From NCBI GenBank assembly GCA_963711565.1, contig CAVQEQ010000003.1, forward strand, positions 160,001-224,000: a stretch of 64,000 bases of DNA, read 5' to 3'. Below, one piece after another: positions 1-64,000 of this stretch. This stretch comes from an uncultured delta proteobacterium. GTDB taxonomy: Bacteria; Desulfobacterota; Binatia; Binatales; Binataceae. The translations under genes were made by a program, and so were the position numbers. The first letter of the stretch is position 1, and every line of letters begins with the position of its first letter. The notes under the pieces are model-generated. The model did not search any database and had not been told where the DNA came from. It saw nothing but the letters and a program-made list of their open reading frames with translations.

Positions 1-633
1 GCGGCCATTTGTGCCGCCGGCCTCTTCGGCACGCAGCCTGCGATCGAGTTCGTAGGCGAACAGAAGGTTGCACAGCTTCGACGTGGTGTACGCGCGCCGC
101 CCCGCCGTTCCATTCGGGTCATCGAGGGGTTTGGAGTCTTCGTCGGGCCGCGCAAGAAATCGCGCGCGCCGGTACATCGGCGGCGGCATCCCGGTCGTCT
201 GCGCGGGATCGTGCGTGCCGCTGCCGACCACGACAATTCGCGCCAGCGGCGCCATCTGCGCGAGCATCAGATTCACCAACAGGAAATGGCCGAGGTGATT
301 GACGGCGAACGTGGTTTCAAAGCCATCCTTTGTATAGGTTCTGCCAGTCACGATTTGAGTAGCGGCGTTGCATACAATCGCGCGCAGCGACGGGCGCGCT
401 TCGGCAGCGTAGTCGCGTGCGAAGTTTCGCACGGACTCGAGCGAGGCAAGGTCGAGCGTCATCGCTTTGATTTTTTTATCTCCGGTTTGCGCGGAGAGCC
501 GCTTGACGGCCTCGCGGCCTTTTTCGGCGCTGCGACAGGCGATGATGACGTGCCAGTCGTGGGTTTCGACGAGCGCGCGGGCGCATTCGAAGCCCAAGCC
601 GGTATTGGCGCCCGTCACGATGGCGGTGTTCAT
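1..633 (-). CDS. Short-chain dehydrogenase/reductase (retinol-DH/protochlorophyllide-reductase-like); C-terminus lies outside the window
   Basis: Not in the ORF track because it has no stop in the window. Manual translation from ATG at 633 gives MNTAIVTGANTGLG (TGxxxGxG), CNAA, VNHLGHFLL and catalytic YTTSK. Confidence 0.9.
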   Translation of the reverse strand, partial: MNTAIVTGANTGLGFECARALVETHDWHVIIACRSAEKGREAVKRLSAQTGDKKIKAMTLDLASLESVRNFARDYAAEARPSLRAIVCNAATQIVTGRTYTKDGFETTFAVNHLGHFLLVNLMLAQMAPLARIVVVGSGTHDPAQTTGMPPPMYRRARFLARPDEDSKPLDDPNGTAGRRAYTTSKLCNLLFAYELDRRLRAEEAGGTNGR

Positions 634-750
634 GCGCGGCGATCATTGCATTCTGGCGAAGTTGAGGGGAGTGGGCGACGGACCGCGCATCCACAGCAGT
701 CAGACCCAACGCTTGCGTCCGCGCGCGCGAAGTTGGAAATTCAGCGTTCG

Positions 751-1878
751 ATGAGAATTGAAACGCAACGCCCTACCGTCGCCGAGATCGATCTCGGCGC
801 GCTGCGCTCGAACTTTCGCGCGCTGCGTGCGGTGGCCACGCACGGCGAATTGATGGTGGTGGTGAAGGCCGACGCGTACGGGCATGGCGCGGTGACGGTC
901 GCGCGCACGTTGCTCGACGAAGGATGCCGGCACTTCGGCGTCGCTACGCTCGACGAGGCGCGCGAGCTGCGCGAGGCCGGTATTCGCGCGCGCGTATACT
1001 TGCAGGCGGGCTTTTTCGCCGAGCAGGCAGGCGAAATCGTCGCGCTCGATTTGACCCCATTTGTCTTCGACGCGCCGTTGATCGGAATCCTCGATCGCGC
1101 GGCCGCGGCGGCGGGCCGGAGCGATTTCCCGATTCACCTCAAGATAGACAGCGGCGCGACGCGGCTGGGCGTGATGCCGGTGGATATTCCCGCTGTGATC
1201 GAGGCGGTTCGCAGTGCGTCGGCGGTGCGGCTGGAAGGCGTCTGCACACTGCTCGCCAACGCCGGCGATCCGCAGAGTCCGATCACCGACGCGCAGCTCG
1301 GCGTTTTCAACAAGGCAATCGAAACTCTGAAAACGGCCGGGATGAGGCCATCGTTGATCCACGTCGCGAATTCGGCGGCGCTGGTGCTGCGCTACGATTC
1401 GCACTTCAACCTCGCGCGGCCGGGACTGGCGGTCTACGGTCTGCCGCCGGTGGCCGCCGTCCGCGAGCGAGTCGAGCTGCGGCCCGTCATGACGTTCAAG
1501 ACGCGGCTGATGCAAATCAAGCGCGCGCCGGCCGGCAGCGGCGTGGGCTACGGGCATACGTTCATCGCGCCGCGCGAAAGCCTGATCGGGGTGCTGCCGG
1601 TGGGCTACGCCGACGGCTACCGCAGGGGCCTGCAACACGGCGGCGAGGTGATCGTGCGCGGCGCGCGCGCGCCGGTGGTCGGCGCGGTGTCGATGGACCT
1701 GACGACGATCGACGTCACCGACATCGCGGGCGCGTCGGTCGGCGATGAGGTATTCTTGTGGGGTGAATCCGGCGGCGACGTCATCAGCGTCAACGACGTC
1801 GCGCGCCTGGCGCAGACAATTTCGTACGAGATGCTTTGCACGGTTGGTAAACGAGTGCCCCGCGTGATTCGGAGCTAG
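751..1878 (+). CDS. alr: Alanine racemase
   Basis: VVKADAYGHG PLP-lysine motif, HLKIDSG, GVGYG, PVGYADG, VSMD. Start placed at ATG 751 rather than the track start at 211. Confidence 0.93.
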   Translation: MRIETQRPTVAEIDLGALRSNFRALRAVATHGELMVVVKADAYGHGAVTVARTLLDEGCRHFGVATLDEARELREAGIRARVYLQAGFFAEQAGEIVALDLTPFVFDAPLIGILDRAAAAAGRSDFPIHLKIDSGATRLGVMPVDIPAVIEAVRSASAVRLEGVCTLLANAGDPQSPITDAQLGVFNKAIETLKTAGMRPSLIHVANSAALVLRYDSHFNLARPGLAVYGLPPVAAVRERVELRPVMTFKTRLMQIKRAPAGSGVGYGHTFIAPRESLIGVLPVGYADGYRRGLQHGGEVIVRGARAPVVGAVSMDLTTIDVTDIAGASVGDEVFLWGESGGDVISVNDVARLAQTISYEMLCTVGKRVPRVIRS

Positions 1879-1884
1879 CTGACG

Positions 1885-3453
1885 ATGAAGAGTGAACGGG
1901 TCGTGATCAGGCGCGCGCTGTTGGGCGTTTCGGACAAGTCGGGTCTCGCGGATTTTGCCAGGACGCTCGAGCGGCACGGCCTCGAAATCGTATCGACCGG
2001 GGGCACGGCCGCAGCTCTCCAAAAGGCCGGCGTGAAAGTCCGAACGGTCGAGAATTTTACCGGCCTGCCCGAGATGCTTGACGGGCGCGTAAAGACGCTG
2101 CATCCGAAAATCCACGGCGGCATCCTCGCTCGGCGCGCCGACCAGAACCATCAGCGCCAGATGCAGCAGCACAGCATCGAGCCGATCGACCTCGTGGTAG
2201 TCAATTTCTATCCATTTGAAAAAACGGTGGCTGCATCGCATGTGAGGCTGGAAGACGCGATCGAGAATATCGACATCGGCGGGCCCACGCTGGTGCGCGC
2301 CGCCGCGAAAAATCACGACGACGTCGCGGTCGTCGTCGACGTCGCCGACTACGCGCAGGTTGCCGCGGAACTGGACGCAAACCAGGGAGCGATCACCGCG
2401 GAGACGCGCTGGCGGCTGGCGCGCAAGGCGTTTGCTCGCGTGGCGGCGTACGACGCGGCGATCGCGAACTATCTCGGCAGGCACGCGGGAGACGGCAAAG
2501 CTCCCGCGCTCGGCGAGACCTTCAGCCTTTCGTTCGAGCGCGAGCAGATGCTGCGCTATGGCGAGAACCCGCATCAGTCGGGCGCGCTCTACGGCCACTT
2601 CCTCGAGCTCGCGCATCAGCTTCACGGCAAGGAGTTGTCGTTCAACAACGTCGTCGATATCAGCTCGGCGATGAACCTGATGCTCGAGTTCGAGCACGAG
2701 CCACGCGCGGTGGTTGCGATTCTCAAGCACAACACGCCGTGCGGCGTGGGCGTCGCCGACACGCTCAAAGGGGCGTGGGACAAGGCGTTCGCAACCGATC
2801 CGGACTCGCCGTTCGGCGGCATCATCATCACCAACCGCCCATGGGACATGGAGTTCGCGCGCGCCGTCAATGAACTGTTCACCGAAGTGCTGATTGGTCC
2901 CTCGTATCCGGAGGAGGTGATCGCCTTCCTGCGCAAGAACAAGAATCGGCGCGTGATGACGTTCGATTCGAAGGCGGTGGATCGCGACGAGCTCGACGTT
3001 AAGAAAGTGCTGGGCGGATTGCTCGTGCAGACGCCAGATCTGACGATCGAAGATCCGCGCAAGGGCAAAGTGGTGACGCGGCGCGCGCCCAGCGACGCCG
3101 AGATGCGCGCGATGACGTTCGGCATCAAGGTCTGCAAGCACATCAAGTCCAACGCGATCGCGTTCGTCACTGAGGATCGCACGCTGGCGGTCGGCGGCGG
3201 CGCGACCTCGCGAATCGATCCGGTGTACGCGGCGCGCGAGAAGGCGGCGCGACTCAAGGTCGCGCTCGAAGGTTCCGTGCTCGTGTCGGAGGCGCTGTTT
3301 CCATTTCCCGACGGCCCGACGCTCGCGGCCGAGGCCGGCGCGACGGCGATTGCGCAACCCGGCGGCTCGTTGCGCGACGACAAAGTGATCGAAGCGGCCG
3401 ACAGGTTCGGGCTCGCGATGGTCTTCACCGGGGTGCGCCACTTCAGGCATTAG
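1885..3453 (+). CDS. purH: Bifunctional IMP cyclohydrolase / AICAR transformylase
   Basis: STGGTA, GRVKTLHP, IDIGGPT, LRYGENPHQ, KHNTPCG, KSNAI, TGVRHFRH motifs. Confidence 0.97.
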   Translation: MKSERVVIRRALLGVSDKSGLADFARTLERHGLEIVSTGGTAAALQKAGVKVRTVENFTGLPEMLDGRVKTLHPKIHGGILARRADQNHQRQMQQHSIEPIDLVVVNFYPFEKTVAASHVRLEDAIENIDIGGPTLVRAAAKNHDDVAVVVDVADYAQVAAELDANQGAITAETRWRLARKAFARVAAYDAAIANYLGRHAGDGKAPALGETFSLSFEREQMLRYGENPHQSGALYGHFLELAHQLHGKELSFNNVVDISSAMNLMLEFEHEPRAVVAILKHNTPCGVGVADTLKGAWDKAFATDPDSPFGGIIITNRPWDMEFARAVNELFTEVLIGPSYPEEVIAFLRKNKNRRVMTFDSKAVDRDELDVKKVLGGLLVQTPDLTIEDPRKGKVVTRRAPSDAEMRAMTFGIKVCKHIKSNAIAFVTEDRTLAVGGGATSRIDPVYAAREKAARLKVALEGSVLVSEALFPFPDGPTLAAEAGATAIAQPGGSLRDDKVIEAADRFGLAMVFTGVRHFRH

Positions 3454-3464
3454 CGGGTCGCGCA

Positions 3465-4772
3465 ATGAAAGTACTGGTCATCGGGAAAGGCGGGCGCGAG
3501 CACTCGCTGGTCTGGCGGCTCCATCAGAGCGAGACGGTGTGGAAGATCTTCTGCGCGACTGGAAATCCGGGAATCGATCAGATCGCGGAGGCCGTGCCGA
3601 TCGCGCCGACTGATGTTGCAGCACTTTTGGAATTCGCAAAATCGAAGTCGATCGATTTGACAGTAGTGGGTCCGGACGACGTACTCCCAACCGGAATTGT
3701 CGATCACTTCACGCGCGCGGGACTGAAGATCTTCGGGCCGACGGCAGCCGCGGCGCAGCTCGAAAGCAGCAAGTCGTTCGCCAAGACGATCATGCGCGAG
3801 GCGGGCGTACCGACCGCCGACTTCGAAGCATTCGACGACGCGGCCTCCGCACTGCGCTACGTGAAATCGCGCAAGGGATCGATGGTCGTCAAGGCGGACG
3901 GACTCGCGCTCGGAAAAGGAGTGATCATCTGCCACGACACGACGGCGGCTCTAGAAGCTGTCACGGACGCGATGGAACGTCGGCGCTTCGGCGCGGCGGG
4001 CAATCGCGTCGTCATCGAGGAATTTCTGACCGGCGAAGAAATTTCGTTCTTCGCGCTCTGCGACGGCGAGCACGCGGTCCCGCTCGGTACCTTCCAGGAT
4101 CACAAGGCAATCTTCGACGGCGATCGCGGGCCTAACACCGGCGGGATGGGAGCGTATTCGCCGGTGCCGCAGTTCGGTCCCGCAATGGAAGCTCGCGTAA
4201 TGCGCGAAGTAGTTAACCCGACGCTGGCGGCGATGAACGCGCGCGGGATTCCATTCCGCGGATTGCTCTTCGTCGGGCTCATGATCGACGGCGAGCGAAT
4301 CAACGTGCTCGAATTCAACGCGCGGTTCGGCGATCCGGAATGCGAAGCCCTGATGATGCGGCTGGAGAGCGACCTCGCGGAAAACCTGCTCGCCGCCGCC
4401 GAAGGCAACGTCGCGAATGCAGCGATCAGGCTCTCGCCGCGGAGCGCCGTCGCCGTCGTGCTCGCGTCGGGCGGATATCCGGGCGAATACAAAAAGGGAA
4501 TTGCGATTCGCGGGCTGGACAAGCTCGAAGGCAACGTCCCGTCCGACATCAAAATTAATTGGGCGATGAAAAAAATTCGCGTGAAAGTTTTCCACGCGGG
4601 CACCGCTATGCGCGACCAACAGTTGGTAACGGACGGCGGGCGCGTGCTGACGGTGACCGCGATGGCGCCGGAGCTGGCGACGGCGGTCGATGCGGCATAC
4701 GAGGCGGCAGAGATGATCGAGTTCGAGGGGCGTCACTTCCGGCGCGACATCGCGCGGCGCGCGCTGGGATAA
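3465..4772 (+). CDS. purD: Phosphoribosylamine--glycine ligase
   Basis: GGREH, VVKADGLALGKGV, GPNTGGMGAYSP, EFNARFGDPE, GGRVL; directly follows purH. Confidence 0.97.
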   Translation: MKVLVIGKGGREHSLVWRLHQSETVWKIFCATGNPGIDQIAEAVPIAPTDVAALLEFAKSKSIDLTVVGPDDVLPTGIVDHFTRAGLKIFGPTAAAAQLESSKSFAKTIMREAGVPTADFEAFDDAASALRYVKSRKGSMVVKADGLALGKGVIICHDTTAALEAVTDAMERRRFGAAGNRVVIEEFLTGEEISFFALCDGEHAVPLGTFQDHKAIFDGDRGPNTGGMGAYSPVPQFGPAMEARVMREVVNPTLAAMNARGIPFRGLLFVGLMIDGERINVLEFNARFGDPECEALMMRLESDLAENLLAAAEGNVANAAIRLSPRSAVAVVLASGGYPGEYKKGIAIRGLDKLEGNVPSDIKINWAMKKIRVKVFHAGTAMRDQQLVTDGGRVLTVTAMAPELATAVDAAYEAAEMIEFEGRHFRRDIARRALG

Positions 4773-4777
4773 TAGCG

Positions 4778-5368
4778 ATGTCGCAAATTCAGGATGGAAT
4801 TGCGGCGTTGCAAGCCGGCGAGCTGGTCGTCTATCCGACTGAGACGTTCTATGCGATCGGCGCCGACGCGTTTTCATCCGTCGCCCTGCAGCGCCTGTTC
4901 CGAGTGAAAGGGCGCGAGCCCGGACGACCCGTTGGATTAATCGCGGCGGACACCGCGATGGCATTTTCGGTAGCGCGCGAAATACCGAGCGTCGCGCGGC
5001 GGCTCGCGGACGCATTTTGGCCGGGACCCTTGACCATCGTTATGCCGGCGCGCGACGAAATTGCACCCGAGCTGACGGGAGCCGACGGCGTCGGCGTGCG
5101 CGTATCGCCCAATCCGGTCGCACGCGCACTCAGCGCCGGACTCGGGCGGCCGATCACGGCGACCAGCGCAAACCTGAGCCGAGAACCGCCGGCCAGCGAG
5201 CTTGAAGACGCGCGCGCCGGGTTGGGTGAAAAAGTTAATGTTTACCTTGAAGGTGGAAAATTGACGGCGCCGGCGCCAAGCACGGTGGTGGTAGTCAGCG
5301 AGAGCGGGTGGAACATGGTGCGCGTGGGAGCGATTTCAGAAAATCAGATCGCGGCGGCGTTGAAGTGA
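4778..5368 (+). CDS. tsaC: L-threonylcarbamoyladenylate synthase (YrdC/Sua5 family)
   Basis: YPTETFYAIG, KGR, FWPGPLT, TATSANLS, PSTVV. ATG at 4778 just after the purD stop. Confidence 0.92.
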   Translation: MSQIQDGIAALQAGELVVYPTETFYAIGADAFSSVALQRLFRVKGREPGRPVGLIAADTAMAFSVAREIPSVARRLADAFWPGPLTIVMPARDEIAPELTGADGVGVRVSPNPVARALSAGLGRPITATSANLSREPPASELEDARAGLGEKVNVYLEGGKLTAPAPSTVVVVSESGWNMVRVGAISENQIAAALK

Positions 5369-6660
5369 GCGGGCTCAGCAAGCGAATCGAGCCGTTTCGC
5401 GCCCTGATGTACAACCGCCAAATCACGGGCGACCCGGCGCGGGTCGTCGCGCCGCCGTACGATTTGATCGGCGTCGCGCGTCAGAATCAACTCTACGAGC
5501 GCAGTCCGTACAACATCGTGCGGCTCGAACTCGGACGCGAGGCCGATCGCTACGGCGCGGCGGAGAAAACGCTCGCGGAGTGGATGGCGGCGCGAGTCGT
5601 CGAGCGATCGGCGCGTCCCGCAATTTTTCAATACACACAGACTTTTGACGTTGAGGGCCGGCTGCTGCATCGCGCCGGATTCATCGCGCGCGTTCGGCTC
5701 GAGGAATTCGATCGCGGGCGCATCCTGCCGCACGAGAAAACTTTCCCCGCCGCGAAGGAGGATCGCTTACGCCTGCTGACCGCGCTGCAGATCAACACGA
5801 GCTCGATCTTCGGGCTGTACTCCGGAACGCATCCCGAGCTTGATCGATTGCGCGAGCAGGTCGCCGCGCGCGAGCCGCTGATCGATCTCGTTAACGACCT
5901 GGGAATCCGCAACGAGCTCCGGCCGCTTGAAGCGGCCGACGAAATCGCGATCGTTCAGCGCGAACTTGAAGCGCCGCGCATTTTGATCGCCGACGGACAC
6001 CATCGCTACGAAACCGCGCTGGACTATCGCCGCGCGCGGCGGCATGAGAATGAGTCGAGTGAGCCCGCGCCGTACGACTATACGATGATGACCCTGGTCG
6101 CATGCGACGATCCGGGGTTGGTGATCCTGCCGACGCACCGGGTCGTGAAATCGCTGCCCGCCAATGCGATCGTGTCGTTCGTGCAGCGCGCACGCGAAGT
6201 TTTCAACATCGAGGAAATTGGGCATCGCGACGAATTTCGCGCGCGCCTGAGCGACTCCGGCAGCGGCGCCATCGGCGTGGCATTGAAAGGTAGTCCAACC
6301 TACTTGATTTTGCTGTTGCTCGACGGCACTGCGATGAAGGCCGCGATGCCCGACGCGCCGGAGGAGGTGCGGCGCCTCAACGTCTCGATTCTGCACGCGC
6401 TCGTGTTCGATCGAATTTTCGGCTTGAAGGCGGACGAGATTCGCAAAGGCGGAAATATCGAATACACGATTGAAATCGGCGGCGCGCTCGGCGCGGTCGG
6501 AGATGGACACGCTGACGGCGCGTTCCTGATGAATCCGCCGTCCATTCGGGACGTCGAGCGGGTTAGCGACGCGGGTGCGACGATGCCCGAGAAATCGACC
6601 TACTTCCATCCCAAGCTGCTCACCGGCCTGGTGATGAATCCGCTCTTCGACGGCAAATGA
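5365..6660 (+). CDS. DUF1015 family protein (ParB/Srx-like core)
   Basis: APPYDLI, ILPHEKT, IADGHHRYETA, ILPTHR, MPEKSTYFHPK. GTG start overlaps the tsaC stop (GTGA). Confidence 0.88.
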   Translation: MSGLSKRIEPFRALMYNRQITGDPARVVAPPYDLIGVARQNQLYERSPYNIVRLELGREADRYGAAEKTLAEWMAARVVERSARPAIFQYTQTFDVEGRLLHRAGFIARVRLEEFDRGRILPHEKTFPAAKEDRLRLLTALQINTSSIFGLYSGTHPELDRLREQVAAREPLIDLVNDLGIRNELRPLEAADEIAIVQRELEAPRILIADGHHRYETALDYRRARRHENESSEPAPYDYTMMTLVACDDPGLVILPTHRVVKSLPANAIVSFVQRAREVFNIEEIGHRDEFRARLSDSGSGAIGVALKGSPTYLILLLLDGTAMKAAMPDAPEEVRRLNVSILHALVFDRIFGLKADEIRKGGNIEYTIEIGGALGAVGDGHADGAFLMNPPSIRDVERVSDAGATMPEKSTYFHPKLLTGLVMNPLFDGK

Positions 6661-7278
6661 TTCGCGGGCCGCGCTTGATCCTTGTTCGCCACGGCGAGAC
6701 CGAAGGCGAATCGAGCATCAGGTATCACGGCCGCACTGATGTGCCGCTATCGGAACTCGGGCGCGCGCAGATGCGCCTTGCGGGCCGCGCGATCGAGATG
6801 CGCCGGGGCGACAGAAACTTCGTGCGCGTTTTTTCGAGTCCGCTCGTTCGTGCATCAGAAGGCGCGCGAATCGTCAGCCGGCGACTCGGCGCCGCTCGTC
6901 ACGATCGACGAATTCGCCGAAGTGCACTTTGGATTGTTCGAAGGACTGACCGCGGACGAGATTCGCGAGCGTTACCCCAACGAGTTCGCGCTATGGAACG
7001 CCGACCGGCTCGCGCCCACCTACGCTTATCCCGCGGGCGAGAGCCGCGCCGACTTTACCAATCGCGTCGAGCGCGGGCTCGAACGCGTGCTGGCTCTGTG
7101 GACGCCGCGCGACAACGACGCGCTGATAGTCGCGCATCGCGGCGTGATTCGCGCGATCGTGCGGAAGCTCACGCGTGCGGAGCCGATTGTCGAGCTCGGC
7201 TCGATTCAGATTCTCCGGTTCGACGGCGGCTGGCATGCCGAGGCGATCGATCTTGTCGATCACCTCGACGGCGGATGA
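6657..7278 (+). pseudogene. Histidine phosphatase family protein with a one-base frameshift near 6876
   Basis: RHGET and SSPLVRA are in one frame (ORF 6657); FAEVHFGLFEG, GES and VAHRGVIR are in another (ORF 6682..7278). Deleting one base in atcgtc[a]gccggc restores a continuous ~206 aa protein. Confidence 0.85.
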
Positions 7279-7280
7279 AC

Positions 7281-8063
7281 TCACACACGTCGAAGCACTC
7301 CCATCCAGCGGTAGCGGCACCTGTCGAGCGGCCTGGTGAATGACAAGTCGCAGTACGCGGCGGCCATTTTGAACATCCCGGACGCGAGTGCGGCGAGTTC
7401 CAGCGTGGCGGGAATCGTGTAGCGCACCGGGATCAAATCGCGAGTCGTCACCACGCCGGCGGGAAAGTTGATCGTGCATTCGAGTTCGTAGATCGAATGC
7501 AGCGGCGAGTGCCATGCGATGGGACGATGGAACTCGCGGATGCCGAGCGCAACCCCGGCGGCCTGCGCCGAGCGCTCGCGCCACATCGTGCGCCGCGGCA
7601 CGCGCGGAATCGGATCCTGCCGATCGATATCGATGCAGTACAAGCCGCCGCGTTTGAGCGCGCGGCCCACCGACTTGAGATGCGACAGCAGGCCGCGATT
7701 CTCGACGATCACCGGGAAAGTTTCGGACATAAAGATTGCGGCGTCGAAGGAGCGCTCGGGAAGGGTGAACTTTTCGATTGCCCGGGGGTAGAAGCGAAGA
7801 TTCGCGAGCACGTTCGCTTTGCGGCGCCCAGCTGCGATCATCGTGGGCGAGCGATCGATTCCAACGACCTCTAATCCATCACCCGCCAGCAGACGGCCGT
7901 GAGGCGAGTCGCCGCATGCGATGTCGAGGACGCGACGCGTCGGACTCTTGCGATGCCGCTTCCAGACCTGTTGCAGAAAAACCACTTCAGCCGGAATCTC
8001 GCCGGGACTCTCCAAGTGCGCGCGCCGGAAGATGTCGGGATATTCGTAGATGCTCGGTTCCAT
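7281..8063 (-). CDS. Class I SAM-dependent methyltransferase
   Basis: VLDIACG, GIDRSPTM, LKRGGLYCID. Start placed at MEPSIYEYP. Confidence 0.85.
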   Translation of the reverse strand: MEPSIYEYPDIFRRAHLESPGEIPAEVVFLQQVWKRHRKSPTRRVLDIACGDSPHGRLLAGDGLEVVGIDRSPTMIAAGRRKANVLANLRFYPRAIEKFTLPERSFDAAIFMSETFPVIVENRGLLSHLKSVGRALKRGGLYCIDIDRQDPIPRVPRRTMWRERSAQAAGVALGIREFHRPIAWHSPLHSIYELECTINFPAGVVTTRDLIPVRYTIPATLELAALASGMFKMAAAYCDLSFTRPLDRCRYRWMGVLRRV

Positions 8064-8179
8064 CGGCGACGAGCGTACCGGCGGCGCGCTTCGAGATCGA
8101 CGCTTGAGATTTCGCGGCGAACGGCGGGATAATGCCCGCGCATCCGAGTTCCTGAACGACCGTTTAGGGGTTAGTCGCA

Positions 8180-9391
8180 ATGAGCAAGCCGCTCGAAGGA
8201 ATCAGGGTCGTCGAGATCGCGCAGGAAATCCAGGGACCGTTCGCGTCGCTGATCCTGGCCGACATGGGCGCGGACGTCGTCAAGGTTGAGAACAAGGAAA
8301 CCGGCGATCTGAGCCGGTGGATGCTGGCTGCGCTGATTGGCGGCCCGGACGTGAAGAACGCGACGGTGTCGCATTACTTTATCGCGATGAATCGCGGCAA
8401 ACGGAGCATCACCGCCGATCTGAAAAAGCCCGACGCGATCGAGATGGTGCGCCGGATGGTGAAATCGTACGACGTGCTCGTCACCAACTATCGCCCCGGC
8501 GTGCTCGACCGGCTCGGGCTCGGCTACGACGACGTGCGCAAGATAAATCCGCGCATCGTGTATGCGCAGGGTAGTTCGTGGGGACCCCGCGGACCGTGGG
8601 TGACGCGACCGAGCCGCGACACGCTCGCGCAGGCGGCGAGCGGCGTGATGGCGAAGACGGGGATGCCTGACGACCCGCCGCTGGCGGCGGGAATGTTCAT
8701 TGCGGATCATTCGGGCGCGCTGAGTCTCGCGAGCGGAGTGCTGGCGGCGCTGTTCGCGCGCGAGCGCACCGGCAAGGGGCAGAAGGTTGACGCCTCGATT
8801 TACGGCACGATGATCGCGATGCAGGGAATGGAGATCAATTACACATCGATCACCGGCGTCGAGCCCGAGCGCGCGGGCCGCGGGCATCAGTTTTTGCGCG
8901 GCGTGTGGGGCGCGTTCCCCACTCGCGATGGTTACGTCTGTATCGCGGGCGTGGACGAGAAGCGCTGGCCGTCGTTCTGCAAGATCGTCGGGATTCAGCA
9001 CCTGGAGAAAGATCCCGAGTATTCGGACAACGTCATTCGTAATTTTCACGGCGACAAGATTCAGAAAGTGCTCGACGAGATCTTTCCCACGAAGACGAGC
9101 AAGGAGTGGCTCAAGGAACTCACCGACGCCGACATCCTCGCGACCGAGGTCGTCGATTACCGCGCGATGCTGAAGAGCGAGCAGGCGCGCGTGAATGGAT
9201 ACCTGCTCGAACTCGACCATCCGGTGGCGGGCAAGGTGCTGGTGTCGGGCACGCCGATAACGATCAACGGCGAAGTCACGACGATGGCGGAGGCTGCGCC
9301 CGAGCACGGGCAGCATACCGAGGAAGTGCTGCTCGAACTTGGCTACTCGTGGGAAGAGATCGGCGCGCTGCGCGACAGCGGCGCCGTGTAA
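8180..9391 (+). CDS. Family III CoA transferase (CaiB/BaiF)
   Basis: PLEGIRVVE, LADMGADVVKVE, NRGKRSI, NYRPG, APEHGQHTEEVL. Confidence 0.93.
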   Translation: MSKPLEGIRVVEIAQEIQGPFASLILADMGADVVKVENKETGDLSRWMLAALIGGPDVKNATVSHYFIAMNRGKRSITADLKKPDAIEMVRRMVKSYDVLVTNYRPGVLDRLGLGYDDVRKINPRIVYAQGSSWGPRGPWVTRPSRDTLAQAASGVMAKTGMPDDPPLAAGMFIADHSGALSLASGVLAALFARERTGKGQKVDASIYGTMIAMQGMEINYTSITGVEPERAGRGHQFLRGVWGAFPTRDGYVCIAGVDEKRWPSFCKIVGIQHLEKDPEYSDNVIRNFHGDKIQKVLDEIFPTKTSKEWLKELTDADILATEVVDYRAMLKSEQARVNGYLLELDHPVAGKVLVSGTPITINGEVTTMAEAAPEHGQHTEEVLLELGYSWEEIGALRDSGAV

Positions 9392-9424
9392 TCCAGGCTG
9401 CCACTTAATTGATGAGGAAAGACT

Positions 9425-9856
9425 ATGGCACTGCCGGCTCGAATCTCTATTGCGACGCTTGGGGTTAGCGACCTCGCGCGCTCGACCAGGTTCTACCTGG
9501 CGCTCGGCTGGGAACTGGCGGCGGGCTCGTCGTCCGAGATCAGCTTCTTCCGCACGGCAGGCGGAGTGCTCGCGCTCTATCCATTCGATCTGCTCGCGAA
9601 AGACGCGATGCTGCCGGTGTCGCGCGCGCAAGGATTCGGCGGAGTCACGCTCGCGATCAATGTCGAGCGGCCTGAAGACGTGCAGCCCGGGCTCGATGTC
9701 GCGAAACTGGCGGGCGCAACAATTCTCAAGCCCGCGATGAAAGCTGAGTGGGGCGGAGTGTCGGGATACTTCGCCGACCCCGACGGCTATCCGTGGGAAG
9801 TCGTGTGGGCGCCCAATTCGAAGTTCAAGCCCGACGGCTCGCTGGATGTAAGTTAA
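9425..9856 (+). CDS. VOC (glyoxalase/bleomycin resistance) family protein
   Basis: TLGVSDLARS, WGGVSGYFADPDGYPWEV. Confidence 0.9.
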   Translation: MALPARISIATLGVSDLARSTRFYLALGWELAAGSSSEISFFRTAGGVLALYPFDLLAKDAMLPVSRAQGFGGVTLAINVERPEDVQPGLDVAKLAGATILKPAMKAEWGGVSGYFADPDGYPWEVVWAPNSKFKPDGSLDVS

Positions 9857-9859
9857 AGC

Positions 9860-10561
9860 GTGGCGGAACGGCATATCGTTGCGATGGGCGGCGGCGGATT
9901 CTCGATGGAGCCGCGCAATCCGAGGCTCGACGATTTCGTGTTGAGCCTCGCGCGTCGCAAGCGGCGTCCCCGCGTATGCTTCGTCGGCACTGCAAGCGGC
10001 GACAGCGATTTGTACATCAGGCGGTTTCACGAAGCGTTTCCGCCGTCGCGCGCCGCCGCGACGCATCTCCCTTTCTTCGAGCGCAACGTTCGTGACCTCA
10101 AGTCGTTCGTGATGGAGCAGGACGTTATCTACGTCGGCGGCGGGAGCAGCGCGAACATGCTCGCGGTGTGGCGTTTGCATGGCCTCGACAAAGCTCTGCG
10201 CGCTGCGTGGAACGAGGGCGTCGTGATGGCGGGAATCAGCGCGGGCGCGATTTGCTGGTTCGAGGACGGCTTGACGGATTCGTTCGGCATGCCCTATCGC
10301 GCGCTCAATGACGGGCTCGGCTTCGTCCGCGGCGCATGCTGTCCGCATTACGACGGCGAGAAAGAACGGCGCCCCGTGCTGATGCGATTGATCAGGCGCG
10401 GCTTCATGCCAACGCTCGCACTCGACGACGGTGCGGCGGCGCACTTCGTCGGAACGCGGCTTAAGGAAATAGTTACATCGCGGCCGAAAGCGCGCGCGAT
10501 GCGCGTCGCGCTCAGCAAAGGAGCGGTGGTCGAAAAAGCGCTCCCGGTGCGCTACCTCTGA
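9860..10561 (+). CDS. Peptidase E (S51) family protein
   Basis: TASGDS, YVGGGS, GISAGAICWF nucleophile elbow, CPHYD. Confidence 0.9.
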   Translation: MAERHIVAMGGGGFSMEPRNPRLDDFVLSLARRKRRPRVCFVGTASGDSDLYIRRFHEAFPPSRAAATHLPFFERNVRDLKSFVMEQDVIYVGGGSSANMLAVWRLHGLDKALRAAWNEGVVMAGISAGAICWFEDGLTDSFGMPYRALNDGLGFVRGACCPHYDGEKERRPVLMRLIRRGFMPTLALDDGAAAHFVGTRLKEIVTSRPKARAMRVALSKGAVVEKALPVRYL

Positions 10562-10921
10562 ATGACGCCACGGGAGGTTCGCGCAATGAAAGCAAATCAC
10601 GTTCATGTTGGGGTCCGCGATCTGCCGGCCGCCGTCGGCTGGCTCGAGCGTGTGTGGGAGCTCAAACCGGTATTCCAGATTCCCGAGATGGCGATTTTCG
10701 CGGTCGGCGAGTTCGAGCTCTTCCTCGACGCGGCGGAACACGACACGCGCACGACGATCGGATTCGTCAGCGACGATTGCGATCGCGACTACGGCCGCGT
10801 GACCGCGCGCGGCGCCGAGACCGTGAGTGCGCCCGAGGACAAGCCCTACGGCTCCCGCGCTGCTTACGTGAAAGGGCCGGGAGCCCTGACATTTGAGATC
10901 GAGCAACCGCTCAAGAGGTAA
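10562..10921 (+). CDS. VOC family protein
   Basis: NHVHVGVRDL, PEDKPYGSR. Alternative start at ATG 10586. Confidence 0.82.
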   Translation: MTPREVRAMKANHVHVGVRDLPAAVGWLERVWELKPVFQIPEMAIFAVGEFELFLDAAEHDTRTTIGFVSDDCDRDYGRVTARGAETVSAPEDKPYGSRAAYVKGPGALTFEIEQPLKR

Positions 10922-10978
10922 AATTGGGCGGGCGTGACAGGGTAAGCCGCCTACTCTACAATGCGGAACTTCCAGTAA

Positions 10979-12291
<1,313 letters not shown>

Positions 12292-12292
<1 letters not shown>

Positions 12293-13857
12293 TGCCCACG
12301 CGGCCGCCCGTTGCAGCGCTCGTAATTTTCGACGGATGGGGAATCAGCAAGGGCGGCGCGGCGAACGCGATCGCGGCGGCGAAGACGCCAGTGATGGATC
12401 GGCTCTACGCGACGAATGCGCACACCGAGCTCGACGCATCGGGCGAGGCGGTGGGACTGCCGCCGGGTGTGATGGGCAATTCCGAAGTCGGGCATCTCAC
12501 GATCGGCGCAGGCCGCGTCATCTACCAGGATCTGATGCGAATCACCAAGGCGATCGAGACCGGCGCGTTCGCGCGCAATCCGGCGATTGTCGATGCGATC
12601 AAAAAGACTGTGATGCTTGGCACCACGCTGCATATCTGGGGACTGCTGTCCGACGGCAGCGTACACAGTCATATCGATCATCTGATGGCGATCCTCGACG
12701 TCGCCGCGGCGAACGGCGCGACTCGCATTGCGGTTCACGCGGTGCTTGACGGGCGCGACAAGCCGCCGCGCTCGGCGCTCGCGTTTATCGATCAGCTCGA
12801 AGCGAAGCTGAAGCAGCTCGAGGGTGATGGCGGGCACGGCGGCCCGCCCCACTATCGAATCGCGACGGTCACGGGGCGCTACTACGCGATGGATCGCGAC
12901 AAGCGATGGGAGCGAGTCGAGCGGGCATGGCGCGCGATCGTCGAGGCGGAAGGCAGCGTGGCGGCGAGCGCGCGCGAGGCGATCGAGAAGTCGTACGCCG
13001 CGGGCAAGAGCGATGAGTTCGTCGCGCCGCATGTGATCGGCGAACGCGCGCCGATGGCGGATGGCGACGAGGTTATCTGCTTCAACTTCCGCGCGGACCG
13101 CGCGCGCGAGCTGACGGCCGCAATCGCGCTCGAGGGATTTTCCGAGTTCCGGCGGCCCCGGATTCCAAAGGTCGGCTACGTGTGCATGACGGAGTACGAC
13201 CGCTCGTTCGCGCTCCCGCTGGCGTTCGGTCCCGAAGACGTGCGCAACACGCTGGCCGAAGTGCTGGCGCATGCGGGGCTCAAAAATCTGCGCGTCGCGG
13301 AAACCGAGAAATACGCGCACGTCACCTACTTCCTGAACGGCGGCGTCGAGAAGGCGTTCCCGCTCGAGGAGCGCGCGCTGATTCCGTCGTCGAAGGTCGC
13401 GACCTATGACCTGGAGCCGGCTATGAAAGCGGCGGCAATCGCGACGCGCGTCGCCGAAGAGATCGAGGGCGGCAAGTTCGACGTGATCGTCATGAACTTC
13501 GCCAATCCCGACATGGTCGGGCATACCGGCAAATTCGAGGCGACGGTTGCGGCGGTCGAGGTGACAGACGCGGCGCTGGGAGCCGTGATCGAGGCGCTCG
13601 AAAAGCGCGGCGGCGTCGCGCTCATCACGGCGGATCACGGCAACGCGGAATTCATGGCCGACCCCGCGACCGGGCAGGCGCATACGGCGCATACGACGAA
13701 TCCGGTGCCGCTGATTCTCTACGATCCGAAATTCAAGGGGCGGCTGAAGAACGGCGGTACGCTCGCCGATGTGGCGCCGACGCTGCTCGGGATGCTCGAC
13801 GTGAAAGCGCCGCCCGAGATGACGGGGCGCGATTTGAGAGTCGGCTCCGAGCGCTGA
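12292..13857 (+). CDS. gpmI: 2,3-bisphosphoglycerate-independent phosphoglycerate mutase
   Basis: DGWG, MGNSEVGH, GRYYAMDRD, ETEKYAHVT, NPDMVGHTG, TADHGNAE. Confidence 0.97.
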
Positions 13858-13907
13858 TCTCGACGCAGCTCGTAAGCGCGAAATAAGTGTGAAGTGCGGA
13901 GCGGCGC

Positions 13908-14453
13908 ATGGAACGTGCAGTTCAAGTTGTTCTCCTCACCGGCCCTGCCGGCTCTGGCAAAACCAGCCTGGGTGCTCGCATCGCCGCCTCTCCAGGTTGG
14001 AAGCATCTTTCTGAAGATGATTATTGGGTAAAAATCAAGGAAGGGCACCCAGCTGGAGAGCTCAGAACTCCGGAAGAACAGGCAATAGTTCAGGCAAAGG
14101 TGATTCGCGATCTGCTTTCAACGTTGACTGGAGGCAATCGGGTCGTGCTCGAATTCATCCTGTACGAAAACCCGCCCCGTCCGCTATTGACGTATCAGAA
14201 GGCCCTTTCCGAGAGAGAGATTCCGTTTATGACAAGCGTCCTTCGCCCGACCTTAGATGACCTTCTCGTCAGAATTCGGGCGCGGGGACGCGAGCAAGAA
14301 TGCGACATCATGGCCCTGCGTTCTAACGCCGAGCATCAGATAGCGTGCCTGTCTTCACCGTTGATCAGAAGCCACTGGTTGATAGATCCGACGGGCGACT
14401 CTCCCGAAGAGGTATACGCAAAGCACTTCAAGCAGGTCGTCGAAGGTTCATGA
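13908..14453 (+). CDS. Small P-loop NTPase/kinase-fold protein (AAA_33-like)
   Basis: N-terminal Walker A GPAGSGKT followed by a D-containing strand. Sequence is visibly less GC-rich than its flanks. Confidence 0.75.
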   Translation: MERAVQVVLLTGPAGSGKTSLGARIAASPGWKHLSEDDYWVKIKEGHPAGELRTPEEQAIVQAKVIRDLLSTLTGGNRVVLEFILYENPPRPLLTYQKALSEREIPFMTSVLRPTLDDLLVRIRARGREQECDIMALRSNAEHQIACLSSPLIRSHWLIDPTGDSPEEVYAKHFKQVVEGS

Positions 14454-14487
14454 ATCTCCTTTGTCAGGGGGCGCTACAAAAGAGAGG

Positions 14488-16569
14488 TTACCAGCGGATT
14501 ACTTGTTCGTAGATCTTTGGGAGTTGGCGCGGTAGCGACGCGATGTCCTCTATTACCAGGTAGCGCGAGGATTGGCACATCTGCCGCAGGTAGTCGTGGC
14601 CGGTTTTATCTACCGTGATGCAGAACGGAAGAACGCCGGCGAGTTCGAGTTCCTTCAGCGCGACCATCGTGTCCTGGATGCCGTAGGCGTTGGAGCGGCG
14701 GTCGTGGCCGTAGTCGAAATCCTGCGGAAAGCCGTCGCTCAGCAGGATCATATGCTTGGCGCGCGAGGCGACGTCCTTGAATTTTTCGCGCACGTGACGA
14801 ATCGCCGCGCCCATCCGGGTTGAGCGCTTGGGCTCGACTGATCCGATGCGCGCCTTCACCTCGTCGCTGAGTTCCTGATCGAATTCCTTGATGACGTAGA
14901 ACTCGACGTTGTCGCGGCCGTGGCCGGAGAAGCCCATGATCGCGTAGGCGTCGCCGATTTCCTCGAGCGCCTGCGCCATGATGACGAGCGCTTCCTTATT
15001 GACGTCGATTATGCGGCGGGGACGGTTGGCGGTCTGCGGGCGCCGCTGCCATGCCTTCATCCAGTCATCAGTGTCGTCATCGTCGGTATGCTTGCGCGGC
15101 TCGCGATGCACCGGCTCGTCGGTCGAGGCCGACATATCGAGCAGGAAGAGCGTCGCGACGTCGCGCGCTTCTTTCTTGCGCGCCTTGTAGAAACGTCCAT
15201 CGGGCGTCTCGCCCATCAGGCGCGCGACGCGAGCCTCGATGGTGCGGTCGATGTCGATCTCCTCGCCGTCCTCGAGCCCGCGGACCATCCGGTACGACGC
15301 CGGGCGGATGCGCTGGAAGTTGCGGCGCACGCCGGGCAGCATCTCGGCGTAGCGGAGGAGCGTGTTCTCGTAAAAATCGCCTTCGTCGCCGGTGAGAGGA
15401 ATTTCGCGCAAGCGGCACCAGTTGCGGCGATAGTCGTTCAGCACGTAATCCCATTCGTCGTACGCGTAGTACGAGTCCTGGCGCCCGCGACCGATCATCA
15501 GCCGTCCCTGGCCGGTGACGGAACCGACTTCGCCGAGCTGCTCGCGCATCTGCTCGAGCTCGCTGAGCTGCTTGCCGGTGAGCTGCGTCAGGTACATGCC
15601 GTCGCCGTCGGCGCTGCCGTCGCCTTGCGAGGGTTTGATCTCGGCGCCCTGCTCGATCAGCTTGCGCAATTCCTCGGGCGAGAGCGCCCTGCCCTGTCCA
15701 CCCTTGGATTGCTTGCCCGAGACGTCCATCTGGACGTTCTGATCGGGCTCGCCGCCGCCGTCGCCCGGTTCGCCGTCCTCGCCTTCGCCGGCGGTCTGCG
15801 ACTCCGAGCCTTTCATTCCCTTGATCAGGTCATTGCGCATCCGCTCCGCTTCTTCTTCGGTCAGCGGATCGCCTTCGCCGCGCTCGCGTGCCTGGCGAAT
15901 CAGCTCCTGGAGCCAATTGTAGAGCGCGCCGACCTGGCGGACGCTGGTCATCACGTCGGCACCATGCTCTCGGACGGGCGCAAAGTGATGCGCGGCCATC
16001 AGCACCAGCGGGGAATCCAGCGCTTCGCCGGTGGCGTCGAGATCGAGCGCCGCACGCACCAACATCGTGCTGAGCGACTGGGGATGGAGCCGCGCGAGGA
16101 GCGAGCGGTTGAGGCCCGCGATGCGCGGCGCGAGGCCGCGATAACGCCGCGCGAGCTCGGCGTCGATGCGGGCAGACTCCGCCAGCCGCATCAGCGCGCC
16201 GGCGAGGCCCGGGTCGTCGAATGAGGCGACGAAGCTGTCGATGGCCTCGACGCCGGTCTCGCCGCGCTCTTCGAAGCCCGCGATATCCGCAAGCTTCAGC
16301 TTGAACGTTCCGAAGTCATGACGCGCGGCCAGATGGGCGGTGGTGACGAAATAATAAATGTAAGCGTCGCCGCGAGTGCCGAACGGCTCGAGGCGTTCGG
16401 GGAGATAGATCATCTCGCCGGGCAGGAGCGGGTAATGAAACGGCAGCATCGGGGCGCCGTTGGCGAGCGAGTCGATGCGGAACTCAAGCGGAAACAACAT
16501 CCGCATGAACTTGGTGAGGACACCTTTTATTTCGAAGAGGTCCTGCGCTTTCTCGTTGATTTCAGGCAT
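14488..16569 (-). CDS. NorD/CbbO-like von Willebrand factor A domain protein
   Basis: YDEWDY..YRRNWC, GEEIDID, MIDAS motif LLDMSAST, TRMGAAIRH, LLSDGFPQD, PFCITVD. Start placed at MPEINEK. Confidence 0.85.
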   Translation of the reverse strand: MPEINEKAQDLFEIKGVLTKFMRMLFPLEFRIDSLANGAPMLPFHYPLLPGEMIYLPERLEPFGTRGDAYIYYFVTTAHLAARHDFGTFKLKLADIAGFEERGETGVEAIDSFVASFDDPGLAGALMRLAESARIDAELARRYRGLAPRIAGLNRSLLARLHPQSLSTMLVRAALDLDATGEALDSPLVLMAAHHFAPVREHGADVMTSVRQVGALYNWLQELIRQARERGEGDPLTEEEAERMRNDLIKGMKGSESQTAGEGEDGEPGDGGGEPDQNVQMDVSGKQSKGGQGRALSPEELRKLIEQGAEIKPSQGDGSADGDGMYLTQLTGKQLSELEQMREQLGEVGSVTGQGRLMIGRGRQDSYYAYDEWDYVLNDYRRNWCRLREIPLTGDEGDFYENTLLRYAEMLPGVRRNFQRIRPASYRMVRGLEDGEEIDIDRTIEARVARLMGETPDGRFYKARKKEARDVATLFLLDMSASTDEPVHREPRKHTDDDDTDDWMKAWQRRPQTANRPRRIIDVNKEALVIMAQALEEIGDAYAIMGFSGHGRDNVEFYVIKEFDQELSDEVKARIGSVEPKRSTRMGAAIRHVREKFKDVASRAKHMILLSDGFPQDFDYGHDRRSNAYGIQDTMVALKELELAGVLPFCITVDKTGHDYLRQMCQSSRYLVIEDIASLPRQLPKIYEQVIRW

Positions 16570-16698
16570 CGTGGTGAATTGATTCTGGCAAGAACGGACG
16601 CCCCGATCAATTTGACTTTCGCCGCGCGGCAGTATGGCCAACTTCGACAATGATTCCTTGACTTGCCTGCAAGCGGCGGACTTAGATGATCGTATCCT

Positions 16699-18084
16699 AT
16701 GCGCATCACGTATTTTGGCAATCATCGCCGTCTCGCTCTGGTGGCGGCGCTCGGTACACTTCTATGCATGACCGTTTCGGTTCCCGCGCATGCGGGAATG
16801 GCGGACGCGGTCAAGGCCGAAACGCTGGCCAACGGTCTTCGGGTGCTGGTGCTCGAAAATCACAAGGCGCCGCTCGCGACCTTCAACGTCTTCTATCGCG
16901 TCGGCTCGCGCAACGAGCAGTTCGGCAAGACCGGACTGTCGCATCTGTGCGAGCATTTGATGTTCAAGGGCACCAAAAAGCTGGGGCCCGAAGAGTTCTC
17001 GCAAATCATCCAGCAGAACGGCGGTGAGGATAACGCGTTCACGGAATCGGACTTCACGGACTATTTCGAGACGATCAACAAGGATCACCTCGACGTGCCG
17101 ATCTCGCTCGAAGCCGATCGGATGGCGAACTTCGAGCCGAAGGAATTCGACAAGGAGAAGCACGTCGTACTCGAAGAACGGCGCATGCGCACCGAAGACA
17201 ATCCGGAGGACGCGCTCGACGAGATGGTGCGCTCGCAGGCGTACGTGGCGCATCCATACCACTGGCCGGTTATCGGATGGTTCCACGATGTTGACGGGCT
17301 GACGCTGGCGGACGCGATGGCGTATCACAAGATTTATTACTCGCCGCAGAACGCGCTGATCGTGGCGGTCGGCGATTTCAACTCCGAGCAGGTGCTCAAG
17401 CAAATCAGCGAAGCGTTCGCGGGAATCAAGAACGGGCCGAAGCCGCCGCCCTTGACGGATCTCGAACCGCCGCAAGAGGGAACCCGGCGCGTCGAATTGC
17501 AGCATGCGGCGAATCTGCCGGCGTTCGAAGAGGCGTATCACGTGCCTAATCTCAGGAGCTCCGATGCTTTCCCACTCGAGATTGCGTCGGAGATTCTGAG
17601 CGACGGACAGAGCTCGCGGCTGTACAAGAAGCTGGTGGTCGAGAAACAGATGGTGGTCGATATCGGCGCGGGCTACGACATGACGTCGTTCGATCCGGGA
17701 TTGTTCGTCGTGTCGGCGCAGATGCGTCCGGGCGTTACGGCGGCGAGCACGCAGGTCGAAGTGGAAAAGGAACTGGCCGCGATGCGCGATACGCCGGTGG
17801 GTGCGGAGGAATTGCAGAAGGCCAAGAATCTCGAGCAGGCGCAATTCGTCTTCGGGCAGGACTCGGTGATGCGCGAGGCGGAGATGCTGGGCGTGTACGA
17901 AATGCTCGGCGACTACCACCTGGTTGACAAGTACCTCGACGGAATCGACAAGGTGACCGCGGCTGACGTGCAGCGCGTCGCCAAGACTTACCTGGTCGCG
18001 ACCAACATGACTGAAGGCGTGCTGGTCCCGACGGGAGTTTTGCCGCACGGCGGCGACGGACTGAGCAGCGGAGAATTGCGATGA
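16699..18084 (+). CDS. M16 family zinc peptidase, catalytic subunit, with signal peptide
   Basis: Inverted zinc motif HLCEH-LMFKGT, NAFT, EERRMR; hydrophobic N-terminus ending AHA. Confidence 0.92.
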   Translation: MRITYFGNHRRLALVAALGTLLCMTVSVPAHAGMADAVKAETLANGLRVLVLENHKAPLATFNVFYRVGSRNEQFGKTGLSHLCEHLMFKGTKKLGPEEFSQIIQQNGGEDNAFTESDFTDYFETINKDHLDVPISLEADRMANFEPKEFDKEKHVVLEERRMRTEDNPEDALDEMVRSQAYVAHPYHWPVIGWFHDVDGLTLADAMAYHKIYYSPQNALIVAVGDFNSEQVLKQISEAFAGIKNGPKPPPLTDLEPPQEGTRRVELQHAANLPAFEEAYHVPNLRSSDAFPLEIASEILSDGQSSRLYKKLVVEKQMVVDIGAGYDMTSFDPGLFVVSAQMRPGVTAASTQVEVEKELAAMRDTPVGAEELQKAKNLEQAQFVFGQDSVMREAEMLGVYEMLGDYHLVDKYLDGIDKVTAADVQRVAKTYLVATNMTEGVLVPTGVLPHGGDGLSSGELR

Positions 18085-19463
18085 GCGGCGCGACGATGCG
18101 GATGAAAATGTTTGCGAGTGTCGCGGCGATCGCGGCGATTGTCTTTGCGGCCACGCCGTCGCATGCGCTCGACATAAGGAAGATGACGCTGAGCAACGGC
18201 GCTACCCTGCTCGTCTCGGAACAGCATCAATTGCCGATGGTGACCGTTATGATCGAGTTCGACGCGGGCACGCGTCGCGACGCCAAGGGCAAGGAAGGGC
18301 TGGCTGAGTTGACGGCGCGATGTCTTTCGCAGGGCACCAAGGAACTCACGGCGCCGGAGTTCGATCAGAAAGTCGATTTCATGGGCAGCTCGGTCGGAGT
18401 TTCCGCCGGCCGCGATTATTCGACCGCCGGGATGACGACGCTGAAGAAGTACCAGGGCGAGACGCTCGGGTTGCTGGCAGGAATTTTGACCGAGCCGGGA
18501 CTTCGCGATGACGATATCGAACGCAAACGCGCCGAGCAGGTCGCGGAAATCAAGGCGGCGGAGGAACAGCCGGGCTACACCGCCGATGTGGAATTCACCA
18601 AGGACCTGTTCGGCGACACGCCGTATGGGCATCCGGGCGCGGGCTATTCGGACTCGGTCGCGAAGCTGACCAATGACGACGTGCGCGGCTTCTACCACGA
18701 CTACTACAAACCCGGCGGTGCGATCATCGCGGTGGCCGGCGATGTGAACGCGGACGAAATTAAAGCATCACTTGAAAAATCGCTGGCGGGCCTTTCGGGC
18801 TCGGTCACGCCTCAAGCCGAGCCGCCGCCGATCACGGTAGCGCCGGGACTGAACGTGAAACTGATCGATCGAAACGTGATGCAAGCTAACATCATCATGG
18901 GTTCCGGCGGCGTCGAGCGATCGAATCCGGATTTTTACCGGCTCAAGGTGATGAACTACATTCTCGGCGGCGGCGGATTTTCCTCGCGGCTCGTGAAGGT
19001 CGTTCGCAGCGCGCATGGGCTCGCGTACTCGGTCAACAGCGGATTCGAGCCGGGCAAATTCCAGGGCGCGTTCACGATCAGCCTGCAAACCAAGAATCAG
19101 AGCTCGAACGAGGCAATCGATTTGATCCTGCAGCAGCTTCGCGAAATCCAGGAAAAGCCGGTCAGCGACGCCGAACTGGATAGCGCGAAAAAGTTTCTCA
19201 TCGGCAGCTTCCCGCTGGGCCTCGAGCGCCAGAGCGCGATCGCGTCGTTCATGGTGCAGATCGAGTTTTACGGTCTGGGGCTCGACTACGCGGATCAATA
19301 TCCGAAGCTGATCGGATCGGTCTCCAAGGATGAGGTGTTGGCGGTCGCGAAAAAATATCTGCATCCCGATTCGATGATCGTCGTCGCCGTCGCGAACCAG
19401 GCGGACGCGAAGATCAAAACCGCGCAACTGGAGAAGGCAGCCGACGCCCCCAGCGCGCAATAG
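18081..19463 (+). CDS. M16 family peptidase, non-catalytic subunit, with signal peptide
   Basis: No HxxEH; has ILGGGGFSSRL and GLAYSV; ATGA overlap with the preceding gene. Confidence 0.9.
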   Translation: MSGATMRMKMFASVAAIAAIVFAATPSHALDIRKMTLSNGATLLVSEQHQLPMVTVMIEFDAGTRRDAKGKEGLAELTARCLSQGTKELTAPEFDQKVDFMGSSVGVSAGRDYSTAGMTTLKKYQGETLGLLAGILTEPGLRDDDIERKRAEQVAEIKAAEEQPGYTADVEFTKDLFGDTPYGHPGAGYSDSVAKLTNDDVRGFYHDYYKPGGAIIAVAGDVNADEIKASLEKSLAGLSGSVTPQAEPPPITVAPGLNVKLIDRNVMQANIIMGSGGVERSNPDFYRLKVMNYILGGGGFSSRLVKVVRSAHGLAYSVNSGFEPGKFQGAFTISLQTKNQSSNEAIDLILQQLREIQEKPVSDAELDSAKKFLIGSFPLGLERQSAIASFMVQIEFYGLGLDYADQYPKLIGSVSKDEVLAVAKKYLHPDSMIVVAVANQADAKIKTAQLEKAADAPSAQ

Positions 19464-19470
19464 GGCAGCG

Positions 19471-20004
19471 CTGATCTTCACGATCGGGCACTCGACGCAT
19501 CCAATCGAGCGCTTTCTCGAATTGCTCGGCGAGCATTGCATCGCGGTCGTCGCCGACGTGCGCTCGTTCCCCAGCTCGAAGCGATGGCCGCAGTTCAACC
19601 AGGCGGAGCTGTCGGCGTCGCTCGAGCGCGCGAACATCGAGTATCGATGGATCAAGCGGCTCGGCGGCAGGCGCAGTTCGAAGCGCGTCGATTCGCCGCA
19701 TACGGCGTGGCAACTGCCGGCGTTCCGATCATACGCGGACTACACGGAGAGTGCGGATTTTGAAGCTGGCTTGCGAGAACTCACCGACGCGGCCGCACGC
19801 GCGCGAACCGCGTACATGTGTTCGGAAGGATTGTGGTGGCGATGCCATCGGCGAATCATCTCGGACAACCTGGTGGTTTGCGACTGGACGGTCGAGCACA
19901 TCATGCCGACTGGAAAATTGTCGCCGCACGTGCTCGCGCCGTTCGCGCACGTCGTGGACGGACGGATTGTTTACGATGGTGCGGCCGAGAAGGAATCAGA
20001 CTGA
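19471..20004 (+). CDS. DUF488 family protein
   Basis: IFTIGHS, DVRSFPSS, PQFN, LGGRR, MCSE..WWRCHRRII. The conserved N-terminus lies upstream of the track start (19522), implying a CTG start at 19471. Confidence 0.85.
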   Translation: MIFTIGHSTHPIERFLELLGEHCIAVVADVRSFPSSKRWPQFNQAELSASLERANIEYRWIKRLGGRRSSKRVDSPHTAWQLPAFRSYADYTESADFEAGLRELTDAAARARTAYMCSEGLWWRCHRRIISDNLVVCDWTVEHIMPTGKLSPHVLAPFAHVVDGRIVYDGAAEKESD

Positions 20005-20014
20005 TCGCGCCGGA

Positions 20015-20392
20015 TCAAATGGCTATCCGGAGTGCGATCTCCTCGAAGAGAACTTGCGGCACTTTGACTCTTCGTTTGCCGCGCGGCTCCCTGGCAATCC
20101 GCACGAGGCCGTGCCGTTCGAGAATCCGGATGTCCTCCTGAACGTTCTTGAAATCGCGGCTGACCATTTTCGCTAATTCATAGAGCGAGCCGGGATGGCG
20201 CGTTCGAATCGTATGCATCAGGGCAAGCCGCTCGCGCGTCATGAAGTTACGGGCAGCCTCAATGCTGGTGAAACCGACCTCGTCATGCGGCTTCTTTGGA
20301 GTGCGCCGCCCGGTCCGAACAGCGTCGAAGGTCCTGGCGAAATCGTCCGCGACTTCATTCAGCGGCTTGATTGAAAACGTCACTGTCGTCAT
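20015..20392 (-). CDS. HTH DNA-binding protein, putative antitoxin (HVO_A0114-like)
   Basis: PGSLYELAKMVSRDFKNVQEDIRILE winged-HTH pattern; 4-nt overlap with the small upstream gene. Confidence 0.78.
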   Translation of the reverse strand: MTTVTFSIKPLNEVADDFARTFDAVRTGRRTPKKPHDEVGFTSIEAARNFMTRERLALMHTIRTRHPGSLYELAKMVSRDFKNVQEDIRILERHGLVRIAREPRGKRRVKVPQVLFEEIALRIAI

Positions 20393-20685
20393 TTCACTTC
20401 TCCTGCCGATGCGCGCGCCTCCGCGAGGAAGTCGGCCACTAATCGCCTTGCTGTCACGAAAGCGTACGGCGCTTGGCGCCCGCTAATATGCCGGTGATGG
20501 CCCTTCGGATGATGATTGTCATAGAGGACTGCGGGTGCCTCCTCGCCTGCACGAATGAAAGCGAGACGATACCGAACACCTTCGGGATGGCGAGCATTGC
20601 GCTCAACCTTCCACAGCACGATCTCGTAGAGATTTCCGCGTTCGTCGGTCCACTTTCGCCGTGTGATCAGTTTGGCCCGCGCCAC
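20389..20685 (-). CDS. DUF6516/TumE-like putative toxin
   Basis: 98 aa with GVRYRL, YDNHHPKGHHRH, YAF..LVADF; coupled to an HTH gene. Confidence 0.75.
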   Translation of the reverse strand: MARAKLITRRKWTDERGNLYEIVLWKVERNARHPEGVRYRLAFIRAGEEAPAVLYDNHHPKGHHRHISGRQAPYAFVTARRLVADFLAEARASAGEVK

Positions 20686-20701
20686 CCTGAGCCCCTCTGC
20701 A

Positions 20702-20716
20702 TGGCATCATACGCCA
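20702..20716. promoter_or_regulatory. Candidate autoregulatory operator of the TA pair
   Basis: Inverted repeat TGGC-N7-GCCA 17 nt upstream of the GTG start at 20685. Confidence 0.35.
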
Positions 20717-20751
20717 CGTACTTCCGCCGATCAACAGGAAATGGATCGTCC

Positions 20752-23586
<2,835 letters not shown>

Positions 23587-23591
23587 CGCTT

Positions 23592-24638
23592 CTACGCCGC
23601 CGCTCGCCGCGCGATCTTTTCGCGGCTAATCGCGGCCCGCCATGCATATTCGATCGCGGCAATCATGCTCGACGGATTCGCAATCCCCTTCCCTGCGATG
23701 TCGAACGCCGTTCCGTGATCGGGCGAGGTGCGGACGAACGGCAATCCAATCGTGACGTTAACCGCGCGATCGAACTCCAGCGTCTTGAGCGCGATCAAGC
23801 CCTGGTCGTGATACATCGCAACCGCCGCATCGAAATTAAACGCGCCCGCCGTGCGGATGAACGCGGTGTCGGGCGCGAGCGGACCGTACGCGTCGATGCC
23901 GTCGCGCTGAGCGCGCCGAATCGCCGGCGCGATCACGCGGATTTCCTCGTCGCCGAACATCCCGCTTTCACCCGCATGAGGATTCAACCCGAGCACCGCG
24001 ATTCGCGGCCGCGCGATGCCAAGCGTGCCGCGCAAGTGCGTCGCGAGCAGGCGAATCGTATCCAGCACGTTGCGCTGGGTCAGTGCAGTTGCCACTTTTG
24101 CAAATCCGATATGCGCAGTCACCAGCGCGACCGTCAGCTCGCCGCCCGCGAACATCATGCGCCAAAGCCGCGTTCGGGCCATCTGCGCCAGCAGTTCCGA
24201 ATGGCCGGGAAAATGGTGCCCCGCGCGATTCATCCAATCCTTGCTGATGGGCGCGGTCACGAGGGCGTCAACCTCGCCGCCCATCGCCATCCGCGCGCCA
24301 GTTACAATGTAATCATACGCGGCGCCGCCGCCCTCGACCGTAGGATGCGCAGGGCGAATCGCGCGCGCCGACAAACTCGAGATCGAAAGTACGCCGAGTC
24401 CCTTCGCCAGGCGAATCGGCGGCTCACCCCGACGCCATTCGCGAGGAGCCGGAACGTCCCGCAATCGGGACGCCGCCACGCGCATCGCGGACAGGTCGCC
24501 GACCACAGCAATCGACGGCGCGCCGCGACGGCGCGCGAGCGCCGCTGCTGCCTTGAGGATCACCTCAGGGCCGACACCCGCCGGATCGCCCATGCTGATC
24601 GCCAACAGCGGCGGCGTCTTTCGTCTCGGCGCCGTCAT
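23592..24638 (-). CDS. pdxA: 4-hydroxythreonine-4-phosphate dehydrogenase
   Basis: [43 protein letters not shown]. Confidence 0.96.
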
Positions 24639-24641
24639 CGT

Positions 24642-25865
24642 CTAGTACATGGTCTCAACGTAATGCTGCTTGACGAGATCGGATTCAACCCACTTCTCGA
24701 GCTGCTCGCTGGTCTGTTGGTCGGTCAGTTGAGCGCGAATCTGCGGCTTGACTTCGCTGAGCGGCACGACGCCCGGCACTTCATGTTCTTCGAGCTTGAC
24801 CAGATGAAAGCCGTGGTTGGTGCGAATCGGCGCCGAAACTTCGCCGGGCTTGAGCGACTTTACCCCGGCCAGGATCGAGTCATTGATGTCGCCCGGCGCG
24901 AACCATCCAAGCTCGCCGCCGTTGGACTTTGAATCGTCGTCCGAATAGACGCGCGCGAGATCGCCGAAGTCGTCGCCCTTCAGCGCACGCGCACGAACCA
25001 TCGCGGCCTTCTTCTGCGCGGCGGATACTTGCGCGGGGGTCGGGTTCGGCGGCAGCGCGATCAGGACCTGCGCAAGCTTGAGGCGCTCCTTGGTAATAGT
25101 GAAGTCGTCCTTGTGGGCGTCGTAGTAAGTCTTGATTTCGGCGTCGGACACGTTGATTTTCGCGCGGACCTCCTGCTCGATCATCATCGCTTTTTCGAGA
25201 TCGAGCCGCGCTCGCTTGCGCAGGTCATCGTAGCTCATGCCGCTCGCCTGTAATTGCGCGCGGAACTCCGCGTCGCTGAGGTGCTTTTCCGTCCGTATCT
25301 GCAGGATGTACTTATCGACCTGATCTTCGTCAACCTTGTCATCGTACTTCTTCACTTCCTGCTCGAGCAATTTCTGTCCGATCAGCGCCTTCACCGCCAT
25401 CCGGGCGGTGGCCGACGAACCGAAGTCGTCGGTGTCGATCGGCTGACCGTGCTGCGACGCGAAATCCTTGACCTCCTGCATCGTGATCGGATCGCCGTCA
25501 ACGCTGGCGACGACGCGATCGACCGCAGGCGTGCTCTCTTCCATTGCCTCGTCCGCGCTCTCAGGCTGATCCACCGGAGCAGGTGGCGGCGGTTCGTCCA
25601 TTTTCGCCTCGGCTACCGGGTCCGGCGGCTCCGGAAAAGTCTCCTTCGCCGTGCGCGACGGGTTGACCGCACCCGGTGACGGAACCGCGGTGGGCGCCGC
25701 AACCTCGGCAGAGCCCGGTATCGTCTTGAACATATCGAAGGCGTGGGGATTGAGCAGATCGACCGCGCAACCCGAAAGCGCCAGTACGATTACCATCGCC
25801 GCCACGCCGACACCGCTGCGGGCGCGTCGTGCGCCGGCGCGCGAGGAGGATCTTCTGTTCTGCAT
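24642..25865 (-). CDS. surA: SurA-like parvulin peptidyl-prolyl isomerase, probable lipoprotein
   Basis: DRVVASVDGDPIT SurA N-domain; FGDLARVYSDD..GGELG and PIRTNHGFHL; lipobox LSGC; lies between mfd and pdxA. Start uncertain. Confidence 0.8.
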   Translation of the reverse strand: MQNRRSSSRAGARRARSGVGVAAMVIVLALSGCAVDLLNPHAFDMFKTIPGSAEVAAPTAVPSPGAVNPSRTAKETFPEPPDPVAEAKMDEPPPPAPVDQPESADEAMEESTPAVDRVVASVDGDPITMQEVKDFASQHGQPIDTDDFGSSATARMAVKALIGQKLLEQEVKKYDDKVDEDQVDKYILQIRTEKHLSDAEFRAQLQASGMSYDDLRKRARLDLEKAMMIEQEVRAKINVSDAEIKTYYDAHKDDFTITKERLKLAQVLIALPPNPTPAQVSAAQKKAAMVRARALKGDDFGDLARVYSDDDSKSNGGELGWFAPGDINDSILAGVKSLKPGEVSAPIRTNHGFHLVKLEEHEVPGVVPLSEVKPQIRAQLTDQQTSEQLEKWVESDLVKQHYVETMY

Positions 25866-25869
25866 CAAT

Positions 25870-28800
25870 CTAGTTGACGGCCTGCCCGACTTTCGCGGCC
25901 GGCCAGTTTTCCAACTTTTCACAGCCCGCAAGGGCCTGCAAGACGCCGTCGAGTTGCGCGAACAATTGCTCGTAGTCGCCGGGCTCGATTCGCGCGATCA
26001 CCTGGAACGAAGGCGTCAACCGCATCGTGCGGCGATTCTGATCCGCGAGCTTCGCGAGCAGCGTCGTATCCACCGGCGCGTCGGGATGAAACCGGACCTC
26101 GAGCTGCGAGCCCTTGAGAATCGCGCTCAGGATCATCAACTGTTTCATCTGGCGGCGGACGTTCATCGCCGCGATCAGATTTTCGATCAGCGTCGGCACC
26201 GGGCCGAAGCGATCGCGCATCTCGTCGCGAATCTCGCCGAGGTCCTCCTCGCGCTCCGCCCGCGCGAGCCGCCGATAGAGCACCAGCCGCTCGTTCTCGT
26301 CGGCGACGTAAGCCTCGGGAATGTACGCGGGCACGACGATTCGCAGCTCGGGCTCGAAGTCGGGACGATTCGGCCGGCCCCGCAGTTCGGCGATCGCCTC
26401 TTCCATCATCTCGGTATAAAGCTCGAAACCGACCGCTGCGATCTCGCCGTGCTGCTCGTGGCCGAGCAGATTGCCGGCGCCGCGATGCTCGAGGTCGGCC
26501 ATCGCCAGCTTGAAGCCGCCGCCGCTCTCGGACTCGACCAGCTCGCGCAAGGCGTCGATTCGCCGCTTGGCGTCGCGCGTGATGATGTGCTCGCCGGGGA
26601 TCAGCAGGTAGGCGTACGCCTTCTGGCGCGAACGGCCGACGCGGCCACGCAACTGGTATAGCTGCGCGAGGCCGAAATGATCGGCGCGATTGATGATCAT
26701 CGTGTTGGCGTTGGGGATATCGAGACCCGATTCGATGATCGCGCTGCAGACCAGCACGTTGACGCGCTTCTCGATAAAATCGCGCATAACGTTCTCGAGC
26801 TGCCGCTCCTTCATCTGGCCGTGCGCGATCGCGGTCTTCGCCTCGGGCACCAGCGAGCGCAGATGAGAGGCCATGTAGTCGATATTCTCGACGCGGTTGT
26901 GCACGAAGAACACCTGGCCGCCGCGGTTCAGCTCGCGCAGAATCGAATCGCGAATCGTGGCGTCGTCGAAATGCGCGACGAAGGTGCGAATCAGTTGGCG
27001 GTCCGGCGGCGGCGTCTGGATCACCGAGAGGTCGCGGATGCCGAGCATCGCCATGTGCAGCGTGCGCGGAATCGGCGTCGCCGTCATCGTCAACACCGGC
27101 ACCAGTTTCTTGAGCTTCTTGATCCGCTCCTTGTCGACCACGCCGAAGCGGTGTTCTTCGTCGATCACCAGCAGGCCCAGCCGCGGGAACTGCACGTCGC
27201 TCGAAAGCAGGCGATGCGTTCCGATGATGACGTCGACTTTGCCGGCGGCGGCGTCCTCGATGACGGCCTTGTTTTCCTTGTGGCTGCGAAATCGCGAGAC
27301 CATCTCGACCCGAACCGGATAATCCTTGAAGCGGTCGCGGAAGGTATTCCAATGCTGCTCGGCGAGGATCGTCGTCGGCACCAGCAGCGCGACCTGCCGC
27401 CCGTCCATCACCGCGATGAACGCGGCACGCAGCGCGACCTCGGTTTTGCCGAAACCGGCGTCGCCGCAGATCAGGCGATCCATCGGCTTGACGCGCGTCA
27501 GGTCGCGGATGACGTCGTTGATCGCCGACTGCTGGTCGGGCGTCTCCTCGAACTCGAAGCGCGCCGCGAACTCCTCATAGTCAGCACCCGGCGCGGGATA
27601 CGCGTGCCCCTCCATCACCTCGCGCGCCGCATAGATGTCGAGCAGCTCGGCCGCCATCGCGAGCACCGCCTGCCGCGTGCGCCGCTTGACCTTCTCCCAC
27701 GAGCCGCTGCCGAGCTTGTCGAGCTTGGGCTCCGCATTGTCGCCGCCGACGTAGCGCTGAACGAGATTGATCCGCTCGACCGGCACGTACATCGTGTCGT
27801 TGCCCGCATATTCGAGATTCAAAAAATCTCCCTCAACGTCGGCGACTTTCATGTGCCGCAAGCCGCGGTACTTCGCGATACCGTGATCGATATGCACGAC
27901 GAAGTCGTCGGGCTTCAGCTCCTCGAGATTGAGCAGCGCGCCCTTCGCGCTCGGACGCCGGCGCCGGCGCGCGCGCGGCTCGCCGAAAATTTCCTCTTCG
28001 CTGTAGATGTAGAGGCCGTCCTCCTGCAGCACGACGCCGGCGGAAATCTCGCCTTCCATGATCGCAGGCCGGTAGTCCGGCCATTCGAGCAGCGCCGCTA
28101 AACTTTTGCATTCGACGTTAACCTCGAGGTCATACGCCTCGAGATGACGGCGCAGCCGCGCCACCTGATGCGGCCCCTCGACGATCATCAGCGAACGTCC
28201 CTGTCCCCGCTGGACTTCGCGCAGCTCCGTCGCCAGCGGCTCGAAGCTCGGCGGCGTCCGCGCTCCGCTCAGTTGGTTCGACCCCAGCCGCAAACTGTTT
28301 TGCGACTTGACCTCGACCGGCACCGCCCATCCCTCGCGCGGCGCGGCCATCGTCACCAGCGAGCCCACTTCGACCGCGGTGAAGTTTCCGAGCGCGCGCT
28401 CGAACGCGTCGGCCCCCAGGAATAGCGAATCCGGCACGGGATGAAACGCGGGCTTCTGCGCAGCCGCCGCAGTCTCGTTGTTCACGATATCAGCGAACCG
28501 ATTCGCCTCGGCGAGGACGCGACCCGGATCGACGAGCCACAGCAGCGAGCCCGCGGGCATATAGTCGAACACGCTGTCGAGCGCGCGCCCGTACGCGTAC
28601 GGCATCAGCAGTTCCGCGCCCGGAAACAGCAGGCCGTTCTCGAGCGCTTCGGACAACTCGGCAGCCTCCTTGCGCACCATTCCGATTTCTGCGGCGCGCA
28701 GCGTGACCTGCTCGCGCAGCTTCGGGTCCTTCAAGGCGGCAGGCGGCACGTAGCGGGTGCGCGTGATCGTCGCCTCGACGAGCTCCGCGCCCGAGCGCTG

Positions 28801-29445
28801 GCTGTCGGCGTCGAAATGACGAATCGAGGTGATCACGTCGTCTTCAAGCTCGATGCGAATAGGATCGCGGTAGAGCGGCGAGAACGCATCGACGATGCCG
28901 CCGCGCACGCTGAAGTCGCCCGCCTCTTCGGTCTGCGGCACGCGTTGATACCCGCAGGCCGCGAGCGCTTCGACAAGAGCCTCGAGATCCAGCTTGTCGC
29001 CAATGGCAACCGTGACGATTGATTCGTTGAAGACCGTGCGCGGAATCGTACGCGTCATCAGCGCTTCGGCCGAGGTGACGACGAGCGGCGACGGATGCCG
29101 AAGCATCGCGAACAGCGCGGCCAGTTGCGACGCCTGCGCGTCGGTCGGCGGCGACAATTGCGCCATCGGCTTCACTTCCCACGATCGCAGCAGATGAACC
29201 CGGCGGGTGGCGGCGTCGGCGTCAACAGCCTCACCCAGAAAAAACGCGACCTCGCCCACGAGCGCCTCGGCTTCAGGAGCCGTCGAGGTAACCGCGACGA
29301 TCGGACGCTGCAGGCGCAGCCGCATCTCGCGAATCATCAGCGCGCCGGCCGAGCCGCGCAGTCCCATCACGGGGAATCGGCGCTCGGTATTTGCCGCCAG
29401 CCGCGCTTCGAGTTCGCCGGCTGCTTCTTTGAGGCTTCGTTGCAA
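25870..29445 (-). CDS. mfd: Transcription-repair coupling factor
   Basis: RGGIVD UvrB-like module, VVHIDHGI, GDAGFGKTE, DEEHRFG, QLRGRVGR, TRCF C-terminal domain. Confidence 0.97.
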   Translation of the reverse strand: MQRSLKEAAGELEARLAANTERRFPVMGLRGSAGALMIREMRLRLQRPIVAVTSTAPEAEALVGEVAFFLGEAVDADAATRRVHLLRSWEVKPMAQLSPPTDAQASQLAALFAMLRHPSPLVVTSAEALMTRTIPRTVFNESIVTVAIGDKLDLEALVEALAACGYQRVPQTEEAGDFSVRGGIVDAFSPLYRDPIRIELEDDVITSIRHFDADSQRSGAELVEATITRTRYVPPAALKDPKLREQVTLRAAEIGMVRKEAAELSEALENGLLFPGAELLMPYAYGRALDSVFDYMPAGSLLWLVDPGRVLAEANRFADIVNNETAAAAQKPAFHPVPDSLFLGADAFERALGNFTAVEVGSLVTMAAPREGWAVPVEVKSQNSLRLGSNQLSGARTPPSFEPLATELREVQRGQGRSLMIVEGPHQVARLRRHLEAYDLEVNVECKSLAALLEWPDYRPAIMEGEISAGVVLQEDGLYIYSEEEIFGEPRARRRRRPSAKGALLNLEELKPDDFVVHIDHGIAKYRGLRHMKVADVEGDFLNLEYAGNDTMYVPVERINLVQRYVGGDNAEPKLDKLGSGSWEKVKRRTRQAVLAMAAELLDIYAAREVMEGHAYPAPGADYEEFAARFEFEETPDQQSAINDVIRDLTRVKPMDRLICGDAGFGKTEVALRAAFIAVMDGRQVALLVPTTILAEQHWNTFRDRFKDYPVRVEMVSRFRSHKENKAVIEDAAAGKVDVIIGTHRLLSSDVQFPRLGLLVIDEEHRFGVVDKERIKKLKKLVPVLTMTATPIPRTLHMAMLGIRDLSVIQTPPPDRQLIRTFVAHFDDATIRDSILRELNRGGQVFFVHNRVENIDYMASHLRSLVPEAKTAIAHGQMKERQLENVMRDFIEKRVNVLVCSAIIESGLDIPNANTMIINRADHFGLAQLYQLRGRVGRSRQKAYAYLLIPGEHIITRDAKRRIDALRELVESESGGGFKLAMADLEHRGAGNLLGHEQHGEIAAVGFELYTEMMEEAIAELRGRPNRPDFEPELRIVVPAYIPEAYVADENERLVLYRRLARAEREEDLGEIRDEMRDRFGPVPTLIENLIAAMNVRRQMKQLMILSAILKGSQLEVRFHPDAPVDTTLLAKLADQNRRTMRLTPSFQVIARIEPGDYEQLFAQLDGVLQALAGCEKLENWPAAKVGQAVN

Positions 29446-29565
29446 CTCTTATCGATCCCAATACGCAAATTCGCCCTGCGGCGATGCGCGCGAGGAGCGC
29501 ACACGCCGCCGGCGTCGGAAAGATACTAGCAGAAAATCGCCCGCGAACGCGCGAATCGAAAAGGT

Positions 29566-30390
29566 CTAGTGCGTGAAACTATCGGCGGCGGGCGGCGCCG
29601 CATTCGCGATCGGCTCACCGACTGCGCCGACCTTCACCGCGATCGTGATCGTCTTGTGCGCCGGGTGGTCGCCCGTCCCAGTCGGCCTGATCACCTCCAG
29701 GTACATCGTGTCGCCCGGCTTCAGCCGCGCCATCGCACTTTCCAGATCGCTCTGATCGCGCACGCGCTCGCCGTCTATCCCGACGATCAGATCACCGCCC
29801 TGTCCCACTGCTCCCGTGCCTCCCAGCGCCTTGGTGGCCAAGATGGTGCCGCCGGGCAATATTGCGCTCAGAGTAGTGAGCGCCGCGCCGACCGCGGTCA
29901 TTCCCGCGCGCGCCTGCAGACCCGCGCGCTCGGCAGGACTGTTGGGATCGATCGTCAGCACTTCGAGGCCATGCAGCTCGCCCCCGAGGTAGCACTGCGT
30001 CGCGTATGCCACCGTCATGCCGAGGTAGGGCCGTGCATGCGGCTGGTTATTGTCGCCGTTACCGTTGTTGTTGAGGTTGCTGTCCGCGTCGCTCGTACCA
30101 TTCTCGGTGCCGGGGCGGAAGTTGGGCTCGACCGACGCGTTGTCCTCGCCCGGATTGAAATTTCGGTCGCTCGGGATTTCCTTGACGGCCGGTTTCGGCG
30201 CTACCAGACCGGGCTGCGGCGCTATCTCGAGCGTCGTGTCGTCGCTGTCGCCCTGCCCCGCAATGTTGTGCGGATTGGAATCGCCCCCGCCCTGGGAGCT
30301 GGTCTGCGAGTCCTGCGCGGGTGCAAGTTGAGTGAACGCAAACAGTGCAGCCGTGGCCACTCCGATCGCGAGTATCTTCTGCAACTTCAT
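29566..30390 (-). CDS. Secreted PDZ domain protein
   Basis: Signal peptide, low-complexity linker, then RPYLG, PNSPAERAGL, GDLIVGIDG, KPGD. No protease triad visible. Confidence 0.75.
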   Translation of the reverse strand: MKLQKILAIGVATAALFAFTQLAPAQDSQTSSQGGGDSNPHNIAGQGDSDDTTLEIAPQPGLVAPKPAVKEIPSDRNFNPGEDNASVEPNFRPGTENGTSDADSNLNNNGNGDNNQPHARPYLGMTVAYATQCYLGGELHGLEVLTIDPNSPAERAGLQARAGMTAVGAALTTLSAILPGGTILATKALGGTGAVGQGGDLIVGIDGERVRDQSDLESAMARLKPGDTMYLEVIRPTGTGDHPAHKTITIAVKVGAVGEPIANAAPPAADSFTH

Positions 30391-30487
30391 AGAGCACTGC
30401 AAATATAGGCCCGCCAAGCGATCTGCTCAAGACTGGACGGTTTTACTTGAAGCAGGCTCGAACGCATGCGAAAGTTTTGACCGACTC

Positions 30488-31495
30488 ATGAAAATAATTT
30501 CAACAGTCGCGCTACAACCCGCGCAGCGCAGCGCAATCCTGAACGCCGTGCCGGGCGCCGACCTGGCGGATCGTCAATGCCGTACGGCTGAAGAAGTAAG
30601 CGAGCTGGTGGGCTCGGGATGCGACGTGATGCTCACGTTTCGGGTGCCCAACGACATCGCGACTCGCGCGCGCGGGCTTAAATGGATTCAACTGCTGAGT
30701 GCGGGCGCCGACCACGTACTCGGTGGGCCGCTCAAGAGCACTCCGATGGCAATCACGACCGCGAGCGGAATTCACGCGACGCCGATCGCAGAATACACGC
30801 TGGCCTCGATGCTCGCGTATGCGCATCGGATACATCTGGCGATTCGGGCGCAGGTCCGCCGCGAGTGGATGCGATCGGGCGCTTTCATGGCGGGCGTCGA
30901 TGACATCCGCGGGCAGACGCTCGGCATCATCGGCTACGGCTCAATCGGAAGAGAAACGGCGCGGCTCGCGGCCGCATTTGGAATGAAAGTGATCGCGCTC
31001 AAGCGCAACCCGGCCGACCGCGCCGACCCCGGATGGAGCCCGGCAGGGCTTGGCGATCCTGAGGGCAAAATCCCATCACGAATCTTCGGCGCTGATGAGC
31101 GCGAAGCGATCCTACGCGAATCCGACTACATCTCGGTGACACTGCCGCTAACCGACCACACGCGCAAATTCATCGGCGAGCGCGAGTTCGCCGCGATGAA
31201 GCCCGGCGCGTATCTCGTAAACATAGGGCGCGGCGAAGTGATCGATGAACGTGCGATGGCCGCGGCGCTGACCGCCGCAAAAATCGGCGGCGCGGGCCTC
31301 AACGTCTTCGAGCATGAACCGCTGGAAGCGAGCAGCCCGCTGTGGGACATGGAAAACGTCATCCTGACGCCGCACATCTCGGGCGCGAGCCGCGGCTACA
31401 TGGACAAAGCCTGCGAGCTATTTGCGGAAAATCTGAAAAGGTTCGCGGCGAATCGCCCGCTACTGAATCTGGTAGATCCAGCGCTCGGCTATTGA
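30488..31495 (+). CDS. D-2-hydroxyacid dehydrogenase family protein
   Basis: GIIGYGSIG, LPLT, NIGRG, EPL, TPHISG. Confidence 0.92.
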   Translation: MKIISTVALQPAQRSAILNAVPGADLADRQCRTAEEVSELVGSGCDVMLTFRVPNDIATRARGLKWIQLLSAGADHVLGGPLKSTPMAITTASGIHATPIAEYTLASMLAYAHRIHLAIRAQVRREWMRSGAFMAGVDDIRGQTLGIIGYGSIGRETARLAAAFGMKVIALKRNPADRADPGWSPAGLGDPEGKIPSRIFGADEREAILRESDYISVTLPLTDHTRKFIGEREFAAMKPGAYLVNIGRGEVIDERAMAAALTAAKIGGAGLNVFEHEPLEASSPLWDMENVILTPHISGASRGYMDKACELFAENLKRFAANRPLLNLVDPALGY

Positions 31496-31504
31496 TTGCA
31501 GGAG

Positions 31505-32704
31505 TCAGTCGAGACCGATCGCGTCGCGAAGTGCCTTGGTCCAGCCGAGCCAGCGTTGGTCGGGTCCGCTGAAGCCGTCCCACAACATGCTGTTGCACAC
31601 ATAGGCCACTGCGATGCCTGATTCCGGATGCGCGAAGGCCATGCGGCCGCCTGCGCCGCCGTGACCGAAAGATCCTTCGCCCAGCATAGGCTCAATCGCG
31701 CGCGGCAGCTCGAAACCCAGACCGAATCTTTGCGGTCCCGGACCAGCCAGCGGCTTCAGCGAAGCGGGCGCACCAAGCTCCTCGTCCTGCGATTCGCGCG
31801 CGCGCTCGACGGTCTCGGGCGTCAGCAGGCGAATGCCATCGATCTCGCCGACGCAGGCGGCGTACATCTTTGCCAGCGAGCGCGCATTCGCGATGCCGTT
31901 GCCGAAGGGAAGTTGAGCCGCGTGAGCTTCACGCGTGTTGATCAGATTCAAACCGTCGGCGCCCGACGCGATCAAACCTAATGCGGCGCGCACCGGGCGT
32001 GCGTTCAGGTCCATCCCGAGGCTACTGAACAACGCGCGACCCTGCTCCTCAGTCAGCTGCGCCGGAGGAACGATATGCGGCGCGACGCGATGCTCCTGCT
32101 CGGCCGGAAGTCCTATCCAGAAGTCGAGCTTGAGCGGTCCGGCGATTTCTGCGGCGACAAACTCACCGACGGTTTTGCCCGAGACGCGCCGGACGATCTC
32201 ACCGGCCAGATAGCCAAAGGTCAACGCGTGATAGAAGTACGCGGTACCGGGTTTCCACCAAGGCTCCATGTTCGCGAGCGCCATCGTGCAGCGCTTCCAA
32301 TCGAAGAGAGCGGCGCCGGATATTCCATCTTCCTCATCGAAACTCATGAGGCCCGCTCGATGTGCCAGAATGTCGCGGACGGTGATTCCGGCCTTACCCT
32401 TGGCCGCGAACTCCGGCCAATAGCGCGCAACCGGCGCGTCGTAGTCGATCAAACCACGCTGCGCGAGCATGTGCACGCTCACTGCAACGACAGCCTTGGT
32501 GCACGACATCAATATTGTGATCGTGTCTGCGGTGAACGGCCGGCCTTTCACCTTGTCCATTCCCGCCCACACATCGACCACTCTCCGGCCGTGCCGATAC
32601 ACGCATAACTGTGCGCCGCCTTCGTCATTCGCCTGTCCCTCTGCGAATGCGTCGCGCACAGCCTCGAACCCGTGATCCACCGTTCCTTCAGCCCGCATCG
32701 TCAT
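31505..32704 (-). CDS. Serine hydrolase (beta-lactamase/EstB-like esterase)
   Basis: SCTK (SxxK), YHALTFG, FGHGGAGG. Confidence 0.9.
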   Translation of the reverse strand: MTMRAEGTVDHGFEAVRDAFAEGQANDEGGAQLCVYRHGRRVVDVWAGMDKVKGRPFTADTITILMSCTKAVVAVSVHMLAQRGLIDYDAPVARYWPEFAAKGKAGITVRDILAHRAGLMSFDEEDGISGAALFDWKRCTMALANMEPWWKPGTAYFYHALTFGYLAGEIVRRVSGKTVGEFVAAEIAGPLKLDFWIGLPAEQEHRVAPHIVPPAQLTEEQGRALFSSLGMDLNARPVRAALGLIASGADGLNLINTREAHAAQLPFGNGIANARSLAKMYAACVGEIDGIRLLTPETVERARESQDEELGAPASLKPLAGPGPQRFGLGFELPRAIEPMLGEGSFGHGGAGGRMAFAHPESGIAVAYVCNSMLWDGFSGPDQRWLGWTKALRDAIGLD

Positions 32705-32717
32705 ACCTCAAAGTTGA

Positions 32718-34187
32718 TTACCCTCCGCTGCTTCGCAGCGCCGCGAGAAATCTCTCCTTTAATCCATCGAATGGGCCGTTGGACATGAACAGCGCAACGT
32801 CGCCTGTGCGCGCGTCGGCGATCATCTGCTGGAGGATCTCGTCGTTCGACGCGCATGCTATCGCATGAGGGCCGCGTGCGGTGATCGCGCTCGCGAGCGC
32901 ACCGGTTTCCAGACGCTCGGCGGGCGCGATCGGATCGTTGTCCTTGAAATAGACCGGGCCCAGGTAAACACGCGACGCCCTGTCGAAGGCGGCCGCGAAC
33001 GCATCCTGAAATACGTTGCGGCGGGCAGTATTCGAACGCGGCTCGAACGCCGCGAGTATCCGCCGGCCGGGGAAGCGTTCGGCAATCGCCTCGAGCGTGA
33101 CGCCAATCGCCGTCGGATGGTGCGCGAAGTCATCGACCACCGTCACTCCCGCCGCCTCTCCAATCACCTGCTGGCGGCGCACCACGCCCTTGAAGCTGCG
33201 CAGTCCGGCCGCAATCTCGTCGCCGGAGACTCCGAACGCGCTGAGCAGCAAGTAAACACCAAGCGCGTTGGCGACGTTCATTCGGCCGCCGATCGGCAGA
33301 TGGATTGAATCGTGGATTCGGTCGCCATTTCGCGTCACCGAAAATCTCGCACCGTCGGCGCCGACCGTGATTTCCGTCGCGCGATATTCGCCGTCACGCA
33401 GGCCGTAGGTGAGGCGCCGCGAGCGAGCGGCCGCGCTGACTTCGAGCGCATGCGGAAAGTCGGCGCATACCGCGAGTACGCGCGACGAATCCATCTGCTC
33501 GACGAGCGCGCGGAAACTGGATTTCACATGCTCGAGGTCGCGATAGATATCGGCGTGATCGAATTCGACCGCGGTGATGATCGCGCCGCTGGCGCGGTAG
33601 TGCAGAAATTTCGGGCCCTTGTCGAAGAACGCGGTGTCGTACTCGTCGCCCTCGATCACGAAATCGGCGCCGCTGCCGAGCCGGTAATTCGATCCGAAGT
33701 CGCTCGCGACTCCACCCACCAGCATCGAAGGATCGCGCCCAGCGGCCTCGAGCACGTGCCCCATCATCGCAGTCGAAGTAGTTTTGCCATGCGTTCCCGC
33801 GACCATCAGCACGCGCCGGCCGCTGAGAAAAAAATGCCACAGCGCCTCGGGCATCGAGAGATACGGAATCGGCGACGCGAGCAGCGCGATGGCTTCGGGA
33901 TTAGTCGGGACGATCACGTTGCCCACCACCGCCAGGTCGGGCGCAGGCGAAAGATTCGCCGGCGAGAATCCGGTCATCAATCCGACCCGCGAATTTTTAA
34001 GAAGCGATGCCGTCGGCTCGTAGAGCTGATTGTCGGAGCCGGTGACCGATAAGCCGCGCTCGACCAGCATCCCGGCCAGCGCGGCCATCGCGGTGCCGCC
34101 GACTCCGATCAGATGCACGCGCCTGACCGACGCCGGGATTCGCGCGAGGCGTGAAGCGCTGCCGGAATCAGCCACCGTCGAGCGCAT
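32718..34187 (-). CDS. mpl: UDP-MurNAc:tripeptide ligase (MurC/Mpl family)
   Basis: GVGGTAM, GTHGKTT, IEGDEYDTAFFDKGPKF, DDFAHHPTAI, FEPRSNT, MSNG are Mpl-type signatures. Confidence 0.88.
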   Translation of the reverse strand: MRSTVADSGSASRLARIPASVRRVHLIGVGGTAMAALAGMLVERGLSVTGSDNQLYEPTASLLKNSRVGLMTGFSPANLSPAPDLAVVGNVIVPTNPEAIALLASPIPYLSMPEALWHFFLSGRRVLMVAGTHGKTTSTAMMGHVLEAAGRDPSMLVGGVASDFGSNYRLGSGADFVIEGDEYDTAFFDKGPKFLHYRASGAIITAVEFDHADIYRDLEHVKSSFRALVEQMDSSRVLAVCADFPHALEVSAAARSRRLTYGLRDGEYRATEITVGADGARFSVTRNGDRIHDSIHLPIGGRMNVANALGVYLLLSAFGVSGDEIAAGLRSFKGVVRRQQVIGEAAGVTVVDDFAHHPTAIGVTLEAIAERFPGRRILAAFEPRSNTARRNVFQDAFAAAFDRASRVYLGPVYFKDNDPIAPAERLETGALASAITARGPHAIACASNDEILQQMIADARTGDVALFMSNGPFDGLKERFLAALRSSGG

Positions 34188-35298
34188 CCATGATCAGATC
34201 GTGAATCTTCGGGCGGAAGTCGCGAATCTTCTGATTGTCGCGCCGCGGATGAACTCGATTAGTCAGCATCGAGATCGCAATTTCGCTCTCCGGTTCGATC
34301 CAGATCGAAGTGCCGGTGAAGCCAAGATGCCCCACCGCCGCGGGCGAGAAGCGATGACCCGAGCTGGAATGCTCCGCCGACGGCGTGTCCCAGCCGAGCG
34401 CCCAGGTCGAGCCAGGCACGGTCGCATCGCGCGTCCAGAACTCGCGGATTATTTTTCGCGGCACAAAATCCGAGCGCCCCGCGTAGCATGCGATCAGCTC
34501 GCCCGCGATACGATCGACCTCGCGCACCGGGGCGAACAGTCCCGCGTGCCCGGCGACTCCGCCCATCGCGAACGCGTTCTCGTCGTCAACCTCGCCGACC
34601 AGCAGGCGTTTGCGCGACGGACATATTTCGGTCGGCGCGAACATGTCGGGGACCGGCTCCAGGCGCCGCGAGCGGACGTGTGAAATGTCGATATAATCGG
34701 TCGCGCGCAAGGACAGCGGGCGGAAGATTTTCTCGCGGCAGAACCGGTTGAGCGCGACGCTCGCGACCTTTTCGATCGTCTCGCCAAGCAGGATGAAACC
34801 GAGATCAGAGTAGATGGTCTTGCTCGCGGGCGGAGCTTCAGGTTTCTCGCGATGAATCTCCTCGTAGACGAACTCCTTGGCGCCGTAGCTCGCCATGAAG
34901 TTGACCCGCCCGCTTTTTTCGATATCGGCGATCCGCTGGTAAAACGGACGCCACGCCGCCAGGCCCGAGCAATGCGCCAACAGATGGCGAAACGTGATTA
35001 CGGTCTTGCCGTGCACGCCGAAGTTGGGAAAGAAACGCGTCACGCGATCGTCGAGGCGAAACTTGCCGTCGCGCGCGAGGATCATCAGCGCGACCGTCGT
35101 CGCCAGCGCCTTGGTGAGCGACGACAGGTCGTAAACGGTTTCGATTTTGGCCGGGGAGCGACTCGGCTCGATCGACCTGAATCCGAACGCGCCCTCGAAC
35201 GCAACGTCCGCGCCGCGCCGCACAACCACCGTCGCGCCGGGGATTACCCGCTCCTCGACAGCGTCGTTGAAAGCCTGCTCAACCTCACTCCATCCCAA
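34168..35298 (-). CDS. Serine hydrolase (beta-lactamase-related), likely peptidoglycan recycling
   Basis: YDLSSLTK, YSDLGF, GVAGHAGLF, GHLGFTGTS, LTNRVHP. TTG start follows a GGAGGA RBS. Confidence 0.85.
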   Translation of the reverse strand: MGWSEVEQAFNDAVEERVIPGATVVVRRGADVAFEGAFGFRSIEPSRSPAKIETVYDLSSLTKALATTVALMILARDGKFRLDDRVTRFFPNFGVHGKTVITFRHLLAHCSGLAAWRPFYQRIADIEKSGRVNFMASYGAKEFVYEEIHREKPEAPPASKTIYSDLGFILLGETIEKVASVALNRFCREKIFRPLSLRATDYIDISHVRSRRLEPVPDMFAPTEICPSRKRLLVGEVDDENAFAMGGVAGHAGLFAPVREVDRIAGELIACYAGRSDFVPRKIIREFWTRDATVPGSTWALGWDTPSAEHSSSGHRFSPAAVGHLGFTGTSIWIEPESEIAISMLTNRVHPRRDNQKIRDFRPKIHDLIMDALDGG

Positions 35299-35323
35299 CA
35301 GTCCATCCTCCGCAATTGGGCCG

Positions 35324-36250
35324 CTACCGCGTAACGGCCGGCTCAGTGAAAACGATCCGGCGCGCGGCGGAATCGATTCGCGCAACCACGCCGAACGGAA
35401 TCGTAAAATTTTCGGTGCCATGCCCGGCCTCGACGCCCCACAGCACCGGACATCCAAGGCCGTCGGTCTGCTCCGCGGCGAAGCGCGCGATCATCCGGCT
35501 CTCCTGCTCGTTGCCGTCGATCGCGCGAATCGCTCCGAAAACGATTCCCGCGACGCGTGCGAGCGCACCCGATTGGCGCAACTGCACGAGCATTCTGTCG
35601 ATTCGATACGCCTTCTCGCCGGTGTCCTCGAGAAACAAAATTCGTCCGTCGAAACGCGGCGCGTACGGCGTGCCGATCGTCGCGACCAGCACCGACAGGC
35701 ATCCGCCGATAACCTCGCCCTGCGAGTTCCCCGGATGCATCGCCTCGTGCGCCTCCAGCTCGAAGCCGTCAAGCTTGCCGGTGAGCAAACCTTGCAGATG
35801 CTCGAGCGCTCGCGGACTCAGGCCTCGCGCGAAATCCATCGCGACCATCGGCCCGTGAAACGATACCATCCCGGCAAAATCAACCAGCGCGTTGAGGATG
35901 AAGGTCGCATCAGAGAAGCCGACGAAGATTTTGGGCGTGCGTGCGAGCGCCTTGAAGTCGAGGAGCGGCAGCAGTCGGCCACATCCGTAGCCGCCGCGCG
36001 CCGAGAAGATCGCCTTGACCTCGGGGTCGGCGAAATATTCCTGGAGCTCGCTCGCCCGCCCGCGATCGTCGCCGGCCAGGATTCCCGAACGCGCGAGCGC
36101 GCGCTCCGAAACTTTGACCCGATAGCCCATCGAGGCGAGTGCGTTCACGCCGCGCTCGAGATGCGCCCGCTCGATCGCCGCAGCAGGCGCGACGACCGCG
36201 ACGGTATCGCCCGCTTTGAGCGCGTTGGGTTTGATCGGTTTGTTCTTCAC
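35324..36250 (-). CDS. ldcA: LD-carboxypeptidase (S66)
   Basis: ARGGYG, GFSDAT, FHGPM, LFLED, GHG triad motifs. Confidence 0.92.
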   Translation of the reverse strand: MKNKPIKPNALKAGDTVAVVAPAAAIERAHLERGVNALASMGYRVKVSERALARSGILAGDDRGRASELQEYFADPEVKAIFSARGGYGCGRLLPLLDFKALARTPKIFVGFSDATFILNALVDFAGMVSFHGPMVAMDFARGLSPRALEHLQGLLTGKLDGFELEAHEAMHPGNSQGEVIGGCLSVLVATIGTPYAPRFDGRILFLEDTGEKAYRIDRMLVQLRQSGALARVAGIVFGAIRAIDGNEQESRMIARFAAEQTDGLGCPVLWGVEAGHGTENFTIPFGVVARIDSAARRIVFTEPAVTR

Positions 36251-36338
36251 GGATTCGCGCTATCCCGCCCCGAATCCTACCAGATGACCCGCGCGAACGC
36301 CCATCAATTGCGCGAATTGCGCCGCTTCCGATTTCGGA

Positions 36339-37655
36339 TCAGTCGGCGACGGACGGCGCGGCATGCTCCTCCATTCCGGTGAGCGAACCAACTTCGGAAA
36401 ATCCGAGCAGTGCCGCAGTGACCCACAAACCCGCCGCGCCGATTGCAATCGTCGGACGCAGGCCGATGACGCCGCCCGCGATTCCCGCGACGAGTTGCCC
36501 GCAGAGCACGCTGGCTAGGCGGACGAAACGCAGGCTCGCGTTGACCCTGCCCAGCATCGGCTTGGGCGTGATCGTCTGGATCAGGCTGACGGCGTTGATG
36601 AAGTAGACCGTCGCGGCGCTGTCACCGACTAATTGTTGCGCGACCAGCAGCGCCACCGATACCGTGCCGTTGCCCCGCGCGATCGGAAGCAGCATGTACG
36701 CGACGCCTTCGATCGCGAGCCCGGCCACCATCGCCATTCCGGTACCGAGCACATCGGCGGTTCTGCGCGCGGCCAAAGCGCCGAACAGCGAGCTCGCGCC
36801 GCCGACCGCGAAGATCACGCCGAGCACGCCGGGCCTGAAGCCGAGCGCGTTGACGACGAACAGCAAGTAGAGCGTGCCGACCAAACTGTTCGCGAAGCCG
36901 CCCACGATCACGTTGACTCCAAATGCGCGCAGACGGCCGTCGCTGAAGATCAATCGCGCGCCGTCGGCGATCTCACGGGACACACTGGCGTCGCGGGCGC
37001 GCGGTGCGGGGGCAGGTTCAGGCTTGCGGATAAGCGCGATCGCAATGGCTGACGCGAGGAACGAGATCGCATCGATTAGAATTGCGAATGGCGCCGTGAG
37101 CCACTCCACCAGCCAGCCCGACAGCGCGAAGCCGCCCGCTTCGGCGACCCCGGCGCTGGCGGTGAGCTTGCTGTTCGCGTCGAGTAGATCTTCGCGGTCA
37201 ACGAGCGATGGCAGATAGGATCGATAAGCGACGTCAAAGAACAGATCGAGCGCGGAGTACGCGAGCATCACCGTGCAGAGCTGCAGCATGGTGAGTTTCG
37301 CAAACATCGCGGCAACCGGAATCGTGCCCAATACGATGAAGCGGCCGATATCGGTGCCGATCAGAATCGGGCGGCAGCGGACTCGATCGACTATCACGCC
37401 CGCGAAGAGGCCCAGCACCAGCGTCGGCACAATTCCGGCCGCGGCGAGGACGCCCATCTGGAACGGAGTCGCCTTGAGCGCGATCACCGCCGCGAAGCTG
37501 ATCGCGACATCGCCCATCCGCGTGCCGAACAGCGAGACCGTCTCTCCCGTCCACAACTTCATGAAGTCGGCGCGGCTGAATAGCACGCTCCGGCGGCGCG
37601 CGTCGGCGCCGATTGATTCGTTGTCTCTTTCGTCCGAGTGCATCGCAAATCTCAC
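36339..37655 (-). CDS. MFS transporter (MFS_3/DHA3, MefA/EntS-like)
   Basis: About 12 hydrophobic segments; FMKLWTGETVSLFG, GVIVDR, LPSLV..L..ANS, IDAISF, LGRVNA. Start GTG 37655 or ATG 37643. Confidence 0.9.
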   Translation of the reverse strand: MRFAMHSDERDNESIGADARRRSVLFSRADFMKLWTGETVSLFGTRMGDVAISFAAVIALKATPFQMGVLAAAGIVPTLVLGLFAGVIVDRVRCRPILIGTDIGRFIVLGTIPVAAMFAKLTMLQLCTVMLAYSALDLFFDVAYRSYLPSLVDREDLLDANSKLTASAGVAEAGGFALSGWLVEWLTAPFAILIDAISFLASAIAIALIRKPEPAPAPRARDASVSREIADGARLIFSDGRLRAFGVNVIVGGFANSLVGTLYLLFVVNALGFRPGVLGVIFAVGGASSLFGALAARRTADVLGTGMAMVAGLAIEGVAYMLLPIARGNGTVSVALLVAQQLVGDSAATVYFINAVSLIQTITPKPMLGRVNASLRFVRLASVLCGQLVAGIAGGVIGLRPTIAIGAAGLWVTAALLGFSEVGSLTGMEEHAAPSVAD

Positions 37656-37673
37656 GCGCGGCGCACCGCGCAG

Positions 37674-37712
37674 AAAAAGAAAAAGCCCCGGGCTTCGACG
37701 CCCGAGGCTCTT
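37674..37712 (-). terminator. Intrinsic terminator in the 5' leader of the MFS gene
   Basis: Minus strand reads GCCUCGGGC-gucgaa-GCCCGGGGC (9 bp, one G-U pair) followed by UUUUUCUUUUU. Confidence 0.88.
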
Positions 37713-37736
37713 TCAAGCCAGCTTTCGAAGTATCCC

Positions 37737-37784
37737 TCACCCACCAGGTCGTTGTTTGATTGAGATGATGAGGGTGACTTTCAC
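37737..37784 (-). CDS. Putative 15-aa leader peptide MKVTLIISIKQRPGG
   Basis: GGAG RBS (37791-37794) 6 nt before GTG; TGA stop 25-30 nt before the terminator stem. Confidence 0.65.
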   Translation of the reverse strand: MKVTLIISIKQRPGG

Positions 37785-37813
37785 GGGATTCTCCGAGTTC
37801 TGACTAAGGCGCG

Positions 37814-37842
37814 AGACTAATCCCGCCGCGCGAGTGGGTCAA
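37814..37842 (-). promoter_or_regulatory. Sigma70-type promoter for the leader/MFS transcript
   Basis: TTGACC-N17-TAGTCT on the minus strand. Confidence 0.65.
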
Positions 37843-37851
37843 GAAACCGGC

Positions 37852-38835
37852 TCAGTCGAATTTGAGGATTATTTTGCCGAAGTGCTCGCTCGCCTGCATC
37901 ATCCGATGTGCTGTAGGCGCGTCTGCCGCCGGCACCACTTTGTAGATTGGCGGACGCAATTTGCCGGCCTCGAGCGCGACGCCGAATCGCTCGACGAAGC
38001 CCGCGACGATCTGCGCTTTCTCAGTGGCTGGGCGCATTCGCAAAGTCGAGCCGAAGATCTTCAGATGACGGCGCAGGACGGCGGCGAGGTCGAGTTCCGC
38101 GCGCGTTCCATTCATCAGCCCGATCAGCACCAGCCGCCCTCCTTGCGCGAGCGACTCGATATTTCCCGCCAGGTAGGCGCCGCCGATGCTGTCCAGGATC
38201 GCGTCAACGCCGCGCCCGTCCGTCGCGGTCTGCACCGCGGGAGCGAACGGCCCATTCTTGTAATTGATCGCAACGTCGGCGCCCAGCTTGCGGCATTGCT
38301 CGCATTTCTCGTCCGAGCCCGCGGTTACGATCACGCCCACGCCGGCTTCCTTGAGCAACTGAATCGACGCGGTGCCGATACCGCTGCCGCCGCCGTGAAT
38401 CAACGCCGTCTCGCCGCGCTTGATTGCGGCCAGCATGAAAAAATTCAGGAACACGGTCAGGAAGACCTCGGGGACACCGGCGGCTTCCTCGAAACTCAGC
38501 GTCGCTGGAATCTTCATCGCGGACCCGTAATGCGCCACCGCCTTCTCCGCGTAGCCGCCGCCGGGCAGCAGCGCCATCGCGCGGTCGCCGATTTTCCATC
38601 CCGTAACCGCGGCGCCGACCGCGACGACTTCGCCGGCGCATTCCATGCCGATAATTTCCGACGCGCCCGGCGGAGGCGGATAAAATCCCTGGCGTTGAAG
38701 AAGGTCCGCGCGATTCACGCCGGCAGCCCGGACGCGAATCAAGATTTCATCGGGCTTGATCGACGGTTCGGCAACTTCGCCAAGTTTGAGCGCGTTTTCA
38801 TCGCCAGGTTTTTCGACGACTATCGCTTTCATCAT
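37852..38835 (-). CDS. NAD(P)H-quinone oxidoreductase, PIG3/zeta-crystallin family
   Basis: AGVNRADLLQRQGFYPPPPGASE, HGGGSGIG, HFGKI. Confidence 0.92.
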   Translation of the reverse strand: MMKAIVVEKPGDENALKLGEVAEPSIKPDEILIRVRAAGVNRADLLQRQGFYPPPPGASEIIGMECAGEVVAVGAAVTGWKIGDRAMALLPGGGYAEKAVAHYGSAMKIPATLSFEEAAGVPEVFLTVFLNFFMLAAIKRGETALIHGGGSGIGTASIQLLKEAGVGVIVTAGSDEKCEQCRKLGADVAINYKNGPFAPAVQTATDGRGVDAILDSIGGAYLAGNIESLAQGGRLVLIGLMNGTRAELDLAAVLRRHLKIFGSTLRMRPATEKAQIVAGFVERFGVALEAGKLRPPIYKVVPAADAPTAHRMMQASEHFGKIILKFD

Positions 38836-39293
38836 CTGTAAATCATCTTCACGGGTATCTGCTTCCAGCCGCTGCCGTCGTAGTGAAACTTGCACTGGTC
38901 GAAGGTCGGCGCGCTGAATTGTGGCACGACGTTGTTCGAAAATCCGTAGCCCTCGAGCGGGTAGCCGACGAAATTCGATTTGAACTTGCCGCTGCTGTCC
39001 TCGTCATGAAAGAGCGTGATCGCATAGTCGCCGGCGGGGAAGGTTCCATTGAAAACGCATTCGCCGTTGGCGTTCTTAATCGGCGCCCAGACGTGCTTCA
39101 CTATATGAGAATCGTCCCGCGGAAATCCGGCAGGCCCCGACCACAGCGAGCATCCCACCCGCCCGTTGTTATTTCGAAAGCCTGTCACTTCGACCTTGAT
39201 GCCTTTCGACGCGTCTTGTGCCCGCGACGAAGTCGGCAGCACGAACGCCGCCAGCATCAGTGCAAATGCGATCGCCTGGATTTTCACTCTCAT
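38832..39293 (-). CDS. DUF2141 family exported protein
   Basis: Signal peptide; GDYAITLFHDE, GYPLEGYGFSNN, PTF. Confidence 0.85.
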   Translation of the reverse strand: MRVKIQAIAFALMLAAFVLPTSSRAQDASKGIKVEVTGFRNNNGRVGCSLWSGPAGFPRDDSHIVKHVWAPIKNANGECVFNGTFPAGDYAITLFHDEDSSGKFKSNFVGYPLEGYGFSNNVVPQFSAPTFDQCKFHYDGSGWKQIPVKMIYR

Positions 39294-39315
39294 CAAATCG
39301 CAACTCCATAAACGA

Positions 39316-39337
39316 AGAGGGTCCACGAGGACCCTCT
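39316..39337 (-). terminator. Hairpin, probable terminator of the alcohol dehydrogenase gene
   Basis: AGAGGGTCC-acga-GGACCCTCT perfect 9-bp stem with a modest U-rich tail on the minus strand. Confidence 0.5.
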
Positions 39338-39373
39338 CACGTGTTTAATTCCAACGAACCGCGAACGCCGCGA

Positions 39374-40429
39374 CTAGTTGTAGTTGTTGATTACCGTGAC
39401 GCCGATATTCTGAAAAGTGTTCATCTCGTTGAAAATCTTGTTGATCCCGTCCAGCCCACAGGTCCCGGTCACCATCGCCTTGGGCGTGACCTTCTTCGCC
39501 TCGACCATTTGCAGCATCGCCGGATAGTGCGATGCCTGCATCCCGAGCGATCCGATCATCTGCAACTCCATCAGGACGATCCGATCGATCGGCATCGGAA
39601 TCTCGCCCTGCTCCGCCGAAGTCGTGAGCCCGATCTGCAGATGACGGCCCTGCTTGCGCAGGCTCATGATCGAATTGCGGCAAGTGGCCGCAACGCCGAG
39701 CGCATCCACGGCCACGTGCGCGCCGCCGCCGGTGAGATCGAAAATCGCGCTCAGGGGATCGGTCTTCTTCGCGTTGATCACGTGCGCCGCGCCCATGCCC
39801 TTGGCGAGTTCGAGCTTGGCCGAGTCGAGATCGACGCCGATGACGTTGGCTCCCATGGCGGCCGCGATATTGATCGCCGACAGTCCGATTCCGCCGCAGC
39901 CATGAACCACCACCCACTCACCGGGCTTCACCTGCGCGCGATCGACGACGCCGTGAAACGAAGTCATAAAGCGGCAGCCCATCGAAGCCGCCTCGACAAA
40001 GTCGATGCTCGCGGGGAGAGTGACGAGGTTCATGTCGGCGAACGGCACTGCGACCAGGTGGCCGAATCCGCCGTGATACGAAAATCCCGGCAGCAGTGGA
40101 GTCAGGCATACGTTGGATTGCCCGTTGCGACAGTATTCGCAAGTGCCGTCGCCCTGGCTGAACGGCACCACGACGCGCGCGCCCTTCTTGAAGTTGCGCA
40201 CGTCCTTGCCGACTTCCTCGACGATGCCGGTGAACTCATGCCCCATGACCGCGCCGGGCTGCGCCGAAAGCCCCATCCACGACCAGTCGCCCGTCCACGC
40301 GTGCCAATCGGAACGGCAGATGCCGTTGGCCTCGACGCGGATGATCGCGCTGGTCGGTTCGCATTCCGGATCGGGAAGAGTTTTTACGACGAGCGGCTTT
40401 TTGGTCGCCTCGAATACAGCTGCTTTCAT
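39374..40429 (-). CDS. Zinc-dependent alcohol dehydrogenase family protein
   Basis: GICRSDWH, GHEFTG, DGTCEYC..C structural zinc site, GCGGIG. Confidence 0.92.
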   Translation of the reverse strand: MKAAVFEATKKPLVVKTLPDPECEPTSAIIRVEANGICRSDWHAWTGDWSWMGLSAQPGAVMGHEFTGIVEEVGKDVRNFKKGARVVVPFSQGDGTCEYCRNGQSNVCLTPLLPGFSYHGGFGHLVAVPFADMNLVTLPASIDFVEAASMGCRFMTSFHGVVDRAQVKPGEWVVVHGCGGIGLSAINIAAAMGANVIGVDLDSAKLELAKGMGAAHVINAKKTDPLSAIFDLTGGGAHVAVDALGVAATCRNSIMSLRKQGRHLQIGLTTSAEQGEIPMPIDRIVLMELQMIGSLGMQASHYPAMLQMVEAKKVTPKAMVTGTCGLDGINKIFNEMNTFQNIGVTVINNYN

Positions 40430-40505
40430 TGTTGAATCTCCTTAACGAAGTCGTGATTGATTTCGATATAGCGCCTTTGGCGGCAAACCGGCAAATTCCA
40501 ACACT

Positions 40506-40559
40506 GGGTGCAGGGGTCACCCCTGCCCAAGGAAGCGCGAAACCCACGGAGGGTTTCGC
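40506..40559. repeat. Tandem GC-rich hairpins (REP-like element or structured UTR)
   Basis: GCAGGGG-tca-CCCCTGC (40510-40526) and GCGAAACCC-acgga-GGGTTTCGC (40537-40559). Confidence 0.5.
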
Positions 40560-40589
40560 ATTCAATTAAGTGATTTCCCCTTCCCCATC

Positions 40590-41585
40590 CTATAACAGCC
40601 TCGCCACGGTTTTCTCGAACTCGGCCGGCGTGCTCGCATCAACATCTATCGGATGCAGATCGACGCCCGCCTCGTCCTGCGCCTTCAGACGCTCGACCGC
40701 GCCTTCGATGCCGCCGATATAACCCAACTCCGCGAGCAGCTTCGGCGACAGCGCCGCGGTCCCGGCCTTCGAGCCGCCCGCGTCCCACGCCTGCTTGACC
40801 TTCTGCACATCGTCGCCGAAACCGAAGCGCGTGAGTTGCTCGGAATAAAAGGTCCCCATGCGCGCGGCGTAGAACGCGACGTTGGCCGCATGTCCCGCGA
40901 CGGCGCGATCGACGTTCGCAGTAACAGTCACGTGTCCGGGCGCCTTGACCGCGACATCGCGCGGATTCCGTCCGGCGCTCGTCGCGATCTCGCGAAAATC
41001 CGCGATCGCTTTCTTGAGCGAGTTGATCGGGATCATCACCGGCAGCCATCCGTCGGTTTTCCTGGCGGTGAACTCGACGCTCTTTTTGTTGAGCGACGCA
41101 ATCCAGATCGGGATGTGCTTGCGCGGAGTCTCGAAGCGCATCGTGAAGCCGCGTTGCAGCTTGAACAGCTTGCCTTCGTAGTTGAGCGGCGTCTGCGCGA
41201 AAATCATGTTGATAATTTCCACGTACTCTTTCATCCGCGTCAGCGGCGGATTAAACGGGACGCCGTGGAAATGCTCGATCACCTGCGGCCCGCTGGTGCC
41301 GAGCCCGATTATCATGCGGCCGTTGCTCAATTCGTCGAGCGTGCCGAAATGCTGCGCGAGAGCTGCCGGCGTACGTGAATATATATTCACGATCGAAGTC
41401 GCGAGCTGAATCTTGCTGGTATGCTCGGCGAGCAGCGTCAGCAGCGTGAACGCGTCGCGGCCCCACGCTTCGGCCACCCAGATCGAATGGATGCCCGCGG
41501 CTTCCGCGATTTTCGCGTGCTCGATCGTCTTCTTGAAATCAGGCTTGCCCTGCCAGTTCACTCCGACTGATAATTTGCGTGCCAT
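40590..41585 (-). CDS. LLM class flavin/F420-dependent oxidoreductase
   Basis: WVAEAWGRD, YSRTPA, LDELSNGR..GLGTSGPQVIE. Confidence 0.9.
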   Translation of the reverse strand: MARKLSVGVNWQGKPDFKKTIEHAKIAEAAGIHSIWVAEAWGRDAFTLLTLLAEHTSKIQLATSIVNIYSRTPAALAQHFGTLDELSNGRMIIGLGTSGPQVIEHFHGVPFNPPLTRMKEYVEIINMIFAQTPLNYEGKLFKLQRGFTMRFETPRKHIPIWIASLNKKSVEFTARKTDGWLPVMIPINSLKKAIADFREIATSAGRNPRDVAVKAPGHVTVTANVDRAVAGHAANVAFYAARMGTFYSEQLTRFGFGDDVQKVKQAWDAGGSKAGTAALSPKLLAELGYIGGIEGAVERLKAQDEAGVDLHPIDVDASTPAEFEKTVARLL

Positions 41586-41595
41586 CAAAATCCTC

Positions 41596-42234
41596 CTACG
41601 CGAGATCGCGAATCCTTTCGTACCATCGACTGACGTTTTTGAAATCTTTCACCGTCGCAAAGCTCGCTGGGTTGAGCGTTAGAAAAAACAGCGGGTGGTA
41701 CACTGACGCGTCCGCCATCGTGAAGCTCTTGCCCAGAATGAAATCCTTGCCCGCGAGCTGATCGTCGATCATCCGCAAATGACTCGCGAGCTGCTCCTTC
41801 ATCGGCACGTGACTCTCACGCATCTGCGCCGTCGTCATCCCGATCAGCTTCTCGCGATTCGCCTTCAGCTTCGCGTCGCCCGCCGCGTCGAGTAAATCGG
41901 GAATCGTCAAAAACAAAATCGGCATGAAAAACGTGTTATCGGCCCAATTGTCGACCAGCTCGATCAGCAGGCGCGACTCGTCGGGAATCACGCGGTTCGC
42001 CGGCAATTTGCGATCGAGCCACTTGATTATGTCCGCGGAGTTGTAAACCACCTCGCCGTCCCATTCGAGCACCGGCACCCGCGTCCACGCGCCTTTGGTC
42101 ACGGCGAGCAGGTTGGTCTTGTCCTCGTAATGGCAGTCGATCGGATGCCACTTGAGATGCTTGTAGATGAGCACGCGCCGCACCTTCTCGGAGAACGGCG
42201 AGATTGGATACTGATAGAGATTTATTTCTCCCAC
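41596..42234 (-). CDS. Glutathione S-transferase family protein
   Basis: SPFSEKVR, VPVL, NSADI, FTMAD. Confidence 0.88.
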   Translation of the reverse strand: MGEINLYQYPISPFSEKVRRVLIYKHLKWHPIDCHYEDKTNLLAVTKGAWTRVPVLEWDGEVVYNSADIIKWLDRKLPANRVIPDESRLLIELVDNWADNTFFMPILFLTIPDLLDAAGDAKLKANREKLIGMTTAQMRESHVPMKEQLASHLRMIDDQLAGKDFILGKSFTMADASVYHPLFFLTLNPASFATVKDFKNVSRWYERIRDLA

Positions 42235-42238
42235 TTTT

Positions 42239-42664
42239 TCAGAACCTCATCACCTTGAGCGAAAATTCAATATCTTCGCGAATCAAATTCCGAATATGGC
42301 ATCCGCGCTCGGCAACTTCGACCAGTCGATGAAGCTGTTCGTCGTTGGCGCTGGATTCAACTTGAAGTTCTACTTTAATTTCCTTCACATGCCCTTTTTC
42401 GTTGGCGCGAGCATGCACCGACGCTCGGCCGAGATGGACTTTGCGCACGCGCGCAGCGACTCGGAGCGACATCAGCAGACATCCACCAAGCGCGCCAAGG
42501 AACGACGACACCGGATCGGGCGCAGCCGCATCTTCGCCCGACAGCCGCCACCGCAGCGCATCGTACTTCACCTCGGCGCTGAGCGAATCGCCCGCCGAAT
42601 CGACGATGACGTCGCGATGATGCGTCGGTTCCTGCGATGGATCTGCGGCTGGCACATTGGGCAC
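42239..42664 (-). CDS. OsmC/Ohr family protein
   Basis: P..FLGALGGC and AERGCHI two-cysteine pattern. GTG start follows GGAGG. Confidence 0.82.
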   Translation of the reverse strand: MPNVPAADPSQEPTHHRDVIVDSAGDSLSAEVKYDALRWRLSGEDAAAPDPVSSFLGALGGCLLMSLRVAARVRKVHLGRASVHARANEKGHVKEIKVELQVESSANDEQLHRLVEVAERGCHIRNLIREDIEFSLKVMRF

Positions 42665-42801
42665 GTCGTCCTCCAACGCCCAACCCTAGCCGAGACGACG
42701 ACTTTTCTACAAACCGTTCCTTCAGGGAATTGGACGCGATCACCCTGCTACTCGATTTTTTCGCGCCGAAGTATCATCGTAGATTGCAACCGAGGCGCGC
42801 T

Positions 42802-43644
42802 ATGAAAAAGCATCTCACCGTCATTCTCGTCGCGACAACGCTGATCGTCACCACGGTCCTCTCGCGTGCCGTCGCCGACGACCTGGAGGCGAACGACAAG
42901 GACGCGGTCTGCACCACCGGTGCGGCTGGCCAGATGGGCCTGCACCTGAGATTGAGCGACCACATGACGATGACCGAGTCGCGGCCGATGACGCCGGCGG
43001 ACACTGAGCGCGGCGAAAAGATCATCGCGACGATGCGCGCGAAGCTCGCCAAGTACGAGGACTACAAGGTCGCGATCGCCGACGGCTACCAGCCTTACAT
43101 GGAATCGGTGCCGCAGGACGTCTATCACTTCGCCAATCGCGAGCTGACGGCCTCCGAGTACATGGGCGACTTCGATCTCGCGCACCCCGGCTCGCTCCTC
43201 TACGAGAAGAAAATGTTTGGTGGATACAAGCTGGTCGGCGCGATGTACGACGCGCCCGAGGGCGATACTCCTGAGCAACTCGACGCGCTGATCCCGCTGA
43301 GCCTTTCCCATTGGCACGCGCACACCAATATCTGCCTCCCCAACGGCGTGACCGAGGCCGACGTAATGAACGGCAACATCGCGGCCAGGATGCGGCCGGA
43401 TATTTCCTCGGCGGGCGATGCCCCCGAGCAGTTTGGTCGCGGCGGTGGCGCGGGTGAGTCCGTACGGATGCGCGTCGGCTACCTGGCCGATCCGCGTTTC
43501 GGCTTCACCGGCACGATTTCAAATCAGGCTGACTGCGAGGCGGCGGACGGAAATTTTCACAAGCAGATTTTCGGCTGGATGATCCACGTCTACCCGTTCG
43601 CAAGCGACGATATGAAGGTAGCGTTCAGCCTCGAAGCACCGTGA
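42802..43644 (+). CDS. Secreted hypothetical protein with His/Met/Cys motifs
   Basis: Signal peptide; YHF, PGSLLYE, LVGAMY, WHAHTNIC, GWMIHVYPF. Confidence 0.72.
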   Translation: MKKHLTVILVATTLIVTTVLSRAVADDLEANDKDAVCTTGAAGQMGLHLRLSDHMTMTESRPMTPADTERGEKIIATMRAKLAKYEDYKVAIADGYQPYMESVPQDVYHFANRELTASEYMGDFDLAHPGSLLYEKKMFGGYKLVGAMYDAPEGDTPEQLDALIPLSLSHWHAHTNICLPNGVTEADVMNGNIAARMRPDISSAGDAPEQFGRGGGAGESVRMRVGYLADPRFGFTGTISNQADCEAADGNFHKQIFGWMIHVYPFASDDMKVAFSLEAP

Positions 43645-43660
43645 CACGGACGCCCACTGC

Positions 43661-44299
43661 TTAGTCCGCCGCAGTGATGCGGTACGCGCAGCGCCGCGCG
43701 CCGGCCAGGATGTGATCGATTCGTTCGACCCGCGCCTTGTCGCCGAGCACGGAGCGGAACAGCGACAGTTCTTCGCGGCATAGGCCCTGGCAAGTGGCTG
43801 CCGCGGCGCAGATCGGGCAATGATTCTCCGCCAACAGCATCGAGCCGTCCGGCATCCGCGAGCATTCGGCCATGTAGCCCTGCTCGCGTCGAATCTCGGC
43901 CAACGCGTGCGCGCGCTTTGCGATCGAAGTCCCCGTCGGGCGAAGCCGCCTGCGATATTCCTCGATCTGGCGGCGCGTCCTCTCGCGCAGCAACTTGTCC
44001 ATCCCGGCTTCGCCGAACGCCGCGCGCACGGCGCCGATGATCTCGACCGTCAGGTCGCCATGAGTGTCGGGAAAGCGCTCGGCCGCTGCGCTAGTCAATC
44101 TCCACACTCGCGCGGGCCGTCCCACCTTGCGCCGCTCGTCGGTGTATTCGACCAGGCCCTCGACCCTCAGGCGATAAAGATGTTGCCGCACCGCCATCGC
44201 CGTGACGCCGAGGCGCCGCGCGACCTGGGCCGCCGCTTGCGGTCCTCGCGTCTTGAGCTGGAACAGGACGCCCTCCTCCGCGCGCGCATCGTGCTTCAT
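43661..44299 (-). CDS. SufR-like HTH transcriptional regulator with C-terminal Cys motif
   Basis: wHTH (AVRQHL..L..EGLV, VGRP), GYMAE, ENHCPIC-x5-C-x3-C..E, RRCAY. Confidence 0.85.
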   Translation of the reverse strand: MKHDARAEEGVLFQLKTRGPQAAAQVARRLGVTAMAVRQHLYRLRVEGLVEYTDERRKVGRPARVWRLTSAAAERFPDTHGDLTVEIIGAVRAAFGEAGMDKLLRERTRRQIEEYRRRLRPTGTSIAKRAHALAEIRREQGYMAECSRMPDGSMLLAENHCPICAAAATCQGLCREELSLFRSVLGDKARVERIDHILAGARRCAYRITAAD

Positions 44300-44307
44300 G
44301 AATTGAG

Positions 44308-44374
44308 ATGGTACCGAACGTGACACGTTAGTCAAGCGGCCGCTTGACTTAGTATATAAAGCGAGTACTTTACA
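44308..44374. promoter_or_regulatory. Back-to-back divergent sigma70 promoters plus candidate operator
   Basis: Perfect 20-bp palindrome AGTCAAGCGGCCGCTTGACT (44330-44349) supplies TTGACT on both strands. -10-like TACTTT (44366-44371, +) and TACCAT (44313-44308, -), each at 16-bp spacing. Inverted repeat TAAAG-N6-CTTTA (44357-44372) overlaps the + strand -10. Confidence 0.6.
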
Positions 44375-44403
44375 AATTATCGACCAGCGAGGAGGACGCA
44401 TCG

Positions 44404-46176
44404 ATGAATACGCAATCGATCGAACCCGCCAACCGCACTTTCGTTCGCGCCGCATCGCTCACCGACCTGCCCCCGGGCGGCCACCTGACCGTCAACCTCG
44501 ACGGCCACGTGATCGCGCTGTTCCATACGCCCGAGGGAACCTTCGCGGTGGACAATCGATGCCCCCACATGGGCTTCCCTCTAGATCGCGGCACGGTGAA
44601 GGATTGCATCCTCACCTGCCACTGGCATCACGCGCGCTTCGACCTGCACAGCGGCGGCGCCTTCGATCCGTGGGCCGACAACGTCCGCGCGTTCCCGGTC
44701 AAGCTCGAAGGCGGCGACATCTGGATCGATCTGGCACCGCGCGGCGACTCTCGCCGGCATCGCGTCGAGCGCCTGCGCGACGGCATCGAGTGCAACCTCT
44801 CGCTCGTCATCGGCAAGTCGGTGATCGCGATGCTCGACGACACCGGCGACGCGCGCGAGCCGTTTCGCATCGGACTCGAATTCGGCACGCACTATCGGCG
44901 CGACGGCTGGGGCGCGGGCCTGACCACCCTCACCTGCTTGATGAACCTGGTCCCGATTCTGCGCGACGAGGATCGCGCGCGTGCGATGTTCCACGGGCTG
45001 TGCTCGGTGGCCAACGACTCCGACGGCCATCCGCCGCGGTTCGAGATGCGCCCGCTGCCCGGCAACGGCGCGAGTCTCGCGGAGATCAAGCGATGGCTGC
45101 GCAAGTTCGTCGAGGTCCGCGACACCGAGGGCGCCGAGCGATGCATCGTCTCAGCCGTGCGCACAGGAGCCGCGCCGCGTGAGGTCGCCGACATGATGTT
45201 CGCCGCGGCGACCGACCATCGCTATCTCGACGGCGGTCACACACTCGATTTCAGCAACAAGGCGTTCGAGGCGCTCGATCACGCGGGATGGGATCTTGCC
45301 GAACCGGTGCTCGCCAGCCTCGCGCGCGGCTACGCGACCGGCGATCGAATGGAAGAATCCAACTCGTGGCGGAATCCGGTCAACCTCGTCGCGATTCTCG
45401 AAGCCGCGTTCGAGCACATTTCCGATGCGCTGGCACTGGGCCGGCGTGCCAGCCGCTCATCGGATCAATTCGGCCGCGATGCGCTTGTGCCCGTAATCCT
45501 CGGCGACGATCCTCAAGCTATCGTCAACGCGATGCTCGCTGCGCTGCGCGAAGGATGCGCGCCCGCGGACCTCGCAGGCGCTGTTGCGTATGCTGCCGCG
45601 CTGCGGATTGCGCGCTTCCCTGTCAGCAACGAGTTTGGCGATTGGGATACCGCCCATCACAGCTTCACATTTGCCAACGCCGTTCATCAGTCGGCGCGCC
45701 GGGTCAGCTCGCCGGAATTGGTGCGCGGAATTTTCGACGCCGCAACGACGGTCTATCTCGACCGATTTCTAAATGTGCCCGCCGCAAAACTCCCGGAGCT
45801 GAATGGCGCGCGGAACGGAAAGAGCGCATCGAATCGACTCGCCGAGTTGCCCGCCTTGCTCGATCGTCAACAGCAGGTGAATCAGGCGGGCGCGCTGGTT
45901 GCCGAATATCTTGCCGCTGACGCAGCCACCGACGCATTGCTCGCAACGCTCGGCAGTACCTTGCTCCGTGAGGACCGCGACTTTCATACGATCCAGGATG
46001 TCGAGGCCGCTGTCCGCCAGTACTCGATCCTGAAAGGAACTCCCGCGGCTGCGCACGTGCTCATCGCGACGACGCGCTACCTCGCTGCTCACGCTCCCAC
46101 TGTTCGCGCGCAGGCGCAGACCTATCAGATAGCGTTGCGGTTGAATCGCGGCGAGCACGTCTTCGACGAAAATTGA
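44404..46176 (+). CDS. Rieske [2Fe-2S] domain fused to a ~480-aa uncharacterised helical, His-containing domain
   Basis: CPH-x16-CHWH Rieske motif in the first ~110 aa; GGAGG RBS. Confidence 0.85.
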   Translation: MNTQSIEPANRTFVRAASLTDLPPGGHLTVNLDGHVIALFHTPEGTFAVDNRCPHMGFPLDRGTVKDCILTCHWHHARFDLHSGGAFDPWADNVRAFPVKLEGGDIWIDLAPRGDSRRHRVERLRDGIECNLSLVIGKSVIAMLDDTGDAREPFRIGLEFGTHYRRDGWGAGLTTLTCLMNLVPILRDEDRARAMFHGLCSVANDSDGHPPRFEMRPLPGNGASLAEIKRWLRKFVEVRDTEGAERCIVSAVRTGAAPREVADMMFAAATDHRYLDGGHTLDFSNKAFEALDHAGWDLAEPVLASLARGYATGDRMEESNSWRNPVNLVAILEAAFEHISDALALGRRASRSSDQFGRDALVPVILGDDPQAIVNAMLAALREGCAPADLAGAVAYAAALRIARFPVSNEFGDWDTAHHSFTFANAVHQSARRVSSPELVRGIFDAATTVYLDRFLNVPAAKLPELNGARNGKSASNRLAELPALLDRQQQVNQAGALVAEYLAADAATDALLATLGSTLLREDRDFHTIQDVEAAVRQYSILKGTPAAAHVLIATTRYLAAHAPTVRAQAQTYQIALRLNRGEHVFDEN

Positions 46177-46189
46177 CGGCAGGTGAAAA

Positions 46190-47245
46190 ATGAATCCCGC
46201 TGATTACTCCGCCCTCGATGAGACGCTCGAAATCATGGCGCCGATGGGTCCCGACCTGAGCAACGGCTTCTCCAATCACGCGCCGATGGCGATTGAAGCG
46301 ATGTGTGCGATGGGCCGTCGCGACGCCGTGATGCCGTGGTTCGAGCGCTACCGACACTCGCTGGCGCCGCGTCGTGCCCGGGTCGCGCGGCTTACTGACG
46401 ACGGCTGGCGCGCCGCGCTGGGAGATCAACGCCGCACCGAAGATTGGTTCGAGTTCTTTCGCAACGAACTCGAGGGCCGCCCGTGGCCTGCTGTGCTCGA
46501 CACCTGGGCCGAACGGCTCGCGCCCGGTCTGATGGCGGCCGCGACGCACGGCGTGATTCGTACCGGGCACGCAACGCGAGCGATCGCACTCGATGACAAT
46601 CCCGCGCGCCGGCGCGAACTGGCCGACGGTCTCGCATACTGGGCGGCCGATTATATGCCGCTTCCCGCCGAGCGGCATCGGCCTGCTCGCGCGACGCCGT
46701 CGGCTGCGATCGCTCGCGTGCAAATCATTCCGCCGGGAACTCGCCGCGGCAACTTCGGTGCGTTCACCGACGCGCTCGCGCAGCTCGATTCCTTTCCGCC
46801 ATTCAAGGATACGCTCGACGCCGTCGATCCTTCCGGCGACCCGCACGCGTTCCTCTCCGATCTGACTGCTACCTTTGCGCGCGTCTTTCTCGCCAATGCC
46901 CACGACACTTACACGACTATCGCGTTCGTCCACGCCGTCACCGGCCCGTCAGCTCTGCGCCCGATGCTTCCGTACCTGCGCGATACAACCACGCAGGCCG
47001 CGCTCGCATACGCATGGCAAACGGCCGCAGCGATGTATGGAACTTTCGGCACGCGGACTGACCTCTCACGGCTCGGCGAGATTAAGGTCGAGAACCCGGA
47101 TGAACTCATCGCTCGTGCGATCGCGTGTGGTGACGAGCACGCGATCAAATTCACCGAGGTTTGTTTACGCGAGTTCGCGCTGATTCCGGACCCGGCTTTT
47201 CCCGCGGCCGCCGATCATGCGATTCGAATGCTGAGCGCTACTTGA
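46190..47245 (+). CDS. Questin oxidase/DUF4243-like protein
   Basis: SNHAPM, ATHGVIRTGHA, HAVTG, DEHAIKF motifs. Confidence 0.75.
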   Translation: MNPADYSALDETLEIMAPMGPDLSNGFSNHAPMAIEAMCAMGRRDAVMPWFERYRHSLAPRRARVARLTDDGWRAALGDQRRTEDWFEFFRNELEGRPWPAVLDTWAERLAPGLMAAATHGVIRTGHATRAIALDDNPARRRELADGLAYWAADYMPLPAERHRPARATPSAAIARVQIIPPGTRRGNFGAFTDALAQLDSFPPFKDTLDAVDPSGDPHAFLSDLTATFARVFLANAHDTYTTIAFVHAVTGPSALRPMLPYLRDTTTQAALAYAWQTAAAMYGTFGTRTDLSRLGEIKVENPDELIARAIACGDEHAIKFTEVCLREFALIPDPAFPAAADHAIRMLSAT

Positions 47246-47918
47246 GGCCGCAGTAAACGGCAAAGATCAGGTTCTTGTACGCGCAATCGATATCGCGGAA
47301 CCCGGCTTCGCGCAGCCATTCGAGCTGATCCTCTAGCGTCGCCGCGCGATCGAACTTCATCCGCTCGAGCGCCGCCGCGAGGTCGCGATCGTCCACGCCT
47401 AATTCGCGCACCCGCGTGACCCATCGCTCGTGATGGAACTTATGCCGCTCCGGCGTCGCGCAGCGAAACTGCTCGGCGTTGACGAACACGCCGCCGTCGT
47501 TGAGCGCGCCGTAGATTCGATCGAACAGCGAGCGCTTCTGCTCGTCGCCAAGGTGATGGATCGACAGGGCTGAAACGACCGCGTCGTACTTTTCCTGGAT
47601 TCGATCGACGCCGTAGTCGGAGACCTCGAAGCGGAAACGCTCGCCCGCCAGTTCGAAGCGCGCACGCGCGCGCTCGAGCATCTCGTTCGAGATATCGACC
47701 ATCGTGATCCGCGCGTTTGGGAAGTTGTACGCGATAAACGCCGCCATCAGCCCCGTGCCGGCGCCGAGATCGAGAACCTTGAGCGGGCTCTCGCGCGGGA
47801 ACTGGATCAGATCGATTGCCGCGCGATAGAAGTCGTCGAACCCAGGCACCAGCCGACGCCGCGTGCGGTCGTAGTCCTCCGCCGCCAGATCGAACGCGTG
47901 CTGTACTGAATTCGCCAT
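47238..47918 (-). CDS. Class I SAM-dependent methyltransferase
   Basis: VLDLGAGTG, VSALSIHHL, GGVFVNAEQ, QLEWLREAGF. Confidence 0.9.
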   Translation of the reverse strand: MANSVQHAFDLAAEDYDRTRRRLVPGFDDFYRAAIDLIQFPRESPLKVLDLGAGTGLMAAFIAYNFPNARITMVDISNEMLERARARFELAGERFRFEVSDYGVDRIQEKYDAVVSALSIHHLGDEQKRSLFDRIYGALNDGGVFVNAEQFRCATPERHKFHHERWVTRVRELGVDDRDLAAALERMKFDRAATLEDQLEWLREAGFRDIDCAYKNLIFAVYCGLK

Positions 47919-47990
47919 CTGAAGATTGTGCGGACGCGACGGTCGTGAATCAACCGCACGCTTGAGACGGCTATCTGGACTGCCGCCCCG

Positions 47991-48245
47991 CTACTTGCCG
48001 AGTTTCGTCATTCCTTTCTTGCGCCGCTCGGCCCATCGCTTCTTCATCAGCTCCGACAGCCGCTTGCGACCTTCTTTGCTGATACCGCCGCGCCGCTTTC
48101 TGGTCTTGGCGGCTGCCTTAGGACCAGGTTTCCGGCCTCGCTTCTTTCCGGTAGACGCGGATCCTACGCCTACCAGGGCCGCGATCGCTTTCACAAGCCG
48201 ATCTTTTTCCTTCGTCAGGTCTGCAACGATTTTGTCGATCTCCAA
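47991..48245 (-). CDS. Small basic protein, putative nucleoid-associated
   Basis: TTG start after GGAGG; N-terminal coiled coil, KKRGRKPG, RKRLSELMKKRWAERRKK. Confidence 0.72.
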   Translation of the reverse strand: MEIDKIVADLTKEKDRLVKAIAALVGVGSASTGKKRGRKPGPKAAAKTRKRRGGISKEGRKRLSELMKKRWAERRKKGMTKLGK

Positions 48246-48389
48246 GTAAGTGCTCCTCCAGGTCCCCAATAAGGATGCTTATCCAGTTGTTACTGCAGCA
48301 TATCCAACAATTATAATTGCTGGAAGGGACAAGAATTGCAATTCTTGCCGGCTAGGACTCGAACCCTTTCCTTAGCCTTAGGACTCGGA

Positions 48390-50081
48390 TTATGCGCCGG
48401 CGTGGCCGTGACGTAGTAGCTTGCCGGGCAGTGAGCCGTCAGACGCGACCTGATCCTTGTTCTCGCGCCGGATGACTGTGCCGTTAACTATCACCGCGTC
48501 GATTCCTTCCGCGTCGGCTACAAGACGATCCTGATTCGCAGGAAGATCGTACACGCGGCGCAGTTTGCTCGCGCCTACTTTGTCGGGATCGAAAATCGTG
48601 ACGTCAGCCGCCAGGCCGGGCACAAGCCGCCCACGATCGGTGATGCCGAATACTTCGGCCGGTCGCGCACTAAGCATCCAGATTGCGCGCTCCATCGGAA
48701 TCGCGCGCTTCTCTCGCACCCAGCGGCCGAGCATGTAGGTCGAGAAGCATGCGTCGCATAGCTGGCTCGCGTGAGCGCCCGCGTCCGAGAGTCCCAGCAC
48801 GGTGTGGCGCCCGGCGAGCAGTTCGGCGACTTCATCTTCGACGTTGTTGAGGATCGACATGCGAAAGCGCGCTTCCAGATTCGACGCCAGCGCCAGGTCG
48901 AGCGCGAGATCGATCGGATCGACGCCGCGCTCGCGCGCCACTTCGTTCAGGTTGCGTTCATCGAGCGATGGATCGCTCGGCGAGAAGGAGATCACCGTGC
49001 GATCCCATCGGTTGGCGAACGCGCCGCGCGAGCCTTCGCCCGCCTTGGACTTGAAGGCGCGGCGGAATTCCGGGTCGGCGTAGATTTTCTTCTTGCCTTC
49101 GAAGTCCGCCGCTGAGACCGGCGCGAACACGCTCATGCTCTCGAAGATAAACGGAGCCTTGAACTGAAATTCGAAATTCAGCGGACGACAGGTAACCTGT
49201 GGGATTATGCTCAGCCCCTCGTCGCACAGTTTCTGTGACGCTTCGAGCGGCCCGCGATGTCCTCCGGGACCGTTCATGCCCGCGAGCAAGGCCGTGTAGG
49301 TAATCGGGCGATGAGTCTCGCGCGCGATTTCCGCAAACTCGCGCAGGAACAACTCGCGTCCTATCGTTGCCTGCATGATTCCATGGCCCGCCTCGCCCAT
49401 CGCCGATGCGAGCGTCCTTATCTCGTCGAAGTCCGACATGCGGCTGGGCACCGGCTTGCCGCTGTAGCCGACGTGGGTCGGCGACTTCGAGGTTGCGAAG
49501 CCAATCGCGCCGGCGTCCATCGCGCGGCGCACAAGAGTCTTCATCTGCGCGACTTCGTCCGTGGTCGCGGAGCGTTCGGTCGCCTCCTCGCCCATCACGT
49601 ACAGTCTTATCGGCGTATGTCCCACCAGCGCGCCGAGGTTGATCGCGGTGCCGCGGCGCTCGATCGTATCCATGTACTGCTCGAAGCTCTCGAACGGCCA
49701 TTCGTAGCCGAGCCCCGTCTCGAGCGCCTTGAGACTCATCCCTTCGACATTTTCGAGCGTCCGCATGATCAGCCCGCGATGCTCGGGGCGCGTCGGCGCC
49801 ACGCCGAAGCCGCAGTTCCCCATGACAACAGTGGTCACGCCGTGCCATGGCGAGATCGTCATCATGCGATCCCACATCACCTGCGCGTCGTAGTGCGTAT
49901 GAATATCGACGAAGCCCGGCGCCACGACTTTGCCCTTGGCCTCGAGGGTCTCAGCCGCTTTGCCCCTGGCCTCGCCAACCGCCGCGAGCTTGCCATCCTT
50001 GATAGCGACGTCGCCGACACGTCCGGGCGCGCCAGTACCGTCGTAAATCGTGCCGCCTGTGATCTTGAGATCGTAGTCCAT
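48390..50081 (-). CDS. N-acyl-D-amino-acid deacylase family amidohydrolase
   Basis: PGFVDIHTHYD, GNCGFG, SDAGAH, ADVTIFDP. Confidence 0.9.
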   Translation of the reverse strand: MDYDLKITGGTIYDGTGAPGRVGDVAIKDGKLAAVGEARGKAAETLEAKGKVVAPGFVDIHTHYDAQVMWDRMMTISPWHGVTTVVMGNCGFGVAPTRPEHRGLIMRTLENVEGMSLKALETGLGYEWPFESFEQYMDTIERRGTAINLGALVGHTPIRLYVMGEEATERSATTDEVAQMKTLVRRAMDAGAIGFATSKSPTHVGYSGKPVPSRMSDFDEIRTLASAMGEAGHGIMQATIGRELFLREFAEIARETHRPITYTALLAGMNGPGGHRGPLEASQKLCDEGLSIIPQVTCRPLNFEFQFKAPFIFESMSVFAPVSAADFEGKKKIYADPEFRRAFKSKAGEGSRGAFANRWDRTVISFSPSDPSLDERNLNEVARERGVDPIDLALDLALASNLEARFRMSILNNVEDEVAELLAGRHTVLGLSDAGAHASQLCDACFSTYMLGRWVREKRAIPMERAIWMLSARPAEVFGITDRGRLVPGLAADVTIFDPDKVGASKLRRVYDLPANQDRLVADAEGIDAVIVNGTVIRRENKDQVASDGSLPGKLLRHGHAGA

Positions 50082-50221
50082 CGTCGTGTGCCTCGATTCG
50101 CTATCTATATCGCGCGCGCTTCCATGCGGTCCAGACCGATCGGTATGGAATCGCGGCGTTGTAAAGCTCACAATGCTCTAGTAATAGAAATTCCAGCGCA
50201 ACGGCCAATCGAGGGCATACG

Positions 50222-51319
50222 ATGCAGAAGCCAATTATCTCCGCAGATTCTCATATCACCGAGCCGCCCAACACTTACATCGATCGAATCGATCGCAAGT
50301 ATAAGGATACTGCCCCGCACATGATTCACGACGCGAAGCTCGGCGATGTCTTCATCGTCAAGGACTTCCCGCGTCCGATCAACGTCGCGCTCGCTGCCGC
50401 CGCGGGCAAGGATGCGAGCGAGCTGCGGACTATTGGCGCGAAGTTCGATGAGATGCACAAGGGCGGATGGGATCCCAACGCGCGCATGGCCGACCAGGAT
50501 CGCGACGGCGTCGCCGCCGAAGTCATCTACCCTACAGTCGGCATGGTGCTCTGCAACCATCGCGACTTCGACTACAAGAAAGCATGCTTCGACGCTTACA
50601 ACCTCTGGATAGGCGAGTACTGCGCGGCGCATCCCGATCGGTTGATAGGATGCGGGCAGACTGCGATGCGGTCGGTCGAGGAAGGAATCTCGGACCTGCG
50701 CAAGATGAAGGAACTCGGGCTCAAGGGTGTCATGATGCCCGGTAACCCCGCGCTCGAGGACTACGACAGTCCTATCTATGCGCCTTTCTATGAGGCCGCG
50801 ATCGACCTGCAGATGCCACTGAGCTTTCACATCCTGACCAGCAGCAGCGATAACTTCCAGACCCGCGGGCCCAAGCTGAACAGCTTCCTGTCGATCATCC
50901 GCGGATGCCAGGACATTATCGGCACTTTCGTTCTCGGCGGAGTTTTCGAGCGTCATCCAAAGTTGAAAGTAGTATGCGTCGAGGCTGACGCCGGATGGGT
51001 GCCGCACTATATGTATCGGATGGATCATGCATACGACCGGCATCGCTACTGGCTACCGGCCGGCACGCTTACCAAAATGCCTAGTGAGTATTTCCGCGAG
51101 AACGTTTACACTACCTTCCAGGACGACTATGTAGCATTCCAAGTCCGCAATCTTTGCAACATCAAACGCCTGATGTGGGCGAGCGACTTCCCCCATAGCG
51201 ACTCGACCTGGCCGTGGTCGCAGGACGTCATCAGCAAGCACACCGTCGGAATGACCGCGGACGAGAAGAACCTGGTGCTGCACGACAACGTCGCGGAACT
51301 GTACCATCTGAGCATCTAG
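50222..51319 (+). CDS. Amidohydrolase_2 family protein
   Basis: SADSHITEP, PLSFH, VEADAGW, WASDFPHSDSTWP. Confidence 0.9.
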   Translation: MQKPIISADSHITEPPNTYIDRIDRKYKDTAPHMIHDAKLGDVFIVKDFPRPINVALAAAAGKDASELRTIGAKFDEMHKGGWDPNARMADQDRDGVAAEVIYPTVGMVLCNHRDFDYKKACFDAYNLWIGEYCAAHPDRLIGCGQTAMRSVEEGISDLRKMKELGLKGVMMPGNPALEDYDSPIYAPFYEAAIDLQMPLSFHILTSSSDNFQTRGPKLNSFLSIIRGCQDIIGTFVLGGVFERHPKLKVVCVEADAGWVPHYMYRMDHAYDRHRYWLPAGTLTKMPSEYFRENVYTTFQDDYVAFQVRNLCNIKRLMWASDFPHSDSTWPWSQDVISKHTVGMTADEKNLVLHDNVAELYHLSI

Positions 51320-51468
51320 GGCATATTCGATCCCACGCGACGGATTTTGCCCAGCCGAAGCGACTAACCGATGAGGTTAGCGCTCGAACGGGTAAGGTCT
51401 GCCGTCCAGTGGGTGCACAATTATCGACGGAGAAAGGGCGGTTGGCGTCCGGTCGGAGATTCTCGCTT

Positions 51469-52008
51469 GTGACCGCCGCTGAGCCGCAACGATCTTCGGA
51501 GCCCGATCTCATCGCCCGTCTCAAAGCTGGCGACGAAGACGCGGCGCACGAGTTCTTCGATCGCTACGCATCACGCATTCGGCGTTTCATCGCGAATTCT
51601 CTGGGCGCCGCGGCCGCCGAGGCCGACGACGTGCTGCAGGAGACTTTCATCGCGCTGGCCGACGCGCTGCCGTTTTTTCGAGGCGACAGCTCGTTGTTCA
51701 CGTTTGCCTGTGCAATCGCGCATCGCAAGGTTCTTTCGCTGATCCGCACCAACGCGCGCCGCGCGCGCCTGATGCGCGCGGCTCCCCTCGAGCAGGGCGC
51801 TGCGCCGCGAGACCCAAGCGCTAATCGAGAACTCAGCCGCGCTCTCGCGCAACTTAGGCTCGATTACCGCGAAGTGTTGCTGCTCAAGTACGTCGAAGAA
51901 CTCGGCGTGGCGGAAATCGCGCGAATACTGCGGCTCGGAGAGCACGCGGTGGAATCGCGGCTTGCACGCGCACGAAAAGCTCTTCGCAATAACCTGCGGG
52001 AAGATTAA
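51469..52008 (+). CDS. ECF-type RNA polymerase sigma factor
   Basis: Region 2 (ADDVLQETF..FRGDSSLFTF) and region 4 (REVLLLKY..EIARIL..VESRLARAR); ~179 aa from GTG 51469. Confidence 0.9.
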   Translation: MTAAEPQRSSEPDLIARLKAGDEDAAHEFFDRYASRIRRFIANSLGAAAAEADDVLQETFIALADALPFFRGDSSLFTFACAIAHRKVLSLIRTNARRARLMRAAPLEQGAAPRDPSANRELSRALAQLRLDYREVLLLKYVEELGVAEIARILRLGEHAVESRLARARKALRNNLRED

Positions 52009-52466
52009 TGGAACCTGAAAAAACAGAATCAGAATTTGCGGCTAGAATACAATCTGCGATCGAACCCGCTCGCGGAGTGGACGATCGCGGCCTCAGGAAC
52101 ACATTCAGCGCACGGCTTAAGCGAGTCGCCGCCCGTCCTGAAGTCGTGCCGATCGAGTTCGACGGACAGAAGATCAACGTACGCCGCGGTGGCACTCTGC
52201 TCGGCGCGGCGATGAAGAACGGTGTCCGCCTGATGCATGTTTGCGGCGCCCGCACATTGTGCGCGACCTGCAGGGTCGTGGTGGAGTCGGGAGAGGACAA
52301 CCTGACGCCGATGCGCGCGACGGAGAAGTTCTCGCTGCGATGGCATCTGTCGGTGAGCCCGCGAACGCGACTGGCGTGCCAGGCGCGCGTGAGCGGGCCA
52401 GTCGAGGTTGAATCGGTTTTTCCGCATTGCGGTGAGTTGCCAAATGAGTCATTGCGCGGAACTTAA
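52008..52466 (+). CDS. [2Fe-2S] ferredoxin-domain protein with a ~45-aa N-terminal extension
   Basis: C-x5-C-x2-C ... RLACQ motif; TAATG stop/start overlap with the sigma gene. Confidence 0.85.
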   Translation: MEPEKTESEFAARIQSAIEPARGVDDRGLRNTFSARLKRVAARPEVVPIEFDGQKINVRRGGTLLGAAMKNGVRLMHVCGARTLCATCRVVVESGEDNLTPMRATEKFSLRWHLSVSPRTRLACQARVSGPVEVESVFPHCGELPNESLRGT

Positions 52467-52520
52467 CCCTAACCCTTCGCCGCTCGGGAACGGCTAGCGG
52501 ATTTTGTGGAGTAGATCGAT

Positions 52521-52766
52521 ATGTCGTGGCCGATAAAATTTCGCGCGATGAGTTTCGCTATTACGATGGGGGTGACAATCACGGAATCGGTAATGGCATC
52601 GATGCCTGTTGCGCTCGCGCTTTGGTATTTCGATGTTGCGAGCGGTAGGGCGATTCTGGAAGCTGTCGTGGTGATTGTAGCCATCGTGTCGCTCTCGATA
52701 TCGATTTATTCGCACGTGCGTCCGGCTCAATTCTCGCCGCGTGGGCCCGAAGAAGGGGTGCTATGA
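52521..52766 (+). CDS. Small two-TM membrane protein
   Basis: GGAG RBS, two hydrophobic segments, ATGA overlap with the next gene. Confidence 0.55.
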   Translation: MSWPIKFRAMSFAITMGVTITESVMASMPVALALWYFDVASGRAILEAVVVIVAIVSLSISIYSHVRPAQFSPRGPEEGVL

Positions 52767-53209
52767 AGACCAAAATTCCGCGGTGGGTCGTTCCACTCCT
52801 CTGGCTCCTGGCCGCGATGCACATCGTCAACGGCTTCGCGATGTTCTTCTTTCCTTCCGGATGGTTCTTCAAATTGGTGCCCGGCGTGCCTGAGACCGGT
52901 GCGTACAATATGCACCTGGTGATGGACGGCGGGACGTTCTTCCTCGCGGTCGGCGTAGGACTGGTGGCCGCCGCGCTGAACCCGCGCCGCAATGCAATCG
53001 CGGTTGCCGTTGCCGCGGTCGCGGGCGTGATGCATTCCGCGCTGCACATATACTCACATGCCGCCGGCCTGCTCTCGACTGAGCATCTTGTGACCGAGCT
53101 ACTGGGTATCTACATTCCCGCGATCTTACTAATCGCAATCACGGCTATCCTCTATAGCCAGTCGGTCGAAGCGAAAGACTCGTTCATGAGTTTGGTTGAG
53201 GCGAAGTAG
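52763..53209 (+). CDS. Four-TM membrane protein with several His residues
   Basis: PGVPETGAYNMH, HSALHIYSH and hydrophobic helices; GGGG RBS-like site. Confidence 0.75.
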   Translation: MKTKIPRWVVPLLWLLAAMHIVNGFAMFFFPSGWFFKLVPGVPETGAYNMHLVMDGGTFFLAVGVGLVAAALNPRRNAIAVAVAAVAGVMHSALHIYSHAAGLLSTEHLVTELLGIYIPAILLIAITAILYSQSVEAKDSFMSLVEAK

Positions 53210-53218
53210 GATACAACT

Positions 53219-53770
53219 ATGAGAATCCAGGCACTCGAAAATAACCAAGTCAGTTGGATGATTCGGCCGCTGTACGGAATGATGCGGCGACGATTCGGCA
53301 AAGTGCTGACGCCATTCAAGGTGTGGGGATACCGCCCGGCGATCACGCTGGGACTGGCCGGCCTGGTTCAAGCGGTCGATCATTCAAACGCGATCGCGCC
53401 GCGGACCAAGGATCTGGCGAGCCTCCGCGCCGCTCAATTGATCGGTTGCAGTTTCTGTATCGACATCGGTTCCGCGATCGTGATGCGGCTCGGCGTGACC
53501 GAGGAAATGCTCGCCGCTCTGGACACCTACGACGAGAATCCGCTCTTCACCCCCGCCGAACGCGCCGCGATCCGATACGCGGAAGAGATGACGCGAACGC
53601 CGGTCGAAGTGTCCGACGAGACCTTCGCCGAACTGCGGCGTCATTTCGACGATCGAGCACTGGTGGACCTGACGGCGGCAATCGCGCTGGAGAATCTGCA
53701 CGCGCGCTTCAACTGGGCTTTTCAAATCGAGAGCGACGGCCTCTGCCGACTGCCGCTGAATCCAGCCCTC
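53219..53770 (+). CDS. Carboxymuconolactone decarboxylase/AhpD-like protein; 3' end uncertain
   Basis: GCSFCIDI (CxxC), ERAAIRYAEEMT, LRRHFDD, ARFN. Family-like sequence ends near GLCRLP, but the frame stays open to 54691. Confidence 0.8.
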
Positions 53771-53930
53771 GCGCGCCGGCCACAACTGACCGGGAGCGCC
53801 GTTTCGGTCGAAATTCATATTTTCCTCGCCTCGCGCGAGCCTGATAGTATCCGCGACGTTACTCTGCCGGGCCGTAACTGTGGCCCGGCGGCGCGGTTAC
53901 TCTATTCGAGAGTTGAAAGGCAATCTCACC

Positions 53931-55055
53931 TTGAAGCAATGGTGCGCGATAGCTCTCGTCCCGACGCTCGCACTGATTGCGATTGTAGGATGCTCGCACG
54001 GGCCGGCCGATACTTTCGGCGAGCGCGACGCCGTGCCGATTCTCGCGGCCAAGGTCGTGCAGAAGACTGTCTCCGATACGATTCGTGCGATAGGCCGAGT
54101 CGAGGCTTTCTCGACCGTCGATGTGAAGGCGCAAATCAACGGCCAGGTCATGCAGGTCCATTTCCTCCAGGGGCAGGACGTCAAGCAGGGCGACCTGCTG
54201 TTCACGATCGATCCGCGCCCGTTCGAGGCCGCGCTGCAACAGGCGCAGGCCAATCTCGCCAAGGATCGCGCGCAATACCGCGAGGCTGCGGCCGACGAGC
54301 ATCGCTACTCCGTGCTGCTCAAGGAGAACGTCGGATCGCGCCAGCAATACGATCAAGTCGAGGCGACCGCGGCCGCGCTCTCGGCCTCGATGCAGGCCGA
54401 CGAAGCTGCGGTGCAGACCGCGCGCTTGAATCTCGAGTACTGCGAAATCCGCGCGCCGATCGACGGCCGCACCGGCGACCTGCTCGTGCATGCCGGCAAT
54501 CTCGTCAAGCCCGATGCCGACACGGCGATGGTCGTCATCAACCAGGTGCATCCGGTGTACGTCAACTTCGCGATTCCCGAGCAGAAGCTGCCCGCCGTTC
54601 GCGAGTTCATGGCGGACCGCAAGCTCGCAGTCCAGGTCTCGTTGCCCGAGCAGCAAGGGGTCGAGTCCGGCGATCTTACGTTCGTCGATAACACCGTCGA
54701 TGCGAAGACCGGCACGATAAATCTCAAGGGACAGTTCGCCAACACCAACGGGCGCCTGTGGCCGGGCGAGTATGTCAACGCGACACTGATCCTCCACGAT
54801 CACCCCGGCGCGATCCTGGTGCCATCGCAGGCTGTGCAGACCGGCCAGCAAGGCTCGTTCGTGTTCGTCGTGCAGTCGGCGATGAAAGTCGAGCTCAGGC
54901 CGATCGTCGTCGGCGAAACGATCGACAATCAGACTGTCGTCAACAGCGGACTCAAGGCCGGCGAAACTGTCGTGACCGACGGGCAGCTCCGCCTGATTCC
55001 CGGCGCCACCGTCACCATCAAGAGCGGCTTGACCGAGAGCGGCGCGTCATCATGA
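53931..55055 (+). CDS. RND efflux periplasmic adaptor subunit (MdtA-like)
   Basis: Lipoprotein-type signal (IVGC), GQDVKQGDLLFTIDPRPF, IRAPIDGRTG, VVTDGQ. Start TTG 53931 or upstream at 53880. Confidence 0.92.
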   Translation: MKQWCAIALVPTLALIAIVGCSHGPADTFGERDAVPILAAKVVQKTVSDTIRAIGRVEAFSTVDVKAQINGQVMQVHFLQGQDVKQGDLLFTIDPRPFEAALQQAQANLAKDRAQYREAAADEHRYSVLLKENVGSRQQYDQVEATAAALSASMQADEAAVQTARLNLEYCEIRAPIDGRTGDLLVHAGNLVKPDADTAMVVINQVHPVYVNFAIPEQKLPAVREFMADRKLAVQVSLPEQQGVESGDLTFVDNTVDAKTGTINLKGQFANTNGRLWPGEYVNATLILHDHPGAILVPSQAVQTGQQGSFVFVVQSAMKVELRPIVVGETIDNQTVVNSGLKAGETVVTDGQLRLIPGATVTIKSGLTESGASS

Positions 55056-58000
55056 ACATCGCCGGAATATTCATTCGCCGCCCCGTCATGACGACGCTGA
55101 GTTCGCTCGCGATCGTGCTGTTCGGGCTGATGGCGTACCGCTATCTGCCGGTAAACAATCTTCCCAACGTCGATTTTCCGACGATCGTGGTGAGCGCCTC
55201 CCTGCCGGGCGCCAGTCCCGAGACGATGGCGTCGTCGGTCGCGACCCCGCTCGAGAAACAGTTCTCGACCATCGCCGGCCTCGACTCGATGACCTCGACC
55301 AACATCCAGGGCTCGACCAACATCACGCTGCAATTCAACCTGACGCGCAACATCGACGCCGGCGCGCAGGACGTGCAGGCCGCGATCGCCGCGACGCAGG
55401 CGCAGTTGCCGCCGGGGATGCCGAGTCCGCCGTCCTACAAGAAGGTCAATCCTGCCGATCAGCCGATCCTCTACCTCGGGCTCGGTTCGAGCACGATGCC
55501 GATTTCGCAGGTCGATCAGTACGCCGAGACCTACCTCGCCGAGCGCATCTCGATGGTCTCGGGCGTCGCGCAGGTGCAGGTTTACGGTGCGCAAAAGTAC
55601 GCCGTGCGCATCCAGCTCGATCCGAAGGCGCTCGCCACCCGCGGCATCGGCATCGACGAAGTCTCGACTGCGATTCAAAACGCGAATGTCAACTTACCGA
55701 CCGGCACGCTCTACGGCTCGCATCAGGCGTTCACCGTCAACACCAAGGGTCAGCTGACAAATGCGGCCGCCTACCGATCGCTGATCGTCGCGTATCAAAA
55801 CGGTTCGCCCGTGCGCCTCGACAACGTCGGTCGGGTGCTCGACAGCGTGCAGAACAACAAGACCGCCGGATGGGCCAACGGCGAGCCATCGGTCGTGCTC
55901 GCGATCCAGCGTCAGCCCGGGACCAACACCGTGCAGGTCGTCAACAACGTGATGCGCCTGATTCCCGCGTTCCAAGCGGAAGTGCCGGCCGCGCTGCACA
56001 TCCGCACGCTCGGCAACTATGCCGAAACGATTCGCGCCTCGATCAACGACGTGCAATTCACACTGCTGCTCACCATCTTCCTGGTCGTGCTGGTGATTTT
56101 CCTGTTCCTGCGCAACCTCTCCGCGACGATCATCCCGAGCCTCGCGCTGCCCATGTCGATCATCGGCACCTTCGCCGTCATGTGGATGCTCAACTACTCG
56201 CTCGACAATCTCTCGCTGATGGCGATTACGCTCGGCGTCGGCTTCGTCGTCGATGACGCCATCGTCATGCTCGAGAACATCGTGCGCCACATGGAGATGG
56301 GCAAGGACGTGATGACGGCGGCGCTCGATGGGGCCGCGGAAATCGGTTTCACGATACTCTCGATGACCTTCTCGCTCGCCGCCGTGTTTATCCCGGTGCT
56401 GTTCATGGGCGGCATTTTGGGCCGCCTGCTGCATGAGTTCGCCGTGACGATCGGCGCCGCCATCCTGGTCTCGGGCTTCGTCTCGCTGACCTTGACGCCG
56501 ATGCTGTGCTCGCGCTTTTTGCGACCGCCCGGCAGCGAGCGTCACGGCAAATTTTACGCCGTCACCGAGCGATACTTCGATCGCATGCTCGACGCCTACC
56601 AGCGCAGCCTGTCGTGGGTCATGCGCCATCGCCGCGCGACCATGTATTTTTCCGGCGCGCTGCTGCTTGCAACGATCTACCTCTTCTACGCGATCCCCAA
56701 GGGCTTCCTGCCGTCGGAAGACGACGACCAGTTGATCATCTTCACGCTCGCCGCGCAGGGAATTTCCTACGACTCGATGGTCGAGCATCAGCTCGCCGCG
56801 GCCAGCCTCATAAAGAACGATCCAAGCATCATCAGTTACTTCGTCAGCGTCGGCCCGGGCGGTCCCGGCGGCGCCGGCAATTCCGGCATTATATTTCTGC
56901 ACCTGAAGCCGGCTTCCCAGCGCAAATTAAGCGTCGATCAGCTGATTACGAAATGGCGGCCGCTGTTGAACAGCGTGCCCGGGCTGCGCGTGTTCCTGCA
57001 GAATCCGCCGCCGATCCAGATTGGCGCGCAATTCACGCGCAGCATGTATCAGTTGATGTTGCAGAGCCAGGATACCGCCACGCTCTACAAGTACGCGCCC
57101 ATACTCGAGTCGAAACTGCGCCAGATTTCCGATCTGCGCGGCGTCAACAGCGACCTGCAAATCGAAAATCCGCAAGTCACCGTCAACATCGATCGCGACA
57201 AGGCGCACTCGCTCGGCATCTCCGCCGACGCGATCGAAGACGCGCTCTATAACGCCTACGGTTCGCGCCAGATCTCGACCATCTACGCGCCCAACGACGA
57301 GTACTGGGTGATCATGGAGGTCGAGCCGCAGTACCAGAACGATCCCTCCACTCTGTCGCTGCTCTACGTGCGATCCTCCAGCGGCGACCTGGTGCCGCTC
57401 GACACGCTGGTCAAGTTCACGCGCTCGCTGGGCCCGTTGCAGGTTAACCATTCCGGGCAATTCCCCTCCGCGACGATTTCGTTCAACGTCGCGCCCGGCG
57501 TGTCGCTCGGCAAGGCGCTCGCCGAGGTCCACAAGGTTGCCGCGGCTACCTTGCCCGACAGCATCACCACCAATTTCCAGGGCACGGCGCAGGCCTTCGA
57601 GTCGTCGCTCGGCGGACTCGGCATCTTGCTGATCATGACGATCCTCGTCATCTACCTGGTGCTCGGCGTGCTCTACGAAAGTTTCATCCATCCGATCACG
57701 ATTCTCTCCGGCCTGCCGTCGGCCGGCTTCGGCGCGCTGATGACGTTGTGGATATTCGGCATGGAGCTCGACCTGTTCGCGTTCGTCGGCGTCATCATGC
57801 TGGTAGGTCTCGTCAAGAAAAACGCCATCATGATGATCGACTTCGCGCTCGACGCTCAGCGCACCGAAGGCAAGTCGCCCGCCGACGCAATCTTCGAGGG
57901 CTGCATCATCCGCTTCCGCCCGATCATGATGACGACGATGGCGGCGCTGATGGGAACCCTGCCTATCGCGATAGGACTGGGCGCCGGCGGCTCATCGCGC

Positions 58001-58216
58001 CGTCCGCTGGGAGTAGCTGTCGTCGGCGGTCTGTTCTTCTCGCAGTTCCTGACCCTCTACATCACCCCCGTCTTCTACACCTACATGGAAGCATTCCTCG
58101 CACGTTACAACGCATGGCGCGAAGGCCGCCCGCTGGTGCCCGCACCGCAACCAGCGCCCGCGCAGCTCGCTGCTGAGCCAACCGCCGACCCCGCCGACGG
58201 CCGCCTCGCTTCGTAG
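55052..58216 (+). CDS. RND efflux permease (MdtB/MdtC-like)
   Basis: FIRRPV, PGASPETMA, GFVVDDAIV, KKNAIMMIDF, RFRPIMMTT. Confidence 0.95.
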   Translation: MNIAGIFIRRPVMTTLSSLAIVLFGLMAYRYLPVNNLPNVDFPTIVVSASLPGASPETMASSVATPLEKQFSTIAGLDSMTSTNIQGSTNITLQFNLTRNIDAGAQDVQAAIAATQAQLPPGMPSPPSYKKVNPADQPILYLGLGSSTMPISQVDQYAETYLAERISMVSGVAQVQVYGAQKYAVRIQLDPKALATRGIGIDEVSTAIQNANVNLPTGTLYGSHQAFTVNTKGQLTNAAAYRSLIVAYQNGSPVRLDNVGRVLDSVQNNKTAGWANGEPSVVLAIQRQPGTNTVQVVNNVMRLIPAFQAEVPAALHIRTLGNYAETIRASINDVQFTLLLTIFLVVLVIFLFLRNLSATIIPSLALPMSIIGTFAVMWMLNYSLDNLSLMAITLGVGFVVDDAIVMLENIVRHMEMGKDVMTAALDGAAEIGFTILSMTFSLAAVFIPVLFMGGILGRLLHEFAVTIGAAILVSGFVSLTLTPMLCSRFLRPPGSERHGKFYAVTERYFDRMLDAYQRSLSWVMRHRRATMYFSGALLLATIYLFYAIPKGFLPSEDDDQLIIFTLAAQGISYDSMVEHQLAAASLIKNDPSIISYFVSVGPGGPGGAGNSGIIFLHLKPASQRKLSVDQLITKWRPLLNSVPGLRVFLQNPPPIQIGAQFTRSMYQLMLQSQDTATLYKYAPILESKLRQISDLRGVNSDLQIENPQVTVNIDRDKAHSLGISADAIEDALYNAYGSRQISTIYAPNDEYWVIMEVEPQYQNDPSTLSLLYVRSSSGDLVPLDTLVKFTRSLGPLQVNHSGQFPSATISFNVAPGVSLGKALAEVHKVAAATLPDSITTNFQGTAQAFESSLGGLGILLIMTILVIYLVLGVLYESFIHPITILSGLPSAGFGALMTLWIFGMELDLFAFVGVIMLVGLVKKNAIMMIDFALDAQRTEGKSPADAIFEGCIIRFRPIMMTTMAALMGTLPIAIGLGAGGSSRRPLGVAVVGGLFFSQFLTLYITPVFYTYMEAFLARYNAWREGRPLVPAPQPAPAQLAAEPTADPADGRLAS

Positions 58217-58250
58217 GGAACCCATCCGCTCTGCCCGATCGAAATTAGCT

Positions 58251-58325
58251 CGCCATATTTGGCGTAGTTTTACAATATTCGCGCCATATTCATCATATTT
58301 ATGGTTGCTTTTATGCCATATATAC
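58251..58325. promoter_or_regulatory. AT-rich promoter region with repeated GCCATAT boxes
   Basis: CGCCA-TATT-TGGCG palindrome (58251-58264) and further GCCATAT copies near 58283 and 58315. Confidence 0.45.
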
Positions 58326-58359
58326 CGTATATTGATCTTGAGATGGAAACCGTTGAACT

Positions 58360-58764
58360 ATGAATTCAGCTGCTCAAAAGGATCTGTCGTTGGCTCTGTT
58401 CCGCTACCTTGACGGGCGCCGCAAGGAATTGGGAATGAGCGCGCGGGTGCTCGCTGAACGCTCCGGCGTCGGCATGCGCACCGTGCAACGCATCCTCTCC
58501 GGCCATGAACCAGCCGCCAACATCAATACGGTTTTGTCGATCGCCTGTGCGCTGGAGGTCGAGTTGAGACCAATTGCAACCGTCTCGGCCCACTCGGTTC
58601 GCCGAGCACAAGCGGAGCGAAAGGCGAGTAAGCTGGCTTCGATGGTTCAAGGCACCTCGGCCCTCGAATCTCAGGCCGTGCCCGACGAAGCGCTGCGCGA
58701 GATCAAGGAAGAAGTCGCCGGCAAATTGCTGAGCGGGTCGCGCCGGCAACTCTGGGCGAGTTGA
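58360..58764 (+). CDS. XRE-family HTH protein (mobile mystery protein A-like)
   Basis: RRKELGMSARVLAERSGV HTH, C-terminal ALESQAV..QLW; directly upstream of a Fic gene. Confidence 0.8.
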   Translation: MNSAAQKDLSLALFRYLDGRRKELGMSARVLAERSGVGMRTVQRILSGHEPAANINTVLSIACALEVELRPIATVSAHSVRRAQAERKASKLASMVQGTSALESQAVPDEALREIKEEVAGKLLSGSRRQLWAS

Positions 58765-59360
58765 TGGAGAGTGATTCTACGGAACCAGATGGGGGGACAC
58801 CGTTTGACGGTGAGGGATTGCTCCTTACCAACATCCGAACTCGCGATCAGCTCTTCATCGCGGAAGCACGAAATATCAGCAAGGCCGCGCTCAAGTACCT
58901 GGCAGCGGTGCCATCGGAAAGGTCGGCTCCCTTCACGCTCGATTGGTCCTACCGGCTTCACCGGGAAATGTTCGGGGACGTATGGGAGTGGGCAGGAAAA
59001 AAACGCACGACGCAGAAGAACATAGGGGTTCCTGCTAATCAAATTGACTCTGGTCTCAAGGATCTTTTCGACGACCTGGCCGCTTGGCGCGAGCACAAGA
59101 GTTATTCCTCAATTGAGCAGGCAGCCAGACTCCATCACCGCGCCGTATCAATTCACCCATTCAACAATGGCAATGGCCGCTGGTCGCGTCTCCTGGCTGA
59201 TATCCACTTGAAGCAGTCGGGTTCGCAGCCAACAATGTGGTTGGAAAACATCAACACGGATGAGAGTGCGGCGCGAAAAGAATACATCGCAGCCCTGAAG
59301 GCCGCGGACAAGTCGGACTACAGCAAATTGATACGACTCCACGAAAAGTATTCCCGATGA
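58764..59360 (+). CDS. Fic-domain protein (mobile mystery protein B-like)
   Basis: MFGDVWEWAG, KNIGV, HPFNNGNGRWSR Fic motif, RKEYIAAL. Confidence 0.88.
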   Translation: MESDSTEPDGGTPFDGEGLLLTNIRTRDQLFIAEARNISKAALKYLAAVPSERSAPFTLDWSYRLHREMFGDVWEWAGKKRTTQKNIGVPANQIDSGLKDLFDDLAAWREHKSYSSIEQAARLHHRAVSIHPFNNGNGRWSRLLADIHLKQSGSQPTMWLENINTDESAARKEYIAALKAADKSDYSKLIRLHEKYSR

Positions 59361-60103
59361 ACATGAACTCATTTGAAGGCAAGCGCATTCTCGCGCTGAT
59401 TCGCGGGGGCGACTACGCGCATGCCGGTGAGGAAGAAGCGATCGAGCGCGCCTTCCGCGGAGTTCCGAAAAATCCTGACCATTGGATGCTCGACGTGGGA
59501 TGCGGCCGCGGCGGCAGCGCGGAGTATCTGCGCCGGCATGGATGGGGCCATGTCGACGGAATCGATCGCGACAAAGACTCGATCGAATACGCGCGCACGA
59601 CTTATCCCGAAGTCGCCTTTCACATTTGCGACGTGCTCGACGTTCCGCGCACCGTCGCCCGCGAATTCGATATCGTCTATATGCTCAACGCCTTCTACGC
59701 GTTCTCCAACCAGCGCGAGGCGCTCGCAACTTTGCGACGCGTCGCGAAGCCGGGCGCGCAACTCATCATCTTCGATTACACAATCGGGGCCAAGGCGAAC
59801 GAAGAATCGCTCGCGGTCGATGGGCAAATTCTCATCCCGCACGCGATTCGACTCTCGGAGATTGCGGCGATGCTGAGTGATGCCGGATGGGAGCCGGGCG
59901 GCATCGAGAACCTAAGCACCGACTACGCGCGCTGGTATGCGACGTTCGTCGAACGAATCCAGCTCAAGCGTGCAGAGATCGAAGAGATCGGGGGGTCCGA
60001 TTGGTACAATTTCGTGCTCTCGATGTACTCCGGCCTCCACGGCGTGATCGCGCAAGGCACACTCGGCGGCGCGATCGTTCACGCGCGCAGATTGATCAGT
60101 TGA
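59357..60103 (+). CDS. Class I SAM-dependent methyltransferase
   Basis: LDVGCGRGG, KPGAQLIIFDY; ATGA overlap with the Fic gene. Confidence 0.85.
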   Translation: MNMNSFEGKRILALIRGGDYAHAGEEEAIERAFRGVPKNPDHWMLDVGCGRGGSAEYLRRHGWGHVDGIDRDKDSIEYARTTYPEVAFHICDVLDVPRTVAREFDIVYMLNAFYAFSNQREALATLRRVAKPGAQLIIFDYTIGAKANEESLAVDGQILIPHAIRLSEIAAMLSDAGWEPGGIENLSTDYARWYATFVERIQLKRAEIEEIGGSDWYNFVLSMYSGLHGVIAQGTLGGAIVHARRLIS

Positions 60104-61211
60104 GCCGGTAAAATCGCAGCGCGTTCTGGGTCAGGATGTTGTCGCGCGCGCTCTCCGGCAATTTCCCCAACGCCCGGGTCACCTCGCGCACCACGCCCGG
60201 ATAGGTGCAGTCGAAGTGCGGGTAGTCCGATCCCCACAGCACGTTGCGTTCGACGCCCAGATCGATCATCGCCTTGAGTGTGCTCTCATCAGGATCCATC
60301 GATACGTAACATCGCTCGGCGAAATACTCGCTGGGCTTGCGCTTCAACCACGGCACGTAAGTGCCCATCTTTTCGTAGTGGCTGTCCATCCGATCGAGCC
60401 AGTAACCCAGCCATCCGATTCCCGATTCGAGAAAGCCGACCGTCAGTTTTGGAAATCGCGCGAGCACTCCGCCGCAAACGATATCCATGCAGGCCGCTTG
60501 CTGCTCGAACGGATGACAAACCATGTGGAAGAAGAACGGGTCGTGGTATCGATCGCCGCCCATCGTGGGCATTCGCGTGCCGAAACTGCCGTGAACCGCG
60601 ACCGGAATGTCGAGTTCCTGCGCCTCGCGCCAGAACGGATCGTACGCCGGGTCGTTGAGACGGCGCCCGTTAAACGGATTGGGCCTGACGAACACCGCTT
60701 TGAATCCGAGTTCACGCACGACGCGGCGCATCTCGCGCACCGCTTCATCGACGCTCTGGATCGGCATCGGTGCGACGCCGAACAACCGTTTCGGAAATGG
60801 CTTGCAGAAGTCGGCGAGCCAGTTGTTGTAGGCTCGACACGCGGCCGCCGCGAGCGCCGGATCGACGAGATCGCCGTAGAGCAGCCACAGCGACGGATAA
60901 AGGACCGCGACGTCGATCCCCTCTTCATCCATCACCTTGATACGGGCGTGAGGATCGTAACCGCCGGGCAGAATGTCATCCCAGGTGAGTTTGCGCGCGC
61001 GATCGAGGTCGGAGAGTCCGCCGGGCGTCATCGACGCCGCCACTGGCAGTGACGGTCGGCTGCGATTCTCGTCATTGATCCACAGCTCGTCGGCGCCGTC
61101 GCGATTTCGCCGAACCTGGATCATGCGATCGCGAAATTGCGGTTCGGCGTAATCTTCCCAGAGCGTGCGCGGCTCGACGATATGCCCGTCGGCGTCGATT
61201 ATCCGGGTCAT
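60096..61211 (-). CDS. Amidohydrolase_2 family protein
   Basis: IDADGHIVEP, PVAVH, LESGIGW, WGSDYPHFD. Confidence 0.9.
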   Translation of the reverse strand: MTRIIDADGHIVEPRTLWEDYAEPQFRDRMIQVRRNRDGADELWINDENRSRPSLPVAASMTPGGLSDLDRARKLTWDDILPGGYDPHARIKVMDEEGIDVAVLYPSLWLLYGDLVDPALAAAACRAYNNWLADFCKPFPKRLFGVAPMPIQSVDEAVREMRRVVRELGFKAVFVRPNPFNGRRLNDPAYDPFWREAQELDIPVAVHGSFGTRMPTMGGDRYHDPFFFHMVCHPFEQQAACMDIVCGGVLARFPKLTVGFLESGIGWLGYWLDRMDSHYEKMGTYVPWLKRKPSEYFAERCYVSMDPDESTLKAMIDLGVERNVLWGSDYPHFDCTYPGVVREVTRALGKLPESARDNILTQNALRFYRLN

Positions 61212-61267
61212 GAGAGATCCTCCTTCGAGGCGGATTAGTCAGATCAATGACCGGACGGGCGAGATTG

Positions 61268-61834
61268 TCAAGAAACGCGGTTGCGCGACCATTCCTCGCG
61301 CAGCGTCGCGTACTGATACTCGTCGCACCACTCGCCCTTGAACCATACGTTGTGGAGAAAGTGCCCTTCCCTTTTCATTCCCAGCCGCTCCATCAGCGCG
61401 ACGGACGGAGCGTTGCGGCAATCTGTAGTAGCGATGACGCGGTTGAGGTCGAGCGGACCGAAGGCGAAATCGATCACAGCTCGTGCGGCCTCGGCCGCCA
61501 GCCCGCTGTGCTGGTAGGCGCGCGCGAATGTGTAGCCGATTTCCCCGATGCGCGGCGTAGTCCTGACAACCAGCAGCGCGCAATCGCCGGCCAGCGCGCC
61601 GCCCGCCTTGACCTCTGCCGCGAACTGAAACCATCTTCCCGGGATGCCGGGCCGATGGTGGCTCTGCTGCGCGATGAATCTCACCGCTTCGGCGCGCGAG
61701 ATCGATTCCCACGATTGGTAGCGCGCGACCTCGCGATCGTTTCGATACGCCATGAAACTCGTGAGGTCAGAATCGCGAAAGCGCCGCAGAATCAGGCGCG
61801 GCGTATCGAGATTTGTGAATGTTCGCGTGTTCAC
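61268..61834 (-). CDS. GNAT N-acetyltransferase (RimJ/RimL family)
   Basis: TPRLILRRF, EIGY, QHSGLAAEA, NAPSVALMERLGM. Confidence 0.9.
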   Translation of the reverse strand: MNTRTFTNLDTPRLILRRFRDSDLTSFMAYRNDREVARYQSWESISRAEAVRFIAQQSHHRPGIPGRWFQFAAEVKAGGALAGDCALLVVRTTPRIGEIGYTFARAYQHSGLAAEAARAVIDFAFGPLDLNRVIATTDCRNAPSVALMERLGMKREGHFLHNVWFKGEWCDEYQYATLREEWSRNRVS

Positions 61835-61840
61835 GCGGGT

Positions 61841-62086
61841 TCACCAAAATATCAGGTGAACCGGATACATGAGTGCTGCGCCAATTTCGCTCATGACGCC
61901 GTCGGAATCGTCCGACGATTGAGGCTTGGGCGCGCTGGCCGGATCGCGGTCTTCGTCGGAGATGGACGCATACGGCGGCAGGGTCTGATCGATCTCCTGC
62001 GTCTGCATGCATCCCGCCGCGAGCACGAGCGCGCCCACAACCATCGCGGCCGCGAGGGTAGATTTCCGCCTTCCCGTCACTCGCAT
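61841..62086 (-). CDS. Small lipoprotein
   Basis: Basic N-terminus, hydrophobic stretch, AAGC lipobox. Confidence 0.6.
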   Translation of the reverse strand: MRVTGRRKSTLAAAMVVGALVLAAGCMQTQEIDQTLPPYASISDEDRDPASAPKPQSSDDSDGVMSEIGAALMYPVHLIFW

Positions 62087-62302
62087 AGTTTCGGCGCTCC
62101 GGCTAACACGGTATCGGCCCTTGAATAGGGTTTCAACGCGCCTTCGATTTCTGCGCGCAGTTGTGTGCCGCCGGCGACGGGAAAATCGGTGGTCCCTCTC
62201 AGCGCATACTCGGCCACCGTCCTGGCTTCGTAGCGTGCGAGCGTTTAGCGATGCTATCTTATCGCGTGTGAAGTTTTACGAGAGCGGCGTCGGGTAACCA
62301 AT

Positions 62303-62773
62303 ATGAAAAAAATCGAGTCAGGTGTTGCTATGCGAAGAATCACCCGCCCGTTGACCGCTTTGATTGGGGCGGCCGCGTTGCTCGGACTGCTCAGCGTGAA
62401 CTCTGCGGTGCGCGCCGATGATTCCGTCGGCTCTGTCACCCAAGTCAGCGGCAGCGCGCAGATTCAGCGCGGCGGCGCGACACTCGCCGCGCAACAGGGG
62501 ACGCCGGTAAAGCTTCACGACGAGGTGACCACGCAACCCGGCGCTTCCGTGACGTTGGGGTTTGCCGACGGCAGCTCGATCGCGCTCAGTGGCAACACCA
62601 GCATCGCGATCGAGGACAGCGCTATGGTGAACGGGCAGACAGTGCCGAGCCGCGTGACGTTAATCAACGGCGACATTCATACGATCGTCCCCGACAAGAC
62701 CACCGGGCAACAGCACAGCATCGAAGTGAATACCGCGAACTCGAAGGCGACCGGACCTGCGCCGAATCAATAG
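62303..62773 (+). CDS. Secreted FecR-like domain protein
   Basis: Signal peptide; VGSVTQVSG, DEVTT, LGFADGSSIAL..NT. Alternative start 62330. Confidence 0.72.
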   Translation: MKKIESGVAMRRITRPLTALIGAAALLGLLSVNSAVRADDSVGSVTQVSGSAQIQRGGATLAAQQGTPVKLHDEVTTQPGASVTLGFADGSSIALSGNTSIAIEDSAMVNGQTVPSRVTLINGDIHTIVPDKTTGQQHSIEVNTANSKATGPAPNQ

Positions 62774-62779
62774 CCGCAG

Positions 62780-64000
62780 CTAGCGCGCCTGCAAGTGATC
62801 GCCGGGAATCCACGTCGAGTGGAACCCGACCGGCACCCGCTGGGGAATCCGCACGCGCGCGATTGGACCGGCTGCGAAGTTTTTCGCATCGAGTATGACG
62901 ACCTCGCTGCTGCTCATGGCGTTGGAGTCCGCGACGAACGTGACGACGTAGCCGTCGTCTTCGTCGCGCGCACCGACGCGCGGCGCGAACGGTGCTTCAT
63001 TCGACGTGCGTCCCGCGCCAAACATAAATTTCTCCGAAGTGCCGCGGACGGTGTCGTATTTCACCAGCCCTTCGTAGTGCGGCACCATCGAGTTGTACGC
63101 GTAGCGCGACTTGCGGCCCATCATGTGCCGGTTGATCGTCGGCCATTCGGTCTTTTCGTCGTCGAGCTGCTCCTCGGTCACTGCTCCTGTCACGAGGTTG
63201 AAGCGCCACCGGCATAGTTGAGCCTCGAGGCGCAGGAACGCCCGCATCCGCGCCAGCTCGCCTTCGCCGCGCTTCGCGCCCGGCTCGGCCTGGATGACTC
63301 GGCATGCTTCCATCACGAACTCTTCGCCATCCTCCCACGCGTTGACCACGTGGTAGATGTAGCAGGGCGACGCCTCGAACCATCGCACGTCGGCGTTGGT
63401 CCCGTAGCGCGGCAGGATGCCGAAGCGGCTCGGCAGTTCGGGATAGTAGGTGACCTTGTGCACCTTGCGCTCGAGCAGTTGCGGATCCCAGAACAGCGGC
63501 AGATCCATCAACAGTGAGTAATGCTCGGTGAACGCCATGTCATGCGGCAGGCGCGAGCCTGGAAGATCGATCGGCTCATGATGAGTCAGTTCGCCCCGCG
63601 CCGAGACGACGTTGTAGGTCATGTACGGCGGGCGCGTCGCATAGTCGAAGAACAGCAACTCGCCGCTCACCGGATCGACCTTGGCATGCGCCGATACTGC
63701 CCGCTCGAGCTTGCCGCCGAAGCGCTCGACGCCGAGCGTCTCCAGCGTGCACGGATCGATCTTGTAGGGCAGCCCGCACTGATACCAGAGCGCCAGCGCA
63801 TAGCCGTTGTGAAATACGAGGTCGGTGTTGGCGGAGTCCTTGAGCCATCCGTCCGAGCCGGCGCCGTGCGGCACGTTGGGGTCGGGGCGATCCATCAGCC
63901 CCGGCCATATCGTGCGATTCGCCTCCTGCTCGGCGGCAAATGCCTCGGTGCGAATCCAGCGGTTGCGATATGTCGCTTTCCCGTCGTGGAACTCGATGCC
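62780..64000 (-). CDS. Carotenoid/stilbene cleavage oxygenase (RPE65 family); N-terminus lies outside the window
   Basis: YRNRWIRT, ANT, four candidate Fe-ligand His (SAHAK, PHDM, YHVVNA, GFHSTW), EDDGY. Frame is open to the window edge. Confidence 0.93.
   Translation of the reverse strand, partial: GIEFHDGKATYRNRWIRTEAFAAEQEANRTIWPGLMDRPDPNVPHGAGSDGWLKDSANTDLVFHNGYALALWYQCGLPYKIDPCTLETLGVERFGGKLERAVSAHAKVDPVSGELLFFDYATRPPYMTYNVVSARGELTHHEPIDLPGSRLPHDMAFTEHYSLLMDLPLFWDPQLLERKVHKVTYYPELPSRFGILPRYGTNADVRWFEASPCYIYHVVNAWEDGEEFVMEACRVIQAEPGAKRGEGELARMRAFLRLEAQLCRWRFNLVTGAVTEEQLDDEKTEWPTINRHMMGRKSRYAYNSMVPHYEGLVKYDTVRGTSEKFMFGAGRTSNEAPFAPRVGARDEDDGYVVTFVADSNAMSSSEVVILDAKNFAAGPIARVRIPQRVPVGFHSTWIPGDHLQAR

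Follow-up and report, generated by a model that had tools for sequence, protein, structure and literature searches.

On the minus strand of a 64,000-nucleotide stretch of DNA from Candidatus Binatus, an uncultured soil bacterium of the Binataceae (the window; GenBank contig CAVQEQ010000003.1, positions 160,001 to 224,000), a leader that probably works as a ribosome-mediated transcription attenuator precedes the gene for a DHA3-type MFS transporter by 30 nt, and the transporter is likely to be switched on when ribosomes stall on a short reading frame within the leader. An earlier note on this DNA had read here a promoter, a ribosome-binding site with a 15-codon open reading frame (ORF), and a strong intrinsic terminator before the MFS start, and had proposed leader-peptide attenuation in response to either branched-chain amino acid or threonine starvation or a ribosome-targeting antibiotic. 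All of these features are present between positions 37842 and 37641 by direct reading of the sequence (Table 1). Comparison of genomes gives strong support to the core of the proposal (promoter, linkage to the MFS gene and a kept ORF) and no support to either of the two proposed signals. The attenuator reading is supported because the leader has its own conserved promoter, co-occurs with the MFS gene and tolerates only frame-preserving indels.

Table 1. Features of the leader and the downstream gene in the window, in order of transcription (coordinates are window positions)
Feature	Position	Strand	Basis
-35 box, TTGACC	37837..37842	-	Sequence reading; TTGAC identical in 23/23 aligned orthologs
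Promoter spacer	17 nt, between 37837 and 37819	-	Sequence reading
-10 box, TAGTCT, weak consensus match	37814..37819	-	88% mean identity, 23 orthologs
P1 hairpin	37716..37805	-	Minimum free energy fold, pair list, family covariation
Shine-Dalgarno sequence GGAG, 6 nt 5' of the leader start codon	37791..37794	-	Sequence reading
Leader ORF, GTG to TGA, 15 codons, MKVTLIISIKQRPGG	37737..37784	-	Sequence reading and ortholog comparison
Anti-Shine-Dalgarno box CUUCGA, 6 nt 3' of the stop codon	37725..37730	-	Stop-to-box distances across the family
Predicted inner antiterminator hairpin, GGCUU-GAAA-GAGCC	37706..37719	-	Folding; takes up the base of the terminator 5' arm
Intrinsic terminator, loop GUCGAA, with U tail	37673..37714	-	Terminator scan, folding, covariation
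UCGAAG, terminator loop plus first base of the 3' arm	37693..37698	-	Predicted antiterminator partner of the CUUCGA box
Small hairpin GCGCGG-UGCG-CCGCGC, between terminator and MFS ribosome-binding site	37656..37671	-	Folding, genus alignment
GUGAGA, probable MFS Shine-Dalgarno sequence	37650..37655	-	6 nt before the ATG; putative ribosome-binding role
MFS transporter gene, 434 aa, DHA3-like	36339..37643	-	Pfam and NCBIfam profile matches

The promoter is present as it had been read, and its support is comparative: across 23 orthologs both boxes are conserved (mean identity 100% for the -35 box and 88% for the -10 box) and the spacer between them drifts (59%), and the same TTGAC-N17-TAnnnT layout also precedes other subfamilies of the leader. 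A consensus promoter scan called no site in the leader because TAGTCT matches TATAAT at only three of six positions. No promoter-like site was found between the leader and the MFS start in this locus, in the fetched family copies or in the genus copies. The 156-nt leader folds at -69.1 kcal/mol, compared with -49.5 +/- 4.0 kcal/mol for shuffled sequences (z = -4.87; none of 200 shuffles as good). Judged from sequence, the element is not a chance feature.

The downstream gene product matches the Pfam profiles MFS_1 (1.5e-17) and MFS_3 (2.5e-15). The earlier note had suggested a resemblance to the MefA/DHA3 group. The protein is DHA3-like; the NCBIfam match to TIGR00900 (164 bits) lies under the cut-off of 319.6, and the matches to EntS, Tet(V) and Mef are weak. 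The ATG at 37643 is conserved in 26 of 26 orthologs; a GTG listed at 37655 falls within the Shine-Dalgarno-like GUGAGA. Sequence searches of the PDB returned no match for this transporter (hereafter MFS1) and weak NorA matches for a second, unrelated MFS protein (MFS2) that follows other copies of the leader. The gene neighbourhood, with LdcA-like, PBP4B/AmpH-like and Mpl-like genes in this genus and queA-tgt in other genera, does not point consistently to a substrate.

The leader and MFS1 co-occur. A full-length leader was found in 25 of the 36 other genomes of the genus (74-95% identity), and all 26 genus copies, that of the window genome included, adjoin the same MFS gene. Where a genus genome has no leader, the MFS1 ortholog is also absent (5/5 tested; best match 23-27% identical). 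In three loci of the genus (L032-L034) the gene upstream differs and the leader and MFS gene stay together; the leader likewise remains with the MFS gene despite a changed upstream gene in all other genera examined. Identity reaches 94% in the segment that follows the leader stop codon and 96% in the terminator, whereas the flanking genes reach 89% (3' end of qor, the qor-like dehydrogenase gene) and 75% (5' end of the MFS gene), a profile that fits a real promoter and a constrained RNA.

Between the promoter and the MFS gene lies a short ORF with a usable start signal (GGAG, 6 nt, GTG), both parts being where the earlier note had placed them. That note had held that a non-conserved leader ORF would speak against attenuation; the ORF is kept in all 26 genus copies, where it is intact with 14-16 codons, and in 70 of 73 family members. 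Among the genus copies the start codon is GTG in 17 and ATG in 9, and the stop is always TGA. A GGAG or GGGG Shine-Dalgarno sequence precedes 24 of the 26 (GCGAG and GCGAA stand there in L032 and L033). Only lengths of 45, 48 or 51 nt occur, so that indels come only in multiples of three, and the +1 frame is closed in 26/26. In codons 8-13, entropy climbs from the first to the third codon position (2.54, 4.26 and 5.81; computed on the 14 of 26 sequences that have 15 codons). The conservation of codons 1-7 is inseparable from that of the RNA helix they form. Across the family, an ORF of at least eight codons ends 4-15 nt before the box in those 70 of 73 copies, and exactly 6 nt before it in 51; in the three copies that fail, the script misplaced the box, and an ORF is visible by eye in all three. 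In groups B, B2 and C the ORF begins at the predicted 5' end of the transcript and reads ATG there.

A covariance model built on the leader (R1) matches 81 of 151 Binataceae genomes in 15 of 30 genera, with several copies per genome. The gene that follows is MFS1 in 14 and MFS2 in 32 of the 56 copies fetched; in these 46 the MFS start lies in the same orientation within about 55 nt downstream, a spacing obtained after correction for unaligned N-terminal residues of the MFS protein. The Rfam comparison proposed earlier gave nothing near threshold: the best Rfam 15 match of the window leader, at E up to 10, scored 18.6 bits against a gathering score of 61, and 16 loci from subfamilies gave no match. 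In 133 genomes of the class outside Binataceae, a covariance model of the leader gave four weak matches (29-33 bits), and the one inspected was an ordinary gene-end terminator. More distant MFS1 homologs (28-47% identity, from Chloroflexota, Actinomycetota and others) were matched by the leader model in none of 24 cases and had an upstream terminator in at most one of 24. Within the genomes searched, the family is restricted to Binataceae. Among the matches listed for literature naming Binatota, Binatia, Binataceae or Candidatus Binatus, no title concerned RNA regulation.

The dominant fold of the leader is one long hairpin, P1, in which four helices can be distinguished: P1a (AGUCAG:CUGGCU), P1b (UCGGAG:CUUCGA), which hides the Shine-Dalgarno sequence, P1c (AUCCC:GGGAU) and P1d (UCACCC:GGGUGA), which contains the stop codon; the apical part is variable. 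The leader start codon lies directly 3' of the 5' strand of P1c and the stop codon directly 5' of its 3' strand. The terminator (37714-37679, U tail to about 37673) has 15 pairs, 9 of them G-C, and a 6-nt loop, as strong as had been claimed (-29.0 kcal/mol), with a mean identity of 96% among 23 orthologs and with 10 of its 15 pairs changed on both sides across the family. Covariation among relatives, named in the earlier note as a check, was found in the basal hairpin and the terminator. In a 42-sequence alignment, P1a-c and the terminator together carry double-sided changes at 23 of 32 pairs, against 14.9 +/- 1.7 in shuffled alignments (0/500 shuffles reach this value), and 81.2% of cells in the 42 representatives are paired, against 74.2% in shuffles and at most 57% in slid controls. 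Covariation within the genus is uninformative, the sequences there being too conserved, and antiterminator pairs never covary among them. The small hairpin beyond the terminator is paired in 96% of cells in the genus, with one G-C pair replaced by A-U in three sequences.

The alternative folds were only partly as first described. The pairing of CCCUCAUC with GGUGAGGG, put forward as a protector, is plausible as a register variant of the P1 hairpin. The proposed antiterminator, UGAGG..CUUCGA with UUGAAAG..CCUCG, was absent among the best suboptimal folds, and a different pairing was found instead. In the window copy CUUCGA is predicted to pair with UCGAAG of the loop and GGCUU with GAGCC (-15.7 to -16.0 kcal/mol), which gives the CUUCGA box two alternative roles, as 3' strand in P1b and as 5' strand in the predicted antiterminator. 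This structure is the minimum free energy fold of the segment from the stop codon to the loop in 25 of 42 representatives: 18 of 18 linked to MFS1, 7 of 18 linked to MFS2 and none of 6 orphan copies that have no MFS gene nearby. The inner hairpin (alignment columns 98-100 with 111-113) has a mean pair probability of 0.62-0.70 over the 42 sequences. With box and loop partner located by a degenerate-pattern rule, box position 3 and loop position 4 form U-A, U-G (L027 and L031) or C-G (11 copies), with one C/A mismatch. In the 42-sequence alignment as a whole the antiterminator pairs do not stand out from shuffles (79.9% paired, 79.2% in shuffles, with 108 of 500 shuffles reaching the observed value). 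Group B, the type of the genome's own second copy, lacks the box:loop helix (0/6), and group A8 has it in a shifted register.

These structures suggest how the leader may act. A leader free of ribosomes would fold into P1, in which the 3' strand (GGGAU-A-CUUCGA...CUGGCU) pairs with the Shine-Dalgarno region and with the 5' end. Formation of the terminator would then end transcription after about 135 nt, so that the default state would be off. A ribosome loaded during transcription and stalled inside the ORF would occupy the 5' strand of P1, and the freed CUUCGA box and GGCUU could pair with the UCGAAG loop and with GAGCC at the base of the terminator 5' arm, a nested antiterminator that would allow transcription to continue into the MFS gene. 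Once a ribosome has advanced to the stop codon, only 6 nt from the box, the box would be covered and termination restored. In footprint folding the placement of the ORF would let ribosome position select the fold; this geometry is found in the leader and does not imply function. For a transcript cut just before the terminator 3' arm, folding gave P1b a probability of 0.99 with no ribosome and the box:loop helix 0.81-0.98 when codons 1-4 occupied the P site; the box was covered when the ribosome had reached the stop codon (0.00). With the P site at codons 5-12 a simple footprint allowed P1b to re-form, and read-through from stalls there thus rests on a steric argument only. In the full transcript at equilibrium the terminator had a probability of 1.00 under each of the 16 ribosome footprints imposed, which means that the switch would have to be kinetic.

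The signal may be any condition under which translation of the leader slows down; the most plausible one is the presence of natural products that target the ribosome and would be exported by the pump. Lack of peptide conservation between subfamilies argues against the sensing of one amino acid: other leaders before orthologous MFS genes encode the unrelated peptides MRELIPHNQTASG, MKAYPITSTSSP and MPAIKPHID. Starvation for branched-chain amino acids or threonine had been proposed from the V-T-L-I-I run of the window peptide; that run occurs in the genus only, coincides with RNA pairing and is replaced by unrelated peptides elsewhere. An amino-acid biosynthesis attenuator of the ilv/leu/thr type was rejected on the confinement of the Ile-Ile run to the genus and on the identity of the downstream gene, an MFS transporter. 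The macrolide arrest motif +x+, seen as K-Q-R by the earlier note, is carried by one of 25 distinct genus peptides, that of the window, and a macrolide-inducible leader class was dismissed, with no Arg/Lys-x-Arg/Lys motif conserved in the leader peptides. Queuosine-tRNA sensing, suggested by the order leader-MFS-queA-tgt, was rejected: Asn, His, Asp and Tyr together make up 22.5 of 143 effective leader residues, no enrichment over the background of 13.8% (p = 0.31). Asn and His alone are enriched (17.7 of 143 against 5.7%), with a p of 0.003 that is post hoc, uncorrected and drawn from related groups. The window peptide has none of the codons in question, and U-ending codons are common enough in this genome (0.33-0.49), not rare.

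The alternative already raised in the earlier note, that the transcript of about 135 nt is an independent small RNA or micropeptide gene acting in trans, for example via the CUUCGA box, with the MFS gene expressed by leakage only, appears unlikely as the whole explanation; it can coexist with attenuation, as reported for rnTrpL/peTrpL of Sinorhizobium meliloti, where the terminated attenuator RNA and the leader peptide are reported to have functions of their own (PMC6614838, PMC7968998). This precedent, the leader's own promoter and very strong terminator, and the several copies per genome are in its favour, as are ten orphan copies in genus g44 (peptide MLVTGKITPPLIR). The orphans keep promoter, P1 and terminator, have no MFS gene within 1.5 kb and lie, according to ORF tables, 85 nt to about 0.8 kb upstream of the queuosine-pathway gene queA; they are well conserved, so that the RNA can evidently persist without the job proposed for it. 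Their position is independent of a downstream same-strand gene, which is not so for the window copy or for 46 of the 56 fetched copies. Against a purely independent RNA, those 46 and all 26 genus copies end at most about 55 nt from an MFS start in the same orientation with no promoter-like site between, and leader and MFS1 are present or absent together. A functional micropeptide is made unlikely by the variation of the peptide between subfamilies, in which the Binataceae leaders also differ from peTrpL, otherwise the model for the copies beside queA. The orphans themselves have lost the loop complementarity that the MFS-linked copies keep (0/10 by the box and partner table, 0/6 by folding), and three of the ten carry frame-shifting 1-nt deletions in the ORF, which fits relaxed constraint after loss of a role in cis. 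The gene order leader-MFS1-(MFS2)-queA-tgt in related genera makes them look like survivors of an MFS deletion. A broader picture joins the two roles: a translation-stress sensor, invented in one lineage, would gate two unrelated efflux pumps in cis through Shine-Dalgarno-led or 5'-end ORFs, its terminated form of about 135 nt would act in trans via the anti-Shine-Dalgarno box, and the orphans beside queA-tgt would be trans-only survivors. We regard this picture as speculative and rather improbable.

We hold it quite unlikely that the leader is an attenuator with a sensor other than the ribosome, in which a small ligand, protein or RNA binds the post-stop segment GGGAUACUUCGAAAGCUGGCUU and the ORF is secondary. 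Conservation is indeed highest in the post-stop segment and the terminator (94-96%, exceeding that of the flanking coding DNA), subfamilies that have unrelated peptides share the sequence of the box and its flanks, and the palindrome UUCGAA might be bound by a protein. However, the conservation of the box is already explained by its alternating pairing with the Shine-Dalgarno region and the terminator loop, and the maintenance of start codon, frame and stop position, together with the ATG of the 5'-end ORFs, would be difficult to account for in an ORF that is never translated. An aptamer-like multi-helix junction or conserved apical core is absent, the apex varying in both sequence and length, and nothing in Rfam 15 matches, either at E up to 10 or in the 16 further loci; a metabolite riboswitch was rejected on the same architecture, a single long hairpin with a variable apex. 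That the hairpin is only the terminator of the upstream zinc-dependent oxidoreductase gene, which ends on the same strand about 140 nt before it (stop at 37852), with ORF and promoter arising by chance, is highly improbable: this outcome, which the earlier note had counted as fatal to its reading, is contradicted by the comparative data, in which L032-L034 and other genera have a different or displaced upstream gene and still keep element and MFS gene together, the promoter boxes but not their spacer are conserved, the ORF is intact in 26/26 copies and P1 covaries. As far as sequence can tell, the attenuator reading thus withstands the objections foreseen for it.

The classical trp, his, leu, ilvGMEDA and thr leaders of Enterobacteria consist of four segments that pair as 1:2, 2:3 and 3:4, with the ORF overlapping segment 1, and with segment 2 blocked by a ribosome that has reached the stop codon. 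The predicted pairings of the Binatus leader follow the same four-segment logic. Unlike the classical leaders, its family has no conserved tandem regulatory codons and precedes a transporter gene instead of a biosynthetic operon, its Shine-Dalgarno sequence itself lies in segment 1, and in some subfamilies the ORF stands at the 5' end of the transcript. Two leaders of drug transporters are also among its closest known counterparts. The mef(E)/mel (msr(D)) leader of Streptococcus pneumoniae (Chancey et al. 2015, PMC4335068) spans 327 nt with four inverted-repeat pairs, encodes the 8-residue peptide MTASMRLR with a macrolide arrest motif and contains a Rho-independent terminator. Both it and the Binatus leader have their own promoter, a short peptide, a Rho-independent terminator, a predicted anti-attenuator and a DHA3-type MFS gene downstream, whereas the Binatus leader is about 135 nt long with one long hairpin and 14-16 codons, has the +x+ motif in only 1/25 genus peptides and shows no sequence similarity to it. 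In bmrB-bmrCD of Bacillus subtilis (Reilman et al. 2014, PMC4191407), a ribosome-mediated attenuator whose leader ORF must be translated, protein-synthesis antibiotics induce a drug transporter, an ABC pump under AbrB control, through alternative stem-loops that include an intrinsic terminator inside the bmrB coding region. In the Binatus leader, by comparison, 6 nt separate the stop codon from the box and about 22 nt separate it from the terminator, which lies outside the ORF. Broad translation-stress sensing of the bmrB-bmrCD kind is, by analogy, the favoured model for the Binatus leader, which would be a new leader family of a well-known attenuator type.

With this leader Binataceae, an abundant uncultured soil lineage, would gain its first described family of regulatory RNA, and Rfam has no entry for it. 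Present annotation of all these genomes marks neither the short ORFs nor the premature terminators. With its Shine-Dalgarno-led ORFs, 5'-end ORFs and gene-less orphans on one RNA scaffold, the family offers a natural series for the evolution of attenuators into small RNAs, and a compact reporter for ribosome-stalling compounds could be made from the leader. Its presence points to two MFS pumps as inducible, with translation stress the probable inducer, and so provides a lead to what these soil bacteria defend themselves against.

On the minus strand, the leader lies between a zinc-dependent oxidoreductase gene and a DHA3-like MFS transporter gene, termed MFS1 here together with its orthologs. 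The promoter, ribosome-binding site, 15-codon ORF and strong terminator described in the earlier note were all read at 37842-37643, as listed in the table. The promoter was not called by a consensus promoter scan because its -10 box is weak. The 156-nt leader has a predicted folding energy of -69.1 kcal/mol, compared with -49.5 +/- 4.0 for shuffled sequences (z = -4.87; 0 of 200 shuffles as good). In this fold, the 5' part of the RNA base-pairs with the stretch immediately 3' of the ORF to form a hairpin, P1 (helices P1a-d), and the leader ORF coincides exactly with the region enclosed by P1c. The small hairpin downstream of the terminator is kept across the genus, with one G-C pair replaced by A-U in three sequences. 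The leader is single-copy in its own genome, bar a partial look-alike on another contig. A DUF2141 protein (38832-39326) and a second zinc-dependent dehydrogenase (39374-40429), unrelated to the leader, are encoded on the minus strand upstream of the oxidoreductase gene.

Features of the leader, its predicted helices and the neighboring genes
Feature	Position	Strand	Details
Zinc-dependent oxidoreductase gene	stop at 37852	minus	Pfam ADH_zinc_N + ADH_N
-35 box	37842-37837	minus	TTGACC; sequence read
-10 box	37819-37814	minus	TAGTCT, 17 nt after -35 box; sequence read
Shine-Dalgarno	37794-37791	minus	GGAG, in 5' stretch with AGUCAG; sequence read
Leader ORF	stop TGA 37739-37737	minus	MKVTLIISIKQRPGG, GTG start, 15 codons; sequence read
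Post-stop segment	between ORF and terminator	minus	GGGAUA-CUUCGA-AAG-CUGGCUU
Intrinsic terminator	37714-37673	minus	15-bp stem, loop GUCGAA, U tail
Small hairpin	37656-37671	minus	GCGCGG-UGCG-CCGCGC, between terminator and MFS ribosome-binding site
MFS gene start	ATG at 37643	minus	preceded by GUGAGA; 434-residue protein
P1a			AGUCAG:CUGGCU; predicted fold
P1b			UCGGAG:CUUCGA, hides Shine-Dalgarno sequence; predicted fold
P1c			AUCCC:GGGAU; predicted fold
P1d			UCACCC:GGGUGA, contains stop codon; predicted fold
LdcA-like muramoyltetrapeptide carboxypeptidase	35324-36250	minus	below curated cut-off
PBP4B/AmpH-like serine hydrolase	34168-35457	minus	below curated cut-off
Mpl-like murein peptide ligase	32718-34187	minus	below curated cut-off
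LipL-like esterase/beta-lactamase	31505-32704	minus	below curated cut-off

Conservation within the genus was surveyed by a DNA search of 60 relatives. Full-length leader copies (74-95% identity) were found in 25 of 36 other genus genomes; the same MFS gene follows the leader in all 26 copies, own genome included, and the upstream oxidoreductase gene is absent or displaced in three. Five genus genomes without the leader (94-98% complete) have no MFS1 ortholog, their best matches being 23-27% identical. In the 23 copies with the same neighbors (loci L032-L034 left out), the promoter has a mean pairwise identity of 100% at TTGAC and 88% at the -10 box, with 59% in the spacer between them. The post-stop segment reaches 94% and the terminator 96%. 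In the flanking coding DNA, the 3'-terminal 49 nt of the oxidoreductase gene are at 89% and the 5'-terminal 42 nt of the MFS gene at 75%. Judged from these sequences, the profile indicates a genuine promoter and an RNA constrained more strongly than the adjacent coding DNA. The leader ORF proposed in the earlier note is likewise preserved: it is unbroken in all 26 copies (GTG start in 17, ATG in 9, TGA stop in all) with lengths of 45, 48 or 51 nt only, and stops occur in frame +1 in all 26 and in frame +2 in three. For the unpaired codons 8-13, entropy sums computed on the 14 of 26 sequences with 15 codons are 2.54, 4.26 and 5.81 for codon positions 1-3, the third being the most variable, and the encoded residues vary freely.

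Within the bacterial family, a covariance model built from the 26 genus copies matched 81 of 151 genomes and 15 of 30 genera, often 2-5 times per genome. Among 133 genomes of the class outside the family, it gave four weak matches, nothing convincing, and the one inspected was rejected as an ordinary gene-end terminator. Fifty-six copies were fetched (4 of the 26 genus copies and 52 others): 14 are directly upstream of MFS1 orthologs, 32 are upstream of a second MFS type, MFS2, and 10 are upstream of neither. MFS2 matches Tet(40)/TetA(P)-like models, shows a weak resemblance to NorA and has no detectable similarity to MFS1 (BLASTP E = 0.11). One MFS2-type leader is in the own genome (contig 4, 1163126-1163250; L002:1426-1550, plus strand), 28 nt upstream of its MFS gene, which is Tet(40)/TetA(P)-like with a weak NorA match. 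It has the promoter TTGACT-N17-TATTGT and a post-stop box and terminator similar to those of the window copy; its ORF, MKSSGNVRRVPNSTKVLVN, starts ~6 nt past the -10 box, which would put the transcript 5' end on the start codon. The leader is carried by six of six further Binataceae MFS1 orthologs from a public collection and by none of 24 MFS1 homologs from Chloroflexota, Actinomycetota and other groups (28-47% identity), at most one of which has an upstream terminator. In loci of two divergent species of the genus (L113, genome G006; L120, genome G019), MFS2 lies ~30-90 nt after MFS1 with no leader between them, and thus one leader may serve both pumps. The four genes that follow MFS1 in the window (31505-36250, minus strand), all scoring below curated cut-offs, resemble a cluster for peptidoglycan recycling; MFS1 is followed by S66 peptidase, hydrolase and Mpl, in that order, in four of four other genus genomes checked, and in a further two with MFS2 inserted.

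The leader peptides are unrelated between subfamilies (MKVTLII.., MRELIPHNQTASG, MQATLPHNRNPQV, MKAYPITSTSSP, MPAIKPHID, MKPSGDVRRVPNSMRVLLN, MPDFVAAITGPNREFP). In 70 of 73 copies, the conserved anti-Shine-Dalgarno box CU(U/C)CGA is preceded, at a distance of 4-15 nt, by the end of an ORF with 8 or more codons, and in 51 this distance is exactly 6 nt; five short model matches are left out of this count, and in the three misses the box was misplaced by the locating script. In subfamilies B, B2 and C, the ORF starts 5-8 nt past the -10 box, at the predicted transcript 5' end, and begins with ATG in the tabulated copies, which fits translation from 5'-terminal start codons; the Shine-Dalgarno-led subfamilies have a mixture of GTG and ATG starts. 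In an alignment of 42 copies picked by hand from the 73, the basal helices P1a-c and the terminator show clear covariation: 81.2% of cells are paired versus 74.2% in shuffles, both sides change in 23 of 32 pairs versus 14.9 +/- 1.7 (reached by 0 of 500 shuffles), and the covariation score of 0.255 exceeds those of the shuffles (0.160) and of the slid controls (at most 0.153).

Folded alone, the stretch that starts at the stop codon and ends with the terminator loop adopts a structure of nested helices (-15.7 to -16.0 kcal/mol) that occupies nearly all of the terminator 5' arm. The helices are CUUCGA:UCGAAG, which involves the terminator loop plus the 3' arm's first base, a middle one of 3 bp, and GGCUU:GAGCC at the base of the 5' arm. 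This is the predicted MFE structure in 25 of 42 representatives (18 of 18 MFS1-linked, 7 of 18 MFS2-linked, none of 6 MFS-less copies), has a shifted register in subfamily A8 and is absent from B and F. Box position 3 and loop position 4 are mostly U-A; L027 and L031 have U-G, 11 copies of subfamilies C and B2 have C-G, and a single copy has C/A. On the 42-sequence alignment, 79.9% of antiterminator cells are paired versus 79.2% in shuffles (108 of 500 as high), and the pairs never vary within the genus. The antiterminator, as modeled, is plausible and partly supported.

The effect of a translating ribosome was modeled by folding the transcript cut just before the terminator 3' arm, with positions -12 to +14 relative to the P site blocked. 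Without a ribosome, P1b has a probability of 0.99 and the box:loop helix 0.00. A P site at codons 1-4 removes P1b and raises the box:loop helix to 0.81-0.98; at codons 5-12, P1b forms again in this simple model; at codons 13-14, box:loop is ~0.46; and a ribosome at the stop codon covers the box (0.00). By default, P1 and then the terminator would form, keeping the MFS gene off. A ribosome stalled in the leader ORF would free the box, favor the antiterminator and turn the gene on, and one completing the ORF would cover the box and restore the off state; where the stall is at codons 5-12, the model depends on the steric argument that a bound ribosome would hinder helix closure around it. In equilibrium folding of the full transcript, the terminator (-29 kcal/mol) is favored under every condition, so the decision must be kinetic, as it is in the classical trp attenuator. 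P1b buries the Shine-Dalgarno sequence, so ribosome loading would be limited to the time of RNA synthesis, which would suit a transcriptional switch. The leader is most likely a leader-peptide transcription attenuator, as the earlier note suggested: the features of this class that can be tested on sequence are present, and its antiterminator is the part that stands only partly, with pairing not above shuffles.

The ten MFS-less copies all belong to one genus, g44 (L065, L067, L069-L073, L076, L077 and L079), and encode MLVTGKITPPLIR or close variants. They are found 85 nt to roughly 0.8 kb, by ORF tables, upstream of queA. In L067, L071, L072 and L073, a small gene beginning MKTSAVTVRLDADLKP, presumably ribbon-helix-helix-like from its sequence motif, lies between the leader and queA. 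These orphans look like products of MFS1 loss because other genera have the order leader-MFS1-queA-tgt. Loop complementarity is retained in 0 of 10, and 1-nt deletions shorten the ORF in three; the orphans may be either decaying remnants or sources of a terminated RNA with a role of its own. Such a small-RNA role for the terminated leader, also raised in the earlier note, would agree with the promoter, P1 and terminator being kept in all ten, and has a precedent in rnTrpL, a terminated attenuator RNA reported to have its own function (PMC6614838). We regard it as an unlikely account and favor attenuation.

MFS1 and MFS2 proteins both resemble drug/proton antiporters, and efflux-gene leaders of like design are reported to respond to ribosome-targeting antibiotics (PMC4335068, PMC4191407); our guess, by this analogy, is that the attenuator is induced by translation-slowing compounds. 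Another candidate signal came from the gene order leader-MFS1-(MFS2)-queA-tgt, found in four genera, by which the leader might sense queuosine-modified tRNAs. At L114, L116, L117 and L118 (genera g39, g37, g43 and g51), directly after MFS1 (with MFS2 in one case), are queA and tgt, which we take from N-terminal motifs to be these queuosine tRNA-modification genes. Queuosine sensing was rejected, as Asn+His+Asp+Tyr are not enriched in the leader peptides (p = 0.31); the only residues that do stand out are Asn+His (p = 0.003, post hoc) and Pro (p = 0.014), and the window's peptide lacks these codons. Neither signal suggested earlier is supported: branched-chain amino acid or Thr starvation, and amino-acid-type attenuation generally, was discarded because no residue is consistently repeated across subfamilies controlling orthologous genes, and the macrolide reading because, of 25 distinct genus peptides, that of the window copy alone has the K-Q-R (+x+) motif. 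A riboswitch-like aptamer was also rejected.

Membership in an Rfam family was rejected, with no match to the window leader and 0 matches in 16 representative loci, and a non-exhaustive literature search yielded no description of the leader; among 87 papers naming the lineage, none of the 25 titles listed deals with RNA regulation. None of the sequencing runs listed is both recorded as RNA and contains the stretch. As far as these searches show, the family is probably a previously undescribed member of the leader-peptide attenuators. Its interest lies in its restriction to one uncultured lineage, in the use of one leader family before two unrelated pumps, in the coexistence of Shine-Dalgarno-led and transcript-5'-end ORFs on one scaffold, and in the existence of orphan copies.

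Follow-up and report, generated by a model that had tools for sequence, protein, structure and literature searches.

What does an iron-sulfur-type regulator control when sufB is not found in its genome, and what is done by the Rieske fusion protein and the questin-oxidase-like protein that are encoded next to it? The question is raised by the window, the whole 64,000-nucleotide stretch of Binataceae DNA that was analysed, in which three open reading frames are arranged as the preliminary description had stated: a regulator gene on the minus strand (43661-44299, 212 aa) is divergent from a two-gene unit on the plus strand, which consists of the Rieske fusion gene (44404-46176, 590 aa) and a gene for a DUF4243/questin-oxidase-family (PF14027) protein (46190-47245, 351 aa). 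The gap between the two genes of the unit is 13 nt, cggcaggtgaaaa, and includes a ribosome-binding-like site, AGGTGA. A putative divergent promoter/operator region, to which no strand is assigned, occupies 44300-44403 between the regulator and the Rieske fusion.

The answer towards which we lean, with slightly better than even confidence, is a SufR-like-regulated operon that encodes a self-contained oxidase with a Rieske domain and a BTG13-type fold together with an independent DUF4243 dioxygenase, the two being co-regulated neighbours and not obligate partners. In such an operon, the regulator, with its predicted [4Fe-4S] cluster, would likely repress the divergent genes from two AAG-N6-CTT palindromes, and loss of the cluster, by oxygen, by reactive oxygen or nitrogen species, or by iron shortage, would relieve the repression. 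The fusion would be an oxidase or oxygenase complete in itself: electrons of a generic reductase would reach, by way of the Rieske centre, a remodelled mononuclear metal site formed by His279, His419 and His528, with Gln531 at the place of the carboxy-lysine and Thr175 at the place of the first His of the BTG13 enzymes. Independently of it, the DUF4243 protein would open a ring of the hydroquinone type, in the manner of BTG13, GedK and PaD. No reductase gene was found near the locus.

Consider first the regulator. Its open reading frame extends over 43661-44455 on the minus strand, and the most likely start is the ATG at 44297-44299 (MKHDARAEEG...), because all seven aligned orthologues begin near this position and the longer frame overlaps the start of the Rieske gene. 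It has the signature of SufR-like members of COG2345: a winged helix-turn-helix, the R-x-H motif (R38-Q-H40, RQH), a GRP AT-hook (G60-R-P62) and the ligand spacing of three cysteines and one glutamate (C161-X12-C174-X2-E177-X26-C204). C164 and C170 are also present, and all hallmark residues are invariant in seven orthologues, down to 41% identity. For M. tuberculosis SufR, the accessible text of a preprint (bioRxiv 10.64898/2025.12.26.696629) gives C179, C192, E195 and C220 together with a GRP hook, and the Cys/Glu pattern and hook of the present regulator agree with it. The protein is thus predicted to be a SufR-family (COG2345) factor carrying a [4Fe-4S] cluster.

It could be thought that the regulator is an ordinary SufR, which serves Fe-S assembly genes elsewhere and whose neighbourhood is incidental. 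Its best NCBIfam match is indeed TIGR02702 (SufR_cyano), covered over the whole model (positions 4-208 of 208), and it is the sole TIGR02702-like gene of the genome. The score of 122.1 bits is, however, under the equivalog cut-off of 178.8, and sufB, as a mark of the suf operon that such an equivalog controls, could not be located: searched with TIGR01980 (sufB), the 4.84-Mb genome (94.9% complete) gave no hit, whereas 14 of 14 control genomes were positive. The lack of suf genes, noted earlier for the window, thereby extends to the whole assembly, and the earlier assignment to a SufR-family Fe-S-type factor unattached to suf genes holds as a prediction, given the full-length match, the invariant hallmarks and the unfound sufB.

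The operator region bears on the same alternative. A perfect 20-nt palindrome (AGTCAAGCGG/CCGCTTGACT) lies at 44330-44349 (core TCAAG-N6-CTTGA, 44332-44347). It is followed, within an A/T-rich stretch, by a second one at 44357-44372, TAAAG-N6-CTTTA. Their N6 spacing is that of the published SufR site, CAAC-N6-GTTG in the accessible text of the preprint (bioRxiv 10.64898/2025.12.26.696629), as would be expected of an ordinary SufR. Against it, the tandem site has a single copy in the genome, at this locus, and TAAAG-N6-CTTTA occurs only here in 4.84 Mb. The first palindrome contains TTGACT -35-like hexamers of both strands and may be merely two back-to-back -35 boxes. The operator block is kept in eight loci of the genus, whether the Rieske gene is present or absent, and can still be recognised in three distant loci. 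When metagenome loci are searched within 220 bp upstream of the regulator, AAG-N6-CTT is found in 66 of 75 and the stricter TNAAG-N6-CTTNA in 41 of 75, compared with 0 of 75 in both cases for control sequences of the same length taken inside the regulator gene.

How regularly the regulator accompanies the other two genes follows from 80 regulator-centred metagenome loci, of which 70 are assessable, the remaining ten having no upstream sequence. The Rieske fusion is divergent from and adjacent to the regulator in 44 of the 70 (36 with the C domain seen and 8 with the Rieske part at the end of the contig), and it is downstream on the same strand in two more. Another seven have a DUF4243 gene divergent from the regulator and no fusion, and 17 have other content, so that a Rieske fusion or a DUF4243 gene is the neighbour of the regulator in 53 of 70 loci. 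With neighbours of this kind, the notion of an ordinary SufR in an incidental setting is hardly credible. The conserved pair is the regulator and the Rieske fusion. Their position side by side on many environmental contigs makes it likely that the two constitute an oxidase unit switched by stress, of a kind that has not been described. The paired metagenome regulators come from soil and other samples and range down to 53% identity. Counted from the side of the fusion, few loci have the regulator (3 of 80); in several Chloroflexota, the fusion gene stands alone between dnaX and a GTPase gene.

The fusion protein begins with a Rieske [2Fe-2S] ferredoxin-type domain at residues 13-110 (Pfam PF00355 on residues 15-88, E 2.7e-13), with the ligands C53, H55, C72 and H75 present in all 38 sequences that have the domain. 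No Pfam family was found over residues 115-590, and in the AF2 model (pLDDT 85.7, pTM 0.88) the chain from about residue 115 to 590 is an all-helical domain. When the model is compared with known structures by VIA-align, residues 10-111 match 2qpz (Z 18.6, rmsd 1.4), residues 144-569 match BTG13 (7y3w_A; Z 17.3, rmsd 4.2, 328 of 440 residues aligned) and the helical domain also matches PaD (8z4q_A; Z 14.1, 330 of 463 residues aligned), all of this from one predicted model; for helical models, a Z of about 14 is often attained by arrangement alone. The next-best helical matches comprise only about 95 residues. The helical domain is therefore predicted to have the BTG13/DUF4243 (questin-oxidase) fold. 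That the fusion is the alpha subunit of a Rieske non-heme-iron oxygenase, whose C-terminal catalytic domain would bear a 2-His-1-carboxylate iron site, was considered and rejected: chains of such oxygenases match only residues 3-114 or so, in line with the early remark that the helical region is unlike their catalytic domain, and the rest of the chain matches BTG13 and PaD.

Sequence profiles give another picture of the helical domain. Alignments of either Rieske-fusion subfamily had hhalign probabilities of only 0.1-1.8% against DUF4243 alignments, PF14027 did not match any of 31 fusion family members even at E 10, and PDB profile searches with the fusion subfamilies found no DUF4243 chain. 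The idea that the fusion and the 351-aa protein are distant paralogues is accordingly plausible by fold, where the helical domain resembles the questin-oxidase structures, and finds no support in profiles.

A possible metal site in the helical domain can be located by way of a sister subfamily of Rieske fusions. Its 13 sequences of about 535 aa have the motifs TTHA, FGH, DFTH and SxHxxK, which is the ligand order of DUF4243, and it aligns with the fusion domain of the window over 392 columns (hhalign probability 99.0%, E 2.7e-18). Mapped through this alignment, the five ligand positions fall on T175, H279, H419, H528 and Q531. The sister subfamily thus keeps four His and a Lys, whereas the fusion of the window has Thr/His/His/His/Gln. 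The histidine motifs to which attention had been drawn from the start, GHTLD (H279), HHSFT (H418/H419) and DFHTIQ (H528), are all present in the translation. Among the best 150 representatives, for the sequences that cover all five columns, x-H-H-H-Q dominates, with 49 of 57 in the 12 commonest combinations listed. H279, H419, H528 and Q531 may meet at one site; H419 is kept in only 35 of 42 sequences. The conserved core of the fusion is larger than this set and comprises H279, D282, N285, K286, E289, E317, E318, W322, R401, N409, D413, W414, H419, E523, D524, H528, Q531 and R558. To judge from the alignment, the invariant acidic cluster within it (D282, E289, E317, E318, D413, E523 and D524) could be a different site. 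At 50% identity, the family of Rieske fusions with a predicted BTG13 fold falls into 1,756 clusters, which by record titles belong to Chloroflexota, Cyanobacteria, Actinomycetota, Armatimonadota, Acidobacteriota, Methylomirabilota and Binatia.

With two catalytic ligands of the BTG13 site replaced, the fusion may alternatively not be an enzyme, but a redox or small-molecule sensor that reports the redox state to signalling partners. Such partners do occur: in one cluster (P0243) the module is joined to a class III nucleotide cyclase domain and in another (P0255) to an ECF-type sigma factor, a gene with Fer2 and cyclase domains follows the fusion after 47 bp at locus L007, and one with cyclase, AAA_16 and TPR domains follows after 21 bp at L059. 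The transcription factor paired with the fusion in many loci also fits a sensor. These signalling links are, however, four cases among about 230 sequences and loci, cyclase genes are common in those phyla, fusions seen in single clusters can be gene-calling artefacts, and most loci have no signalling partner. Furthermore, about 20 polar residues of the fusion are nearly invariant across phyla between which identity is 55-65%, a pattern that fits a catalytic or ligand-binding pocket. We consider the sensor unlikely and retain the reading of the fusion as an oxidase.

The downstream protein is more easily placed. It scores 47.5 bits against PF14027 (Questin_oxidase; cut-off 27), over model positions 1-132 of 340 only, and PF14027 is found in all 120 homologues listed for it. 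H30, H120, H248, H317 and K320, a 4-His-1-Lys set with the last pair as HxxK, are invariant in ten homologues, down to 37% identity; the histidines are those of the motifs NHAPM (H30), HGVIR (H120), HAVTG (H248) and DEHAIK (H317, with K320) singled out at the outset. A PDB profile search returns AflY (8yxs, E 9.3e-4) and PaD (8z4q, E 0.91), and in the PaD alignment H120, H248, H317 and K320 fall on stretches with the ligands H166, H317, H394 and K397, as numbered in the accessible text of PMC11371914. DUF4243 enzymes cleave hydroquinones at an iron site of four His and a carboxy-Lys, according to the portions available of PMC11371914 and PMC12173810. With a score above the PF14027 cut-off and a complete set of predicted 4-His-1-Lys ligands, the 351-aa protein is predicted to be a non-heme-iron ring-cleaving dioxygenase. 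Its AF2 model, from a shallow alignment, reached a pLDDT of only 48.3 and was for this reason left out of the fold search, so that of the structural comparison proposed for both proteins, the half that concerns the fusion gave matches to BTG13 and PaD.

Do the two proteins work as one? The preliminary description had suggested a single enzyme fed by the Rieske centre, i.e., a metalloenzyme with the fusion and the DUF4243 protein as its subunits, in which the Rieske centre serves the DUF4243 iron site. The genes are 13 nt apart on the same strand, the fusion is next to the DUF4243 gene in 13 of the 13 fusion-carrying genomes of the genus and at locus L050, and the two proteins would share a fold class. 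In addition, the fusion lacks two of the five BTG13-type ligands and could therefore be a non-catalytic electron-delivery partner. Outside the genus, however, a PF14027 gene is beside the fusion in one of 80 loci and anywhere in the genome in one of 36 fusion-carrying genomes; some co-occurrence may be missed here, since divergent members are poorly recognised by the Pfam model. When co-occurrence is used as the measure, it is thus found for the regulator with the fusion and not for the fusion with PF14027. Within the genus sample, the fusion is present in 13 of 36 genomes and the DUF4243 gene in 31, of which 18 have no fusion. In all five fusion-less loci of the genus that were examined, the regulator is directly divergent from the DUF4243 gene, and remnants of the 5' or 3' end of the fusion with different junctions remain as deletion scars. 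The deletions that removed the fusion gene differ in their junctions among these five loci, and the DUF4243 gene stays behind the same promoter. The characterised DUF4243 enzymes are, in the accessible text of PMC11371914, dioxygenases that work alone and for which the hydroquinone substrate is the source of electrons. We therefore regard the single metalloenzyme as very unlikely. From the loss of the fusion at different junctions follows that the downstream dioxygenase would not depend on it, and the fusion and the DUF4243 protein are probably independent of each other.

If the proposed operon is correct, it would supply the first set of targets of any COG2345 regulator besides SufR and ArnR; ArnR is, according to the available part of the preprint, the only non-SufR member with known targets. 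The locus offers a concrete promoter, a predicted operator motif and target genes for a SufR-like Fe-S regulator subfamily. If the fusion is catalytic, it would represent a new route for electron delivery to a BTG13-type iron site, and comparison of the natural variants, four His and Lys versus three His and Gln, could reveal the role of the carboxy-lysine. The repeated loss of the fusion in one genus is a natural experiment on the independence of the downstream dioxygenase.

Work on aromatic degradation and on natural-product chemistry deals with Rieske oxygenases as well as with BTG13-type dioxygenases, and a full-text literature search found no paper that names Rieske together with DUF4243, BTG13 or GedK. 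With SufR and ArnR, the regulator shares the GRP AT-hook, the R-x-H recognition motif, the Cys/Cys/Glu/Cys spacing, full-length similarity to SufR, an N6 palindrome in an A/T-rich setting and a divergent orientation to its predicted target. It differs in the half-site, AAG/CTT instead of the CAAC/GTTG of SufR, in the two extra invariant cysteines, and in its neighbours, a Rieske fusion and a DUF4243 gene instead of suf, nar or hmp. A bacterial DUF4243 domain that shares its chain with a second domain is also known from MinC/IndB of the minimycin/indigoidine pathway in Streptomyces; there, as far as the accessible text of PMC6908994 goes, the second domain is a HAD phosphatase and the cluster is one for a nucleoside antibiotic, whereas the present locus has a Rieske domain as the partner and no biosynthetic cluster in its surroundings. 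The alpha subunits of naphthalene and carbazole dioxygenase likewise combine an N-terminal CxH...CxxH Rieske domain with a conserved-His domain in one chain, and the fusion would work in a similar way if its Rieske centre feeds a mononuclear iron. Its second domain is, in contrast, all-helical and BTG13-like in the model, and its Rieske part most resembles free ferredoxin components, e.g., 2qpz and 5bok. Among BTG13, GedK, PaD and AflY (PF14027), the 351-aa protein is a member with the same 4-His-1-Lys positions, and the helical domain of the fusion has the same predicted fold, with a sister subfamily in the order His, His, His, HxxK. The characterised enzymes of this group are fungal, belong to natural-product clusters and have no Rieske domain, while in the fusion of the window two ligand positions are occupied by Thr and Gln, and its sequence profile has no detectable similarity to PF14027. 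A wider generalisation, which we put forward tentatively and as somewhat doubtful, is that the Rieske/BTG13-fold fusions are a large undescribed class of metalloenzymes, a second, all-helical Rieske-oxygenase solution that evolved from 4-His-carboxy-Lys dioxygenases, one branch of which has a SufR-like [4Fe-4S] sensor of its own to switch it on.

The unit consists of three open reading frames, all of which are present in the window as the preliminary description had named them. The regulator, a SufR-family (COG2345) protein, lies in a reading frame spanning 43661-44455 (-), and since seven orthologues align from the ATG at 44297-44299, translation most likely starts there, which gives a gene at 43661-44299 (-) and a protein of 212 amino acids. 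An intergenic region of 104 nt separates this start from the gene at 44404-46176 (+), which encodes a fusion protein of 590 amino acids with a Pfam Rieske domain at residues 15-88, followed by an all-helical domain (residues 115-590) in which Pfam finds no family. After a spacer of 13 nt, which holds a ribosome-binding-like AGGTGA, follows the gene at 46190-47245 (+) for a protein of 351 amino acids that matches Questin_oxidase (PF14027, DUF4243) with 47.5 bits at a cut-off of 27, and whose 3' end is overlapped by 8 nt by a convergent methyltransferase gene. The regulator, fusion and PF14027 genes are each present in single copy in the 4.84-Mb, 94.9%-complete assembly.

The unit is surrounded, throughout the genus, by a syntenic block (39374-42676 (-) and 47238-51319), with genes for a zinc alcohol dehydrogenase, a luciferase-like monooxygenase, a glutathione S-transferase and OsmC on one side, and for the methyltransferase, a 92-aa basic protein and two amidohydrolases on the other. 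The OsmC, glutathione S-transferase, monooxygenase, alcohol dehydrogenase and methyltransferase neighbours are compatible with a detoxification setting, which they fit but do not prove. The gene at 42802-43644 (+), which converges on the regulator gene, encodes a protein of 280 aa that has an HWHAH motif and, at its N terminus, a signal-like segment (MKKHLTVILVATTL...). It has no Pfam or NCBIfam family and matches only unnamed clusters in the ESM Atlas, most commonly from Acidobacteriota; its gene is syntenic in the genus, in the compared loci L003 and L050 and in many metagenome loci.

The NCBIfam SufR model matches the regulator over its whole length with 122.1 bits, which is under the cut-off of 178.8. 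According to the available text of a preprint on COG2345 (bioRxiv 10.64898/2025.12.26.696629), these proteins are marked by a recognition helix with an R-x-H motif, by a GRP AT-hook in the centre and by a [4Fe-4S] cluster whose ligands are three Cys and one Glu (C179, C192, E195 and C220 in SufR of M. tuberculosis). The regulator carries R38-Q-H40, G60-R-P62 and C161-X12-C174-X2-E177-X26-C204, and all of these residues, like the extra cysteines C164 and C170, are unchanged in seven orthologues, of which the most distant has 41% identity. At the same time, sufB is absent from the window's genome (94.9% complete), while the same search was positive in 14 of 14 control genomes. From the preserved hallmarks and the lack of sufB we infer a SufR-like sensor, with predicted cluster binding and a task other than the control of suf.

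The intergenic region contains a candidate operator in two parts. Palindrome 1 (44330-44349) is perfect over 20 nt, with the core TCAAG-N6-CTTGA, and has TTGACT -35-like hexamers inside it on both strands; palindrome 2 (44357-44372, TAAAG-N6-CTTTA) comes nine bases after it, in an A/T-rich stretch of a genome with 62% G+C, and, as we read the sequence, it would overlap with the rightward promoter in its spacer and -10 region. The tandem site and TAAAG-N6-CTTTA are each found a single time in the genome. The palindrome block is nearly invariant across eight loci of the genus and recognisable in one Binataceae locus, in L050 and in one cyanobacterial locus, the last of which has two TAAAG-type sites. 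A survey then covered 80 metagenome loci, each built around a relative of the regulator with 53-92% identity; 75 of them had enough upstream sequence to be counted, and stretches of the same length inside the regulator gene served as controls. In 66 of these 75 loci AAG-N6-CTT stands no more than 220 bp upstream of the regulator, and in 41 the stricter TNAAG-N6-CTTNA is found, compared with none of the 75 controls in either case. Single TCAAG-N6-CTTGA sites occur five times elsewhere in the genome, which is similar to the counts of one to four for control palindromes, and a wider regulon is therefore not claimed.

When those of the 80 regulator-centred loci that have less than 250 bp upstream (10 loci) are left out, 70 remain from which the pairing of regulator and fusion can be read. 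A fusion with its helical domain in view is divergent from and adjacent to the regulator in 36 of the 70, and in another eight the Rieske N-terminal part stands in the same position at a contig end. The fusion lies downstream of the regulator on the same strand in two loci, a PF14027 gene without fusion is divergent from the regulator in seven, and the neighbours are unrelated in the remaining 17 (methylmalonyl-CoA mutase, BNR repeats, glyoxalase, MFS and sigma-70 in a sample run against Pfam). From these counts it follows that the conserved module is the regulator together with the Rieske fusion.

Seen from the fusion, the picture changes. Outside the genus at least 596 genome loci match, and in the best 80 of them, which by their record titles belong to Chloroflexota, Cyanobacteria, Actinomycetota, Armatimonadota, Acidobacteriota, Methylomirabilales and Binataceae, the regulator is found three times and a PF14027 neighbour once. 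No neighbour family recurs in more than nine of these 80 loci, and those that recur are clade-specific; in several Chloroflexota the fusion gene sits by itself, flanked by dnaX and a GTPase gene. The fusion was found in none of 150 other genomes of a phylum-wide sample, a null result that says little because only four of them belong to the same class. In the Binataceae locus L003, the gene after the fusion (7832-8419 (+)) is a 196-aa reading frame other than PF14027, which weakly resembles the glycine/sarcosine/betaine reductase B family (E 4.2e-6).

The helical domain (residues 115-590), when searched against 1.84 billion representative proteins, has relatives in 1,756 clusters at E <= 0.001 and in 319 at E <= 1e-30. 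The CxH...CxxH motif occurs in 57 of the 82 listed representatives of at least 430 aa, and four of the 25 without it (P0253, P0257, P0261 and P0319; about 450-480 aa) were checked with Pfam and have no Rieske domain. The AF2 model of the fusion has a pLDDT of 85.7 and a pTM of 0.88. The PDB matches listed by Foldseek for the whole model were all Rieske domains and ferredoxins, with none to BTG13 among them, and ESM Atlas matches were confined to unnamed or 'Rieske' clusters with scores below 0.9. An independent structure search of 48,161 PDB representatives placed residues 10-111 closest to the naphthalene dioxygenase ferredoxin 2qpz (Z 18.6) and matched residues 144-569 to the BTG13 'questin oxidase' 7y3w (Z 17.3, rmsd 4.2 Å, 328 of 440 residues, 11% identity) and the hydroquinone dioxygenase PaD 8z4q (Z 14.1, 330 of 463 residues aligned); the next helical matches, to MgsA C-terminal domains, cover only about 95 residues with Z 12-13. 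Because helical models can reach Z ~14 through arrangement alone, a BTG13 fold for the modelled helical domain is held to be probable rather than certain. Two successive segments of the model (residues 113-209 and 222-316) are both matched, over about 95 residues and with Z 11-13, by the helical domain at the C terminus of MgsA-type AAA+ ATPases, which hints at an internal duplication within the BTG13-like fold.

In the DUF4243 enzymes BTG13, GedK, PaD and AflY, as described in the available sections of two papers (PMC11371914, PMC12173810), the iron has four His and a carboxylated Lys as its ligands (H63, H166, H317, H394 and K397 in PaD), and hydroquinone rings are cleaved. The PF14027 protein has H30, H120, H248, H317 and K320, which are kept in 10 homologues down to 37% identity, and the profile of its homologues finds AflY 8yxs (E 9.3e-4) and PaD 8z4q (E 0.91) in the PDB, with H120, H248, H317 and K320 aligned onto ligand stretches of PaD. 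Its AF2 model is too poor for use (pLDDT 48.3). Judged by its sequence, the PF14027 protein is an ordinary, complete member of DUF4243, which the fusion is not.

What the fusion has in place of this ligand set is suggested by Rieske fusions of a sister subfamily, about 535 aa long and encoded at many of the more distant regulator loci, in which TTHA, FGH, DFTH and SxHxxK are invariant and provide four His and one Lys in the same order as in DUF4243. The helical part of the sister subfamily aligns with that of the fusion (hhalign probability 99.0%, E 2.7e-18, 392 columns), and its five ligand positions fall on T175, H279, H419, H528 and Q531. When the 150 best representatives were tallied, the pattern aliphatic-or-Thr/His/His/His/Gln dominated, with 49 of the 57 sequences in the 12 commonest combinations among those covering all five columns. 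The mapping and the dominant pattern make it likely that the fusion family has a three-His site, with Gln where the BTG13 enzymes have the carboxy-lysine. Around the proposed site the acidic and polar residues D282, N285, K286, E289, E317, E318, W322, D413, W414, E523 and D524 are invariant, and the residues mapped here may together form one metal site.

The preliminary description had suggested that the fusion and the PF14027 protein may be distant paralogues. This is favoured by the fold match to BTG13 and PaD and by the order of the motifs, and finds no support in the sequence comparisons: BLASTP gave no match between the two proteins, hhalign of the fusion against DUF4243 gave probabilities below 2% with shallow and deeper alignments, hhalign of the four-His-Lys sister subfamily against DUF4243 gave 0.3%, and when its profile was run against the PDB, the matches were Rieske proteins only. 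The relation would thus rest on modelled fold and motif order; neither of the fusion subfamilies is connected to PF14027 by any profile method.

That the two proteins form an obligate two-subunit enzyme is contradicted by their distribution. Of 36 fusion-carrying genomes outside the genus, one has PF14027 anywhere, as judged by a Pfam model that detects divergent members poorly. Of 36 other genomes sampled within the genus, 31 have the PF14027 gene and 13 have the fusion, which always lies directly upstream of the PF14027 gene (13/13). In other genera of the class the fusion was found in 0 of 24 genomes and a PF14027 relative in five; among 121 genomes of another phylum, PF14027 gave one match. 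At five fusion-less loci (L083-L087), the regulator is directly divergent from the PF14027 gene and the synteny is otherwise identical. By BLASTN, their homology with the window breaks off just before the fusion gene or in its first 5-18 nt, and picks up again at the PF14027 start or slightly upstream of it, at a point that differs from locus to locus. In L087, 22 nt of the 3' end of the fusion gene are kept (95% identity, E 9e-6), and in some fusion-less genomes the PF14027 reading frame starts with the first codons of the fusion (MNTQ...). These breakpoints and remnants indicate that the fusion gene was part of the ancestral locus and that its loss left a junction of its own at each of the five loci, where the PF14027 gene was retained behind the same promoter and operator; such losses are what speaks against the obligate enzyme. 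In two incomplete assemblies of the genus (G175:C31:76488-78983 and G182:C1:231276-232291), the fusion gene, the PF14027 gene or both are matched in pieces with internal stop codons, which in G175 affect both genes, from either gene decay or assembly error.

In the mechanism that we propose, the holo-regulator would repress both divergent promoters and, in the manner of SufR and ArnR, would release them when its cluster is lost under oxidative or nitrosative stress or iron shortage. The fusion would work on its own as a Rieske-coupled oxidase or oxygenase, served by a generic reductase, and the PF14027 protein would cleave a hydroquinone-type ring. A live rival is that the fusion is a sensor instead, for which its relatives provide arguments: the Rieske-plus-helical module is joined to a class III nucleotide cyclase domain in one protein cluster (P0243) and preceded by ECF sigma-factor regions in another (P0255), and cyclase genes lie 47 bp (7793-8704 in locus L007) and 21 bp (2928-5372 in L059) downstream of the module. 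The regulator and the fusion gene may be transcribed in soil: two metatranscriptome runs contain a few contigs of 151-221 nt with 99-100% identity to the two genes, covering 43707-44005 of the regulator and 45341-45491 and 45710-45930 of the fusion gene. They are weak evidence of transcription, because RNA libraries can contain DNA, and the zero contigs on the PF14027 gene in the same runs prove nothing.

In the full-text literature, no paper was found that names Rieske together with DUF4243, BTG13 or GedK. The available text of the COG2345 preprint mentions neither Rieske proteins nor dioxygenases, and its Supplementary DataSet 1 could list the subfamily; among non-SufR members of COG2345, the same text has ArnR alone with known targets (bioRxiv 10.64898/2025.12.26.696629). 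The published SufR site given there, CAAC-N6-GTTG, has the N6 spacing and the A/T-rich setting in common with the candidate operator in the window, but the candidate half-site of the regulator differs, as do its targets. A Rieske domain on a probable BTG13-fold scaffold with an altered ligand set, under a SufR-like regulator for which both the half-site and the targets are new, would be a new variation on known kinds.

Follow-up and report, generated by a model that had tools for sequence, protein, structure and literature searches.

Five genes on the forward strand of a Candidatus Binatus MAG form one tight string behind a conserved promoter-like motif, in which the gene for an ECF sigma factor runs directly into the gene for a [2Fe-2S] ferredoxin. 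The ferredoxin is predicted, with a probability of about one half, to be the soluble anti-sigma partner of the sigma factor, which it would release when its cluster is oxidised or lost. The window is the whole 64,000-nt stretch of DNA that was analysed. The gene order given by the original prediction, ie sigma factor, ferredoxin, small membrane protein (tm2), His-rich four-TM protein (tm4) and a CxxC protein of the AhpD/YciW-like kind, is present as described. Only the position given for the end of the string, 53770, had to be corrected: there is no stop at that point, and the last gene ends at 53787-53789 once two missing bases are restored.

Arrangement and conservation of the gene string

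The sigma gene (51469..52008, + strand, GTG start) stops at 52006-52008 with a TAA that has one base in common with the ATG of the ferredoxin gene at 52008 (TAATG), the overlap noticed at the outset. The coupling was followed through 106 related loci, and a locus was taken to have room for a neighbour if it had at least 300 nt of sequence beside the ferredoxin gene. The sigma gene is directly 5' of the ferredoxin gene in 87/87 loci with room, which places the ferredoxin in the anti-sigma position as claimed; because all the loci belong to a single family or class (Binataceae, Binatia), with even their flanking genes syntenic, this is not a count of independent events. A sigma match was present upstream in 95 loci, with stop and start overlapping in 65 and a gap of 1-16 nt in 28, the remaining two being uncallable. 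The full range of spacing was -25 to +16 nt over the 93 loci with a called start. Among the loci with room the ferredoxin was never seen without the sigma factor, and tm2 is directly 3' of it in 88/89.

Sigma factor, ferredoxin and tm2 are gained or lost as a block, and the tm4/AhpD-like pair keeps its place in the chromosome without them. Of 151 Binataceae genomes, 38 gave a match to the ferredoxin and 50 a strong tm4 orthologue, and 14 of those 50 lacked the ferredoxin. Ten ferredoxin-less tm4 loci were inspected; they have the tm4 and AhpD-like genes at the same site with neither sigma factor nor ferredoxin, an amidohydrolase match upstream in 8/10 and an MFP match downstream in 8/10. tm2 was not found in nine of the ten, and the other gave a partial match. 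Because the pair persists at its site without sigma factor and ferredoxin, the first three genes are a separable, and probably regulatory, cassette. That they are present or absent together, independently of the pair, is behaviour expected of a regulator, and unlike that of an obligatory electron donor. Orthologues of the sigma factor (E < 1e-70) are confined to genomes that also carry the ferredoxin.

No sigma-70-type promoter or terminator was found in 51200-54000, and in 16 of 19 relatives the ferredoxin and tm2 genes lie -1 to 18 nt apart, which together suggest that the string from the sigma gene to the AhpD-like gene is one operon. A search of 51250-53300 against Rfam, with E up to 1, gave nothing. 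One 213-nt contig of RNA run X20 (52359-52571) extends across the ferredoxin-tm2 junction; since DNA can occur in such libraries and this is a single contig, it does not demonstrate a transcript.

About 100 nt 5' of the sigma start there is a conserved motif, GCGACGGAT-N14-GCGACTAAC (51337..51368, + strand). It is a candidate for an autoregulated ECF promoter, and could equally be a direct-repeat operator of another regulator. The core, GACGGA-N16-C[GC]AC[TC]AA, was present in 21/21 aligned upstream regions, including those of loci in which the sigma factor is only 50-62% identical. A search of the 4.84-Mb genome for a wider regulon yielded the operon's own site only: the strict motif has six matches, of which this was the one found 5' of a gene start, and the three inspected among the other five lie in or over coding sequence.

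The ferredoxin and the sigma factor

The ferredoxin has 152 aa. An N-terminal extension (residues 1-45; 52008..52142, + strand), the candidate sigma-binding part, precedes an adrenodoxin/ISC-type [2Fe-2S] domain and an additional cysteine, Cys141 (52143..52466, + strand). Pfam, profile and Foldseek comparisons agree on the domain, with Pfam Fer2 matching residues 53-128 at 38.6 bits against 21. The C-x5-C-x2-C..C ferredoxin domain and extra C-terminal Cys of the original prediction were found as C79-x5-C85-x2-C88-x35-C124 and C141, and the ligand pattern of the adrenodoxin/ISC type (C-x5-C-x2-C-x35-37-C) is accompanied by its beta-grasp fold. C79, C85, C88 and C124 are invariant in an alignment of 50 sequences, and C141 in the clade alignment of 23. 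The best solved profile match is E. coli Fdx, 1i7h (E 4.8e-13), with an identity of 28-30% by Foldseek; the ferredoxin model also matches 9i2a_A with a TMt of 0.84 over 95 columns. The equivalog model for ISC ferredoxins, TIGR02007, gave 43 bits against a cut-off of 132.1, and the gene is found in a sigma operon, not in an isc/hsc context. The genome also encodes a separate ISC-like ferredoxin with a reductase gene adjoining.

The family has 307 matches, and among the best 120 of the 307 the identity is 71-99% and all but five cover at least 91% of the query. With so many matches, and such identity among the 120 listed, the gene is not a chance ORF. The nearest longer Fer2 relatives are Fer2-guanylate/adenylate cyclases, one of which (P0242) is 42% identical, and hhalign matched the Fer2 domain to the membrane-anchored P0243 with a probability of 97.7% and 38% identity. 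In the Atlas, Fer2 occurs together with cyclase and/or CDGSH in five of eight structural-neighbour clusters. This kinship with sensor-type proteins is not exclusive, the best solved profile match being an ISC ferredoxin. Five longer matches were examined and no sigma-Fer2 fusion was found among them; one apparent fused form, P0241, was rejected as a read-through artefact joining ferredoxin, tm2 and tm4. The more distant Fer2 relatives L132-L137, L046 and L011 (36-49% identical) have no sigma gene adjacent, and a second, independent lineage with the sigma-ferredoxin pairing was not found among them. Apart from the window's own genome, the search of a phylum-level sample (301 genomes) yielded just one match, to Fer2 alone.

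The extension had been described as a charged, probably helical segment of about 45 aa, and the analysis agrees with this. It contains 17 charged residues in 45, no His and no Cys, and AlphaFold2, with the 50-sequence alignment, predicts helices at residues 3-23 and 27-42, ahead of a confident Fer2 domain, with pLDDT 64-77 for the block. F33, L37 and A41 do not vary among 23 sequences, L29, R36 and V40 are nearly so, and the conserved residues share one helix face with i, i+4 spacing. The extension is specific to this clade, and within it is kept under purifying selection, with a dN/dS of 0.33 compared to 0.14 for the Fer2 domain. Searched with an HMM of the extension, the genome's own 39,411 ORFs yielded no paralogue.

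The N-terminal domain of class I anti-sigma factors has four helices in about 80-90 aa and, in the ZAS members, an HxxxCxxC motif. The extension is of a different kind, with two helices over approximately 42 residues, no His or Cys, and no match in a Pfam search of residues 1-50 with E up to 10; a profile search likewise detected no similarity to any anti-sigma domain. None of the five products of the string has an HxxxCxxC motif or matches a Pfam anti-sigma or zf-HC2 family, in agreement with the earlier observation that no canonical anti-sigma gene, of either the TM or the zinc type, is adjacent. Class II anti-sigma domains, as in CnrY with CnrH and in NepR, are short two-helix segments which bind across sigma-2 and sigma-4. 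The extension has two predicted helices with one conserved hydrophobic face, and on the class II pattern 30-45 residues and two helices would suffice to hold an ECF sigma. No sequence similarity to CnrY or NepR was found, and these proteins also differ from the ferredoxin, CnrY in being anchored to the membrane and NepR in lacking a sensor domain.

The sigma factor matches Sigma70_r2 (E 3.5e-10), Sigma70_r4_2 (E 7.8e-14), Sigma70_ECF and TIGR02937 (80 bits against a cut-off of 42.9). ECF group 4 sigmas consist of sigma-2 and sigma-4 domains only, in about 170-200 aa, and the 179-aa product has this composition. Its C-terminus is 1-2 residues past region 4.2 with no further domain, so that, as had been pointed out, it does not have the SnoaL-like extension (approximately 100 aa) of ECF41 sigmas. 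By profile, the solved structures nearest to it (6in7_B, SigW and RpoE) are ECF sigmas, and NCBIfam equivalog models all scored far under their cut-offs. The gene coupled to an ECF sigma is as a rule its inhibitor. Six of the ten other ECF-like sigma genes in the genome have a +1 gene in which an H-x3(4)-C-x2-C motif was seen by eye, which suggests that the rule holds here.

The membrane and AhpD-like proteins

tm2 (52521..52766, + strand; 81 aa) has no match in family-model searches, Pfam included. It had been described as a 2-TM protein; a crude hydropathy scan gave one strong hydrophobic segment and a weaker first one, which bears this out only in part. The N-terminal stretch ahead of the first segment is only about 12 residues long, and the C-terminal one after the last about 17. 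There is a conserved N-terminal peptide, MSWPxKxRxxSF, and residues M1, W3, R8, S11, F12, E22, P29, H65 and P68 are invariant.

The tm4 gene (52763..53209, + strand) starts within the tm2 stop (ATGA). The description of its product as a His-rich 4-TM protein holds, with four hydrophobic segments and six His in 148 aa, and H51, D55, H91, H95, H99 and E112 are invariant. It is DUF6632/DUF4345-like, scoring 25.4 bits against a gathering score of 27 for DUF6632, and matching DUF4345 only at E 0.081, which is also outside the gathering score. Its Atlas feature matches were DUF4345-like clusters (up to 0.96), which we take as a lead only. Homology of tm4 to a CyaC-like membrane anchor was considered and rejected (hhalign probability 0.07%). 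Neither tm2 nor tm4 has a cytoplasmic domain.

The last gene (53219..53789, + strand) encodes the Cys form of a YciW-related CxxC protein of the AhpD/CMD family, as proposed, with PF02627 (Pfam CMD) at 40 bits against 23 and a redox motif of the CxxC/CxxU type, C77-S-F-C80. The gene is broken as assembled in the window, where the frame stays open to 54691. Contigs of three runs (X3, X6 and X8) have a 'CG' inserted behind 53774 which is absent from the window, and with it restored the product is 190 aa, ending at TGA 53787-53789. Its relatives are 181-199 aa as called, and two further ones are shortened by frame breaks. Codon 80, that of the second Cys, is TGA in 20/25 relatives (C-x-F-U), and this TGA is likely to be read as selenocysteine. 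The Sec/Cys dimorphism points to the second position of the motif as the redox centre of the enzyme. NF053654, 'YciW-related (seleno)protein', is the nearest named family; it aligns over positions 3-177 of 179 with 136 bits against a cut-off of 310, a cut-off exceeded in none of the 301 genomes searched.

Proposed function and relation to known systems

In the anti-sigma reading, the two N-terminal helices of the ferredoxin would hold the sigma factor in the way of the short class II domains, and the Fer2 domain would sense the redox state or the integrity of the cluster, with Cys141 perhaps serving as an extra switch. tm2 would dock or feed the ferredoxin at the membrane. The freed sigma factor would transcribe its own operon from the conserved motif, and induction would raise tm4 and the thiol/selenol oxidoreductase against peroxide or disulfide stress at the membrane. 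Two features of the sequence speak against this. The extension, at about 45 aa, is half the class I length with no detectable likeness to anti-sigma domains, and the retention of all four ligands, together with the lower dN/dS of the Fer2 domain, would also suit an electron carrier. A broader proposal is put forward more tentatively, and we consider it somewhat doubtful: that a complete adrenodoxin-type ferredoxin, having gained a two-helix clamp, represents a novel anti-sigma class that is soluble, cytoplasmic and redox-sensing. With sigma factor and tm2 it would make up a portable cassette of three genes, through which the redox state of the cluster or the membrane would govern a membrane/seleno-thiol AhpD-like pair that was there before.

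If the ferredoxin were instead a member of the regulon, it would be a stress electron carrier, perhaps docking on tm2 via the extension and feeding the membrane/AhpD-like module, and the sigma factor would be controlled by a product of some other part of the genome, or solely through its own transcription. An adrenodoxin/ISC-type fold that keeps all four ligands, the strong conservation of the Fer2 domain, the position in a tight string with membrane proteins, read as co-transcribed, and the lack of an anti-sigma signature in the extension are all consistent with such a role. We nevertheless regard it as unlikely. The tm4/AhpD-like pair does not need the ferredoxin, because it exists without it in the 14 genomes noted above, at the same site in the loci inspected, and the ferredoxin was never seen apart from the sigma factor. 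There is no ferredoxin reductase in the operon, whereas the ISC-like paralogue has one adjoining. An autoregulated ECF sigma lacking any inhibitor would also be unusual.

The same coupling and cassette evidence, which does not tell the sign of the effect, would fit a positive partner, ie an Fe-S co-activator or stabiliser with which the sigma factor is active only when the cluster is intact. Proteins of this sort exist, since the WhiB-like Fe-S proteins bind sigma-A and activate transcription. The ferredoxin has no similarity to Wbl proteins, however, the gene coupled to an ECF sigma is as a rule an inhibitor, as six of the ten +1 genes in this genome suggest, and autoregulated positive feedback without a brake would be hard to switch off, all of which makes this role improbable. 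It is very improbable indeed that tm2 is the real anti-sigma and the ferredoxin an accessory sensor or maturation factor: tm2 shares the cassette and has a conserved N-terminal peptide, but the residues outside its hydrophobic segments are too few for any known sigma-binding domain, and the sigma stop is coupled to another gene.

ECF sigmas are the most numerous alternative sigma factors, and it is difficult to spot their soluble anti-sigma partners by sequence. RsmA of Streptomyces is reported to be a [2Fe-2S] anti-sigma. No paper describing the sigma-ferredoxin cassette was found in literature searches, which agree with the original prediction that this is not a described system; for other ECF groups, predicted Fe-S partners have been published. 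In the portion of the supplement text of the 2021 ECF classification that was searched (PMC7826278), no Fer2 partner is given for any ECF group, and the classification itself considers that further soluble anti-sigma variants probably exist.

Published partners with a similar layout (PMC8999054) are ChrR, which pairs with RpoE in Rhodobacter sphaeroides (ECF11), and two redox ZAS anti-sigmas of M. tuberculosis, RshA and RseA, likewise soluble cytoplasmic proteins encoded right after an ECF sigma. They combine N-terminal sigma binding with C-terminal sensing of an oxidative or redox signal, as is proposed for the ferredoxin, and RshA coordinates a [2Fe-2S] cluster according to the Casas-Pastor supplement. 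They differ in having a four-helix zinc anti-sigma domain with HxxxCxxC, in place of two predicted helices without the motif, and their sensor is a cupin or the ZAS itself rather than a complete adrenodoxin-type Fer2 (PMC8999054). In ECF127 of Actinobacteria a soluble Rieske [2Fe-2S] protein at +1 is proposed as anti-sigma, by prediction only, in the supplement (PMC7826278). It too is a +1 [2Fe-2S] protein without homology to described anti-sigma factors, but the fold is Rieske rather than Fer2, the phylum is another, and some of the Rieske partners carry Tat signals whereas the ferredoxin here is cytoplasmic (PMC7826278). ECF41 (SigJ-like) sigmas, which go with CMD and DoxX genes, similarly adjoin a CMD/AhpD-family gene; the same supplement describes them as having a C-terminal SnoaL-like extension and no anti-sigma, in contrast to the 179-aa sigma factor with its coupled partner (PMC7826278 supplement). 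A [2Fe-2S] domain of the present type is used in redox sensing by CyaC of S. meliloti, as described in passages of PMC10463352. In CyaC and CyaC-like Fer2-cyclases a homologous Fer2 (38-42% identity) is a redox-signalling element beside His-rich membrane helices. Those proteins carry it in one chain with a 6-TM di-heme-B anchor and a cyclase output (PMC10463352), whereas the ferredoxin forms a protein of its own, its neighbours are separate small membrane proteins, and its output is proposed to be a sigma factor.

If the anti-sigma reading is correct, a ferredoxin would serve as the sensor half of an anti-sigma, and the state of a [2Fe-2S] cluster would be a new input module for ECF sigmas. 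The pair would also offer an orthogonal, redox-responsive sigma/anti-sigma system for synthetic circuits. For the Binataceae, a lineage of uncultured yet abundant soil bacteria, the cassette would be an example of a regulator bolted onto an existing effector pair, and the closely related Binatus genomes with and without it are a natural experiment.

The five-gene string and its upstream region

In the 4.84-Mb MAG (four contigs), five genes on the + strand are flanked by an Amidohydro_2 gene (50222-51319) on one side and by an RND efflux pair (MFP gene 53880-55055, pump to 58216) on the other. The first, encoding an ECF sigma factor of 179 aa, runs from a GTG at 51469 to a TAA at 52006-52008. 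The product scores above the cut-offs of Sigma70_r2, Sigma70_r4_2 and TIGR02937, and comparison with the Sigma70 and TIGR02937 profiles revealed no C-terminal extension, as the original prediction had stated. The overlap claimed between the sigma stop and the start of the next gene, which encodes the 152-aa Fer2 protein (the ferredoxin, 52008-52466), amounts to one common base, the ATG using the last A of the stop (TAATG). There follow tm2 (52521-52766), encoding a hydrophobic protein of 81 aa, and the gene for the 4-TM protein (52763-53209; 148 aa, four hydrophobic segments, six His), whose start overlaps the tm2 stop (ATGA). The fifth gene starts at 53219 and encodes a CMD/AhpD-family protein with C77-S-F-C80. 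Spacing is tight (in 16 of 19 relatives the ferredoxin and tm2 genes are -1 to 18 nt apart) and neither a sigma-70-type promoter nor an intrinsic terminator turned up in 51200-54000, so the five genes appear to form a single operon.

The ferredoxin-tm2 spacer of the window (52467-52520) holds a 54-nt insert with CCCTAACCC as its first bases, and the related loci L021, L022 and L035 carry longer inserts with CCTAACCCCTAACCCC and a GGGAAGGGG palindrome; the insert resembles a small repeat element of REP-like type. A single 213-nt contig from metatranscriptome run X20 matches 52359-52571 exactly and spans this junction, which is too little for a claim of co-transcription. The one Cys of the sigma factor, C81 (51709-51711, in the stretch FTFACAIAHRK), is invariant in 21 of 21 aligned orthologues and may itself have a redox role.

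Approximately 100 nt upstream of the sigma gene, at 51337-51368, is a promoter-like motif, GCGACGGAT-N14-GCGACTAAC. Its core, GACGGA-N16-C[GC]AC[TC]AA, was kept in 21 of 21 aligned upstream regions, even where the sigma factor was only 50-62% identical and the remaining spacer had diverged. The strict motif occurs six times in the whole genome, and only for the copy at 51337-51368 was a gene found to follow; among the other five, the three that were inspected lay in or over coding sequence. Such a motif would suit an ECF sigma factor that transcribes its own gene and few others. The motif might instead be an operator for another regulator, a reading kept alive by the GCGAC direct repeat inside it. 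A perfect inverted repeat, CTAACC-GATGA-GGTTAG (51364-51380), overlaps the second half of the motif. The genus has kept this repeat, which might form a 5' stem-loop in the transcript or be bound by a protein.

The ferredoxin and its N-terminal extension

The ferredoxin cysteines are arranged as C79-x5-C85-x2-C88-x35-C124, followed by C141. All four ligands and C141 were invariant in an alignment of 23 sequences (identity down to 55%), in agreement with the C-x5-C-x2-C..C domain and extra C-terminal Cys originally described. The family profile matched the E. coli ISC ferredoxin 1i7h (E 4.8e-13), putidaredoxin and adrenodoxins, each match beginning at about residue 45, and residues 1-45 (the extension) gave no Pfam match. 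A word-indexed protein search returned 307 matches. The 120 matches listed were 129-150 aa long and 71-99% identical, and all but five of them covered at least 91% of the query, which makes the extension a feature of the ferredoxin family. Within the extension, F33, L37 and A41 were invariant and L29, R36 and V40 nearly invariant among the 23 sequences; these residues share one helix face, and the pattern was also seen in an alignment of 50 sequences. From 17 coding sequences, dN/dS was 0.33 in the extension (residues 1-45) against 0.14 in the Fer2 domain, which indicates purifying selection on both parts, looser on the extension.

On the shallow 23-sequence alignment AlphaFold2 gave a pLDDT of only 43, and the model used was that from the 50-sequence alignment (pLDDT 80.6, pTM 0.65). 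In it, helices are predicted at 3-23 and 27-42 of the extension (block pLDDT 64-77), ahead of a confidently modelled Fer2 domain (pLDDT 85-96). Foldseek matches covered the Fer2 part only (eg 9i2a_A, TMt 0.84 over 95 columns). The ~45-aa N-terminal segment, put forward earlier as probably helical, is thus predicted as two helices and is kept across the family.

A separable cassette and a proposed effector pair

Gene order was surveyed in 106 ferredoxin-encoding loci (8 from the genome search, 24 from genome contigs and 74 from metagenome contigs), about seven of the first eight being from the same genomes as in the 24-locus set. Where there was room for the gene in question, the sigma gene lay upstream of the ferredoxin in 87/87 loci, tm2 was present in 88/89 (missing in L113), the 4-TM protein gene in 74/76 (missing in L009 and L039) and the AhpD-like gene in 62/62. 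Among the 95 loci with an upstream sigma match, the sigma stop overlapped the ferredoxin start in 65 and was separated from it by 1-16 nt in 28; two were not callable. Locus counts are not independent events here, since all loci belong to one lineage and share the amidohydrolase and MFP genes on either side as well. As far as searched, the operon is confined to Binatia. The RND efflux pair, a HlyD-type adaptor and an 1152-aa ORF resembling an RND pump (the latter named by eye), shows conserved synteny in almost all relatives, whether the sigma cassette is present or not.

The same 151 Binataceae genomes were searched with profiles of the ferredoxin and of the 4-TM protein. The ferredoxin (E <=1e-30) was found in 38 and a strong 4-TM orthologue (E <=1e-45, a threshold read off the table) in 50; both occurred in 36, the 4-TM protein without ferredoxin in 14, and the ferredoxin without a strong 4-TM match in 2. 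Several of the '4-TM only' genomes belong to the same genus as the window, with 4-TM proteins 74-88% identical. Ten '4-TM only' loci were inspected (L140, L147, L150, L151, L157, L160, L162, L165, L172 and L173). All ten had the 4-TM and AhpD-like genes and none had a sigma or ferredoxin match; an amidohydrolase match lay upstream in eight, an MFP match lay downstream in eight, and L172 has a partial tm2-like stretch. The distance from the amidohydrolase to the 4-TM gene is just 53 nt in L162 and 88 nt in L165, and in other loci unrelated ORFs intervene. At L144, in a more distant genome, a 4-TM relative is paired with a Cys-form AhpD-like gene, and that locus has no sigma or ferredoxin match. 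Sigma orthologues (E <1e-70) occurred only in genomes with the ferredoxin; the next-best matches, at E 1e-21 to 1e-25, were to paralogues, several of them being followed by ordinary HxxxCxxC one-TM anti-sigma genes.

Taken together, the sigma, ferredoxin and tm2 genes act like a single cassette, separable from an effector pair behind it that is able to exist alone, as would be expected of a regulatory add-on. The main rival explanation, with a probability of about one quarter, is that the ferredoxin is a co-regulated electron carrier. Occurrence of the 4-TM and AhpD-like pair without the cassette argues against the ferredoxin as its obligatory electron donor.

In the 4-TM protein H51, D55, H91, H95, H99 and E112 are invariant, and the spacing of three His at i, i+4 and i+8 may point to metal or heme binding. 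The uncharacterised families DUF6632 and DUF4345 come nearest to this protein, and no published function was found for them in the literature. The AhpD-like protein is nearest to the NCBIfam 'YciW-related (seleno)protein', with a score below the cut-off. When loci L009 and L021-L044 were compared, codon 80 (53456-53458, the second Cys of CxxC) was TGA in 20 of the 25 relatives, the most divergent included, and Cys in the window and five close relatives. The in-frame TGA likely encodes selenocysteine, and Sec/Cys alternation of this kind is the usual signature of a redox-active site. The genome has a tRNA-Sec (anticodon tca; contig C1, 1184871-1184966), although the window's AhpD-like gene is the Cys form.

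The original observation is real except in its end coordinate, 53770, where there is no stop, the CMD frame being open to 54691. The tail of the window gene is 7 nt shorter in DNA alignment than those of close relatives. A 'CG' after 53774, in a CGCGCG run, is absent from the window and present in contigs of public soil runs, three in number (X3, possibly the source sample itself, and two belonging to different studies, X6 and X8); a 490-aa CMD ORF running into the MFP gene was rejected on these grounds as an assembly artefact. Loss of the two bases is probably a long-read assembly error. With 'CG' restored the product is 190 aa, ending at TGA 53787-53789, in line with the 181-199 aa called for relatives, two more of which are shortened by frame breaks. 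Similar frame breaks were observed in the related MAG loci L023, L025, L026 and L044.

Regulator or electron carrier

The sigma HMM found 10 further ECF-like genes in the genome. As judged by eye, not by Pfam, the +1 ORF has an H-x3(4)-C-x2-C motif behind six of them and is small with a hydrophobic stretch behind another three, and the rule that the +1 gene is the anti-sigma thus holds in this genome. Its other ferredoxin of the same type, which is ISC-like, adjoins a reductase-like gene and lies downstream of a LexA-like gene, is an ordinary carrier. No sigma-Fer2 fusion was present among the longer proteins found; the closest were Fer2-cyclases (P0242, 42% identity; membrane-anchored P0243, hhalign probability 97.7%, 38% identity), and Fer2 was paired with cyclase and/or CDGSH in five of eight structural-neighbour clusters (Atlas). 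In S. meliloti the quinone pool is sensed by CyaC, whose cyclase is combined with a [2Fe-2S] centre and a 6-TM di-heme-B anchor (PMC10463352), so Fer2 domains of this kind serve in signalling. That kinship is not exclusive, E. coli Fdx (1i7h) being the best solved profile match and aligning at 28-30% identity in Foldseek. Homology of the 4-TM protein to a CyaC-like anchor was considered and rejected, none being found.

The ferredoxin comes nearest to ChrR in architecture, since ChrR binds sigma with its N-terminal part and senses with its C-terminal domain; to the class II domains (CnrY, NepR) in the size of the putative sigma-binding part; and to the predicted Rieske partners of ECF127 in cofactor. 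The ferredoxin fell outside the ZAS domain, the class I domain and the ISC ferredoxins, the sigma factor outside ECF41, and the AhpD-like protein outside the YciW equivalog. A review of non-canonical ECFs (PMC8999054) gives as soluble anti-sigmas the ZAS proteins ChrR, RshA and RseA, the partner-switch NepR, and CfrX, with untested predicted soluble partners for ECF125, 127, 270, 271, 286 and 292. In the available text of the 2021 classification supplement (PMC7826278), the +1 gene of ECF127 encodes a soluble Rieske [2Fe-2S] protein that may be the anti-sigma, and RshA coordinates a [2Fe-2S] cluster; that text names no Fer2 partner, the word 'fer2' being absent from it and its three mentions of 'ferredoxin' being unrelated. 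A full-text literature search, judged by titles and abstract openings, gave no ferredoxin-type ECF anti-sigma, in keeping with the earlier view that this is not a described system.

The most likely reading, with a probability of about one half, is that the ferredoxin is a soluble anti-sigma, with the extension as its putative sigma-holding part, in a three-gene regulatory cassette which would control a membrane and AhpD-like (Sec/Cys) redox pair.
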